A stretch of 58,045 nucleotides of DNA, counting the filler, from Basidioascus undulatus (lineage: Eukaryota): the NCBI GenBank assembly GCA_000826855.1. It is 4 parts of 4 records of this genome, joined end to end, with 100 filler letters (N's around TTAATTAATTAA, not from the genome) between each part and the next. Parts side by side here need not be neighbours in the genome. Positions count along the whole stretch, not along the records: positions 1 to 14,447 come from JTLS01000727.1; 3 more parts are not named here. One strand, given 5' to 3'. Under the pieces are notes generated by a model that ran no database searches, had not been told where the DNA came from, and saw only the letters and a program-made list of their open reading frames with translations. The translations under genes and the position numbers were made by a program. Below are positions 1 through 58,045 of this stretch, piece by piece (the first letter of the stretch is position 1; each line of letters begins with the position of its first letter).

Positions 1-50
1 ACTGACCTCGTCATTACTAGTGACGCGCTCTACCACTGAGCTAAGGAGGA
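1..50 (-). tRNA. tRNA-Thr(AGU), intronless, 3' end cut off by the window edge
   Basis: Minus strand reads TCCTCCT-TA-GCTC-AGTGGTA-GAGC-G-CGTCA-CT-AGT-AA-TGACG-AGGTC-AGT...: D arm, perfect 5-bp anticodon stem, AGT anticodon and variable loop. The T arm runs off the window. Confidence 0.85.
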
Positions 51-441
51 AGATGGGCTTCTACTGAATAATGATTTTAATTGTGTCTTACGGGACTCTA
101 GAAGGCCAGAAAGGTTGTTCAGAATAGGCCGAGAGTCTATGGTAAGCTAGGAGAGACGTTCGGGAGAACATTGCCCAAGAAGCTGTGTGTTTCACCAGCC
201 CATGTAGCATCCTGTCGTTGCATTGGTCAAGTGCCAAGCTGAACCGCTCATAGGAAAGCCCTTCAGTGGGTTCCGACTCTGATTGTCTGACCACATGCTT
301 GGGTATCATGAGATATTAAGATGTCACATACAAAGAAGAAAACGAATGCCAAATCCTTCAGCATTCCAAAGAGCATATAGGACGTGTGGTTGGGCAAGCG
401 TTTTTTGCGCCACCTTCCGCCCTCGTCCCCAAAACAAGTGC

Positions 442-446
442 AAAAA
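442..446 (-). terminator. RNA polymerase III terminator (T5) closing the permuted tRNA-Thr unit
   Basis: TTTTT begins 3 nt after A37 of the 5' half on the minus strand. Confidence 0.65.
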
Positions 447-449
447 TAG

Positions 450-531
450 TACGAGTGGCGCGCTCTACCACTGAGCTAAAGAGGCGACCAATTGCTGCCT
501 CTTGGCTGGATTGAACAACCGACCTCACCAT
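450..531 (-). tRNA. Circularly permuted tRNA-Thr(CGU): 3' half (531-496), 10-nt spacer (495-486), then 5' half (485-450)
   Basis: 3' half: A-TGGTG-AGGTC-GGTTG-TTCAATC-CAGCC-AAGAGGC-A. 5' half: GCCTCTT-TA-GCTC-AGTGGTA-GAGC-G-CGCCA-CT-CGT-A. Rejoined, they give a complete cloverleaf with a perfect 7-bp acceptor stem. No alternative partner halves are visible nearby. Confidence 0.8.
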
Positions 532-1050
532 TGCGCACTATAACCACTTACTTAAGCAAGCGGTGAAAGCGATTTACAGCCTAAATCTTATCTTGCGGAA
601 ACAGTACATGTCCAGGTTCGTTTGCTTCTTTACCCAAAGACTCTGAAACGAGTCTAAAAGGATCATTGTGTGTGTCTGTAAGGAAAATGAGTACTTGAAT
701 GAGGTCAGCGGGACGTAATGGATCATGACAAGACTTACATCGGACAAATCGTTCGAGAAAGTGGATTATGAAGTCCCAGTGTCTTATGTAATGATACTCG
801 GCATCAGGAAACTTTCTTGAAGTTTCACAGAATGAAATTTACAATGGGTAGGTGAGAGTAAGCGAGGGTGAATGGATTATCGCTGCTGGGCGAGGTGGCG
901 AGGCCGAAAAGACGTGAGAAGATGTGCAAATTTCTGCTGTCCGCGGCTCCGCACCCTCAAAGCAAGCTGCCTTGATCACAAGCGATCTGCTCTAGAATTC
1001 TAAGCGATCTAGTTGCGTCTGCGGTCCATGCAAGTCCTGCACCCTTCCGT

Positions 1051-1781
1051 TCATGCTGTCGTCCCCTTGGGTGGCTCGCGAACGAGCACGACCGTCCTAA
1101 ACCGCCCGCCCTCTCCGATCCGGATTTCGCCCGCCTCCTCCCATCCAAAGCGCTTGTATATGGGAAGGCCCATCGGCGTAGCCTCAATGTAGGTCGGCAA
1201 GCCCTCCGCGTCCGCCTGGTCGAGGCCCCACCGCAAGATGCGCGAGCCTGCGCCGGTTCCTTGGTGCGCTGGGTCGGTCGCCAGGATCTGGAGGACTGCA
1301 AGATAGCTACATTCAACTTCATACGGCAAACGGAAAATTTGTATTGCGACTCACAGTAATGCCGCCTTCCCTTCATGATCCGCTCCTGCGACTCCTTCAG
1401 CCCCTTCTTGAACTCCTCCCACAGGGGAATGTTTGCCTCCTCCGGCCAAGGGACCGCAGGAGCGTCCGCCTTCTTCTCTTCCTCCTCTCCCTCGGGAGGC
1501 GGAACGATCCACTTCCCATACGCGACGATCTCGCCGGTGTCGTCGCGGACGGCCTTGACGATGCGCGCGCGGCGGTCGCTCGCCAGCGCTTCGCCGTGCC
1601 GCTCGGTGTGCCATGCGATCTGGACGGGCGTGGGGCCCAGCGGGAAGAGCGCGTTGAACTGCGGGTCAGATGAGAAGGCGTGTGCGTGGATGTGCGCGAT
1701 GCGGGGGATGTTCGCGGGGGTTGCGAGGGAGAGGGTGAGTTGAGGTCGGGCAGAGCTAGGGGCTGTTGAGGTCGAGGACAT
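1051..1781 (-). CDS. GNAT-family N-acetyltransferase (2 exons; intron 1296-1354)
   Basis: Spliced protein MSSTSTAP...GRRHYFLQILATDPAHQGTGAGSRILRWGLDQADAEGLPTYIEATPMGLPIYKRFGW contains the GNAT acetyl-CoA motif (Q-G-x-G-x-G) and the C-terminal YKRFGW motif. A GTGAGT...TTGCAG intron joins the two ORFs in frame. Confidence 0.9.
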
Positions 1782-2316
1782 GATGAGGGACAGTTGAAGC
1801 GCAGAGAGAGCCGGCTGTCGTTCTTTGCGGAAGACTTCAAGGAGTGAGGAGTACAGGCACAAGCCGAGAAGGTCTTCGCGTGTGGATGGCGAGCAACAAC
1901 ACTGAGTCACATCATTCGATCATCGCCGCCAGGACGCGCAGCCTTCCGCCGCTCAGGGCAAGCTCGTCGCTCAAACTCCAACTTGTTCAGCAAGGACATG
2001 CAGCGCTGTATCGCATAAAATGTGCATGCATAGAAAACACTTTTATAGAATTATGGACTATCACACTTGACAGTGCAGACCGTGTCCAGGAACAAGGTGC
2101 CCCATTTGATCCACCCCATCATTGGAGTCGTCCCATTGTGGTCCTACATAACCCTGTTAGAATTGACCATGCGACAGGCTATGCAAGACCTCTTTCAGAA
2201 CGGAGTACCAAAAACAATGTCGAGATGCTTTAGGATTACGATGCATTGCCTATTCGCCGACTGTTTAACATATGCTCTATGTCTATTGCTTAACCTACAG
2301 GAAGTATTGAAGGCAT

Positions 2317-4104
2317 TCAAGCGGCCTTCTCGCGCTTGACCAAAAGGTGCTCGGAGAAGTCGCCAACAGGAAGGGTAAACGGCATGTTGACGGCGGAGAA
2401 AAGCTGTGCTGCGAGGAGATCTGGAAGCACGACCCACATGTTAATGTGGGGTCGGGCGCTGAAAATGAAGGAAGTGCAGCTTACACCAACCGCCCCTGTG
2501 CAACGTAAGAGTCACAGGGTGAGCCCGACGAACCTTCAGGAATTTTAAAGAATACCTAAGCTAAGCAACTCACATGGAGCAGGCAAAGCCGATCGCACCG
2601 CCAGCCACAATCAGGTCGCTCGCGTCTTTGCCCTGGGCCAGGGCCTGAGAGAATGGCGGCGAGCAGTCAGTTTCAATCGCGAGTAAGTGTGAAATTAGGC
2701 ATTCTCACGTAATACGCGCCGGCGAGAACCCATGCCTCAATCGTGATCGTCAACATGATCCAGAAGAAGACTGCCCGAGGGGACGGCTGTTCAGCCTGTG
2801 GAGCGGCTGGCTGCAGGCTCTGTGGCACTTACCGAAGTTAGTTCGCAGCGTGCAGATTGTGTAAATAAAACACATAATTCCAAAGATCATAAGCTGTGAA
2901 AGGGACCCATTCAGCCGACGGGCACATGCGGTGAGGCAGGACGAATGAGACGCACGTAGTGACCGATGCCGACGTTGTATGCGACGGTCGTTGCGCCAGC
3001 GGCGGCATCACCGAGTGCGAAAGAAGCGGCAACCCCCAAAGTTGGGTTAATTAGTGAGGCGTAAAACTGGATTGTACAAGCTTCAGCATGGACGGTGCGG
3101 AGGGCGAGAGCATGATGCGAGAGCGTGATGCGACGCACAAGCCAGAACTACAGTGAGAGTCGAGTGGGTTATTCAGACTTCCAATCCTCATCTGGTATTG
3201 TCAACGGGTACTTACTCCGCCGAAAGTTCCAATGATTACGAAGGGAAGAGTGTTGCCTGCCGGGAGGGGAGAGCGACGCTGTTAGCGAGGGCTCGTAGAC
3301 TTGCGAAGTTTCCTTGTTGTGACTTACCGACGATGAACTCCATGATCGCCACGATGGTTTGGACTGAATTTGTGATCCGCTTTTATCAGACTCTGAGGAA
3401 CCTGTGGACGACGTTGTGGCGCTGTGGCTACTCACCCATGCCGCCGAAGAAGATGATAGTGCCGCTGTTTGCACAGGGTCAGTCAAGCTCAGAGGTTTGA
3501 AGTATCATAGGCCGCACATATCTGAGGAAACATTCGAGGTCAGATCTCATGTGGTGTCGGAACAAGGACGAATGAATGAAATCCTCACGAGTTGTAGCAG
3601 AGGCCGGCGTCGCGCCACGCCATCCCACTATGCTGACAGGTCAGATTCAAGCGGGACGCCAAGATTAAGGAAGTCCAACAGACTGAGGTCCATAGAAAGA
3701 ACAGTCAAGTTGGTGGCGAACGCCGCCATCCCCAGAGGGGTCGGGTTCGCGAGACTGCCGAAGCGGGTGTGAGCTTTCACAATTCCTTCCTCAGTGAAGA
3801 AGAACGAAACACCCACATCTTGTTCAGCCCTCCCTTGATGTAAGGGTCCCGGGGCTGGAGGTAAAGGCTCTGGAAACCAAGCGAAGATGAGTCTGCGTCC
3901 GCCTGCCGTTACGCTGGACGGTGAACGCCGCCGCTCACCTCAAACTGAGCTTGAGTGAGAGTGATCTGCGGCGCTGCTGGGTTCGTCGGCAAGGCTTCAA
4001 GACTCTGGGTGATCAGCGTGCAAAACCGTCAACGACGTCGTGGAATGCTCACCGTTGTTGATATGCGCCGTCTGGGCCTGCCCCTTCTCTGCGGCGTCGC
4101 TCAT
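2317..4104 (-). CDS. GPR1/FUN34/YaaH (Ato/Ady2-type) acetate transporter, many small exons
   Basis: Signature FGSLANPTPLGMAAFATNLTVLS, followed after splicing by [39 protein letters not shown] and a C-terminal FTLPVGDFS. The start ATG at 4104 is inferred. Confidence 0.85.
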
Positions 4105-4734
4105 AGTAGTAGGATACAAGATTACAGGGGGTGTAGATCGTCAATAGCGTGAGTCGTGGATGATTGAGACGATGATTGTGAGCCTTCAGGTGGTGAGGGG
4201 TCGTGGATTCAGAGCAGCAGATATTCAAAAAAGCAGGGTACAGCGCCTCCTTTCCCATGCACGCTCGGACTGCTGGTTTGAGCGCGACGCACCGATCATA
4301 CCCGCCGCCCAACTCTATGATGGCGTCCAATTTCAGCCCATAGTGACCATCTTGGCTCGGAAAAAGACCTCCGCATCCTGAACTAGCATTGCAAGCGACG
4401 GAAACCACGCAGCGCAAGTCCGACGCAGGCCCGAGACTATTTCGTGTGCGCAGGGTCCGTATAAAGCCGGGCAACGGTGGCTTTCCTCGTGAACCTAGTT
4501 CGTGGAGCTATTGCCCACCAGCCCGAGCAATCTGTGGCATGGGCGATAAAATTATCCGGAATGGTGTGTCCAAAGGGCTGCACGCTGCAGGCGCATTCTG
4601 AGGAAGACGAGAGGGGCTGGGAGAGGGGCGTGCGCCTGTATGCGCGCGACCTGCAGCGGCGACCTGCAGAGGTCGATGCGTACACGGGTCCAAGCGTGTA
4701 CTCTGATCATCTTGGCTGCCAAGGTTCGGGGTAA

Positions 4735-4765
4735 GCGGGGCTGCGGGGCTGCGGGGCTGCGGGGC
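4735..4765 (+). repeat. Tandem 8-mer GCGGGGCT x~4 (each unit contains an SYGGRG CreA/Mig1-like core)
   Basis: gcggggct gcggggct gcggggct gcggggc read directly, in the divergent intergenic region between the Ato gene and the GCR1_C gene. Confidence 0.8.
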
Positions 4766-6183
4766 CCGTAGAGTCCGCCCAGCGGGCCCCCCAACCGCTC
4801 AAATTGAAGTTGACTGAAGCCAGCCAGCCCCGGCAACTGCAAGGGACCTCCGCACTACCTCCGCACCGAGGTCCATCTTGAAAGTCACGAAAAATCCAAG
4901 CGAATAACGAGTAACAGTTCAGGGTGTTTCGTACGCTGCTAACATGCTGCCTCGCTCGCTCTTCCGAAGATCCCATCTGCAGGCAGTTTGTCCAGCAGTC
5001 TAAGACGTTTCAACTCCCCGCAGCAACCTGGCCAGTGCACCGCAGAGGCGGTCAACCTATTCTGGAAGGTGCAGCAGAGTCATGGGCTAGGTTTGGGTTG
5101 CGTGCTTGCACTGCACTTGACTGCACGGCTTTGGCCCTCCTGCGTGAGCCCGGGCAGGAAAGACTGGGTGTACCTCTTTCTACTTGAGACACTGCATCTT
5201 GGAACAGGAGATGCTTTGATTGAGGTTGCGGGGCTTGTAACGTCTGCTTAGCGGCTAACGGCCCAAGCTAAAATTGGCTGAAGCCAGTCTGGCCCAACGC
5301 GCAAGGATCTCCACACCGAAGACCGGCCTGTAGCCACGAAAAATCGCAAAAAATGCAAGCACACAGTTCTGTATATTTCCTATACTCAGTCAACACTTCC
5401 GAACAAGCCCATTTGCAGGCAGGGCGTCGCGAGTCGTCGCGCAGAGAGCACTGGCGCAGTGACACTGGGAAGAGTCGCGCTTGAAGAACGTTGCCATGGC
5501 TTCCTTCGCTTTAGTATGGCATTGTTTACTTGTTCCCATTTCTTCATCAGCTCAACAATGATAAGCCACATAGCCCGAAACTACGCTGTGAGGCGCACCC
5601 GCCCCAAGCCCCAGAGAAGTCCACACTCCTGCTCCGAGCTGAGCGGTAGTTATGATTTGCGTCAGGCAGAGTGACTTGAGAATTGTGATTGATATGACTT
5701 CAAGAAGGGTATACAGTCGAATCTTTTCGCGCCCCACTGGATACCTGACCGCAGGGGTACTATGCCATGATTCCTCAGACGCAACTCCATAGGTACCAAG
5801 GTTTACCAACACGTGACGGAGTTAAGAGCTTCCTACTTTCCATTCGATTGTATCGAGAGAACGGAGGACAACTAGGAAATTCGGTCTCTTTGAGGTTCAT
5901 CACCAGCTCAACAGTGCCTGGAACCACACAACGAAGCCTGAAGATGACTCTTCGACAACGGTCTTCTCCAGGAGACATGGAATAGATTTATCAGAAAGAT
6001 GTTGTCTATTGATAGCCATCCAATTCTTTGTGGTGAAGATTGTTGAAGCTGAAGTGCCCGCTCCACCCCGGAGTGCCGCGGACGGCCATTGGTGAGCTTT
6101 CCGAGTTTCGCCTCCGAAACCGGACTGGGTTCAACTCGCCCCCACAACTCGCTCGAAATCGCAATCGCGCCGCTCCCCGAAAG

Positions 6184-8060
6184 ATGGCCTCCAGGCAAGA
6201 CACCCCTTCCTTGCTCCTCAACCACCACCACCACCACGCCATGAATCCGCGTTTGCTTATTTCCGGCCTGCGCCTGCAGCGACAGCGGTATCCTCTCGTT
6301 GCCTACGAATTGCATAGGGCAGCCTCAGGCTCAGCAGCAGCAGCAGCACCAGCCGCCCCCCCCGCCAGCCCAGCAGCAACAGCAGCCGAATCCCTCCCTG
6401 GCGCATTCTCCGTCGGCGCAGTCGCAGCAGTCCATGGGAGCCGCGATCCTCGCCAAGCTGGACAGCATCACGCGCGCACTCAACAACGTCGAGGGCACGG
6501 TCGCGAACCTGACGGGCCAGGTGGACGCGCTCACGGAGGACATTGGCGGGCTGCGCGGGGAGGTCGCGAGCGCGTGGGGCGAGCTCAAATCGTTGCAGAA
6601 GGAATTGAGGGGCGAGAGGGAGCCGGAGGTGCAGTTAACGGCGCAGGTGAGTGAGCGCGTTGGTGTCCTGGGAGACGCACGCGCATTTGCAGGGAATTGA
6701 TCTTACCATGACCTTTCTTGCAGCAAATTGCTTTCCTCGACTCTATGAACCTCCCGCACACGGCCGAGGGCTTGACAAAGCTCCATAATCTCGCGAGCAA
6801 TGTGCGTGACGCTACAGATTCTGCTTCCGACCGGCTGATCACTGAGCGCGCTTCTTTTCCCTGCAGATCATGTCCACTCTCAAGCCCCCAGCTTCAGCGA
6901 CGCCCGAACCGGCACCGCCGACGCCCGCGGCCCCTCTGTTCCCGGGCCTCTCCCCCGGCGCGCTCTCTGCCTTGGCCGGCCTAGCCAACGGGAATGCGAA
7001 CGCGATCCCCACCCCCTCGTCCTCCAAATTCTCCAACTCCGCCGCTCCCCAGCCGCCCTCCACGCCCGCGGGCCCATACCCCTCCGTCTTAGCTCCCTCC
7101 GCCGCGGCTCTTCCCTCTTCCCAGCCTCCTCCGCAACCCCCGCAGCCCCGCCGCTCGGTCAGCACGCCTCGCAGCGCCCCGCAGCTCTCGCGCAAGCGCA
7201 AGACGCCTCCGCCCGCCGAGCCCAACAAGGGGTCGGGACCGAACGGGGAGCTCACGAAGGAGGAGAATGAGATGAGCTATAGGCTGTGCCAGACCCACAC
7301 GACGGTCGCGCAGCTCTGGGAAGAATGGACGGTCGGGATCAACGGCGGGCCTAGCGTGGAATATCTGTGAGTTCATTCTTGCACAACTGTTCTGCGCCAG
7401 TTAATGCTGATTGTTTAATCATGCAGGGAGCGCACCTGTTCGTCCGAGGCCTGTCTTGACTCGGTCGACGAATCGCTGACCGCGCAGCACAGACTCGACG
7501 AAGTGGCGCCCAACGCCCGCAACGCGGCAATACTACTACAACCGGCGCACCATCATCGAAGTGCGCTTTCTCCTGTCCTACGTCCTGCAATATTTTCCAT
7601 GCCTCTTGCTAACAACCGCTGCTCGGGCTCGCTGATGTACAGGAGATCAACCGTATCGCGGACAGGCTCGACGAGTCCCTCCCGCTCGAGGAGCGCCAGC
7701 GCATGGCGGTCGAGGAGCTCGACAAGACGCGCTCGGAGGGGTTCGGCTCTCTGGATTGGCTCATCAAGCATGTACGACCTGCCTGCCTCTCCTGATCCCA
7801 CACCCGGAGCTGATCCGCCGCCTTTATTTGGGAAGATCAAGGACAAGCAGTTCGAGTCCGGCGAGCGGTACATTCTTTTCTCATCTGTTGCCCTGGACGG
7901 AGTCGACTGAGCATCTTGCCTAAACAGAAAACGCAAGGTGCGGAAGAGCAAGGACGGCGAGGACGCGTCGGGAGGCGGCGCAGAAGGCGACAACGACGGT
8001 CCGTTCGCGCAGGGGCGCCATTTCACGCCGGCCGCGTTCCAGTCGACCTTCAAAACCTGA
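6184..8060 (+). CDS. GCR1_C-domain transcription regulator (Gcr1/Msn1/Hot1-like) with His/Gln tracts and a coiled coil
   Basis: YRLCQTHTTVAQLWEEWTVGINGGPSVEYL...DEKWRPTPATRQYYYNRRTIIE...EINRIADR matches the GCR1_C pattern. N-terminal HHHHH/QQQQQ tracts and a heptad segment; multiple GT-AG introns. Confidence 0.8.
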
Positions 8061-8324
8061 TCATCAGCTCGTTCCTTTTGACCAACAAATTGTAGTATGT
8101 CATTTCGCGTTGTTTTGTACTTCTCGAGGCGTCGCTTCGGCGTGAGCTCGAGCCCTGCCAGTGGTGGCTTTTATATTCTACTTCCACACGTAATATGTTC
8201 CCAGTCCGGGGTTCTACCATTATTTGATGATCCACCTGTCAGACGGGCTTTCGAAACGGAAAATGCAGACCGGCAAAGACGCGCGGGTTTGCGTTTCTGA
8301 GGGATCGTACGTAACGCGAGGCCG

Positions 8325-8602
8325 TTATCGCACATTGTTGCGTAAGTAGCGCAGCTCGCAGCCCCGGCTTATCGCGACTCAATGCCCTGCTCGAGCTCTT
8401 GCCACTGCGAAGTTCGCCAAGACATCATATCTTCTCGACGCTACACCGATATCCCGGTCAAGGGCTGCCAGTAAGGCTCACCGCGTCGTCGAGCGGAGCG
8501 TTGCGATAAGCGGTGTAAAAGGCTGCTGTTGCAGGCTCAGGCTCCCGCGACTCGCCCACATTCACTCCCCGCATTCTTCCTCGTCAGCTGCGGATCTCGA
8601 TA
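8325..8602. promoter_or_regulatory. GATA-site cluster upstream of the ammonium transporter (nitrogen catabolite repression, AreA/Gat1-type)
   Basis: TTATC 8325, CTTATC 8368, ATATCT 8427, CGATATC 8447, GATAAG 8505 and GATA 8599, all within ~330 nt of the Amt ATG. Confidence 0.55.
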
Positions 8603-8650
8603 CACTAATATAATCATCTACCTCATATCGGACTGGGAAACTCGGTCAAC

Positions 8651-11042
8651 ATGGTCGATTACGCTGCCGTTGCGGAGGGGTACAACGCTGGCGATGTGAG
8701 CTGCCTGCAATGTCTTCCGCCAGAATGGCTGAGGGCTGACTCGCGGTGGGTGTAGATGGCGTGGGTCATCGCTGCTACTGTCTTTTTCGGTAACTATTCT
8801 TGATCGTATTCCTAACGAGAGGTCAGAATTGATGAAAATCACGCAGGGGGATCGTTCCGGGCATTGGCGTCAGTGTTCAAGGCGTTTAAGGGAGGCGTTT
8901 TGAGGCTGACAGGAACGACCGCACCGCAGTTTCTCTATTCCGGATATACGACGCGGAAGAATGCCCTAGCTACAGTGTGGATGTCCTGCATGGTCCTGGC
9001 AGTAGTCTCAGTGCAGGTGGGTGTCTCAAACCCTGGCTCTCTCAAACGCGAGCTCATCGACCTGTGCCATCCCCACAGTGGATGCTCTTCGGTTACTCCC
9101 TGGCCTACGGCCCCGGCGACGCCTACATCGGTGACGCGACCTACTTTGGGCACAAGGGCGTGATGGAGGAGCCCGTGTACGCGATCCCCGCGATGCTGTA
9201 CTCCGTATTCCAGAGCATCTTCGCGTGCGCGACCATGGCCATCGTCATGGGCGGGTGTGCAGAGAGGGCGCGCTTGACACCCTTGCCGGTGTTCATGTTC
9301 CTTTGGGCGACTATTGTCTACTGCGTGAGTACCCAGTCAACTCAGCCTCAAGCTGCGAGACCAACGACCTGACCGCCTGCCCACAGCCGATCGCGCACTG
9401 GACGTGGGCTGAGAATGGATGGTTGTACACTCTAGGGGCTTTGGACTGTATCAGCTTCTTACACCTCTCTTAGTATTTGTAAACACTGACGGTAAAGACG
9501 TTACTGTCAGTCGCCGGCGGTTCACCCGTCCACATCGCCTCTGGCGCCGCGTCGATGGCTATCTCCATGTACCTCTCGAAGCCGCTCTTCCGCTCGAAGA
9601 AGTCCGCCAAGCGCTCGCTGCGGGTTCTGGTAGACCACAAGCCTCACAATCTCCTCCAGCTTACGCTGGCATGTGTGTACGTAACGAAGGAAGTGCCTCT
9701 GGAAAGGACCGGGACTGACGCTCCTGCCGCACAGCTTCATATGGGGCGGCTGTGAGTACGCTCTGTGAATTTTTTGGCCAATTCAATTCACGTCCCTATC
9801 CTTATAGGGCTGTCGTTCGACGGGGCATCGACATTGGCTCTGAAGTCAGTAATGCCGTCTGGATTCGGTTGAGGCGCTCACTGATGCTATGATGCTCCTG
9901 CCTCCGATTAGCCTTCGCTCTGCTGTTGCTCTCACCAACACCCAATTCAGCGGGAGCATGGGGTGCGATTACTTGGTCACTCTGGGAGGTAGAATCTTTC
10001 CCATATTCCCCCGTCGATCGGCACTGAAGCCCGCACATACCTCCAGTACAAGGCCACTGGCAAATGGTCTATGGCCGCCTTCGTGTCTGGTGCCATCTCA
10101 GGGTTGGTTGCGATCACCCCCGGTTGCGGCTTTGTTGGCCTCCCTGCCTCCCTGCTTTTCGGAGCTGCTGGTGGTACTTGTGCGTGGTCCCAATCCCCGA
10201 AGTCTTCGCGTCTATCAAGGGCTGTCTAATGAGGTCTTGATCCTTCAGGCTGCTACTGGATCTCCAAATTCAAGCACACCTCGCTGGCCCGCAAGATTGG
10301 ATGGTGGGCCGCTGGATGCTTCCCCTTTCCAAACCCATGGTGTCTTGACTTGTATTTTTCTGAAGGTGCGACCCCGCGGACGTGACCGGCTCGCACTGGG
10401 CAGGCCGCATCATCGGAAACTGCTTGACTGGAATGTGAGTTCACCGGCATATTCAGACCCACGACAGCGAAATCTCACACTGCGTCTTGAGCGTCCCCAG
10501 CTTCGCCCAGGCGTCTATTGCTGCCACTGACGGATCGACGGTGATCCCAGGTGGGCGAGACTGTTTCTCGAGTAGTGCAATAGCGGGACCTCATTACTTC
10601 CGGGGGTTCCTTTTTTTCTAGGTGGTTGGCTTGACTCGAACTTCAAACAAGTGCATTCGAACCGGCATGTTCACTCGGATATCCCAGCACAGCTCGCTAA
10701 TCGTCTGAACCCCTGCAGCTCGGCATCCAGATCGCCGACTGCGTCTCCGTGACAGCCTACTCCTTTGTGGTCACCTACATCCTCGTCTGCCTTATCGACT
10801 GCATCCCGGGCCTCGAGGTCCTTGCGACGGACGACGACATTGTCGACGGCATCGACAAGGTTTTCAACGGCGAGAGCTTCGGCCCCGAGCAGTGGGCGGA
10901 CGAGGAGGAGTACCACCCATTCCTCGGCCAAGACGCGAGGTCTGCTCGTCCGGACATTGAGTTTGGGTGGGCGGAGAGCGGGCAGAGCTCGGCGAAGGGA
11001 AAGCACGAGTCGGATTTCGAGGTAGAGGAGGTGAAGGGCTGA
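8651..11042 (+). CDS. Amt/Mep ammonium transporter, multi-exon, with two apparent 1-nt frame discrepancies
   Basis: Motifs GIVPGIGFLYSG, QWMLFGYSLAYG, LYSVFQSIFACATMAIVMGGCAER, ATIVYC-PIAHWTW, ALDFAGGSPVHIASG and GLVAITPGCGFV. Confidence 0.9.
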
Positions 11043-13061
11043 GGGAGTTGCCTGTTAGACCTACGGGCCGGGAAGGGACGCGAAGTTGCCCGATACTGTT
11101 GTTAGACATTCTTGTGGAAGTCTCGGATGTACTTCTTTAATTGTGGACGATTGTCACAGTCGCTGGGTTCACGCTGAGAGAACGTTGGACCGCTCTGCAG
11201 CTCCGCCTCGCCCTCGACTACAGTTTAAATTCGCCCACGAGTCCTCCAGCTCTTCTGCATCCTGGTGAGCTCGATGATGCGTCACGGTCGTTCAGCGTGA
11301 ATGCAAAGCCCACGCACAACGACAACGATGGGATCATCGCGATTAGAGATCAACATCACGGGTTGTGAGTGTAGAGTTGCGAAAGAGCCAGTTCAAGATG
11401 CGCGCCGGGAGAGGCGTGAAGGTGAAAGAAGGCAAGCAAGTTCGGAGCGACAGGACGACGGCGCGCAGCGACGCTGCGGCCCGCAACAAGACTGCCTGCT
11501 GCCTCGTTCGTAATTGTGGTCTTGGTAACCTTCTTCGCAGGTGTTGCTGAAATCCCATTACGTTGTTTCAAACTATTCATTGATCTTGTTTGCCCTCATG
11601 TCTAGCGACCGCCTATCAGCCAATCGGAACCAAGCTGCCGGCAGCTGAGTCCTTGGTTCGTATCAACCAAATATCCGCCGCAAACTTCACATCATGAGAA
11701 GAAAACACCATAATCATGTGTACGGAGCCAAGTCGTGAGGTTAACGACCGAATTTTGTGAAGGCCGCAATGGTGCTCGCTAGGGCTTGCGTTATGCCATG
11801 CTCACGCAGATAGAGCGAACTTGGCCAGCATGGTAAGAATAGGGGGCATTACCTGTATGGAACGGCTGAAAAACTCACCTCGAGGGTACTACTGAATACG
11901 AAAACAGGCTGTATTTAAGCAGTGCCAGTAAGGTCTCGTAGTGAATCACGCGACCTGCAAAAAGATCGTGGCGTAAGATCTTCTCTCATACAACGGAAGT
12001 TCGGTTACATACGCTTGAGCTTCTGATCTCCCCCCGACAACCGTACATAGCGCTCCCAGCCGAACTCCTTGTATCTGTGAACACCCCTTGTTCAGTTCTG
12101 ATCACAGGCCCTAGCCAAGCTTGCGCATAGGTTCGCACAGCTCCCAGCTGAATGCTCCGAGTAAGACTTGGGACAGCCCGACGACCGCAAGAATTATGAC
12201 TCTCATAGCTGGGATGAGAGAACCGTATCTAGAAAGAAGCGACGAACTCGCTTGCATCATGAAGTACTGTTTGAAGGGCAGGTGTAAGTGGTACCGTGGA
12301 CGCAACGAAAGCTTCGGTAACAGTGCTCGTGCCTGGATCACTGCGATGATGACGAGAAGGACGTTGAACAGGCAAGTTCCAACGCCAGGCGGGACAGCAT
12401 CAGCTGAAAGTTCGGGGACACGGTGGGATCCATGACTCACGCAACTGTGCAGCTTTTCGATGTCGCAAGCACTCAACAGCGAGAACGAGATGACAAATGT
12501 GGCCAAGGTAGAAGGTGGAGAAGTGGATTAACGTTGTGCTAGTGAGAGGCACCGTTTCCGTCTGCTTTGCCGAAGAAAGAGTACCCAGGCGGGCATGCGG
12601 TCGCGTCAGAGGGTGTGGACTGGGGTTCTACCAAGGCAAGGCCACCTCAAGATAGACGACGTTCTTCACAGTCGTATAAGCCGGACCATAGATATCTACA
12701 AACAAATCATACATGCTGTACAAGGCGTGCCATCCCCGCAAGTCAGTGATAGTGCCACGGCAAGCCAGACAGCTTGGTATGACCCAGGGCGGGTTCGCTG
12801 TCATTCGGAGTCCGGGATGCGGACAATCATCCCTTCCGACTCTGATGCCGAATCTAGGGGATAAATCTTGCCTTCTAGGTGATTTTGGACGGGGTGCAGA
12901 TGTGGACGTAAAACCTGTGTAAATTGGCCTCGGCGATGCGCTGCGTGCGCCGTACACCGCTGGTGCTTTTGTCGAGCTTTCGCTGTTGCCTTCTGCCCGC
13001 GCTCATCATCGCTTCCCCATTTAAGATTATTTCTGTTGCAACCTTATTGATAGAGCACACC

Positions 13062-13620
13062 ATGGAACCTACTATCGAGTCCCTCCTCCAGCGGGAGGAG
13101 TACCAGCGCCTGAGCCCGTCCGCACTCGCGGCGCTGCTGGAATTCCATGACGCCCGACTGCACGTGGACACGCCGTGGCTTTACCCCATCAACGTTCTCG
13201 TCTACTGCACAGTTATAGTACTATCATGCCTTTCTTCCGTAACCTGATGATGAGGCTGACTGATGTGCGGCGGTCGAAGTATGCCGGCGCTCGGCTCACC
13301 CGCTGGCTCTTCGGGCGGTACTAAACGTCGTTCCGCGATATAGGGGAGGAGCACAAGAAGACTTGCGTGATGTGTGTGTTTTCCTGTTTGCATTTCCCGA
13401 CTATAGCTTAAGCTTTCAAGTGAACGCTCCGCAGACATCCTCAACATAATCGCCACCACCGCCGCGCTCGACGTGCAGCTCTCCGCGTCCTCCGTGCTCG
13501 CCGAGCGGTACACCGTCCCCGTCGCGCGCTGTGAAAGTTATGATAAACACCGTCGCGACATGGTGGACGACCATCTGGAAGCGCATGCGGCGGTACACTA
13601 GCTCGAAGAGGTCTGCCGGC
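13062..13620 (+). pseudogene. Disrupted membrane-protein gene (TLC-like family inferred) with an in-frame stop and an inverted 3' piece
   Basis: Spliced + strand reads ...PINVL|YAGARLTRWLFGRY*TSFRDIGEEHKKTCVM|YILNIIATTAALDVQL (TAA at 13322). The expected continuation LFELVYRRMRFQMVVHHVATVFII is on the - strand at ~13533-13615. Confidence 0.5.
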
Positions 13621-14447
13621 CTAGTCAGATTCCTTCTCCCATTCCAGGTAAGAAATGACGAAGGTCGAGGTTGTGGAGTATGAAGTTGAACGCAGCTGGT
13701 ACAAGCTGGTAGTTACAGTGGCAGCACGCGTGCACCGCGGGATACAGAGGCTAGGGAGTTGTAGCTTCACAGCAAGGAAAGCCTCAGAAATATTTTGGTG
13801 GAATGTTTTATTAATATCCTGTATTAGGCCGTCTGCTCTGGAATGCGTGATGATCGTCGTTGTTACCGGCTGTTTGGCGCGCACCCTCTTCTCGATGACC
13901 CGAGATGCGCTCAGGCCAGGTGTCGTCGCCCTCCCTCTCCCACCCACTGCCATCTCATTTCTCGCTTCTCACATTTGTCAGTGCGCCGCCGGATCTGGCG
14001 CAGATATACGGCAGACCATGCCCAACGGCGACCGACCCGAGAGCCGCAGCGCCAGTGCCAGTGGGAGTGGGCAGGCGGCGGATAAGGTGCGCCTGCTGTC
14101 TGCTGGCCTTGCCCTCTTCCCCGGCAATCGAGCGGGAGGCTGATGATAAAAGGTGGATAATGGTGCATAGTTATCGGTGTCTAGTAAACCGTTGCGCGCT
14201 AAGCCTACGCGCCGGCGCAGTCTGAGGCGGCCTGTGCCGCCGAGCGAGGAGGACGACCTCGCTGAGCTGGAGGACTGGGCTTGTGTCGAGGTGCGTGTGC
14301 TTTCCAGACTGCAGAGCCATCCAATGGGGCTTAGGAATGGGTATTCTGCAGCCCCGAATCCGACACCTCACAGCGATCCACGTCCCAGTCACCTTCTACA
14401 ATGTGTCCGACGGAGACGCTCCCTACCGGAACCGACCCTCTACGTTC

Positions 14448-14547
14448 NNNNNNNNNNNNNNNNNNNNNNNNNNNNNNNNNNNNNNNNNNNNTTAATTAAT
14501 TAANNNNNNNNNNNNNNNNNNNNNNNNNNNNNNNNNNNNNNNNNNNN
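14448..14547. other. Assembly gap linker
   Basis: N44-TTAATTAATTAA-N44, which puts stop codons in all frames; identical at all three gaps. Confidence 0.98.
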
Positions 14548-14939
14548 AGGGGGGATCGGAGAGAGTACACGGCGATCGCTGAGCGTGAAAGGTGGCTCGC
14601 AGCGCTTTCAGAACTGATTTCGAGTTTCTGAGGCACCGCCCAGCGTCTTCCAGTGAAGATCACCAAAGATCAACCTTGAGAACCCTTCAAGGCCGACGAT
14701 CTCGTCAAGACCGCCCCGGTGCCTCGCCCCCCCTTCCGACCTCCGCGGCACTCTCAGCAAGCTCGCAGACATCAGACGGCAGCTACTCACACGCTCGCAG
14801 CATCGTTCGCCTTCTTGCCCGCAGTGATAAAGCGCTGCTGCTGGGCAAGGGCGCGGGTCGCCCAAGCGCGGGCAGACGCGGGCCTGGAGAGGCCGGCGAT
14901 GCGGAGGACCGGAGAGGCGGCGGCGGCGGGGGAGCGCAT
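14548..14939 (-). CDS. 5' exons of a probable mitochondrially targeted protein, cut by the gap
   Basis: MRSPAAAASPVLRIAGLSRPASARAWATRALAQQQRFITAGKK is Arg/Ala/Ser-rich with no acidic residues, typical of a presequence. It is followed by intron-like sequence and runs into the gap. Confidence 0.4.
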
Positions 14940-15776
14940 GGTGGTGGATCGGAGGCGAGGGAGAGTCTCTGCCTTGCCGGGGAACAGAGAGAGACGCGGG
15001 AGGAAGGCGGACGGAAGGGAAGAGAAGAGAGGAGGCGGCCAACAGATGCGAGTGGGAAGGGCAAAGGACGAATGAGTCGACGAACGGCGAAATCACAAGG
15101 GAGAAGGCAGCGCCGGTGGAGGGGGCAAATTCGAGTCAGATTCAATACAACACTTGTGAGGGAAGGCGAGTAATACACTAGTGGGAGAGATGCCCGATTA
15201 TTCCGAGCCACGGCTTGCTTCGGCGTCGAGACGCAGAAGCCGCGTCCCGCCGGTGCTGGAAGGATGTTCCGTGGACAAGGGGCGGGAAGACGACCACGAG
15301 GACTTCAAGGGACCTGCTCAAACCTGCTAACGCTCAATCCTGTCTTCAATGATACCAATTTTTTGAACTATCCAAGGAAATTGTTGCTCAACTGCTCACA
15401 AACGTCCAATGTACCCACCTGTGAGCGAGCGAGACGGCCTCTCCGAAGACTGCTGAAACGCCGCGGCTTCCAGTCTTCTTCACTCCGCTATCAACAACAT
15501 CTGAGAGGGTCAACTTGCTCCTCTAATTCTCCGGACCTCTTTTCTTATCTATCCTTCCAATCAAAATCCAGTGTTCATATCGACCAGGTCAGCATGCTCC
15601 TGCGGAGAATGTTGACACTGACAGCCAGCGACAGGCGGGCGCGACCTCTCAGAATTCCCACGCGCTCGAAATTTGGGCGGCGACTTTGGGCTTCGCGCTG
15701 TTTGCCCTGCATCGTCTACCCATCCGAGCTCATCCCATCTTAATTCGCATCGCACACTCACAGGCGTACGGACACC

Positions 15777-17146
15777 ATGCCCGTGTCGATATACCGCCGC
15801 CCCGGCACGCAGCGGTTCCAGCTCGTGCACCGCTCCCAGCGCGACCCGCTCATCCACGACCCTGAGGCGGGGGCGGGCGTGTTCAAGGAGATTGAAGGGC
15901 GGGGAGAGAAGGGCAAGGGCAAGGGCAAGGAGCGGGTGCGTTGTTTTCTTTCCAGTTCTTATCCGAGGGGAAGGGAAAGAACGCTGACGATGGTGTGGGG
16001 TGGGTGACAGGCCGTCGAGAGCGGGCGGAAGAACGAGCCTGGCGAAGCGGCCAACTACGGCATCTACTTCGACGACTCGGAGTACGACTACATGCAGCAC
16101 CTGCGTACCGTCGGGGAGGGCGACGAGTCGGGCGAACCGATCGACAGCGTCCTGATCCCCGCCCCCTCCACCTCTCGCCCGAAGCCGGCCCCAAGCGGGG
16201 GTTTCGCCCTGCGCGAGCGGACCTTCCAAGAGACGCTCGACGCGCAGCTGGCGATTCCTGCGGAGCTGCAGGGCCTGCAGCCAGACATGGACCCCGCGCT
16301 GCGGCAGACGCTCGAGGCGCTCGAGGACGACGCGTTCCTGATGGAGGACCCGGGATCGGACGACGGCGCGGACGACGACGAGGAGGGCGACGACTGGTTC
16401 GGGGCGCTTGTGTCCGGGGGACAGCGCGCGCTGGGGGAGGCGCTGGACTTCGGGGACGAGGAGGACGGGGGGGAGGAGGACGAGTATACGGAGGAGCAAC
16501 TCGCGCGCGATGCAGCGTCGGACGACTGGCAGGCCCGCTTCAAGGCGTTTAAGGCCGCGCAGAAGCGCGCTGAGACGTCGCCGCCTGCGAGCGAGCTCCC
16601 CGAGAGCGAGCTGGACTACGCGCGCTCGGAGGGCGGAGACACGCTCGCGAGTCTGCGCAGCCGCGGGGCGTTTGGGGCGGCGCGCACGCTGCGCAAGGCC
16701 CGCAGGGCGGGCTCTGACGCGAGTGGGTACAGCATGAGCAGCTCGAGCATGTTTAGGAACGATGGCTTGCGCGGGCTGGACGACCGGTTCGATAAGGTCC
16801 GTTCTTTCATCCTTGCCAGCCTCTCCACCTCCACCCCTCCCTCTCGCATCCCCACTTTCCCATTCACTCCGGCATCCCTCGTTCCGAGCCTTATTGCTGT
16901 TGATGGGCCCGCAGATCGAGGAAGAGTACCTCGACGAGGACGAAGAAGAAGACGAGGACGAAGACGATGACGCCGCGCCCTCGCGCGAGGACTTCTCCGC
17001 GATCCTGGACGACTTCCTGGATAACTACGAAGTCCTTGGGGGGAAGATGCGCCCAAAGCTGGCGGGGCAGACGGGCGCGGAGAAGCTCGACACCTTCCGC
17101 CGGGCGATGGCCGGGCTGGACCTCCAGGACGCGGAGGAGGCCGCGG
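15777..17146 (+). CDS. LTV1: Ltv1 40S ribosome biogenesis factor, 3'-truncated
   Basis: N-terminal FQLVHRSQRDPLIHD, GEAANYGIYFDDSEYDYMQHLR, GLQPDMDPALRQTLEALEDDAF and YSMSSSSMFRNDGLRGLDDRFDK. The conserved C-terminal part is absent. Confidence 0.92.
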
Positions 17147-17180
17147 ATGGGAGGGGGAAGGAGGGGGAGTGGAGACGGAC

Positions 17181-18342
17181 CCATTCGCCTGTCTCTTGGT
17201 TCATCCATTCGGCGCAGATGTGCATGGAGATGGAGGAGTGGAGGCCTGGAGGGAGCGGTGTTAGAGGGGAGGAGAATGAGCAGCTCGCCCGCCAGACAGA
17301 CTCACCCGAAATGAGCTTGTAATACACCCTCTTCTCCAGACACACCTCCCCCTCCTCCGCCCCCGCCTCAAAAGCCCTCTCCAGCCCGGCCCCGCCCCGC
17401 CCCAAGCTACCCCCCGCGCCGACAAGCATCCCCTGCGCGGCGGGGGCCTGGCTGACAAACTCCTTACTGTCGCCACGGCCGGCGGAGGCAAAGTGCTCGG
17501 CGACGCCGAAGCAGTTCTCGCGGTAGATGGCGGACCAGACGCGCTGGGCGGACTCGCCCGCGTATCCGGTGAACCGCTCGGGGTTTACTGCGAGGTCGAC
17601 GTACTGCCCCGTGGGGGAGGCGTCGTCGGGGAGGAAGCAGAAGTCGGACGAGCGCGGGGCGCAGGAGGACTGGGGGGGAAGTAAGCTCCTCGCTGTCTTT
17701 GGGTAGGGCCATTGGAGAGGACGCACGACGGGGTCGGAGGAGTGCACGGAGGACACGGAGGAGAGCGCTTGGGCTCGCCATTTCTCGGGAATGTTGGACT
17801 GCAGGTACGAGGGGGGATCAGTCCAGCGGAGGAGGATGGAGATGGGGCAGCCACACTCACCTCGTCCTCGACCGTCTCGATCCCGCAATTCCGGTTCATG
17901 CACAGCCCATTCTCATACCAAAACGGACAGTCCTCAAACAGATCCACCTTCATCGCCATCCATCCCCTCGAGTCAGCCACACAGTACAGCCTCCACCCAC
18001 CCGCCCACCGCAACGCACCTTGAAGTACCGAAAGAACGGCTGATCGACTAGCTCATGCAGCAGCGGATATATCCGCTCATTGACATCCTCCAGCGTCTCG
18101 TACGCGCAGCAGGCATCTTCGATCTGGCCTGAGGGCTGTCCGGGAGGAAGGCGGTCCTCAGTCAGCACGGGCGGAGGAGGCTGGTCGAGCAGACGCACAC
18201 TGCAGTACCCACGCCCAGCATCCACCTGCTCGAGGACGTTCTTGACCTGCCTCGAGATAGGCTTGGAGGAGGATGGCGGGGAGGAGGAGGCGGCGGCGAG
18301 GGAGGAAGCGAGGATGGCGAGGAGTGGGGCGGGGAGGAGCAT
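17181..18342 (-). CDS. ERO1: ER oxidoreductin Ero1, 3'-truncated
   Basis: Signal peptide, PSGQIEDACC, FFRYFK|VDLFEDCPFWYENGLCMNRNC, YVDLAVNPERFTGYAG, VWSAIYRENCF and CLEKRVYYKLISG|LHSSISMHIC. It stops at ETGEW, before the C-terminal CxxCxxC active-site region. Confidence 0.93.
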
Positions 18343-18967
18343 CGCGGAGGCCGCCTGCGGTCTGCGCTATGAGGATTCGAATAGTGAGTTGGGTGGGATG
18401 GAGGTGGTGTAGATTCAAGAATTATTTGATGGATTATTATAGGATTAAATGTGCATTTGGAGATGAGGTGAGGAGAAGGACACGGTCGACGTGGAACTTG
18501 GATTTGGATGCTGAGTCCGATGGAAGCAAGTGTGGGAACCGAGAGGGGACGAGAAGCCGGATGCAGGTGTGCCGGTTCGCTTGCTTTCGCTTGCCAGAAA
18601 CAACACTGAAAACAAAACCGGTTTCGGCAGTCGATGCATGGTGTGCATCAACGTTTAGTTCAAGTTCCAAGTTCGTCAACGTCTCCATCTGCAAAGTCGC
18701 AGCAGCTACACTGGCAATTCGAAAGAATCCCCAGGACACCGGAACCACAAAAGACACCGAGAGGGACATGGTAAGAGGAGCAAGGCGGAGCGAAGGTGTA
18801 GGGCGGAGCGTACGGATGGAAGCCGATAGGGATCAAAGGCTGGGAGGGAGCCAGGGGAGATTGGGAGAGGACGACAGCACAAAGCCATGTTCGCGCATAA
18901 GAGAGGTGGTAGGATAGGAAATGGGGTAACAGAGACAGAGAAAACGCGAATCCCTCGGGCCACCACC

Positions 18968-20526
18968 CTACGTCTGCGACGGCTGCGGCGGCAGGTGATG
19001 ATGGAGCTGCGAGTAGAGTTCCCGCTCCGCCCCGCGCTCCGTGACCGTCTCGCTCTCCTCGAGCCTCATCTCCTCCGCGCGCTTCCCACCTCCCGCTCCC
19101 CCTCCCGCAGCCCCACTCCCAGTCCCACCCCCCGCTCCACTACCAGGGCTGGCCGGCGCCGACGGCGACAAGCTGACTGCCGACGAGCCCGCCCCGCCAT
19201 CGACCGCCAGGCTCCCCAGCCGCGCCTCCAGGCCCTTCCCCAGGAAGTCGACCATGCTCGGCGAGGGCGAGTGCGAGTGCGCGTGCGGCGGGGCGAGGGG
19301 CGAGTGTGCGCTCTGCGGGGGGGGCGGGTTCTGGATCGCCAGGTTGAGGGGGAGCGCCGAGGTGGGGCGCTCGGCGATCACGTCCCCGTAGGAGAGGAAC
19401 GAGATCCGGCGCGAGGAGGTTGATGACTTGTCATCCCGCGAGGGAGAGTGCGCGTGCGCGTGACGCGGGACGGGCGAGAGTGCCGGAGGGGGGAGCGGGG
19501 CGTCTGCGAGCGGTGGTGGGGAGCCGGAGGAGGACGTCGGCGGGGAGAGGGGGAGGAAGCCGCTTGTGATGCCGAGGGTCGAGGGCGGGGCCGCCGCCCC
19601 TCCCACAAGGGAGACAGGCGAGAGCGGCACGCCCGGCGGGGGCGGGCTGGGCGTGAAAGCGCGCGCGGAGAGCGCAGGCGAGCGGGACGAGTCGGCGAAG
19701 GACCCTGTAGGCGAGGTGCTCCGCCCCAGCGCGCTCATGCTCCTGCCCCACTCGGGCGCGTACGGCTGCGGGGCGGTCTGGAGCACCTCGACGCCTGAGC
19801 CGGACTCGTCAAACGCCAGCGCTTCGGCGGCGCCGTCCAAGACGGGCGCCGTGCCCAGGTCGGTCGCTTCGCGCGCGCCTAGGAAGCCGGAGTGGATTGC
19901 GTGCGTGGGCTCGATATCTGGCAACGTGAAGGGGTTGTTAGATGTTTTTTCATAAACAATGGCAGAAAGAAGGCAGGAAGAACACCCACCCCTCTCAAAG
20001 ATACTCGCCGCCGAGCTCGAGCGGATCGAGCTCGTCGGGCTAGGCGGTCCAGTCGGCCCGGGAGACGTAGGGAGGAGGAGCTTGGACGGCCGGTGGAACG
20101 GCGAATTAGGCCTGCTCCGGCTCTGTGCGCGGCTGGAGGGGCGCGATTGCGAGTTGGGCGAGCGCGAGCGCGGCGGCTCCGGAGAGGCGGGGGTGGGTTG
20201 TGCTGGGGATGACGAGGCGGAGGATTGGGGCGGCGGGAAGAGGTGCGTCGGTTTAGGCTGGGGATGGGGGGAGGAGGAGGAGGAGGCAGGGGGGAAGGGC
20301 GGCGAGATGGGCAAGGAAGCGGGGGATTCTGTTGCAGCGGGATTGGCTGGTGAGAACGGGAAGGCGTCAGCATCGAATCCTGAGACTGATCTCGTACTCA
20401 ACCCCATGGTTTCTGAATCTCCCAGCCACATCCATCGAGCTCACGACACTGACCCGGACTGGCACCCCCCGCAAGCAAGCTGCTCGCCCCGCTCGAAGAG
20501 CCGCTCGTCTGCGCCGAGCTCGTCAT
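18968..20526 (-). CDS. Ser/Pro-rich uncharacterised fungal protein
   Basis: Long GC3-rich ORF with two GT-AG introns. Short non-repetitive islands ASIFER|DIEP and RRISFLSYGDVI sit within low-complexity sequence. Start ATG at 20526 is inferred. Confidence 0.7.
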
Positions 20527-22481
20527 CCTCGTCGTTGTCGCCGTCGTCCTCGTTGTCGTCTGCTGATATTATCGATTACGAAATATGTTGTGGCGCGAGA
20601 GTAAGGTCGAGTAGTCGAGTGTCGAGGATTAGATGGTCGTAAGAGCAAGAGAGGGCGAGTGGGAGGGCGCAAGGGGTTCGGGTTCGGCCCACACGCGTCA
20701 CGCTCAAGAGGCCCGACAGGCCGAATGCGGGGCAGGGCTCAGCCCGCTAACTCGTATGGTATTTATGGTACTAGTACTGCACCAACGCACCGTTGTTGGG
20801 AAAGACGAGGGATAAGGGTTTCATATCACATTTTTCTGCGGTATAGACGAAATGCGATATGAAGGAGAAAGGGGCGGAGGACCGAAGGGGCCTGCGCTCG
20901 CACGGCACAGCTTTGGGAGGCGAGAGAGCATTGTGCCACAGGGGTTTGCGCCCAAACCGCACAGGAGCATATTTTCCATCTGAAGATAGCGGATCCGGTG
21001 GCAGAGATGTGCGCGGGCTGGTTGTAGATGCGAGCGCAACATGGAGGCTGGGCAAATTGTGTGACTAGCTGGCAACAGAGCAGGTTTCGCCCGCCTTAAG
21101 CATTTGCGCTTTCGCATTAATTTACAGGTATCGCTTCTCTCGTGACTGGAGGAGGAGGAGCACCACCAAGGGCGAGAGATCCACGCCGGCCGCGGTGTGT
21201 GTACAAGTAGACTGCACTGGCTGAGCAGGCGTGTGGTGAGATGGGAGACGAACGTTTAAGCTGCGGCCTGCCTGGTAGATTGGAGGGCCCTGTGGATGGA
21301 CATTGCGGTTCAGGCATTGAAAGTAGGTTGTGAAGTGGTATGCCGGGCACACGCTTCTCAGCTCAGCGAGTCGGCAGTGACTTTCATCTGCAACACCCCC
21401 TCAGCGCTTGTCGCCATATCTGCTAGCAACGTTTCACACTTCCAACCTTTTACATTTCAACTACCAAGTACATTTATTTTAGTTTTGTAAACGTGTGTTC
21501 AACAGCAGAGGAAACAGATACGCAATTGCACCGTGGCATTGCTGCCAGTGCGTGCTTCCAGCGGCTGCAGTGTGGTTGGTAGGACATTCAGCACACCGGT
21601 CGCTCTCCCAGGCATCTATGCCTTAGTTATTTACTTGCCCGTGTGTTGACCAACAGTTCGCCCGCTAACCAAGCTGCGGGAGTGGTTGGCATCAAGACAT
21701 GATCCGCCGGATGTCCAGTCATCCCAATAGTATACTCAGGTGGAAGCAAACAGACTATCTCGATGAACGTGGTGCATACGTCGTGGTGCGGTGCACAACG
21801 GAGATACGGGGAGGACAGGCTGTGAGTACGGTGCCATGCAGCTGCTTGCCGAGCGCGAGAGGAACCGCTGAACGGCAGTTCAAAGTGGGAGGGCCTTCCT
21901 GAAGCACACTCAATACCTTGTGATGTGACCGACTTTCTGTCTGTGGACCCGAACGGCATTTTCCAGACTAGTCAGAGGCTCCTTGCTTGGCTTCAGCTGT
22001 CAAGGCCGCCTAATTTTCCCAGAAGAGCCTCAGGACCAGCTCTTCAAACCCATGTATGAGGCCTTATCCACATCAGGTCATTGCACAGACCACCCGGAGG
22101 ACTGTCCAGCTGCAAGCTGGCCTACGGAAGCCCTCATCAGCCACCTGCTGCTACTCTACACCCCTTTTCCTCGACCGGCCCATGGATACACTCTATAATC
22201 ACGCAACAACACATTCTGTCGGACTGGCATCCGATAACGCTCGACTGGCCCATGAGATCCGAACCGGGTATACGATGTGTTTGCGGAACGGCCTGAGGCA
22301 AGTGGGTTCTGGCTCGCTCACTCAGCGATCGGCGCTCTCAAATTCCACATCCCATGTTCAGTCCAGCCACTACGGTCCAAGCATCCCTAACAGCCCTGTC
22401 ATTCAACGCAAAACCAGTCACAAAGTATCAGCCCGTCCCCACCCAACTGAGCCACCCTTGCAATCTGCACCGAACGCGGCC

Positions 22482-23398
22482 TCACGAGCTCATGGAGTAC
22501 CGCCTCTTCCCGCCCGTGGGCCTCTGCGTGAAGGCAGCCCCGCCCTGCGCACAAATGGCATCGACAGTGCTCGAACCCTCATCGACACGAGCCGCGGGCT
22601 CGTTGAGAGCGCTCTGGTAGAGCTCGACAGCAGGCGTGATGGTAGCGACAGTCGCTGCGAGGATCTTGACGGCCGTGTCGAGGCGCTCGACTTCAGTCGC
22701 GGTGTTGTTGACGGTTTTCGAGAGGGTCTGGACAGAGTTGGCGAGAGCGTCGATGGTAGTTTCAATGTCGCCGAGAGTACTCTGGAGTTCGAGCGCGGCA
22801 GTCGCATCGGTCGACACGGCACCCTCGAGGCGGCCGACGGTAGTCCGTAGCGCGCTGACGGCCTTCTCGACAATACCGATAGGCTCCTGGAGGGTGTCAA
22901 CAGTCCCCTTGGCATTGTCGGTCGCGGTCCCGATCTCTTCAACGGTAGTCTGGGTTGCAGTGAGCGACTCCCTGAGCGTGTCGGCAGAAGGCAGGTCGGG
23001 GTCAGAGCGCAGGAGGGATCCCCTCGCTGTTGGTTCTTCAGCCCAGAGGCTAGGCCTCTCAGCTCCATGTTGCGCTTGTCATCGACCCAAAAGATCCGCT
23101 TTGCGTAGTGATCGAAGTCCGCGAGGGTCAGCGGCACAGCCGTGGCCTTCTGGATAGCCCGGAGAACGAGCAGCGCGATGACGAGGAGGGACGCGAAGGG
23201 GAGACAGATGGACGCTCCGAGGGCTTTGTTCAACGCCACCCAGGCAAGAGCGAGAAGGATGAGTACGGCAGGCCTGTTTTGGATGCACCAGGGTCAGAAA
23301 CTGAGCTATGACGGTAGTGAGTTCGCGGAGAAGGATAGACCGCACGGGAGAATGAGCTCCCGAGCCCAACGAAGACCGTGCTCCCACGTTACAGGCAT
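22482..23398 (-). CDS. Putative membrane-anchored long coiled-coil protein (frame break near 23050-23105)
   Basis: MPVTWEHGLRWARELILP|PAVLILLALAWVALNKALGASICLPFASLLVIALLVLRA has two hydrophobic segments. A ~170-aa Thr/Ala/Val heptad-like region (LQSTLGDIETTIDALANSVQTLSKTVNNTATEVERLDTAVKIL) follows in a different frame. Confidence 0.45.
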
Positions 23399-24849
23399 CC
23401 TTTCAAGCGGCGCTCAGGTGCGATCGAAGAAAGGGAGCTTGGAGAGTATAGCTAACGAATGTAGCGGGCGGCGGCGGCGAGAGGGGCGGAAGATTGGAGT
23501 CAAAGGGTCAAGTGGGGGGTCGACGTCCGTGTGCTTTAGTACGCGGACAACGTGCTGAATTCGAAGATCTGTCACGTGTTCTGATGTGTGGCTCACAGCC
23601 ACTTCGCTTCACTTCTGCCTGCTATGTAACTCTTCGTCCAATTATGTGGAGTCATGGGTCTGGGCAGATAATACTGTGGGCTACGTTCGGCAGCAGCAAC
23701 GCGGACACCAGAGAACGCGACAGCCGCTTTAACCCACGCCCTTCCGTAAGAGCTCCCTGTCTCTGCAGGTCGTTGCACTACGGCGGCTTTCCCGACCGCT
23801 GGCGACTTGCTCCGAAGTGCCAGGGGTGTCGCTAAACTTGTGAAGGTGTTGATGTGCGGGCTGCGTCGTGTGTTTATTCCGAGATGCAACTTCTGCTTTG
23901 GATTCAGATTCAGCTGTCTCAATACCCATCAAGCTGGCTTAATAATCCAGGCTCAAAGCTTTGCTGGGGTTGACTTCGATGGGACACGCTTACGCGATAA
24001 ATGTTCCACCGCAGCGATCCAGCAATTCGTTAAATGGACAAGCGTATGTAACTCAAGGCATATGGCTGTGGGTCTGAATCACTGTTTGAGAGTGTCCTCG
24101 AAGCCGACCATGCAGCTGTGGCCACTCGCCGTTCCGCCGAGTCGCAGCCACGGACACCGACGATCCACGTCTGCGCGTCCCTCTCACCCCGTCCACTGAG
24201 ACGCATTTTCTGTGCGATTAAGAACGGGTATTAGCAACTTTCGTCCACCCTTGCCGATAGATACTTACACGCATTCTTTGCAGACCGCTGCTGAGAGCCC
24301 CGGGCGTGCATGGCAACCTGACCTGTGAGGCCGCAAACTGCTGTCACAGACCGCTCCGATGGAGTACGGAAGCTCAGTTTCCATGATATTTTTCCGTCTT
24401 GTGAAAGCAGTGCGGGAGGGCAGTTGGTTGTGTACAAGAGGTGTGGCAGCCTCAGAGACGTGCTCATGCTTCTGCACCGTCCCTGCATGCAGCACAGGAA
24501 AAGAGTGCCATCCAGGTGTTTCGCTGCCCCCCCTTACACTCTGCGCAATCACCCTCGCAGTTCCATCCTCTCGAGAGGCTCACATTTGTCAGAGCCCGCT
24601 AAAAATCTTCACTGTATTGCGAGCGTGCCAGCCACCTCGGCCCTCAGCGATAGCGCACCCTGACTGCACGTGAAGTTGCGTCATAGATGACGTTCTTTCG
24701 CCTCTTCCTTGTCCTCGTTGCTCGTTCGCCTGCTCCAGCCTTCCCTCGCTCCTTCTTGCCCTCTCCCAATCCACGACATCTTCTCTTTCCCGCATACGAC
24801 ATACCCAAAGCAGTCTCACACACACACCAGAACAATAAACGAAATCGCA

Positions 24850-26804
24850 ATGGCCAGCACATACCCCGCCGCTGATACGGTCCACGTCCCCCTCGTCGAC
24901 AACGAGCGCACGCCTGCCAACACCCTCGTCGGCGCGGGCAGCACCTCCCCGGCCGTGTCGACGCCTGCGAACGAGTGGGCAAAGGACGTCTCTTGTACGT
25001 TTATTCGTTACATAGGGCATGGTTTGTTAGCCGCTGATCGATGGCGACCGCTGGGCCCACAGCCGCACTCGGTCTGAACGACTCCACGTCCTCGACGACG
25101 GTCTCTGCACCTCCGACCTCCTCCACCGCCGTCCCGCCCGCGCCTTACGCTTCGGGCCCATCCACCACCTCCCCAGCGGGCGTCTCTTCGGGCTCCTCCG
25201 CGCCCATCCAGACCACGAGCAACACCATCCCCTCCGCGATCCACCCGTCCGCGTCCGCATCCCAGCCCAACTCCGGCGCGGGCTCCTCCGCCCCATCCGT
25301 CGCCATTGCCCCCGGACGCGCAGTCCAGGTCCCCCCCGAGGCGGCTGCCCAGCATGGCGCCAGGGCGGCCGCTACTCTGCCCGTCGAGACGCCCGGCGCG
25401 AGCGGTATGCCGGGGGCGTGGCTGCCAGGCAACGACCGTGCGTTTCTTCCTCCTCTCAAACCCAAGCCCTTCCTCCTTCTGACCCGTATCCTCTTTGATA
25501 TACAGAGCCCACCGCGCAAGCCGCAGACAACGCCCTCAATACGGGCGCGTCCGCGTTGAACAGCGCCAAGGAGACGATCGCCGATGCGGCTGCGGCGGCG
25601 TATGAGAAGACTGGGCTGCAGGGCAAGGTGGACGAGACTGCGCGGCAGACGGACGAGGCTGTACGGGACGAGAACGTGCGTGCGTTGGACGAGATCGGTG
25701 GGTCCCCTTTTTCGCACTCTCTTTCCGTCTTCCTTTCCTTCTTGCAGGAGATGCTTAGGCGTGGCTTGTTCAACAGCCGAGGGCACCCTCCCGGACAACA
25801 CGACCAAGGACGGCCTCCCCGCGCTCAACAAGCTCGACCTGGGGTCCAACTCGCGCCCGGGCGACCCAATCCGCGGGCTCGCCGAGTCGGACCAAGTGCC
25901 GAGCAAGGCGACCTCCGACTACCCCGCCGCGGCAGGGGAGAAGTCGAGCGAGTACACCTCTGCGGCGGCGGCCACCCTCGCGGGCGCAGGCGCGGCCGTC
26001 GCGGGCGCAGCGTACGCCGCGAAGGACAAGATCCTCGGCACCACCACCACCACCGCCAAGCAAGCGACGCCGGAAGCGACGTCCTCCCTCCCGCCCGCGG
26101 CCCCCGCTGCCAACCCCACGTCCCTCCCCGCGGGTGCGGCGCCCGACCTCGAGGCGCTGAGCTCATCCGACCCGACCGCCGTCCCCCGCCCGCCGACGAA
26201 GGTCTCCCACGACGCGCAGCCCGCGCAGGGGAGCTCGACCGTCCAGACCCTCTACGGCGCTGGCGGTGTCCCCACCGTCCCGCCCGTCCCCTCCGGCCCG
26301 CCCGCCACGTCGTCCCTCTCCAGCGCGGACTCCGCGCTCAAGGACGACAAGACCACTGGCACAGGCACAGCGACCGTTGCGTCGTCCGCGACGGGGCATG
26401 GGATCCCCGCACCCTTGTCCGACGCGCCGATCCGCTCGCAGAAGGACGAGGCGTTCCGCGCCGGCCAGATTGCCTCCGCGCGCGCGGCGGAGCAGGAGAA
26501 GGTGGGCGAGATAGTCCACGAGCCGCTGCCTGGACGTGAGGAGAAGGAAGCCAAGGTCGCTGGCGGTGGGTATGGGCACGCGCGCAGCGACAGTGCGAGT
26601 CTCGCGAGTGGGAGTGGGAAGGTCGGGTTCGGGAAGAAGTTCAAGGGGGAGATGAAGGTCGTTATGGGCAAGTTGACGCATAATGTGGGGAAGGTGCGTT
26701 TTCGTTTTCTTTGTTGAAGGTGAAGGGGGAAAAGACGCTGATTGAGGCTGTGTTGGTTGTAGGTCGAGCAGGGCCGCAGCCTGAAAGAGACGGGGCACGT
26801 CTAA
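24850..26804 (+). CDS. Low-complexity Ala/Ser/Thr/Pro-rich protein with a conserved-looking C-terminal motif
   Basis: Multi-exon GC3-rich ORF MASTYPAADTVHVP... ending GKVGFGKKFKGEMKVVMGKLTHNVGK|VEQGRSLKETGHV*. Canonical introns link the frames. Confidence 0.7.
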
Positions 26805-28076
26805 ACGACCTGCTACTTGCGCCCTTTTTCTCCTTCTCTTCCTTCCCTTTTTCTCCCTTAATCTTCCCTCTGATGACTGTAAGCTACGGAACACGTTCCG
26901 CTCGACCACCATGTTACCTCATCCCCCCATCCTTTCCGATTCTCAAGAACACCACACACACACGGACGTTGGATTGGGAGGTGGACCTGTAGTTTTGAGA
27001 CGCTTTGTTACGACGAGTTATGATACGAAACTGGCTGTGATTTATAATACTCGCTGGATGCTGGGCATCGTGCCGCGATCTAAGAAAGAAGGCTGAAACA
27101 ACTGGGGGAAAGAGCACAGGACGGAAGCTGACATTTCTGCTCTGTGTAAAATAGTTTCGAGGTACTTTGGCTGTAGTATATTTAGGTAAGCCTTCTAGGG
27201 TGCGCCATCCGTCCACGGTTTAAGTCGCACTGCGCGCCTCGCGAAGTCGCCCAGCTGATCACACGTACATTGTGCAAGTTTTGGGATTTACTTTTTTCAA
27301 TGGTTTCTGATAATGTAGAATTTCGATATAAGGATTGAATACATGTATTTAAAAGTACTGCAGCAGTTGCAGTTGCCCAACACCCACTGGGCGGTGCACT
27401 TCAAGTGCACTTACCTTACCCTAGACACGTGAATGCCCTGTAATCGAAGAAGATTGATCGCTGTATAGAAGCGGCTAATGACATGAATAAACAGTCGGCC
27501 TTCGAGGGAACCTGATGGTCAATCATTCAACACCAAGCCCAGCCTGCAGTCCAGAGCGTGCATGGTGCACCGCTGCCTGTCACAACCTCACCTCTGTGCC
27601 TTGCGCAAGATGGATCAAACCAGGCTGAAGGCAGGAGCATATGAGCGTTTACTTTTTGATATCTTACTCGTCAGGTACCCAGGCACCTCACCAGCAGTAC
27701 TCGTGCAACAGCCGAAGCAGCAGCCAGATCTTGACCAGGGGCAGCACCTCGTCAAGATCACCACCCTGCGTTTCTATATTGCTCCCACTAGATTGGTTCG
27801 AGCCTAAAGATACAGCCAATTAATTGTCTAAAACAGCTCAGTACACTATGGAACTACCTTACTAGCAGGCAGAACAATCTTCCCAAAGCAAGCCCAGCCT
27901 CCAGCCATTCTCGAGCACTGTTCCTTTACCAATCAGGTCTGGACATTTGAGGAATGTTGGAGGCGCAGTCTGGAATCAGGGTACAAAATTGGCATTTTGT
28001 AAGGGAACAGGAGTTCTAGAGCATGAGGTCAACAAGGAGCTGGCTGTCAAAGCGCTGGCTGTGATCGCTCGCGTTT

Positions 28077-28830
28077 ATGGCATCATCGACGGCCCCGGCT
28101 TGCCCATGTCGACTCCACGCCTCACCGCTCTCGGATGTCAATATCGGGCACGCCAGCTCCAGCGTGGCATGGATCGCCAGCACCTCCTCTGCGACTGTCC
28201 CCACCAAAGAGGGCTGGTATGTCGACTCTGGAGCATCACACATGATGTCAGGCGACTGTTCCCTCTTTGTCTCACTCCGCTCCATCCAGCCTGAGCCAAT
28301 CAGCCTTGCCGAGAAGGGCTCCGTCATTTACGCGACCACTGTCAGGAGCATCATCATCCCCGTCATTGCCGACTGTGGCCAGGCAAGCACCATCCTTCTC
28401 TGCAATGTCCTATACGGCCTGCACATTGGGATCAACCTCCTCTCCATCTTGCGCCTCAACTGCCTCGGCTTCCGGAGCGTCTTCTCTGATGACAGCGTCA
28501 CCTTCCATGCCAAGGATGGCCGCATCGTTGCTCGCGCCTGCCTCTAAGGCAGCCTCTTTCATAACGCCCAGCCAGCCAGTCCTATCGCTGTCATGGGTGT
28601 GCACACTGCCGCCTTCCTCGCCGCTCCACCAGCACGCATGCTCACCCTCTGGTTTGTCGCCTTGGACATCTGAACCCTCAGGCGCTTAAGCAGCTTGCCA
28701 GCAGTGGTCACATCCTTGGGCTGACATCCAGAAGGGGGAGGGGATGTGCATATGTGAGGATGCATAAACTTCCATATCCCATCTCGGCCTCACACGCATC
28801 GCATGTGCTTGGACTTGTTCACTCATATCG
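28077..28830 (+). mobile_element. Decayed Ty1/Copia LTR-retrotransposon pol fragment (protease, pre-integrase, start of integrase)
   Basis: WYVDSGASHMM aspartic protease motif and LCNVLY...INLLSILRL. Degenerate LW...GHLN and C..C..MHKLPY...VLGLVHS segments follow with stops/frameshifts. Confidence 0.85.
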
Positions 28831-28993
28831 ATATGCACACCATTCAATTCTTTCTTGTTTGACACTTAACACACTTAGCCTTGACTCCGCCCTTCCCTCT
28901 GTCCATTGCTGTTCATTCAAGTTCAGGTTGCATGTGACTTCCATCATTGTTCTCTTTGACAGCTTCTCCGCACAAAACACCCCACACCGTTGT

Positions 28994-29093
28994 NNNNNNN
29001 NNNNNNNNNNNNNNNNNNNNNNNNNNNNNNNNNNNNNTTAATTAATTAANNNNNNNNNNNNNNNNNNNNNNNNNNNNNNNNNNNNNNNNNNNN
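28994..29093. other. Assembly gap linker
   Basis: N44-TTAATTAATTAA-N44. Confidence 0.98.
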
Positions 29094-29193
29094 GCGTCGC
29101 CCGTCCCTCCCTGTCTTCTTTCCCTTCCCCGCCTTCTCTTCCTTTTCTGCGCACCCGGTCAGTGGTGCTTACCTGCAGCGTCTGGGGGGCTAG

Positions 29194-30821
29194 GTCTGCA
29201 CCAACATCCTCGACCTCACGATGAAGCGCAAGCTCGCCGTCTACGGCGGCAACTACTCGACCTACGTCCGCACCAAGTCCGAGAACGAGGTGAACCAGAT
29301 GAAGGCGTACCAGAAGCAGCAGGACGAGATTGCGCACATCAAGAAGTGCGTTCTGCCTCTTCCCTTTCTTGCTTCCTCCACCTTCTCCTCCCCCTTTCGA
29401 ACATGCAACTGAACTTCGCGTTCCGCATCGTCCAGGTTCATCGCCTCCGCCGGTACCTACGCGAACCTTGTCCGTCAAGCCAAGTCGAAGCAGAAGGTTC
29501 GCGCCTTTCTCTCGCTTAAGGGGAGGACTTGGTTTTGATCGAGGGATGTGGGGCTGCAGATCATCGACAAGATGGAGGCCGCCGGCCTGGTTGAGAAGAT
29601 CGAGACGCCCAAGCCGCTGCGCTTCAACTTTGAGGACATCCGCAAGCTCCCCCCGCCCATCATCGCCTTCAATGACGTCGCGTTCTCGTACTCGGGCAAG
29701 AAGGAGGACTTCCTTTACAAGGACCTGTCGTTCGGTATCGAGTGCGTGCTTCTTCCCCCTTCCCCCTTCCCTCTTCCCTTCCCTCGCAAAATGGAAAATG
29801 GGAATGGGACTGACGTGTGGGCGCGGTTGCGACGGACAGCATGGACTCCCGCGTCGCTATTGTCGGCCAGAACGGTACCGGCAAATCGTGAGTAGTTTCG
29901 AGAATGAAGAGTTGGTGAGGTGGAGCAAGAGCTGAGGATGTTGCGCCCCCGCGCAGGACCCTCCTCAACCTCATCACTGGCGCGCTGCAGCCCGTCGAGG
30001 GCGCCGTCTCTAAGCACGCGTCGCTTAAACTCGGTACGTACTCCTCTCATTCTTACGATGGATGCAGGGGACTGACAAAAGGTCTTTGTGGAAACGTACA
30101 GCCAAGTACTCGCAGCACTCTGCCGACCAGCTCCCCTACGACAAGTCGCCGATCGAGTACTTCCAGAGCACCTTCGCCGAGAAGTTCCCGAACAAGGACA
30201 TCCAGGTGCGCTCGGCGTTTTCCCTAGCTTGGGCATTCGAATGAGAACGTTGATGGAATGCGTTGGGGATCGACAACAGTTCTGGCGCTCCCAGCTCGGC
30301 CGCTTCGGTCTGTCGGGCAACCACCAGACGTCGCCGATCTCGCAGCTGTCGGACGGCCTCCGGAACCGGGTCGTCTTCTCCCAGCTCTCGATGGAGCAGC
30401 CGCACGTTCTCCTTCTCGGTGCGTTCTCCCTCTCCCTCTCCCTCAAGCGGCGCAAGTGGCTTACCACGGTGTGTGGGGGTACCAGACGAGCCGACGAACC
30501 ACCTGGACATGATGTCGATCGACGCGCTCGCGCGCGCGATCAAGGAGTTCGAGGGCGGCGTCGTCATTGTCTCGCACGACTTCCGGCTCATCTCGCAGGT
30601 CGCCGAGGAGCTCTGGGAGGTCAAGGACCGCAAGATCCGCAACCTCACCAAGGTGGACATCGACATCAAGCAGTACAAGGCCATGCTCCAAAAAGCGTCG
30701 CAGGCGTCGCTGGAGAAGGTGCGTCTACGTCTTCTTGCGTCGGATGTGGGGAGATGCTAAGTGCTAATTGATGGCTGGAACGCAGGCGAAGCTTGGTGGT
30801 GCCGGCAAGACGGGCGTCTAA
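29194..30821 (+). CDS. ARB1: ABC-F ATPase Arb1/ABCF2, C-terminal half (5' part lost in gap)
   Basis: [55 protein letters not shown], Walker [10 protein letters not shown], signature LSDG, Walker [12 protein letters not shown] and VSHDFRLI. Confidence 0.93.
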
Positions 30822-31624
30822 GCGCTTGTCGCTCTCCCTCCTCTCCCTGCCTCCTATCCTTCCTCTATTCCATCCGCCTCGCACCCTCCTCACCTCCTTT
30901 CCGACGCCATAGACGACCCAACACCCGCGCATTGTGTATTGCAAAAAAGAGCCATTCTCATGTACTCGTTACGTGTGGACGGGATGAGGGCGGCTGCTGC
31001 GCTGCTGCTGCTGTATAATGCTATTTCCTTTTGCTCTTCGATGTCCTTTTTTCTTTTCCTTTCGCTTTTTTGAAGATGTCTTGTGTCTTTTCGTCTTAGT
31101 AGCTGCGAGGCTGGAAGCATGCAGGCTTGTGCAGTACGGAAACGAATGGGCCGAGTGTGTGGAGAGTTTGGGAAGTGGGTCTCCAGGGGATAACTGAGGC
31201 AGACTTGTGGTGTCTCGCAAGCATTATTGAGACGTACACGTTTCGGCAGTGGGCGATGAAGGATCCCGGAAATCGAGCAGACGAGCAGGCGGCGGGTGCC
31301 GCCAGCCGCAGTGGGGGCGGGCTCATTGCCGGTGTCGAAACTGACAGACCCTAAACTGCTACGAAAGTATTTCCTTTGTATTATCGTCAAGTATACAATA
31401 CTCAGGAAGTCCTTTGTGTTTCACGAAGCGGGCTTTCGGCAGTCCCCCTAAATCGCGAATCCAGTAGCGACCTGCCGAAAAGATCATCCTGAGGTCTGCA
31501 CCCCCGCAGCTCATCGCGTTTTTTTTGCTTAGCGGCGTTGGAGGTCTCAATTGGCACACACTCGGAAATGTAAGAGGAAGTGACCAGAAATCACAGAGGT
31601 AACATGGGACGGTCACCAGCCTAG

Positions 31625-32076
31625 ATCCACTTATTCTTCCAAGCTTGTCGCTCGTGAAAGCTGGCGCAAGGGGGCCGACAAAGGTACCCGCCGAGAGGAG
31701 GGAGGTCATCAAAGCTTGGCTGTAAGGCGAGCGGTTCACCAAAATCGACAGGCCAGGCCCCCCCTGAGGACTCACCACGTTGGGCTCAAATTGTAGTTCC
31801 CCTCATCGTTCAACTCCCCGAACCTGAAGGAAGAACAAGCAAAATCGGGTAAGCCAGCTACCCCTACCAGCAGTAACCGCCCCACGCAACCCCCCGCTGA
31901 ATGAAGTCCGGCATGACCAGACATCCTGAGATGACACCAATGTCAAATCCGAAAAGGAACCTGTTGAAGATCAAGATCGTGAGCGTTGGGAGCTAGGACA
32001 CGATCCAAGAGGTATATACGTACCCTCCGAAGGACACGAAAACGCAGAATATAGCGACTCTTAGGTGCTTTACCAT
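31625..32076 (-). pseudogene. Truncated 5' duplicate of the neighbouring hexose transporter
   Basis: MVKHLRVAIFCVFVSFGG|FLFGFDIGVISGCLVMPDFIQR|FGELNDEG...|QALMTSLLSAGTFVGPLAPAFTSDKLGR. Intron positions match the 36205 gene, the second donor GT is lost, and similarity ends after DKLGR. Confidence 0.85.
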
Positions 32077-32845
32077 GGTGAGAGAGGTGGGGAATGAAGG
32101 ATGCTGGGAAAGTACAACAGCAAGCGATAAACGCTTAAGTACACCGGGAAGTTTGGTGAGTGAGTCCTGAGGGAGTTGGAGGCCGATCTTGGAGGCCTCA
32201 GCGTCGGCCCGGCCCGTATCCTGGGGCTGTACGGTGGTGCTTGCCAATCGACAGGTGGAGCGGCGCTCTGCCGAGGTCAGATGGCAAAGGTGAGCTGTTA
32301 AAGGTGTATTTTCAGACCATTTCAGCTGGAATTCCGCGTCATTTAGGCTGCAGCTTCACATGTAACGCCAGCGGATTGAGCGGCCCGAAGGTGCGGAACG
32401 TTTCCCGCCAAGCAGATCTGGCAGATGGGTGGCTCACCAAAGCAGCAAGGCTCACGTCGCTGCGCGAATGTGAGTGTATCTGGTCCAAATTATGTGCATC
32501 GCAGACTAAGATATTCAGGGTGGTGCTTCGTACGACCGGACGTCATGCCAACACGCGATTACCGCCTAGTTCCTGGCCTTCAAAGTCGTCAGTGCATATA
32601 GCCTTCGAACTCTAGAACCTGCGAGGTGGAAGAAGGCACGCGTTCTACCTTGAACCTCGTTGCTTAATCCGGTTCTTCGATGTCGTTAAAGCCTGATCTT
32701 CAAAAGTCTGCGGATGCCATTGAATCTTTAACATGCGTGTTGAGGAACCCTTAGTAACACTCACGAGACTTCGTATGTGTGCGGTTATCTTTTGCACCAC
32801 TGATAGTCACATTGCTCCAACCCAAGCCGTACAGATTCAAGCTCC

Positions 32846-35800
32846 TCAAACCGAATGCTTCTCATCGACCACGTTCTCGTGGTGCTCGTCGGGCACCTTC
32901 GCGTCGTGCGAAGAGCGTGCGGCGTCTCGCAGCCCCGGCGCATCGCCACCGTGGCCCTCTTGAACATTCTTCCCAGTGCCCGTTGTGGGCTGCCAGTTGG
33001 ACGACTACAAACAGGGACGGGTCAGCTAATTTGAAAGCTACCAGGTCAATTTATGTGCAAGCTTACATGCCATGGCTTAATCTTGGCGCGGTACAGCTCG
33101 TCGATCTGAAGGGGGACGTCCGCACAACGTTAGAAGTCGGTGGACGTGGCGAGTGCCTCTCCATATCAACTCACCTGTTCAAGAGACAGGCCGCGGACCT
33201 CGGGACTGTAAAGTTCGACTTAAGACTGCGTACGTCGCGCTCAGGTTAAGGAGCGTTGCGGGACTCACACGAACAGCCAGACGTAAACAAACCCGAAGGC
33301 AAGCATGCCGGCAAAGATCTATGGAAAGCACTGTTGTCAGTAGCGTAGGCAGTCATGAATTGAATGCAACTTACTAGAAGAATAAGGCTGTGGGTGTTCG
33401 AAGAAATGTCAGTGGTAAACCCATGGGTTTTATCACCAGAGGCAGACGTACGGGCCGATGCTGCGGGTCATTCTGTCGTCAACTTTCATCCGGGAGTAGC
33501 TAGAAAAGCAAGAGAAGCTCACTCCTCCGCAATGTCCGGGCTGAAGTATGACAGCAAGAAGTTCCAGATCTGCGCAAAGGACACATTTCAATATGTCCAA
33601 TAAGAGAGCACCAGCGTGAGCGCTTACCCAGTTCGTTGCTGCACCGAGCGCAACACACTTGGAGCGGACACGGAGCGGGAAGGATTCACCGAGATAGGCC
33701 CAAGGTCCTGAGGGGATTAAATTACGATGTTACCAAAGCAAACGGCCAGAGAAGCTTGCGGCCACTCACCAGGACCCCAGAACATGGAGAAGCCGGCGAC
33801 GTGGAGGACGGCAAACGCTCTGCGAATCGGCGCTGAGCATTCATGTACAGGCTGACCGGTATCCAAAGGAGAAGACTTACACAAGCACTTGTCCGCCTTG
33901 CTTCTCACTGGTCGTCAACTGGTCGGATGGCGTGCCGTCAGGGGCCAGCATCGTGTGACCAACCGAAGCCGCCTAGATTCAAACAGATCAGAGCGAATAA
34001 AATGACCCAAGTGCGAGAGGTGATACTCACGATGATAGCGCATGCCTGTGACAAGGAACAAGACGTTGTCAGGGAACCGCCTCGCCCATATATGAGAGAC
34101 CCGGCTGTACGTACGCATTCGAAGGCGGCGCCGAACAGGAGGGAAGACCGACGTCCGAACTTGTCCTGTCAAGGCATGGTCTGCAGGTCAGCGGTGCATA
34201 AAGTTGTAACTGCCGCTCGGACACAACGAACAAGGAGGTAAAGCGCCGGGATGGTGGCGGCAAGCGAAACACCTGCACAGACGAATGGGGCATGAGTACC
34301 CGGTCCACTCTGCAGCAATTAGTAGAAAGCACTGACCTCCAAGGATAGTCTGGATAACCAGAGAGTCGATGGGCAAGCCTGCTGACTTGAAGAACGTCGG
34401 GCCGCTGAAAGAGGTACTCCATGAGAATCTGAAAACCACTTGATAGGAATTGGGGTACTCACTAGTCTGTCAAGAAGCGTGCGTTTCTGATCAGTCACCG
34501 CAGACAGCTTCAAGCCTTTCCCGTCACACACAATAGTAGAAGTTCTAAGAGGGGACAAGGACAATCAGCACTCTTAGCTACCGAACAGCAAGCGGATAGT
34601 CCGCGCACCTGGCCGTTCAGCTGTTGAATGAACCTGGAACGTCAGGAGAATTAAGCTCTCTTCCCATAAAACGGTCTGAGCGGCCTTACTGAAGCATCAT
34701 GCCGTCTGCTCGTGAAAGGCAAAATCAGATATGCAGTGTACAAAGACCTCCGGCAAGAAGACGCACTGATCGTTCTCTTATACAACATGTTGCGGTGGCT
34801 AAAGCACTCCAACCACCCAGCCTTGCCTCCCTGTTGACCACTTGCTGCCGTGAGGCCTCATTTCTTGAAACTTAAAGGGCATCAGACATCTAGCGCACCT
34901 GGTTTTCCTCACGCAGGCCTTCAGCGAGTTCGACGATGGTGCCCTCGACAAGCGGGTCATACTCGTCAACCTCGTTGAGCGATGCGATAGCCCGCCGCGC
35001 ATCGGCCTCCCGCCCTTGCCCAAGAAGATACCTGAGGCGATATTGGTCAGCTGCCTTCAGGCTTTTGTTGAGATACGAACACACGCACCTGGGAGAGTCG
35101 GGAAGGAACAAAAGTCCAGTCATGAGGATAATGCCCCATGCGAGTTCTGGTACCGCCATATGCGTGAGCCAGCGACATGGTCAAAATAAAAGGCCTTCTT
35201 AGATGCTTACGAAGTCCGACCGGTGTCCGCCAGGACACGGAACCCTCCAGGTCGTGCGTCCCAAGGTCGACGCAGTAGCTGCAATGAGTCGCCTTCAGTG
35301 GACGGGATCCAAGAATCTGGGCAAAATAAAGAAGGATAAATCTCATTTTAAGAACTCACGAGATGAACAGGCCCAGGATCACGTTCAGTTGATAGAGGAC
35401 GAGCGCTGTGCCACGATCTGTGCGATGGGAGCTGTCAGTCAACGCAAAAGCGACCAGTGGACAATGTCTAGCGCACATTTTTTCGGGGCTGTCTCGCCGT
35501 TGTACAGTGGGACCTGTACAGCGCTTGAAATCAGGATTGGGGGGCATGGACAGTGCTCGATGAGCACGCACGATGGCGCTCAAGGCCCCGACGCCCAAAC
35601 CAGCGATGAACCTGGTGTGATCAGGTATGCTTGGGTAAGTTTCGTTTCAACAATAAGTCATCCTTAACACTCACCTCCCCACGAGCATTTGCGCCAAGGC
35701 TTTGTTCGCTGCTGTTTGGATGACGGTACCGACGGTGAAGGTAGCGGTCCACGAGAAAATCGACCATTTACGCCCGAGTTTGTCGCTCGTAAAAGCTTGT

Positions 35801-36205
35801 GCGAGGGAGCCAACGAACGTGCCGGCCGAGAGGAGAGACGTAATCAAAGCTTGTCTATGAGAGAACCGGTTCAGCAAGGTCGGAAGAAGATCACCTTTAA
35901 GGGGACGCACCGCGTTGCGCTCAGGTACCATTCGCCATCATCCTTCAGCTCGCCGAACCTGAAGAAACGACCGGCCGATTCGGATAAGCCAACCTCCTCG
36001 AAAAGGCCAAATACCTCATGGGACGCACCGTTGAATAAAGTCCGGCATGACCAGACATCCCGAGATGACGCCGATGTCGTATCCGAAGAGGAAACTGTAC
36101 AGTCACGTGAGCTGTGGAGATGATGAAACAGTACTCGACGAGAGGTCCTCACCCTCCAAAGGAAACGAAGATGCAGAATAGGGCTACGCGTAAATGCTTG
36201 ACCAT
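32846..36205 (-). CDS. MFS sugar porter (hexose transporter), many short exons
   Basis: GGFLFGYDIGVISG, SDKLGRKWSI, VGRFIAGLGVG, VPLYNGETAPKKYRG, LFLPDSPR, DKFGRRSSLL and PEVRGLSLEQIDELY; ends VDEKHSV*. Only the 5' and 3' exons were checked for frame. Confidence 0.92.
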
Positions 36206-37635
36206 GGTAATGGAGATGGAGCCTGAAAGGTGAACAGCACGCAACAAAAGGGCAAATGGTCTTTATGAGCACTGCGTCCTATTTCTTCGACAGACGATGC
36301 ATGCTGATCGATGTGCGGCTCGGCTGTGGCGGTCCGGCTAGCGGCCTTGAAAGTGTGGACCTGCCATATCCTCGAGGTCAGCTGATGGGCAGCGGAAGGG
36401 TTGAGGGAGAGCTTGAGAGAGCTTCGCCGTTACACCTGCGTCATTATCGTTACAGGTTTGGCGGGACAGCTAGTTTGGGAAGGCCGAGCGGCGCAAAGTC
36501 GGCGCGACTCGCTGCGAGATGGTGCTGGCGGCACTGCGCGTATAAATGCCTCGGCCAACTTTTGAGACCCGTCTGATATCCACCCTTCCTATACATGCTG
36601 CGAGTCTAGGACTGGTTGTGGTCCATTAATTTGCAGAAAAAAAGGAAATCCCGCGGCGGTAGGTATGCAAACGGCTCGGGCTTGGCCAAGATGTGTTCCC
36701 TTGTCCTGTCGCCTCATGCCACACGAAACCTCCTTTAACTTCATGTCGGTCAGTTCAGAGTAAAATTACTTCCTGAACATACGGCCTTTCATGAGGAATG
36801 CTCAAGGGTGATACTCAAGATACCGAAATGATCGCGGAGCGACCCGGACAGGCAAGGCCACTGCAACTGGCTGCAACGTCGCTTATCATAGATGTTGCAG
36901 AGTATCTTTAATGCAACCAGCTTAAAAGCAATTACAGACGTGTTACATTGAGTACGGTGTAACTGCATGAGGTAATCGTGTCGCGGGGTTTCAACTACCG
37001 GTTCAACAACCCGCAACACCTAGAAGAGTGCCTACGTGACGGCTCACTTCGTAAGAGGAACCACTTGATACCCATCTAGTGTCAAATGCCCCTTACAAAT
37101 GTCAGTTGAAGTCCCAGCGAGACAATACATCAGGCTGCTTGGACACGCGCACCGAGCTCATCGACTTCGCTAGCCAACACCCAGGCAGCAAGCATACCGG
37201 TAAGGCAGAAGCGGGTCCACCTCGGTTGATTAAGACTCATTTTTTTTGGTTTCATACAGACCTCCATATCTGCAGGGCCTTTCGTGTTCCTCTCTTGTCG
37301 TGGCCTGCGGTTCTGGACGACACAGCCGATCCCTTGAACCCGCCCAACCGTCGGGCTTGTCATTCCTCGAAGGACCACAATTTCCCGTCTTCAAAAACCC
37401 CACCTAATTATTATTTGTTCTTGTTGCAGACGAGATGACAACAGAGCACTCGCGCACTCGTGCGTTGTGCGCGCCGTTCCTCGCTCTTCATCCGGTTCCG
37501 CACTCGTCTCCCTCCTCTCGTCGCGCTCTCCCTCTTTCCCTCTCGCCAATCACTTCACTCTCTCGTATACCTTCCAAAGTGCTCGGTACTAACCGGGGTG
37601 CATTCGTGCACTACCCGTTCCCCTTCTCTCTTTCC

Positions 37636-37846
37636 GTACCTCTGCGCACTTCGTTCTACATTCTCCAAAGTGCCTCTGCGCACTCCCTTACATCGTTCTT
37701 CAGCCGAGTTCCTCAGGGTACTCGAGCACCTATTTTATTTAGTTCTTCTTTGTTATTTGTTGTGGTGCCTCTAAGAATTACCGTTAGCCCTTCTTTCGGT
37801 GCCTCAGCGCACTTCGTTTCGTTTCTACCAGTGCCTCTGCGCACTC
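37636..37846 (+). repeat. Dispersed 15-nt motif GT(G/A)CCTC(T/A)GCGCACT x4 in a pyrimidine-rich tract
   Basis: Copies start at 37636, 37670, 37799 and 37831, with partial copies at ~37764 and ~38151. Confidence 0.6.
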
Positions 37847-39088
37847 CTCGATAGCTTTCTTCCTCGGCGTGCTTCAAAGCACTTTCATACTTTAACTTTC
37901 ACGTTGGGGTACCTAAGCGACTGCTTTCCGATAGGTGTTCCTTTCCCCTTTCGTGTGGTGTCTCTGTACACAACCGTGCATTTTCTCCCTTCCCGAGGGC
38001 CACCGCGCACGCTCCTCACCGTCTCCTTGTATCTAAACATATGAATCTAACTGTTTTACCTCCAGTCACATAAGCCTCAATATCCCTCAAGCCGCCACTG
38101 AGGGCTCCTCCTTCTTCCCTCGATCCTGGGCTGCGCACTTTAACATTCCAGTGCCTCAGCGTAAAGCGAGTCTCTTCCTTCACGCCCATTCCTTCGGGCC
38201 GCTGAGCTCAATTATCTTCTTACTTTGTGCTTTCTAGTCTCGCTTCGCACTGTAGTAAAATCCGGTGCATCTGCCCACACAACCTTGACCTCCTTCGCAC
38301 AGGTCAACAGGCGCTGCGAGCATCCCACAAATTGTTCGACGCATCCGGGCATTGCCCGACAGCCTATATATATACTGGGTCGGCTAATCACTAACCTGAT
38401 ACAATGCACACACACACACCTCCTTGTCATTCGAAGTCCGTGTCGCTGTGCAGCTGGTGTACCACTGAGCAGTCCCTGTGTGCCACACGGTTCCGGGGCC
38501 GCGATGTTCGACCAGCCCTTAAAGGCTGCCCTTTTTTGGTGGGATTTGGTGGGATGAACACATTTGGCACCGGGTCACACTACCGGGTCACACTACCTCA
38601 CGGTACTCCGCAATTCGCATCCTTGGGTAGCACGTTGCGGTGCTTCGGTGGGAACCGAAGCGGGATGCTTGACAGTTCCCGGTTTGTGTTCATGCTTATG
38701 TTTTGAACCTTGCAGGCTACCTGTAAATTCATCTGCTGCCTTAGACTCTGCAAAGCAGGCGTTGCGAGCGTACTGCGTTCTCCAAATGCCCCCGAAGTCC
38801 ATCCGCGGTAAAAGCGCGGAAGACCGCGTCAGCCTTGCTGATCGCCCGCGTGCTGTGGCTTCGCGTCTCCCCTGTCTTCGCTCATCGCCCCTGCTGAGGC
38901 TCCGCTCACACGACCGCCTGCGCACTTACACGTCCACTCTATATTGAACGACCCGAAACGACACCCACACCGCGACCGCCATCGAAGGCGCCCCTCGAGC
39001 GAGCGTCCGCGCGCGACTTCCACCCCGCTCCACACCTCCCGCCACAGACCCCTCCTCGCCTCTCCTCGCGTTTCTGGGGCCGTAGACC

Positions 39089-40876
39089 ATGTCCACGAGC
39101 GATCTTGATCGGTGAGCGGATTTTTGGTGGGGTTATTGGGTGTGGAATTGGGTCGGGAAGACCCCCGGTTGAGCGACTTTCCACGGGTACAGACAAATCG
39201 AGCAGCTCAAGCGATGCGAAATCATTTCGGAGGCGCAGGTGAAAGACCTGTGCCTGAAAGCACGAGAGATCTTGGTGGAAGAAGCGAATGTCCAATACGT
39301 TGACTCGCCTGTAACGGTGCGCGGTCTTTCTTCAAGGAGTGCGGGGCAGGAAGGCGGGAGCTGACTATGCCCACTCATGGACGCGTCCAGATCTGCGGAG
39401 ACATCCACGGGCAGTTCTTTGACCTCATGGAGCTCTTCTCGGTCGGGGGGATGTGTCCAAAAACGAACTACCTCTTCATGGGTTCGTTGGAGCGCGCAGG
39501 GCTTCCTTCTTGGCTCCGGGCTCACTGACCCTTGTCTGCCTTCCCTCCAGGTGACTTCGTCGATCGCGGCTTCTACAGCGTCGAGACGTTCCTCCTCCTC
39601 CTCGCGTTCAAGGTCCGCTACCCGGAGCGGATCACGCTCATCCGCGGGAACCACGAGAGCCGGCAGATCACGCAGGTCTACGGCTTCTATGGTGCGCACC
39701 CACCCGCGTCTGTCGCATTGGAAGGGAAGCTGAAAGGGATTGCGTGGTGGGGTGGAACAGATGAGTGCCAAAGGAAGTACGGGTCGGTGAACGTCTGGAG
39801 GTATTGCTGCGAAGTGTTCGATTACCTCGCGCTCGGCGCGATCGTGGATGGGCGGGTGTTCTGCGTGCATGGAGGGTTGAGTCCGACGATTCAGACGATC
39901 GACGAGGTGAGCTTGGTCTTCGTCTTTGTGCGGGCTGGTAGGGGCGGACGCGAGGGCGTGGGACGGGGTGGGGTGCGCTCTGAAGAGGGGGCTAAAGGAC
40001 CGGCGGGGGAGCCTCCCCACGGCGTGATTGGAGAAGGACGGAAGGAATCAGTATATCTAAGAGGGACGTGGCCTAACCGCTGACCATCCTGTCCACGCAG
40101 ATCAGAGCAATCGACCGAAAACAGGAGGTGCCCCACGACGGGGCGATGTGCGATCTCCTCTGGTCAGATCCAGACGGTGGGTCCCTCCCGCCTCTCCCTC
40201 CTCTCCCTCTCTCCCCTCTCCACCCGAAAGCTCACACCCCTCCACTCTCCTCCGCCCCACCCGCCAGATATCGACAACTGGGGCATATCCCCGCGCGGCG
40301 CGGGCTTCCTGTTCGGCGGGGAGGTGGTCAAAAAGTTCTCGCATGTGAACGACCTGGATCTGATCGGTGCGTTCTTCCCCTCGCCTTTAAGAGGAGAGGA
40401 GGAGAAGAGCTAATGTGTTGTGGCTGAATGGGGATGGACAGCACGAGCACACCAGCTCGTCCTAGAGGGGTACAAGCTCATGTTCGACAACATGATCGTC
40501 ACCGTCTGGTCCGCGCCCAATTACTGCTATAGGTCCGGTTCCCCTCCCCTTCTCCCTCCCTTCTCCCCTTCTCCTTCCCCTTCTCCCCTTCTTCCCTTTC
40601 GCTGACTGTGGAGCTGACGTGGTTGTGTGGGGAACCAGATGCGGCAACGTCGCCTCAATACTCACGCTCGACGAGACGGGCCGGCAGGAGTACAAGACGT
40701 TCGACGCCGCGCCGCAGGATGCGCGCGCAATCCCCGTCAAGCGACCAGCTCCCGTGAGTCACAAGCGGTTTTGGGAAGGGGTTGAGAAGAGGTCGTTGAC
40801 ACGCGCGAGGGGGGATCCGGTTGCTGGTGGTGGTCGTGGTCGTGGTCGTGGGGTCGGGCAGTTGTACTTTTTGTAA
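39089..40876 (+). CDS. PPH3: Ser/Thr protein phosphatase 4 catalytic subunit
   Basis: [82 protein letters not shown] and C-terminal YFL. These are PP4-type residues. Confidence 0.93.
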
Positions 40877-42315
40877 TTCTACACACGATATCCGAGAAGA
40901 GCTTTTTATATACCCGAAATGTGCCTGCATCCGTGCCGTTGCAGTGGGTTGAAAGGTTGCCTGAAGAACCGGGAAAACGCTTCCCGCCTCGTTGCAATTT
41001 GTGCCTGAGTCTCAACCTGTCTGCCCTACTATCCTCATATTGCATCGGCGACCGTGCAAGTGTCGAGTTCGTCGAGCTGCCTTTGCGCACGCATATTTGG
41101 ACGCCCCGCTGTGCACCGCAACTGCCTGCCTGGCCGCCGGGTGTGGCCGAACGCAACCGAGCCTCTCGAAACCTACCTCCGCTCGGAAAAATACTTTTAT
41201 CTCATATCTTTGCCTGATGATCACGCAACCCGTCCGCGATTGAAGCCGGCCGGCCACCTACTACTAGCGATCTGCATGGTTCGACGAGCGACGAGGCGGA
41301 GTGGCGTCGTTCAACGCAATCGCGCCTTTGGCTCGGATTCTGCTTAGCTTGCTATACTCTTTAGCTCTGGCTTTCATATGTTCGGAAGGATTGAAGCGGG
41401 CTGAGCGGATAGCGATTACAGATGGTTCGACGAGCCCGGACAACGGACAGGCAGGCAGGCTGCTGCCTGCGCGATCGTTCGCACCACCCATAGCTTTTAC
41501 AATCGTGCCTGTTGCTGCCTGGTCGATTTTTGAAGATTTTCGGCAACCCAATCCGCTGTGTTTCCTCCTTCGGACGAAGCTAGCAGTAATCATTGCATGG
41601 CTCGCAGGCCACCACCCACCCACTGTGCTGGTTTCCATGAAACCTTCAAAAGCCTCGAGCAAGCTTTCAGTCCACCATCGCGGCTTCAAGTTGTAGTTCA
41701 TCGAAACGGATTCCTGGCGGTACTTTCTTCTTCTACGACGGCAATCCGACTGCAATGGCCGAAGCTAACGTTGTAGCCTCCTGGCCAGCGTCGTCCTCCC
41801 AGCCCACACGCGGTTCAGCGGGCATGCTATCTTGTAGCACAGAGACTACAATCCTTATCTGACTTTATGGAAAGCTACAACAGCGCGAGGCGTCTGCCCA
41901 CCGCCCCGAGCTAGCCCAAGCGTCGGCTATCTGAAAATTTTCATCGAGCGGCTGGCTGCCTCGATGTCTGGTTCAAATTTACCCAGTACGTTATCGGTTC
42001 GGAGAAGTCCAAAACGCTACTAACTATCGCCTTATCCGGCCCACTCCGAACAACGAGCTTGCAAAAAGGTGAAAGCGCTATGAAAATTAGCAACGGGGCA
42101 GGACGCGCCGCGCACGTGTTTGTTGAGATTATCCACCACGCTTGTGCCCGGCGCGTTGGGCCCTCCCGCACATCGTCCCTCCATCTTCCCCAGCCAGCCA
42201 GCCACCGCTTTTGCCTTCTCCTCTCACCCGTCGCTCGATATAAAGGCGGTCCAGCTTGCTACCGCTTTCTGCACACCTCCCACCCGACCTGCAGGACCTC
42301 GCCTGAGCGTTAGCG

Positions 42316-43526
42316 ATGATCTACCTCACCTTCGACACGCCTGACGAGCTCGCGCAACTTGTTGAGGGGTCGCTGCATACCGTCCGTTTCCCCTGCGCTC
42401 TTCATGTTCTTTGGTCCCTGCTTAAATCTCAAGGCGCCCCCGACAGGTCAACTCCCCCCGTTCCTCCCCCCCGCAGCGGCTGAAGAGCCTCCTCGCACTC
42501 GAGCGCCTCCTCGCAGAGCTCGTCGTCCCCACCGCCACTGGACCAGCCGACTTGCTGCGCGAGACTCGCCTGGCGAGGCTTGTGGGGCTGCAGGAGAAAG
42601 TGGACACGTGTGGTGAGTCTCTGGTCTCGCAGTGTGGAGGAGCAAGGGGCGCGGTGATGCTGATAGGAGAGGCCGTGCAGTCGCGGCGTGTCTTCTCAGG
42701 CACTTGGCCGTGCTTCTGCATGCGTTGAAGGCAGGGGCGTTCTCGGATGGTGAGCTTCCAATACATTCCATTCACCCGGCATGTTCTGATGGCGCCCGCA
42801 CACAGACGCCGCCGTCCACGCCGACGAAGCGTGCCTCTCCCTCTCGCTCCTGCAGGGGCTCTGCCTCATCCACCCGCCCTCGCAACACCTAATCGGCACG
42901 CGGTCCTCCATCGAAGTACTTCTCGCCCCCCCTCTCCCCTCGCCTTCCCCTTTGCCCACACTCACACCCCCGCACCCGCCCACCCCAACAGACGCTCCTC
43001 GATCTCCTCGCGCTCTCCTCTCGCCCCGCTCGGGCACCCAAGACGCCCCCCACCCCCTCCGACGCGCACGCGTTCGCGCGCGTGCCCTCCCACTCGTCTT
43101 ACGCCTCCTCTTCTTCCGGTGTTGCCTCCTCGCCCTCCCCCAATGCGGGCTTGCTACCTCCGGCCGTCGCGGCGGACGTCCTCGACGTCTTGCTCTGCGT
43201 ACTGGCGGGGCAGCCGGGAGCCATGCGCGTATTTGAGGGCGCGGGAGGGCTGGAGGGAGTCGTTAGGGTGCTGAGGAGGAAGGGCGTGGTCGCTACAGTC
43301 AGGTGCGCAGTCTTCTCTCCTTCATCCTACCTCCCCATCTTCTCACGCCCTCTTCAACGCAACAGGATGAAGTGCCTCGAGCTCCTCTACTTCTGTCCGT
43401 CCTCTCATCCCCTGCCCCCTGCGCCCTTCTCTCGCTCGCTCACTCCACCTCCTCTCGTCAGATCTTCTCCCAGAATCCACCTCCGAGTGCTCTCGTACAC
43501 GCACACTTGGGATCCGAGCTCGGCGG
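42316..43526 (+). CDS. Cdc14 SIN-component family protein (S. pombe cdc14-like, not the phosphatase), cut by gap
   Basis: LLQGLCLIHPPSQHL, VLDVLLCVLAGQPGAMRVFEGAGGLEGVVRVLRRK and MKCLELLYFYL match my recollection of this armadillo-like family. Confidence 0.75.
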
Positions 43527-43626
43527 NNNNNNNNNNNNNNNNNNNNNNNNNNNNNNNNNNNNNNNNNNNNTTAATTAATTAANNNNNNNNNNNNNNNNNN
43601 NNNNNNNNNNNNNNNNNNNNNNNNNN
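43527..43626. other. Assembly gap linker (must hide several kb, including most of TRA1)
   Basis: N44-TTAATTAATTAA-N44. The TRA1 reading frame starts mid-protein right after it. Confidence 0.98.
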
Positions 43627-46600
43627 CCGCCGATCGCGCTGCCGCCGTACCTCGTCAAGTACCTCGGAAAGACGTTCGAGGCGTGGCACACGGCGATCCT
43701 CTTGCTCGAGCAGCTCACGGAGGCCGGCCGCGAGACCGAGGGCGTCATCGAGACCGCCAAGGACGCGCTCGCCGAGATCTACGCCGAGCTCAACGAGGAC
43801 GACATGTTCTACGGCCTATGGCGTCGCCGGTCCGCGTACCCCGAGACGAACGCGGCGCTGTCGTACGAGCAGATCGGCATGTGGAGCGAAGCCCAGCTCC
43901 TGCACGAGGCTGCGCAGGCCAAGGGGCGGTCCGGCGCCGTCCCGTTCAACGAGCACGAGTACGCTGTCTGGGAGGACCACTGGATCCTATGCGCGCAGAA
44001 GCTGCAGCAGTGGGATCTCCTCACCGACCTCGCCAAGAACGAGGGCAACGCCGACCTCCTCTTCGAGTGCGCGTGGCGCACGTCCGACTGGTCGGCCGAC
44101 CGCGAGGTCATTGAAGGCGCGTTCAAGAGCCTACCCGAGGTCGCGACGCCGCGTCGCCGCGTCTTCGAGGCGTACATGACGCTCGTTCGCTCGCACGAGA
44201 CGCGTGAGCCCCCGGCCGAGTTCCAGCGCTTGGTCAACGACGCGATCCAGCTCTCGCTCAAGAAGTGGCACTCGCTTCCCGCAGTCGCCGGTCCGGCCAA
44301 CGTCCCCCTCCTCCACCTCTTCCAGCAGTTCGTCGAGCTCTACGACGCGAACCAGATCTTCATGAGCTTCCCGACGACCGACGCGACCAACATCGAGCAA
44401 CGCTCGAGCGAGCTCAAGAACGTCCTCTCGCAGTGGCGCGATCGACTGCCGAACCTCTGGGACGACGTCAACATCTGGTCGGATCTCGTCGCGTGGCGCT
44501 CGCACGTCTTCCAGGCCGTCAACAAGGTCTACATCCCGCTCGTCAACCTGCTGCAGACCCAGGCGGGTGGTGCGCAGAACAACGCCGGGGCCAACTCGTT
44601 CGGCTACCGCGGGTACCACGAGATGGCGTGGACGATCAACCGCTTCGCGCACGTCGCCCGCAAACATCAGCTTCAGGACGTCTGCATCGCGCTCCTGACC
44701 AAGATCTACACGCTTCCGAACATCGAGATCCAGGAGGTGCGTCTGCGCTCAATGCCGGCGTGCTTCTGCCGATTGATACTCACCGTGCTACCGCGCTTTT
44801 GCTAGGCGTTCCTCAAGCTGCGCGAACAGGCGCGATGCCTTTACCCGAACCCGGACGGTCTCGGCGCCGGCCTCGAGGTCATCAACAACACCAACCTACA
44901 CTACTTCTCGCCGAACCAGAAGGCCGAGTTCTTCACGCTCAAGGGCATGTTCACCGCCAAGCTCGGCTTGCACGAAGACGCGACGCAGTCCTTCGCGCAC
45001 GCCGTGCAGACCGATCTCAACCTGCCGAAGGCGTGGGCCGAGTGGGGCCGCTACAACGACGCGCAGTTCAAGGCGCACCCCGAGAACATCGCGCTCGCCG
45101 GCAACGCCGTCAGCTGCTACCTGCAAGCGTCGGGCTTGTACAAGAACGCCAAGGTCCGTAAGCTGCTCTCGCGCGTGCTCTGGCTCCTCAGCTTGGACGA
45201 CGCGTCTCAGACGATAAGCAAGGCGTTCGAGGTAAGGGTTCCGCTCGTGCTCCATATCCGAGCAAGCCTACTGAAGCTCCCGCCATCGCAGACATACAAG
45301 GGCGAGTACCCGGTCTGGTACTGGATCACGCTCATCCCGCAACTCCTCTCGTCGCTCGCGCATCGCGAAGCGCGCCACGCGCGGGTCATCCTGATACAAA
45401 TCGCGAAGAAGTACCCCCAGGTGCGCAATCAACTCGAAGAGTCCTCGCCGTAAGCTGATCTTGTGGCAACAGTCGCTGTTCTTCCATCTCCGCACTGCGC
45501 GCGAGGAATACGCGCAGCTCAAGCTCGGGTCCGAAAAGCGCGCCGCTGCCGCCGCTGCCGCCGCCGCCCGTGCCGCGGCTGCCGACGGTTCAGCCGCGTC
45601 GTCCGCTCCTCCCTCTCAGTCGCCCGCGCCGCACGCACCCCCGTCTTCGAGCGGCATCACGGCCCCCTCCCCTTCCTCAGCCGCTGGGACGCCCGCCAAC
45701 TCTCACATCCCTCTGCCTTCTACATCCACCGCCTCTCCTGCTCCGCCGGCCGCCTCCGTGCCCCCTGGGGCACCCGGTGGCATGCCGCAGCCCGGTCACC
45801 CGGGCACGCCACAGAATCAGCTACCGAACCGTCCGCCGCAACCGAACGGCCAGCCGCATCCACAACAGCAGCAGGGATGGCAGGGATCGACGTTCCGAAA
45901 TCCCTGGGACTGGGTGGACGAAGTTCTCTCGATCCTCAAAACGGCGTACCCTCTCCTCACGCTCTCGCTCGAGACGATGGTCGACCAGATCGCCGCGCGC
46001 TTCAAGAACACGACTGAGGAGGACGGTTATCGTTTCCTGAACGTCCTGATCAACGACGCGCTCTCTGTGAGTACATCAAAACCCCGTTCCGTTCGCCTAC
46101 CTCGGCTGACCATGAGCACACAGCAATACGCCGCGCGAGATCGCAAGCACAACCTCGACCTTCCGCCGCAGACGCGTCAAGCGCTGAACAAGTTTGCGGA
46201 TCAGGCGACCATCAACCGAGTGCGTCTAGCCAAGTCATCTCCATATTTTCCATCGCAGTGAACATTCCGCGTCCCCTGCAGGTCCGCGTTTTCCAGAGCG
46301 AGATCGCATCGTTCGCCGACTTGCAGCTTCCTGGCTACATCCGTAAGCTGCTCGAATGGCGCAAGCGGTACGAGGTCTGCCTCGATTCGCGACCGCGCAT
46401 GCAGAACCTCGAGCACTCGCGGCGTCACTTGGTCGAGTTCCATCACAGCAAGTACGACCAGATCGAGATTCCGGGACAATATCTCAAGGTGCGCAGAGCA
46501 AGTTGCCTGTCCGTAGACGTGCGCTGACTCGGCGGCTTTCGCAGCACGAGGACGACAACAGCACGTTCCTCCGCATCGCGCGGATCTCCCCAAAGCTCGA

Positions 46601-48101
46601 GCTTACGCGCAGCCATGGCATCTCGTACAAGCGCCTGTCCTTCATTGCGCACAACGGCACGGTCCATCCTTTCGCGGTCCAGTTCCCGACGCAGCGATTC
46701 GTGCGGCGCGAGGAGCGCCTGCAGCAGCTGTGCCGGATCTTCAACTCGTACGTCTTTCCACCTGCTTCCGTCGATATGTGACAAAGCTGACGCAGGATTT
46801 TTGCGTGCACAGCGTTCTCGAACGCCGCAAGGAGAGCCGGAAGCGCAACCTTTTCTTTACGCTGCCCATCGCCGTACCACTCGCCATGACGCTTCGCCTT
46901 GTCGAGAGCGACCCGTCCTTCGTCACGCTCGAAGACGTCATCGACCGGCACTGCCACGAGCTCGGCGTTGACCCTGCCGAGCCGCTCATCATGTTCATCG
47001 AGAAGCTGCGCAAGGTTGTCAAGCCTGGTGACGACGTGCGTATCCTCTTCTTAGCGTTAAGCAGGCCCCATTGACGCTGACGCTGATACCTGTTCCAGCC
47101 TGCTACGATCGTCAATCTGAAGATGGACGTGTTGGACGAGGTTTCGACGAAGCTGGTTCCGGACGACGTCTTGACTAAGGTTGGTTCGTCGCCTTGCGCT
47201 GAAGGACACAGCTGATGAGCATTTTCGGTACAGTACATGAACCGATCTGCCGCCACGGCGTCCGACCTCTGGCTCGTCCGCAAGCAGATGACCCTGCAGG
47301 TCGCGTCTTTCATCTTCCTCTCCTACGTCATGTGCCTTGCGCACCGCACGCCGCATCGCGTCGTCATGTCGCGGTCGACGGGCGCTGTGTACACACCCGA
47401 CATCCTGCCGAGTGGGTATTTCGCAGTTGCATGAAGCAAGTACCTCGCTCATTCCTTGTTCTCGCTCTAGCCTTCTCTACACAGCAATGCATCCTCGAGA
47501 ATCCGGAGCAAGTGCCGTTCCGCCTTACGCCCAACATGCAGAACTTCCTCACTCCCGTCGGCATCGAGGGCCCGCTGGCCGCTTCTATAATGGCCATCGG
47601 ACGTTGCTTGACGGAGCCTCTGGCACGTCCTTCGCCGAGCTTGTTTGTTGTCTACGCGTCGCGCTGATACGCTTTGCCTGTGATCGCAGTTCGACCTCGA
47701 AAACCAGCTTAGCCTCTTCATTCGCGAAGACGTCTTCGCCTGGTACGTCAAGCGGCCGTCTCCGGGCGACTTCGAGATCCGCCGCAACGTGCAGGCCAAC
47801 GTCGAAGCGATCGTCTCGCGCGTCACGCTGCTTGCGTGCCGCTACGAGAGGGAGCAGGTATGTTTCCACCCGCGCCTCCTCGCCGGTTACCTTCGTTGAC
47901 GAGTACGTTTTCACAGCTCGCGCAACAGCCGAACAACACGACGCCGGCCTGCCAGTCAATCTTGGATTTGATTGGCACGGCGTCTAATCCGCAGCGCTTG
48001 GCCCTTTGCGACCCGCTTTGGATGCCTTGGTGAGTTGATCAATCATTTTTCTTGGGCGCTCTAGCAAGATTGCTCATCTGAAACCTCATCGCAGGGCGTG
48101 A
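43627..48101 (+). CDS. TRA1: Tra1/TRRAP PIKK pseudokinase, FAT-PI3K-FATC portion
   Basis: [111 protein letters not shown] and [11 protein letters not shown]. The end is either TGA at 48033 or 48101 after a terminal intron. Confidence 0.95.
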
Positions 48102-48952
48102 TGGGCTTGTGCATATCGTTTTTCTTTCTTCTTGGTCCAATTGTTTCGCGTCGTTTCTTGCTTCTTTTTTGCAGTCTTTCGGTGCTTGTTTTGAAACATT
48201 TGTATAGCCGTGTCCTGTAAAAGTATGATCATTATAACTGAGCTTAACGACGATATCACAATCGCGCTCTGGCGTTCTGCGGGCATGCAGCTATTGGGAC
48301 TGATGCCATCTTGCTAAAGACATATTCACGCTTGTTCCGTACGCAGCGCTGTTCCAACTAACGGGGGCGGTCGAGCATGTATTCAAGCCACTTCGGAGAC
48401 ACGTAAGGGCCTCTGTCTTTCAAACGTTCAGGCATGTCAAACCGCCACAGGCAATATAATTATGCAAGGAACACGAAACATCAGAGCAAAAGATGTTTTG
48501 CAGAGTAAAGAGCCAAGCAATGTCCAAAAGAGAACGGTGTGGTATAGGATTGCTTCGCAGCGAAAATACGCGTACGGCATCGGCGAGAGGGAGGCAAGAC
48601 GGAAGATGGAGAATATTCCCTAAGAGGCTCAACGTTAAGCTGTATTGAGGGAAAAAATGATAGAAATAAGTGGGAGCCGCGTATCAAGTCGAGCGGGGCA
48701 AAAACAAACTCACAACGCTCAGCTTCCTCCTCAAAGTCCCTTCTCCACGTCCCCCGCAGGGCGTGGAGCGGGGGTACCTTCACGGTCCTTGCGAGAATCC
48801 TTCGAAAATTCGGCCAGACGCGAAAGCCAGGTAGTGCCAGCGGTGCGGGAGACGGGCTCTGTAGCGGAGTCATCACCAGTCGCAGGAGGTCCATGCTGCG
48901 TCGGAGCGGCCGATGCGGGTTGTTCCGCCTCTTTGATCTCAGCGTTTCCTGT

Positions 48953-50358
48953 TCAACGTTGGTTGACATATGAGCTTAAGATGCCCCTGTGCGAAGAGGG
49001 CAGCAGAAAGGTCAGACGCACCGTAGAACTTCCGCCAGACACGCTCGATGCGCTCAAGGCTCCAAGGCAGAAAGAAAAGCGGTTCGTAATCCTCGTGTAA
49101 TTTAACAAGAGCCGAGCGGGTCGAGGAAGGCAGCTATTGCCCCGGAAGGTACGGGAGAGCCTCGCAGCCGAGGTCCTCATCACTGGTCCCACCACCAGAA
49201 CGAAGCGTCGTGCCGTGCACTTCGTGCTCGGGCGAAAGGTAAGAGGGCTGGTTGAAAATTCAGCTCCGCAGCTTGGTCGCGTTTGAGCTTGAGGCGAATG
49301 TCGTCGTGTGAACGGTGAAGTGCTATGATTGATACAAGCGTGCACGAGAGTGCCGGCCACGAAGATGGCAACGGCTAAAGCGAAGGCCGCCGAAAGTGCT
49401 GAGGACGCCGTGACAGGGATCGACGGGGGTGTGAGGAGCAACGCCCGAGAGAACAAGTTGTCGAGTAGACCGACTATGACGGGAACGATGAGAAGTGCAG
49501 GTAGGGCTGCGATGAAGCGCGAAAGATGAGTCTTCGCTTCTCCCCACCGCCGATGAACGTCGATGAGCTTCTTCATAGCACCAAACTATCGGTATGAGAG
49601 AGCGTCGCCAAGAATGCCCGTCCCGCGACCGCGAGAGCCGGGATAGAGATCTGCGAGATGAGATGCCGGTCATCGCCACTGTGTCAACCGGAGTGCATCT
49701 TCCTTAGAATAAAGAGATGGTTGCCGACGCTGGTTACAAGCTCCAAGGACCAATAAACATTGAGGCGAGCGTCCACCGCTTCCGGCTCGAAGTCCTCTGG
49801 GGACGCCAGGTCCAGGCTAGTCCCGCTAACGCCGCTGATCTTGACGATGATTTCGGTGAGGTTAGACAAAAGCTCGTTCGTCCTCGCAGCTTCGTCGGGC
49901 TTGATCCCGTTGACCACATCGACAAAGAAGGAGGTGATGATGATCGCGCAGAAGAGACCGATCTTGATCCCGGAAGAACTCTGGTACGTCAGCGGTGGAG
50001 TCTCCACAGCGGCATGTAAATTTATGTACGCACGAAGACCAGAAGGACGTCCAAGCTGCCGCGCCACTTGTCCCTCTACTTCTCGATCTCGGCTGTGGTG
50101 GACTTGTAGAGTGGACTCCATGCGCTCGCGCTGCTGTCCGGTACCTCCGGGATAGGCTGTTGGGAAGAGTCTAACAAAAGATTCCGGACGTGAGTTTACA
50201 TGCTGCTCGGTCGGCTCAGACAAACTACTGAACGCACCCGAAGCAGCCTGACGCTCGTTTATGGCCCGAATGTGGACGAGAAGCTCTGCCTGCTGAGTGA
50301 AGAGCTTGTCCAACGATACGACACTATTACTCGTGTCAGTTGAACAAGGATCAGGCAT
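48953..50358 (-). pseudogene. DUF6535-like basidiomycete membrane protein, frameshifted
   Basis: IGLFCAIIITSFFVDVVNGIKPD...FEPEAVDARLNVYWSLELVTS followed by further hydrophobic helices (FIAALPALLIVPVIVGLL). Segments fall in different frames without clean introns. Confidence 0.55.
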
Positions 50359-52038
50359 CAGCGCATACCCGGCGCCGAAAATAGCTCAATCGAGCAAGCA
50401 GGACTCACATCGATGGAACAGTGTCCTTGTCCTGTGGCCTTTACTACGTCCATCGCAGCGGTATCGCCGGGAAGGGCCCTATGGACGACTGGGCATCAGA
50501 GATATACAAAGGTCAACTGTGCGGAGTACTCACTTGGCCTGAGTCGTGCTGGCTGCTGGCCCGAAGTGAACGTGTCGCCATCGGCGTTTCCCGCCGCATC
50601 CCTGCGGTTCAAGTGTCTGTTAGCCGTGTAGCCGGATTTCAGAAAAGTGATGAGGCATACGCAGGAGCAGAGCTTCCACTCATGATGCTAGATTTGTAGC
50701 GGAAGAACTGGGGTGGGGAGGTGGTGAGTTGAGCAATGGTGATGGCGCCAGCAACAATCGTATCGTCGTTCGGGTGTACGCCCAGAGAACAAGTGAGTGT
50801 CAAACTAGAGGAAAGAATTTAAATTTGTCTACCTCTTAGGATATTCAAGAGATTGGTGCCACAGGAGGGAAGAAACATTGCGGAAAGGCCTTGAGCAGGT
50901 ATGCTTTGCATGGAGACGACCTGAATGGACTAACTCGGCTGATGCTGCGGCGGCAACCTGAAAGCCCGAAAGTGCTGGTGGATTGAAAAAGATTAATCCT
51001 AGAACATTATTACACTGTCGAGGATCTTAATCTGCGTGGGGGGAAGGAGCGAGCATCCTCAGACTCGAAGGTGAGTGCATCTCGACAGCCCCGTCTCTGC
51101 AGGGATTCGGGATGAACGATCGAGGACAATATGAGGGAAACTTCCAAGTTTGGTTTGAACATTAGGTCACTGGAAACTACGCATCGAAAAAACTCAGCAG
51201 AACTCCATGCGGCAGTGTCGAAGTTCCTTAGAGTAGTAGTGCGGCTGCGCAACGACTATTGACTCTAACACGAGCCGTGGAAGGAACATACGAGGTAGTT
51301 CCCATAAAGGAAGAAGCGGGTCCGCCATAGCCTATTTCCAAAACACATAAGCGCAGAACCATTAAGAGAAGTTCAGCAAAGCGGGCCACAAACCTTCCAG
51401 GCCTTCGAAACCTGCATCAAAGCGAGGACTGGTTGCACCGCATGAGGATACGAGCAATCGTCCAAAGCCATATCGAAGATTCAGGTCCGGACTTCCACGG
51501 GGTGTTTTCCTGTAGATAATATGTCCCTGTCGGTTATGCTTGACGGAGTGCAGAGTCAACTGAAAGCGGCCCAGCTGGAGGGTAACCCCTCTGTTGGCGT
51601 AAGTTCTTGTAGTACCCGCAACGGGGAGGTTCGGGGTAACGGTTACAAATCCAGTACTCGCGCCGGCTCCTCGGGACGGTTCGAAAGGTAACGGCTAGAC
51701 AGCGCTAACAAGAGCAGGTGATTACGACTGTGTGCTTGGAAGAACTAGGCAGAGTATGCCAGGAGAAAGTGAAATGAGAACTTGACCATAAATCAGGATA
51801 TTCACTTGCAAGCGTGGGCTGTTGTCGGTAGTAGTTCCACGTTGTTTGCCAGTTTGGATCGTTCGCTCCTACTCGCTGAGTTCATCCCACCCTTCCACTC
51901 GCCATATCACGGATCGCCACTCCCAACCACTCCCGACCTGTTTCCTTTAATCGCTCACCACATTGCAGCCTGCAGTTCGCACACAAAACCTAATACTCCC
52001 CTGTTGACCTCCCGGCGGGCCTGTACACCCTTGATGGG

Positions 52039-53528
52039 ATGCGCGTCTCGACGCCGCTCTCCTCGGCGCAACCGACGACTGTTTACTCTGCGACCTTCAA
52101 CGACGACAAGTCGCTCTTTGGCGCATGCACCGACGACGGCTACGACGTCTACCAGACTGCGCCCTTGCGGCTGCTTGCACGACATGGTGCGTATGGAATC
52201 AATATTTCATGAGGCCGCCCCACTGAAGCAGCCCTCCCCCCACAGACTTCTCACCCCCCGGCACGCTCTCCGTTTTAGCGCCGTACCTCTCCACGTCCCT
52301 TCTCCTTCTCACCGGCGGGCCCCCATCGCCCGCATATGCGCCCAACAAGCTCGTCCTTCTCTCAGCGCCCACGCGGAAGCCGCTGGCCGAGATCGAGTTC
52401 CCCGAGCGCGTGCGCGCCGTCACCCACCGACGCGGCTGGCTCGCAGTTGCGGTCGAGCATGCTGTCCTCGGGTTCGCGGTCCCCAGCCTCGAGCGCACGG
52501 GCATGTGGGAGACCGCGAGCAACGCGAGGGGCCTCATGGCGGTTAGCACTGCCGCGGGCGCTACGGTCCTCGCGCTGCCGGGGCGGAAGCTCGGCGACGT
52601 CCAGATCCACCATCTCCCGCCCCGCCCGCCTTCCCCGCCGCCGCAACCATCCACTTCCAGATCACCAACCTCCCCAGATCGGCCAGCCTCTCCACCCACT
52701 CGATCAAAGGGCAAGGCCCCGGCGAAGTCCACTTCCAATCCCCATGCGACCACGATCTTCCACGCACACGAGACGCCGCTCGCCGCGCTCGCGCTCACCC
52801 GGTCTGGAGACCGTCTCGCGACGACCTCGGAGCGCGGCACGCTCGTGCGCGTGTGGGACACGCGCTCCGGGACGCGGCTGTGGGAGCTCAGGCGCGGGAC
52901 GGACCCCGCTGTGATCTGGCAGGGCGCGCTGGAGTTTAGCTTGTGTGGGACTTGGATCGCCGTGGTCAGCGAGAAAGGGACGGTGCATGTTTGGAAGTTG
53001 GATGGGGGCGCAGAGCGGAAGGAGAGCGGTGGTGGCGGTTCGCCGGCAGGTAGGGAGGTATCTTCTACGTTGTGCGTTCCTCTCTGTGTTATGGCTCCCA
53101 ATTCCACACGCTCAACCTTTTCCCTCCCCAGATCCACCCCCAATCCCCTCACCTCCCTGCTCACCCCGCACTTCCCAGCCCTCAAGCGGCATCTCCCCGC
53201 CTATTTCTCCTCGCGCTGGTCGTCCGCGCACTTCCGCCTGCCGCAGCCCAACCCGCACGCCCACACGCTCTCCGGCCGCCCAGAAGTCGACGAGCGCGCC
53301 GTGCTCGCGTGGATCGAGGTCGGCGCGCCGGGGGAGAGGGAGCCCCAGCTTGTCGTCGTCACGCTGCAGGGCGGGTGGTACAGGCTGGGGATGCCAAGGG
53401 ATGGGGAGAGGGAGGTGGGCGAGGATGGGGAGGCGGAGGAGGCGGCGCCGGGAGGGGGTACGGGCATGGGGAGGAGATTGAGGTTGGAGGAGTTCCGGAG
53501 GTGGGGGAAGAGGGACGAGTGGCACTAG
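52039..53528 (+). CDS. HSV2: PROPPIN-family WD40 phosphoinositide-binding protein, Hsv2/WIPI3-4-like
   Basis: ATFNDD..., LTGGPPSPAYAPNKL, AHETPLAALAL, LATTSERGTLVRVWD, ELRRGTDPA (LRRG lipid-binding motif), SEKGTVHVW and YFSSRWSSAHF. Confidence 0.85.
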
Positions 53529-55691
53529 AGTAAGGAGGGGCTGACGTCGACCGGGGCTCACGTCGACTCCGATCCCTATCCCTCCTGCGCCACGCGTACT
53601 TGCTTTCGTCTACCCGGCCCATCACACTTCGTTCCTCCGTCCTCTCGCTCGTTGGCCTCCTACCACCCTTCTCCCCGCCGTCTCTCCTCGCATTCGGCTC
53701 CCTCGTCTCTCACCCTGATCGTCATCCTTGTCCTCGACCCGCGCATCTCTCGTCGGTTTGACACCCAGCCGCCCTCGCACCCCGCCATTTCCATCGCCAT
53801 GCCCCTGCCCTTCTCTCTCGTTGCCATTCCCCTTTCTTCTCGACACACTTTTGCAGTTGGTTCCGGATTCACGCCCTCGCCCCCAATCCGCCTCCGCCAT
53901 TCACGCCCTCCCCCACTCCGCCGTGCATCCCCTCTACTTCCTTAATCAGGTTCATAGTGTCTCGCAATATCCTGCATACACAACGCGTCCCGGTAGCTTC
54001 ACGATCACGCCTCGTCACGTCCACGTCATGTTGGCTTGTGTTTTGTTTTGTTTTGCTTTCCATCCCGGTCCTTTGTTGTCGTCGAGATGGCCAATCTTAT
54101 TTGTCTGCCCGTCTCTGCGTCGAAAGGAGAGCAATGTTGTTGCATGCTGCCTGGGCGCCTGGGTTTGCGGGCTGGGACGACCCGCTGTAATGCCTCTCGG
54201 TCACCTTTGCGCGGCAGCAAGGGGATATTTCCCTTTAGAGGAAATAACGAGAATTGGGGAGTGTTTGGAAAAATTGCGGAAGCGACGAGCGTCAGTAGTG
54301 AGTATCGGAGAGGACGGTTGAGTGAGCCTGTGTGGGGGAGAACGTATCAGTTGATGGGACAGGCGCACCGGCCAGTCCACCTGCCACACACAATATTAGA
54401 TCATGAAAATCTTGACTAAATGTCTAAAATATTCAATTATAGGTCTAAACGATGGACTGTGCTTGGGTGTAATGGGGAGGCGTTTCGCTTTGGCAGGATC
54501 GGGATGCGAGCAAGGTTGGCACTTGTAGGCAGGGCCGCGCCTTGTATAGGCCAGAGAAGGGAAGGATAGTATTCCATGGAAGTCCCGGCATGAGCTCCGC
54601 AGTCCATGCTTGTGACGCTTCAGATCGATTTATGTGCCAAAGGAGAAGGAGGGTCAAGAGTAGCAAGGGAAGCTGGGCGAGGATGGCCTTATAAGCATGT
54701 GCAGAGGCCAGAAGTGTTTTTTGCATACCGTTACGAGTTTGAGTTACCAAAACGGACCATAACGGCTACCAGCCAGCGGATCTCAAATGAGAACGCAGCC
54801 GAAGGCCGCTCCGAGAATGCTGAGGATAGTCCACGACGTCTAACAGCGAACCCTCCTGACACAGTCATATAGCCTTCAATGCGATGGAAGTTTTTCTTTA
54901 AAGAAAGAAGTACCTTGGGAAGGAGAAGCAATCGAGTAAAAGAACGACTTGAAAAACAGCGTGGGTTGCTGCAAGCGAGGAAGGGCGGGCATGGTCGGCG
55001 AGGTGGAGGAAGAACAGCCATGACCACACCGGGCTTGGAGCTGTCCCTAGTCGTGTCACGGTGAGGATCAACTGAACCAGAGACAGGACGGTGGCGGCCT
55101 ACGGCCATATATTTCGCTACCCGAAACTTCGGTTTTCGATGGCAAATGCGGAAAAGGAGAAGTTCAAGGGGCCCTCGTTTCTGCCCTGCTGTACGGTCCC
55201 AAGGTGCGGCCGAGCTGGAGTACAGTTCGGTTTACCCGCAGCGGACAGCTTACCTTCCAGAGCAGACCGCCTTTTCCTTCTCCATTCTGAGTTGGAAAAA
55301 GCGCTCGTGTGCTTAGGCATCGCCCTGATGACCGTGATCGTTGGGTTGTACACAGCCAACTGGAGCGCTGTTGTGAGCATGTCAACGCTAGCCGCCTCGC
55401 AGCCTTACCAGATCGGGGCAGTCTCTACCCTTCGTGAGTCCTGCGCACCCCGTGTTTTCAGAAGAAAGCTCCGAACATGTCAAGATGAACCGCAGACCAT
55501 GCCGACAGCCTGGAATGCTTCAGCAGGGGCGGTCGTGCAAGACTCTTTCCACTGCACGGTAGCCTTGGGGGGTAGGGCAGGACCTATTTTGGATCTAAAC
55601 AAGTCGTTTCACCGTACTTCTCTTTTCTTCTTCTACAGATCTAACACCAGGCTCAAAATAATAGATATTAAGTGCTACTTGTAGGGTTAAT

Positions 55692-55773
55692 AGTTGCGTG
55701 TTCTAATGGTTATGATTTCTCTTTCACACGTTGAAGCCAGAGAAGGTTCCCGGTTCGATCCCGGGCGCGACTA
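55692..55773 (+). tRNA. tRNA-Val(CAC) with a 9-nt intron (55729-55737)
   Basis: AGTTGCG/CGCGACT acceptor stem, TCTCT/AGAGA anticodon stem, loop TT-CAC-A[cgttgaagc]C, T arm CCCGG-TTCGATC-CCGGG, and a downstream TTTTT terminator. Confidence 0.9.
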
Positions 55774-56645
55774 GTTTTTATTATTAGATCAGTCTAGCAT
55801 TGTACGAGGACATCTGTAGTCCATCTTGATCTACATCCTGTTAAGCCGCAGCGAAAAGGACTTGCGGAAAGCAGAGCCCGAGGGCAGTCCGGCCGAAATC
55901 GAGCGCACTCCGAACGGCGCGCGCGTCGAGGCTCTCCTTCAGTTCTCCCTTCAACCGCGACGTCCATCTGATCTGGCTGCGCCGACTCGCTTCTACAAAC
56001 GTCTGTTTGTGCCCTCTGCATTGGAAAACTTGTAAGTCCGTTGATTGTATAGCTTGGTGGCTTCTGACGAACGTAGCTTCTCCCAATCCTTCCGCGGGTC
56101 CCCAGACCGCGCCTGATCTCCCGGTCGCGCAGAGCACCCACTGCCCGTCTAGTGGTCCAAGTACGCCCATTTTCTCTCTCAGGCTCGTAGCACTGCCAAA
56201 GTGTCCGCCAATTCGTGCGGTCAGGCTCGCGAAGTCACTGACGAGTGAGGTGCCCCTCAGGCTCAGCACTTGGTCGTCACCTGCGTGCGACTCGTTCAGC
56301 GCCGCACACTTGCCAGCGACCTCCATCATCCTCGACATTCGCACAAAGTACGCTTGTGTGTCCAAGGCATGTGAGTCCACTTTCTGGTCCTGCTGCCCCC
56401 GCGTCGATCTGCTTTGTCGCCGGGTCGAGTGCCGCTGGCGAGTTCGGCGCGCAAAGTCTCGCCCAAGCTCTGCTCCGCGTCATCATCCTACATTCTCCAC
56501 GTGGCCGACGTTGCTGACACCGCTCTACCCACTCGTAGTCTTCACCCTCACTCCTCTGTGTCGTCAAGCTTTAGGTCGTCTCGCCGACGCGTCCGGCGTT
56601 AAAGCGTCCCACGCTTTTTTACGCACCCAGAGTTCCGCAGACGCC

Positions 56646-58045
56646 ATGTCCCGGCGAGGTGACCGATGGGTTCCCGTCGGCGATCGCTTTGGGCCAACTC
56701 GCGATGGGCGTGGTCCTGACCGGTATCCAGGGCCCGGAGCGCTTGGCGCTGGACCGTCGTCTGGCTTGCTGCCTAGAGCGCCGCCGCCACCAGGCATGAT
56801 GGACCTTGACCAGCCGCAAAGGGACGACGCCTTTGCGCGCGATGCTCCACCTCACGCGACGCGCGGCGCTCAGCGGTACCCTCCTCCCTCTTCCTTCGAC
56901 TTTGGGCCCAGCAATGGCCGTCGTTCTCCTACACGCTATCCTTCCACCGCCGCGACTCCATCCACGTCCGACCGCAACGCCCGATCTCCTCTCCGCCCAT
57001 CGTCCAGCAAGTGGCCCGAGCGTCATCCTCCTCCACAACCCTCTTCTTCGCGACGCCGCTCACCATCACCGCCTCCGCAACGCGCATCGCGGTGGCCCGG
57101 CGTAGCGCTCGAACCATCTCGCGCAGTTCTCTCTCCTGCCACTTACGACAAGCGCCCTGGTCGTCGTCGCGGAGGTCGGAAGCATCGGCAGGCGGCGGGC
57201 TACGATGGTGGCGGGCCGGGCTGGGGGGCGGGCGGTGACGCCGGATACGGCATGCGTGCCGGGAATCGGTGTGTCGTGGCGCTTTTTCAACTGGGTTGGG
57301 TCGGGTTGGAGGAGGACGATGGTGCTGGATGGGTTGGAAGGTTGCTGGAGCTGGGTCGGTTGGTCACGCATGTCCGATACACACCGATGCCCTCGAATGC
57401 ACATATTTTCCTACGTACATAGAGCCGCTTTGGCGTCCCCGTGCTATAGTCGTCTGCTGTTATGCGCGAGCGTCACGCTCAAAGCGCTGTGGTGAGGGCA
57501 TCGTGTGGGTCTCTTTCTTGCTTCTAGCGGAAGCATGTCGACCGAACCAGTGTTGCATACCGTCGCACGTCTCCCGCATCTGTGTAAAGCTGAAGCTGAC
57601 CTTACGCTCCCTCAGGTTCGACCCCGACGACCGGCGCTCAACTCGCGGCCGTTCTCGCTCTCGCTCCCGATCTCCATCTAGCAGCTCCACCTACTCTCGC
57701 TCAGACTCGCGCTCACCCGTTCGCAAGCGACGACGCTCGTCCTCCTTCTCGTCCCGCTACGACCGCTCGCCCGACGTCCGTCGTGGGCGCAGTCGTACCC
57801 GCAGCCGCAGTCGCAGCCGTTCCAGAAGTCGCAGTCCGGGAGGCTATCGCCGGCGTTGGCGCGACGATTCGCGGTCGTCGTCAGGCAGCCGGCGCCGCAG
57901 ACGGCGCCGCAGGGCTTCGTCCGACTCGCGTAGTCCTGACGTGCGTCGAGACGGCGGCGGCCAAGGACCCCGATGGAGGGACGACGCTTCACACGAACCG
58001 TCGGATCGCGAGCCGCTGCCCGATGCGCATCTCGCGCGCAACGGC
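56646..58045 (+). CDS. 5' part of an Arg/Ser (RS)-rich, Pro-rich protein, running off the window
   Basis: MSRRGDRWVPVGDRFG... spliced across 57269-57615 to FDPDDRRSTRGRSRSRSRSPSS...RSRTRSRSRSRSRSRSP; open to the window end. Confidence 0.7.

What the first reader, a model, noticed from the sequence alone, without database searches (positions are those of the whole stretch)
442..541. Candidate circularly permuted tRNA-Thr(CGU) gene in a fungal genome
Seen: on the - strand the order is leader ...ATAGTGCGCA | 3' half (positions 38-73, 531-496) | 10-nt spacer GCAATTGGTC | 5' half (positions 1-37, 485-450) | CTA-TTTTT. The halves complement each other exactly: 7/7 Watson-Crick acceptor stem, anticodon and T stems each with one G:U, intact D arm. 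The break is precisely at 37/38, the canonical tRNA intron site. Anticodon-loop/trailer CGTACTAT can form 8 bp with leader ATAGTGCG. In an alternative register, G at -3 from the 3' half pairs with C32, like the anticodon-intron pair used by the splicing endonuclease. Established: permuted tRNA genes matured via a circular intermediate (splicing endonuclease plus ligase, then RNase P/tRNase Z) are known from Cyanidioschyzon merolae, prasinophyte algae, the Bigelowiella nucleomorph and Thermofilum pendens. I know of none in fungi, and standard tRNA scanners would miss this arrangement. Inference: this is a functional permuted gene rather than debris.
Basis: partly seen in the sequence, partly recalled or inferred. 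Interest (0 to 1): 0.95.

Follow-up and report, generated by a model that had tools for sequence, protein, structure and literature searches.

The report
Back-to-front threonine tRNA gene in fungus
A fungal chromosome carries a threonine tRNA gene written with its back half before its front half, a layout so far reported only from a few algae and archaea; it looks like a working gene, but nobody has yet shown that the tRNA is made.

Summary
On the - strand, 531-496 (tRNA positions 38-73), a 10-nt spacer, 485-450 (positions 1-37) and CTA+T5 follow each other. Joined in tRNA order, ARAGORN calls a 72-nt tRNA-Thr(CGU). The predicted transcript folds unaided into the permuted cloverleaf plus an 8-bp leader/trailer helix.

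New here:
- The window is fungal.
- Contigs of two public DNA runs hold this arrangement. They also hold further contigs with the same 3'half-spacer-5'half order but other spacers, and other loci where the 5' half is followed by a T-run.
- The leader looks like a decayed outer 5' half that keeps an A-box core. This fits origin by tandem duplication.

Not settled:
- Expression: no RNA run is listed.
- Whether conventional Thr(CGU) genes coexist: no genome is held.
- Conservation in relatives: two metagenome scans found only algal permuted Thr genes.
- Processing: a strict bulge-helix-bulge register is 12.9 kcal/mol worse than the best fold.

Four literature searches and two reviews (2014, 2026) list no fungal case. 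Verdict: probably (about 0.55) a functional type II (37/38) circularly permuted tRNA gene, the first in fungi. The main rival is an inert duplication remnant.

The parts
575..595 (-). AT-rich stretch about 15-35 nt upstream of the vestigial tRNA start; candidate TATA-like upstream promoter element (inferred)
   Evidence: AT fraction is 0.67. About 2% of 21-nt windows reach 0.67. The two conventional tRNA genes of the window have 0.81 at the same relative place.
533..556 (-). Leader that aligns to positions 5-29 of the 5' half. It is the probable vestige of the outer 5' half of an ancestral tandem pair. It keeps an A-box-like core (TAAGTAAGTGG, 554-544).
   Evidence: Local alignment gives 19 identities in 25 columns with 2 gaps. 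The score is reached by 6 of 2000 shuffles and by 18 of 2998 other 60-nt windows.
534..541 (-). Leader segment ATAGTGCG, which pairs with anticodon-loop and trailer bases 453-446
   Evidence: It forms an 8-bp helix in the best fold and in the centroid fold.
496..531 (-). 3' half of tRNA-Thr(CGU), positions 38-73: anticodon-stem 3' strand, variable loop, T arm with B-box core, acceptor 3' strand, discriminator A
486..495 (-). 10-nt intervening spacer that closes the acceptor stem. RNase P and tRNase Z would remove it (inferred).
   Evidence: Published intervening sequences are 7-74 bp (Table 1 passage of PMC3978253).
450..485 (-). 5' half, positions 1-37: acceptor 5' strand, D arm with A box, anticodon-stem 5' strand, C32 U33 CGU A37
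   Evidence: It is 91% identical over 35 nt to the conventional Thr(AGT) gene 435 nt downstream.
442..449 (-). Trailer CTA followed by T5 (446-442), a Pol III terminator-like run
   Evidence: The window's tRNA-Val gene ends with T5 one base after its discriminator. T5 or longer runs occur about 0.5 times per kb per strand.

Best explanation
This is a circularly permuted nuclear tRNA-Thr(CGU) gene of type II (junction 37/38) in a fungus, one member of a small family of such loci.

Proposed pathway, all steps inferred:
1. RNA polymerase III starts upstream of the leader. It uses the B box in the 3' half, the A-box-like core kept in the vestigial leader and an AT-rich upstream element. It stops at the T5 three bases behind A37.
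2. The transcript folds into a cloverleaf whose acceptor stem is closed by the 10-nt spacer. Its two free ends are held together by a leader/trailer helix stacked on the anticodon stem.
3. The tRNA splicing endonuclease measures from the tRNA body and cuts after A37 and before A38.
4. The fungal tRNA ligase joins A37 to A38, giving a circle.
5. RNase P and tRNase Z excise the spacer, and CCA is added.

The gene arose from a tandem pair of Thr(CGU) genes by decay of the outer halves.
For: SHOWN
- The order, the exact 37/38 break, intact stems and conserved bases are all present, and ARAGORN calls the re-joined halves tRNA-Thr(cgt).
- The unconstrained best fold of 101-116 nt is the permuted cloverleaf plus an 8-bp leader/trailer helix. 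It has z = -2.65, and 1 of 200 shuffles folds as well.
- T5 starts 3 nt after A37. T5 is also the terminator of the window's tRNA-Val gene. T5 or longer runs occur only about 0.5 times per kb per strand.
- Contigs of two DNA runs carry leader, 3' half, spacer and 5' half in one 10.8-kb contig with no differences (records 5 and 14).
- Other contigs carry the same 3'half-spacer-5'half order with other spacers (records 7 and 15). Record 15 is identical to this locus in the D, anticodon, variable and T regions. It differs only in the spacer and the acceptor stem.
- By my hand reading of the listed changes in record 15, pairs 4:69 and 6:67 change T:A to C:G on both sides.
- At other loci the 5' half is followed after 0-7 nt by T5 (two loose ends), or by CTATTTT (one loose end) (table 7).
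- The leader aligns to 5' half positions 5-29 with about a quarter of its columns changed, while the inner 72 nt show no defect. This points to selection on the inner halves.
- Two of the leader's four substitutions (U540, U537) create pairs of the leader/trailer helix. This is my own reading.
- The spacer length lies within the published range of 7-74 bp.

INFERRED
- Every processing step and the promoter.
Against: - There is no expression evidence of any kind.
- The AT-rich element at -35..-15 of the 3' half is only 0.57 AT, against 0.81 at both conventional tRNA genes of the window.
- The A box lies downstream of the B box. Ordinary TFIIIC-directed initiation at the true A box would give only a 5'-half transcript.
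- In the best fold the 5' cut site lies inside a continuous helix.
- The canonical bulge-helix-bulge register (C32:G534, then a U-C mismatch, C34:G536, G35:U537) is 12.9 kcal/mol less stable.
- Contig depths suggest roughly 8-9 copies of the 5' half in the genome. Conventional Thr(CGU) genes may therefore exist and make this locus dispensable.
- The paralogue in record 15 has a C-A mismatch at pair 5:68 (hand reading).
- No contig spans the whole locus. The join between 5' half and trailer runs through a repeated stretch.
- No relative with the arrangement was found.
- The leader vestige is only moderately significant, at about 0.003-0.006.
Confidence: 0.55

Rival explanations
1. It is an inert remnant. 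A tandem pair (or several) of Thr(CGU) genes, probably with introns, lost their outer halves by deletion. The inner halves still look perfect because the events are recent or because gene conversion from conventional paralogues keeps them uniform. No tRNA is made from these loci.
For: - The leader looks like a decaying 5' half, so duplication debris is demonstrably present.
- About 8-9 copies of the 5' half and about 7 copies sharing the last leader bases plus the start of the 3' half exist. Conventional copies could therefore supply the tRNA.
- The upstream AT-rich element is weak.
- The junction structure is non-canonical.
- There is no RNA evidence.
Against: - Random decay would not leave both inner halves intact to the base with breaks exactly at 37|38, while the outer half has lost about a quarter of its positions plus its anticodon loop.
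- Several loci with unrelated downstream sequence all have a T-run within 12 nt of A37.
- Spacers differ between copies while the halves stay constant, with compensated acceptor pairs.
- No vestige of an outer 3' half was found: 459 of 500 shuffles score as well as the best downstream alignment.
- No contig with the conventional 37-38 join was reported (table 5). This is weak evidence, because contigs around repeats are short.
Confidence: 0.27
2. The locus is transcribed but does not yield a decoding tRNA. One option is a short 5'-half RNA, started by the true A box near the spacer and ended at T5. The other is a stable tRNA-like RNA whose long leader/trailer/anticodon stem is never cut, with an architecture like bacterial YrlA.
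For: - The true A box sits about 10 nt behind the spacer and the T5 lies 18 nt behind its end.
- Rfam's YrlA model (RF02553) aligns end to end over 432-550 on the - strand with 28.2 bits, E = 2.8e-4. That model describes a T arm, a closed acceptor hairpin and a D arm inside a long stem.
- The 5' cut site is base-paired in the best fold.
Against: - 28.2 bits is far below YrlA's gathering score of 69, and YrlA is a bacterial and phage family.
- The two ends reconstitute a textbook Thr anticodon loop (C32 U33 CGU A37 A38). A mimic does not need that.
- A 5'-half-only product would not explain conservation of the 3' half or the compensated acceptor pairs.
Confidence: 0.1
3. It is an assembly artefact. 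The 5' half is a multi-copy repeat, and the assembler joined '3' half, spacer, 5' half' of one locus to '5' half, trailer' of another.
For: - No Logan contig spans the whole locus.
- The two single-copy contigs overlap by only 21-23 nt, inside the repeated 5' half (records 1/5 and 9/14).
- Both runs may be the source of the assembly.
Against: - Even if mis-joined, one contig shows a 3' half with no 5' half before it for 10 kb, followed by a spacer and a 5' half.
- Another contig shows a 5' half running into CTA+T5. Both orphans would still need explaining.
- Other contigs repeat the permuted order (records 7, 15).
- The repeat is only about 32 nt, shorter than ordinary reads.
Confidence: 0.03

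Closest known systems
Type II (junction 37/38) circularly permuted tRNA genes of Cyanidioschyzon merolae, including Thr(CGT) and Thr(AGT) (Soma et al. 2007; Table 1 passage of PMC3978253 seen)
   Same: - The 3' half precedes the 5' half.
- A short intervening sequence closes the acceptor stem: 10 nt here, 7-74 bp published.
- The junction lies at 37/38 and a T-run follows the 5' half.
- Leader and trailer are complementary.
- The isoacceptor is even the same, Thr(CGU).
- My metagenome pattern recovered the C. merolae-type Thr(AGT) gene with its 24-nt spacer (L002, L009, L022). The same search logic therefore finds a published case.
   Different: - The host is a fungus, not an alga.
- The leader/trailer structure is a continuous 8-bp helix rather than a clear bulge-helix-bulge.
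- The leader still shows a vestigial outer 5' half with an A-box core.
- The gene appears to be multi-copy.
- The tRNA body is native: it is 91% identical over 35 nt to the neighbouring fungal Thr(AGT) gene. Origin was therefore independent.
- Expression through a circular intermediate is proven in C. merolae and untested here.
Permuted tRNA genes of prasinophyte green algae and the Bigelowiella nucleomorph (Maruyama et al. 2010; as cited in PMC3978253 and PMC13578239, passages seen)
   Same: - They are mostly type II, with short spacers.
- They are thought to derive from tandem repeats of intron-containing genes. An extra 5' half beside a permuted gene is described for O. lucimarinus, which parallels the vestige here.
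   Different: The lineage and the isoacceptors differ (Leu, Ser, Cys and others).
Dimeric, co-transcribed tRNA genes of yeasts with spacers of about 7-10 nt (recalled from memory, from no call)
   Same: [quoted passage not shown] This is the likely precursor state.
   Different: In those genes both tRNAs are complete. Here the outer halves are gone or decayed.
YrlA, Y RNA-like A, Rfam RF02553
   Same: Both have a T arm, a closed acceptor hairpin and a D arm inside a long stem. The sub-threshold hit is 28.2 bits.
   Different: The score is far below the gathering score of 69. YrlA is a bacterial and phage family and has no anticodon-loop halves. This locus keeps exact anticodon-loop halves.

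Membership tests
Circularly permuted tRNA gene, type II (37/38) | The 3' half lies upstream of the 5' half on one strand, separated by a short intervening sequence. | tested here: met
   531-496, a 10-nt spacer, 485-450.
Circularly permuted tRNA gene, type II (37/38) | The halves joined in tRNA order give a complete cloverleaf with the conserved bases and a normal 7-nt anticodon loop. | tested here: met
   ARAGORN calls tRNA-Thr(cgt), 72 nt, on the re-joined halves. U8, A14, G18 G19, U33, G53 T54 T55 C56 A58 C61 were read directly.
Circularly permuted tRNA gene, type II (37/38) | Leader and trailer form a bulge-helix-bulge or intron-like structure that presents both cut sites to the splicing endonuclease. 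| tested here: inconclusive
   An 8-bp leader/trailer helix is present in the best fold. It puts the 5' site inside a helix. The canonical register with the C32:G(-3) pair has one mismatch and is 12.9 kcal/mol worse.
Circularly permuted tRNA gene, type II (37/38) | A T-run terminator lies directly behind the 5' half. | tested here: met
   T5 at 446-442, 3 nt after A37. tRNA-Val uses the same signal. Other loci also show T5 behind A37.
Circularly permuted tRNA gene, type II (37/38) | An upstream promoter is able to start transcription before the 3' half. | tested here: inconclusive
   AT is 0.57 at -35..-15 of the 3' half, against 0.81 at two conventional genes. An A-box-like core lies at 554-544 and a 0.67-AT stretch at 575-595.
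Circularly permuted tRNA gene, type II (37/38) | A circular intermediate and a mature CCA-bearing tRNA are detected. | not testable with these tools
   No RNA run is listed for this DNA.
Circularly permuted tRNA gene, type II (37/38) | The permuted arrangement is kept in relatives, or it is the only gene for the isoacceptor. | tested here: inconclusive
   No genome is held. Further permuted copies exist in the same genome. No contig with a conventional 37-38 join was reported, which is weak evidence. The metagenome scans found only algal cases.
YrlA (RF02553) | The score reaches Rfam's gathering threshold. | tested here: not met
   28.2 bits against 69.
Conventional tRNA gene (RF00005) | A collinear match to the tRNA model at the gathering score. 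| tested here: not met
   17.3 bits against 29. ARAGORN is silent on the native sequence.

The most novel reading that the evidence does not exclude
All Thr(CGU) genes of this fungus, roughly eight to nine copies, are permuted descendants of one ancestral rearrangement. They share the leader end and the start of the trailer because these form the processing helix. The organism would then have no conventional gene for this tRNA. It would depend on a cut, circularise and re-open pathway run by the ordinary fungal splicing endonuclease, Trl1-type ligase, RNase P and tRNase Z. That pathway has never been seen in opisthokonts.
Probability: 0.2. Interest if true: 0.85.

Novelty: new member of a known kind. 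Interest (0 to 1): 0.66.

Why it matters
Among eukaryotes, permuted tRNA genes are on record only from a few unicellular algae and a nucleomorph. I saw this in passages of a 2014 and an August 2026 review.

A working fungal example would show three things:
- The ordinary eukaryotic splicing machinery of a non-algal lineage can mature back-to-front precursors through a circle.
- Standard tRNA scanners leave real genes unannotated in fungal genomes. Both scanners missed this one.
- The 'tandem duplication, then loss of the outer halves' model would be caught in the act, with one outer half still visible.

It would also raise a cell-biological question about how a circular precursor travels between the sites of splicing and of end-processing. 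That point rests on my recall of yeast biology and is mentioned in PMC3978253.

Tried and rejected
- Whole genome: none is held. A genome-wide count of conventional and permuted Thr(CGU) genes was therefore impossible.
- RNA evidence: no RNA holder is listed.
- Run X3: nothing was laid.
- First metagenome pattern (Thr-CGT specific): 0 loci.
- Second, looser metagenome pattern: 34 loci.
  - By eye, 29 of the 34 are a bacterial-looking arrangement: a complete tRNA ending in CCA, then a 5' fragment of the same tRNA and a T-run. They are not permuted at 37/38.
  - 3 of the 34 are the C. merolae-type Thr(AGT) gene.
  - 1 of the 34 (L004) is green-algal.
  - 1 of the 34 (L003) was not analysed.
  - None is fungal.
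- Search for remnants of the outer halves by blastn-short over the window: only the neighbouring Thr(AGT) gene appears.
- Trailer against 3' half: 1456 of 2000 shuffles score as well. The 400 nt downstream against the 3' half: 459 of 500 shuffles score as well. No vestige was found there.
- Other permuted tRNA candidates in the window: none is clean.
- ORFs over the locus: only chance frames of 59 codons or fewer.
- Bacterial-type promoter and terminator scan: not informative for a eukaryote.
- Earlier findings of this scan: nothing for this genome, for this sequence or for fungi.
'Fungus, probably basidiomycete' rests on named TRA1 hits at 53-62% identity and on Pfam families including DUF6535.
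- Literature search was badly framed and gave only general fungal papers.
- Copy numbers read from contig depths are rough. The records are contigs, 22 records were not shown, and a filter drops some.

Full report
**1. The observation**

- a leader ending ..ATAGTGCGCA at 532
- a 36-nt 3' half at 531-496 (A38 to discriminator A73)
- the 10-nt spacer GCAATTGGTC at 495-486
- a 36-nt 5' half at 485-450 (G1 to A37, position 17 absent)
- CTA and T5, the T-run at 446-442

The acceptor stem is 7/7 Watson-Crick. The anticodon and T stems each have one G:U, and the D stem is perfect. ARAGORN and Rfam at gathering score see nothing here. Rfam's tRNA model reaches only 17.3 bits, against 29 needed. When the two halves are joined in tRNA order inside a script, ARAGORN calls a 72-nt tRNA-Thr(cgt). 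A degenerate pattern for this architecture hits the window once, at this locus, and hits 0 of 100 shuffles. My own scan of both strands found no other clean candidate.

**2. The host and the surroundings**

The window encodes eukaryotic genes: LTV1, ERO1, an ammonium transporter, a metallophosphatase, the FAT region of TRA1, a PROPPIN, DUF6535 and a retroelement Pol fragment. The TRA1 piece finds named fungal proteins (Tulasnella, Dentipellis, Lentinula, Sugiyamaella, Tuber) at 53-62% identity, and an unnamed best hit at 77%. The host is therefore a fungus from a sparsely sampled lineage, probably a basidiomycete.

The 5' part of a conventional, intron-less Thr(AGT) gene runs off the window at 50-1 on the same strand, 435 nt downstream. 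It is 91% identical over 35 nt to the permuted 5' half. The permuted gene's body is therefore native, not foreign. A tRNA-Val(CAC) gene with an intron lies at 55691-55774. The N runs lie far away. Only chance ORFs of 59 codons or fewer cross the locus.

**3. Folding**

Without any constraint, transcripts of 97-116 nt fold into the T arm, the acceptor stem closed by the spacer, the D arm and the anticodon stem. An 8-bp helix between leader 541-534 and bases 453-446 (C34 G35 U36 A37 plus CUAU of the trailer) stacks on the anticodon stem. U33 pairs with A532 and C533 is bulged. The energy is -35.2 kcal/mol and z is -2.65. One of 200 shuffles folds as well, and the centroid shows the same structure.

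The textbook register for a 37/38 junction would be a central 4-bp helix of positions 32-35 with leader bases -3 to -6, flanked by two 3-nt bulges. It contains a U33-C535 mismatch and scores -22.3 kcal/mol, which is 12.9 worse. The two ends are clearly brought together, but the 5' cut site sits inside a helix. Eukaryotic endonucleases place their cuts by measuring from the tRNA body (PMC3978253, passages seen). The body is intact here, so cleavage is plausible but not assured.

**4. Signals**

- The T5 run begins 3 nt behind A37. The window's tRNA-Val gene also ends in T5, one base behind its discriminator. T5 or longer runs occur about 0.5 times per kb per strand.
- Both conventional tRNA genes have 81% AT at -35..-15. 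Fewer than 1% of 21-nt windows reach that. The same interval before the 3' half has only 57%. This counts against a simple 'TATA at -30' promoter for the 3' half.

**5. A vestige in the leader (new)**

Leader 556-533 aligns to positions 5-29 of the 5' half, with 19 identities in 25 columns and two gaps. The score is reached by 6 of 2000 shuffles and by 18 of 2998 other 60-nt windows. The alignment lies in the expected place and order. Leader plus 3' half reads like a conventional Thr gene that has lost its anticodon loop and whose D stem has decayed.

The vestige keeps the AGTGG core of the A box (554-544), 37 nt start-to-start from the B box. A 67%-AT stretch lies 15-35 nt before the vestigial start. 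I infer that the permuted gene still uses the promoter of the ancestral upstream copy. Two of the four substitutions in the vestige (U540, U537) create pairs of the leader/trailer helix; this is my own reading. I found no vestige of an outer 3' half downstream. The significance of the vestige is moderate, so it is a probable feature, not a certain one.

**6. Other copies in the same genome**

Two DNA runs hold 98% of the sampled words of window 1-3000. Both may be the source of the assembly, so they are not independent support. No RNA run is listed.

Laying their contigs on 300-700 shows the following:
- One 10.8-kb single-copy contig per run carries leader, 3' half, spacer and 5' half down to 452/450 with no differences. 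A 447-nt contig carries 472-300. The two overlap by 21-23 nt inside the repeated 5' half. No contig spans everything.
- Other contigs have the same 3'half-spacer-5'half order with different spacers. Record 15 is 88 nt, covers 450-532, has 7 substitutions and 4 indels, and has depth 45.6 against 17 for single copy. Record 7 is 60 nt. In record 15 all differences lie in the spacer and the acceptor stem.
- Read by hand, pairs 4:69 and 6:67 in record 15 change from T:A to C:G on both sides, and pair 5:68 becomes a C-A mismatch.
- Four other contigs leave the 5' half into unrelated sequence. On the - strand, one continues after A37 with T, C and T5. One continues with seven bases and then T5. One shares CTATTTT and then diverges. 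One shares about 20 nt of trailer.
- No contig with a conventional 37-38 join was reported. This is weak evidence, because contigs around repeats are 31-40 nt, 22 records were not shown and a filter drops some.

Depths suggest roughly 8-9 copies of the 5' half and about 7 copies sharing the last leader bases plus the start of the 3' half. These are rough figures. I cannot tell whether the copies not accounted for are conventional intron-containing genes or further permuted ones.

**7. Relatives and literature**

- A Thr(CGT)-specific permuted pattern found nothing in JGI metagenomes.
- A looser pattern found 34 loci:
  - Three carry a permuted Thr(AGT) with a 24-nt spacer. This is the arrangement tabulated for C. 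merolae (PMC3978253, Table 1 passage). They serve as a positive control.
  - One (L004) carries a permuted Thr(TGT) on a green-algal contig. Its DGAT2 ORF is closest to Micractinium and Chlorella at about 50% identity.
  - 29 are a bacterial-looking arrangement that is not relevant here, and one was not analysed.
  - None is fungal. The pattern demands particular acceptor and D-loop letters, so its reach is limited.
- Full-text searches for 'permuted tRNA' gave 16 papers with 'fungi', 14 with 'fungal' and 46 since 2015. By title and abstract, none reports a fungal case.
- Passages of the 2014 review and of an August 2026 review (PMC13578239) list only unicellular algae, a nucleomorph and archaea.
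- The tRNAscan-SE 2.0 paper mentions permuted tRNAs only for archaea.

**8. Weighing**

For a working gene:
- the breaks fall exactly at 37|38 on both sides
- there is no defect in 72 nt, beside a decayed outer half
- a terminator sits in the right place here and at sister loci
- the ends are held together by a helix partly built by substitutions
- several copies have free-running spacers and compensated acceptor pairs

Against a working gene:
- there is no RNA evidence
- the promoter is uncertain
- the junction is non-canonical
- conventional copies may make it redundant
- there is no cross-species conservation
- the assembly joins through a short repeat

My estimates:
- a functional permuted gene: 0.55
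- inert duplication remnants: 0.27
- a transcribed product that is not a decoding tRNA, either a 5'-half RNA or an uncut tRNA-like RNA: 0.10. The sub-threshold YrlA hit of 28.2 bits against 69 is an architectural look-alike only.
- an assembly artefact: 0.03

**9. Novelty**

If the gene is functional, it is a new member of a known kind: a type II permuted tRNA gene in a kingdom where none is on record. It also offers an unusually clear view of its origin. The boldest reading not excluded is that every Thr(CGU) gene of this fungus is permuted.

Noticed in passing
window 1-50 (- strand): This is the 5' part of a conventional, intron-less tRNA-Thr(AGT) gene cut by the window end. Rfam gives 29.1 bits for model positions 1-49. 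By that alignment it starts with T rather than G. An 81%-AT stretch lies at -35..-15.
   Followed up: partly
window 55691-55774 (+ strand): This is a tRNA-Val(CAC) gene with a short intron in the anticodon loop. It has an AT-rich stretch (81%) at -35..-15 and a T5 terminator one base after the discriminator. I used it as the local model of a conventional tRNA gene.
   Followed up: partly
L004:992-1093 (contig Ga0114919_10010661): This is a permuted tRNA-Thr(TGT) broken at 37/38 with a 30-nt spacer and a T5, on a green-algal contig. The neighbouring DGAT2 ORF is closest to Micractinium, Chlorella and Ettlia at about 50% identity. It may extend permuted tRNAs to another chlorophyte lineage.
   Followed up: partly
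L002:3001-3092, L009, L022: These hot-spring-type metagenome contigs carry a permuted tRNA-Thr(AGT) with a 24-nt spacer. This matches the arrangement tabulated for Cyanidioschyzon merolae. The neighbouring long ORFs have no introns.
   Followed up: partly
L001, L005-L008, L010-L021, L023-L034 (29 of 34 loci): These loci share a recurrent bacterial-looking arrangement. A complete tRNA ending in CCA is followed after about 3 nt by a 5' fragment (acceptor strand plus D arm) of the same tRNA, and then by a T-run. I read it by eye only. It may be an integration-site duplication or a regulatory decoy.
   Followed up: no
window 14448-14547, 28994-29093, 43527-43626: Three pairs of 44-N runs lie at a regular spacing of 14,546 bases. 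They look like masking or scaffolding marks rather than biology.
   Followed up: no
window 432-550 (- strand): Rfam's YrlA model (Y RNA-like) aligns end to end with 28.2 bits, E = 2.8e-4, well under its gathering score of 69. The model in effect detects permuted tRNA-like architectures.
   Followed up: yes
window 28065-28544 and 49687-50385: There is a retroelement Pol beta-barrel fragment (PF22936) and a DUF6535 ORF. From recall, the latter is a family typical of mushroom-forming fungi.
   Followed up: no
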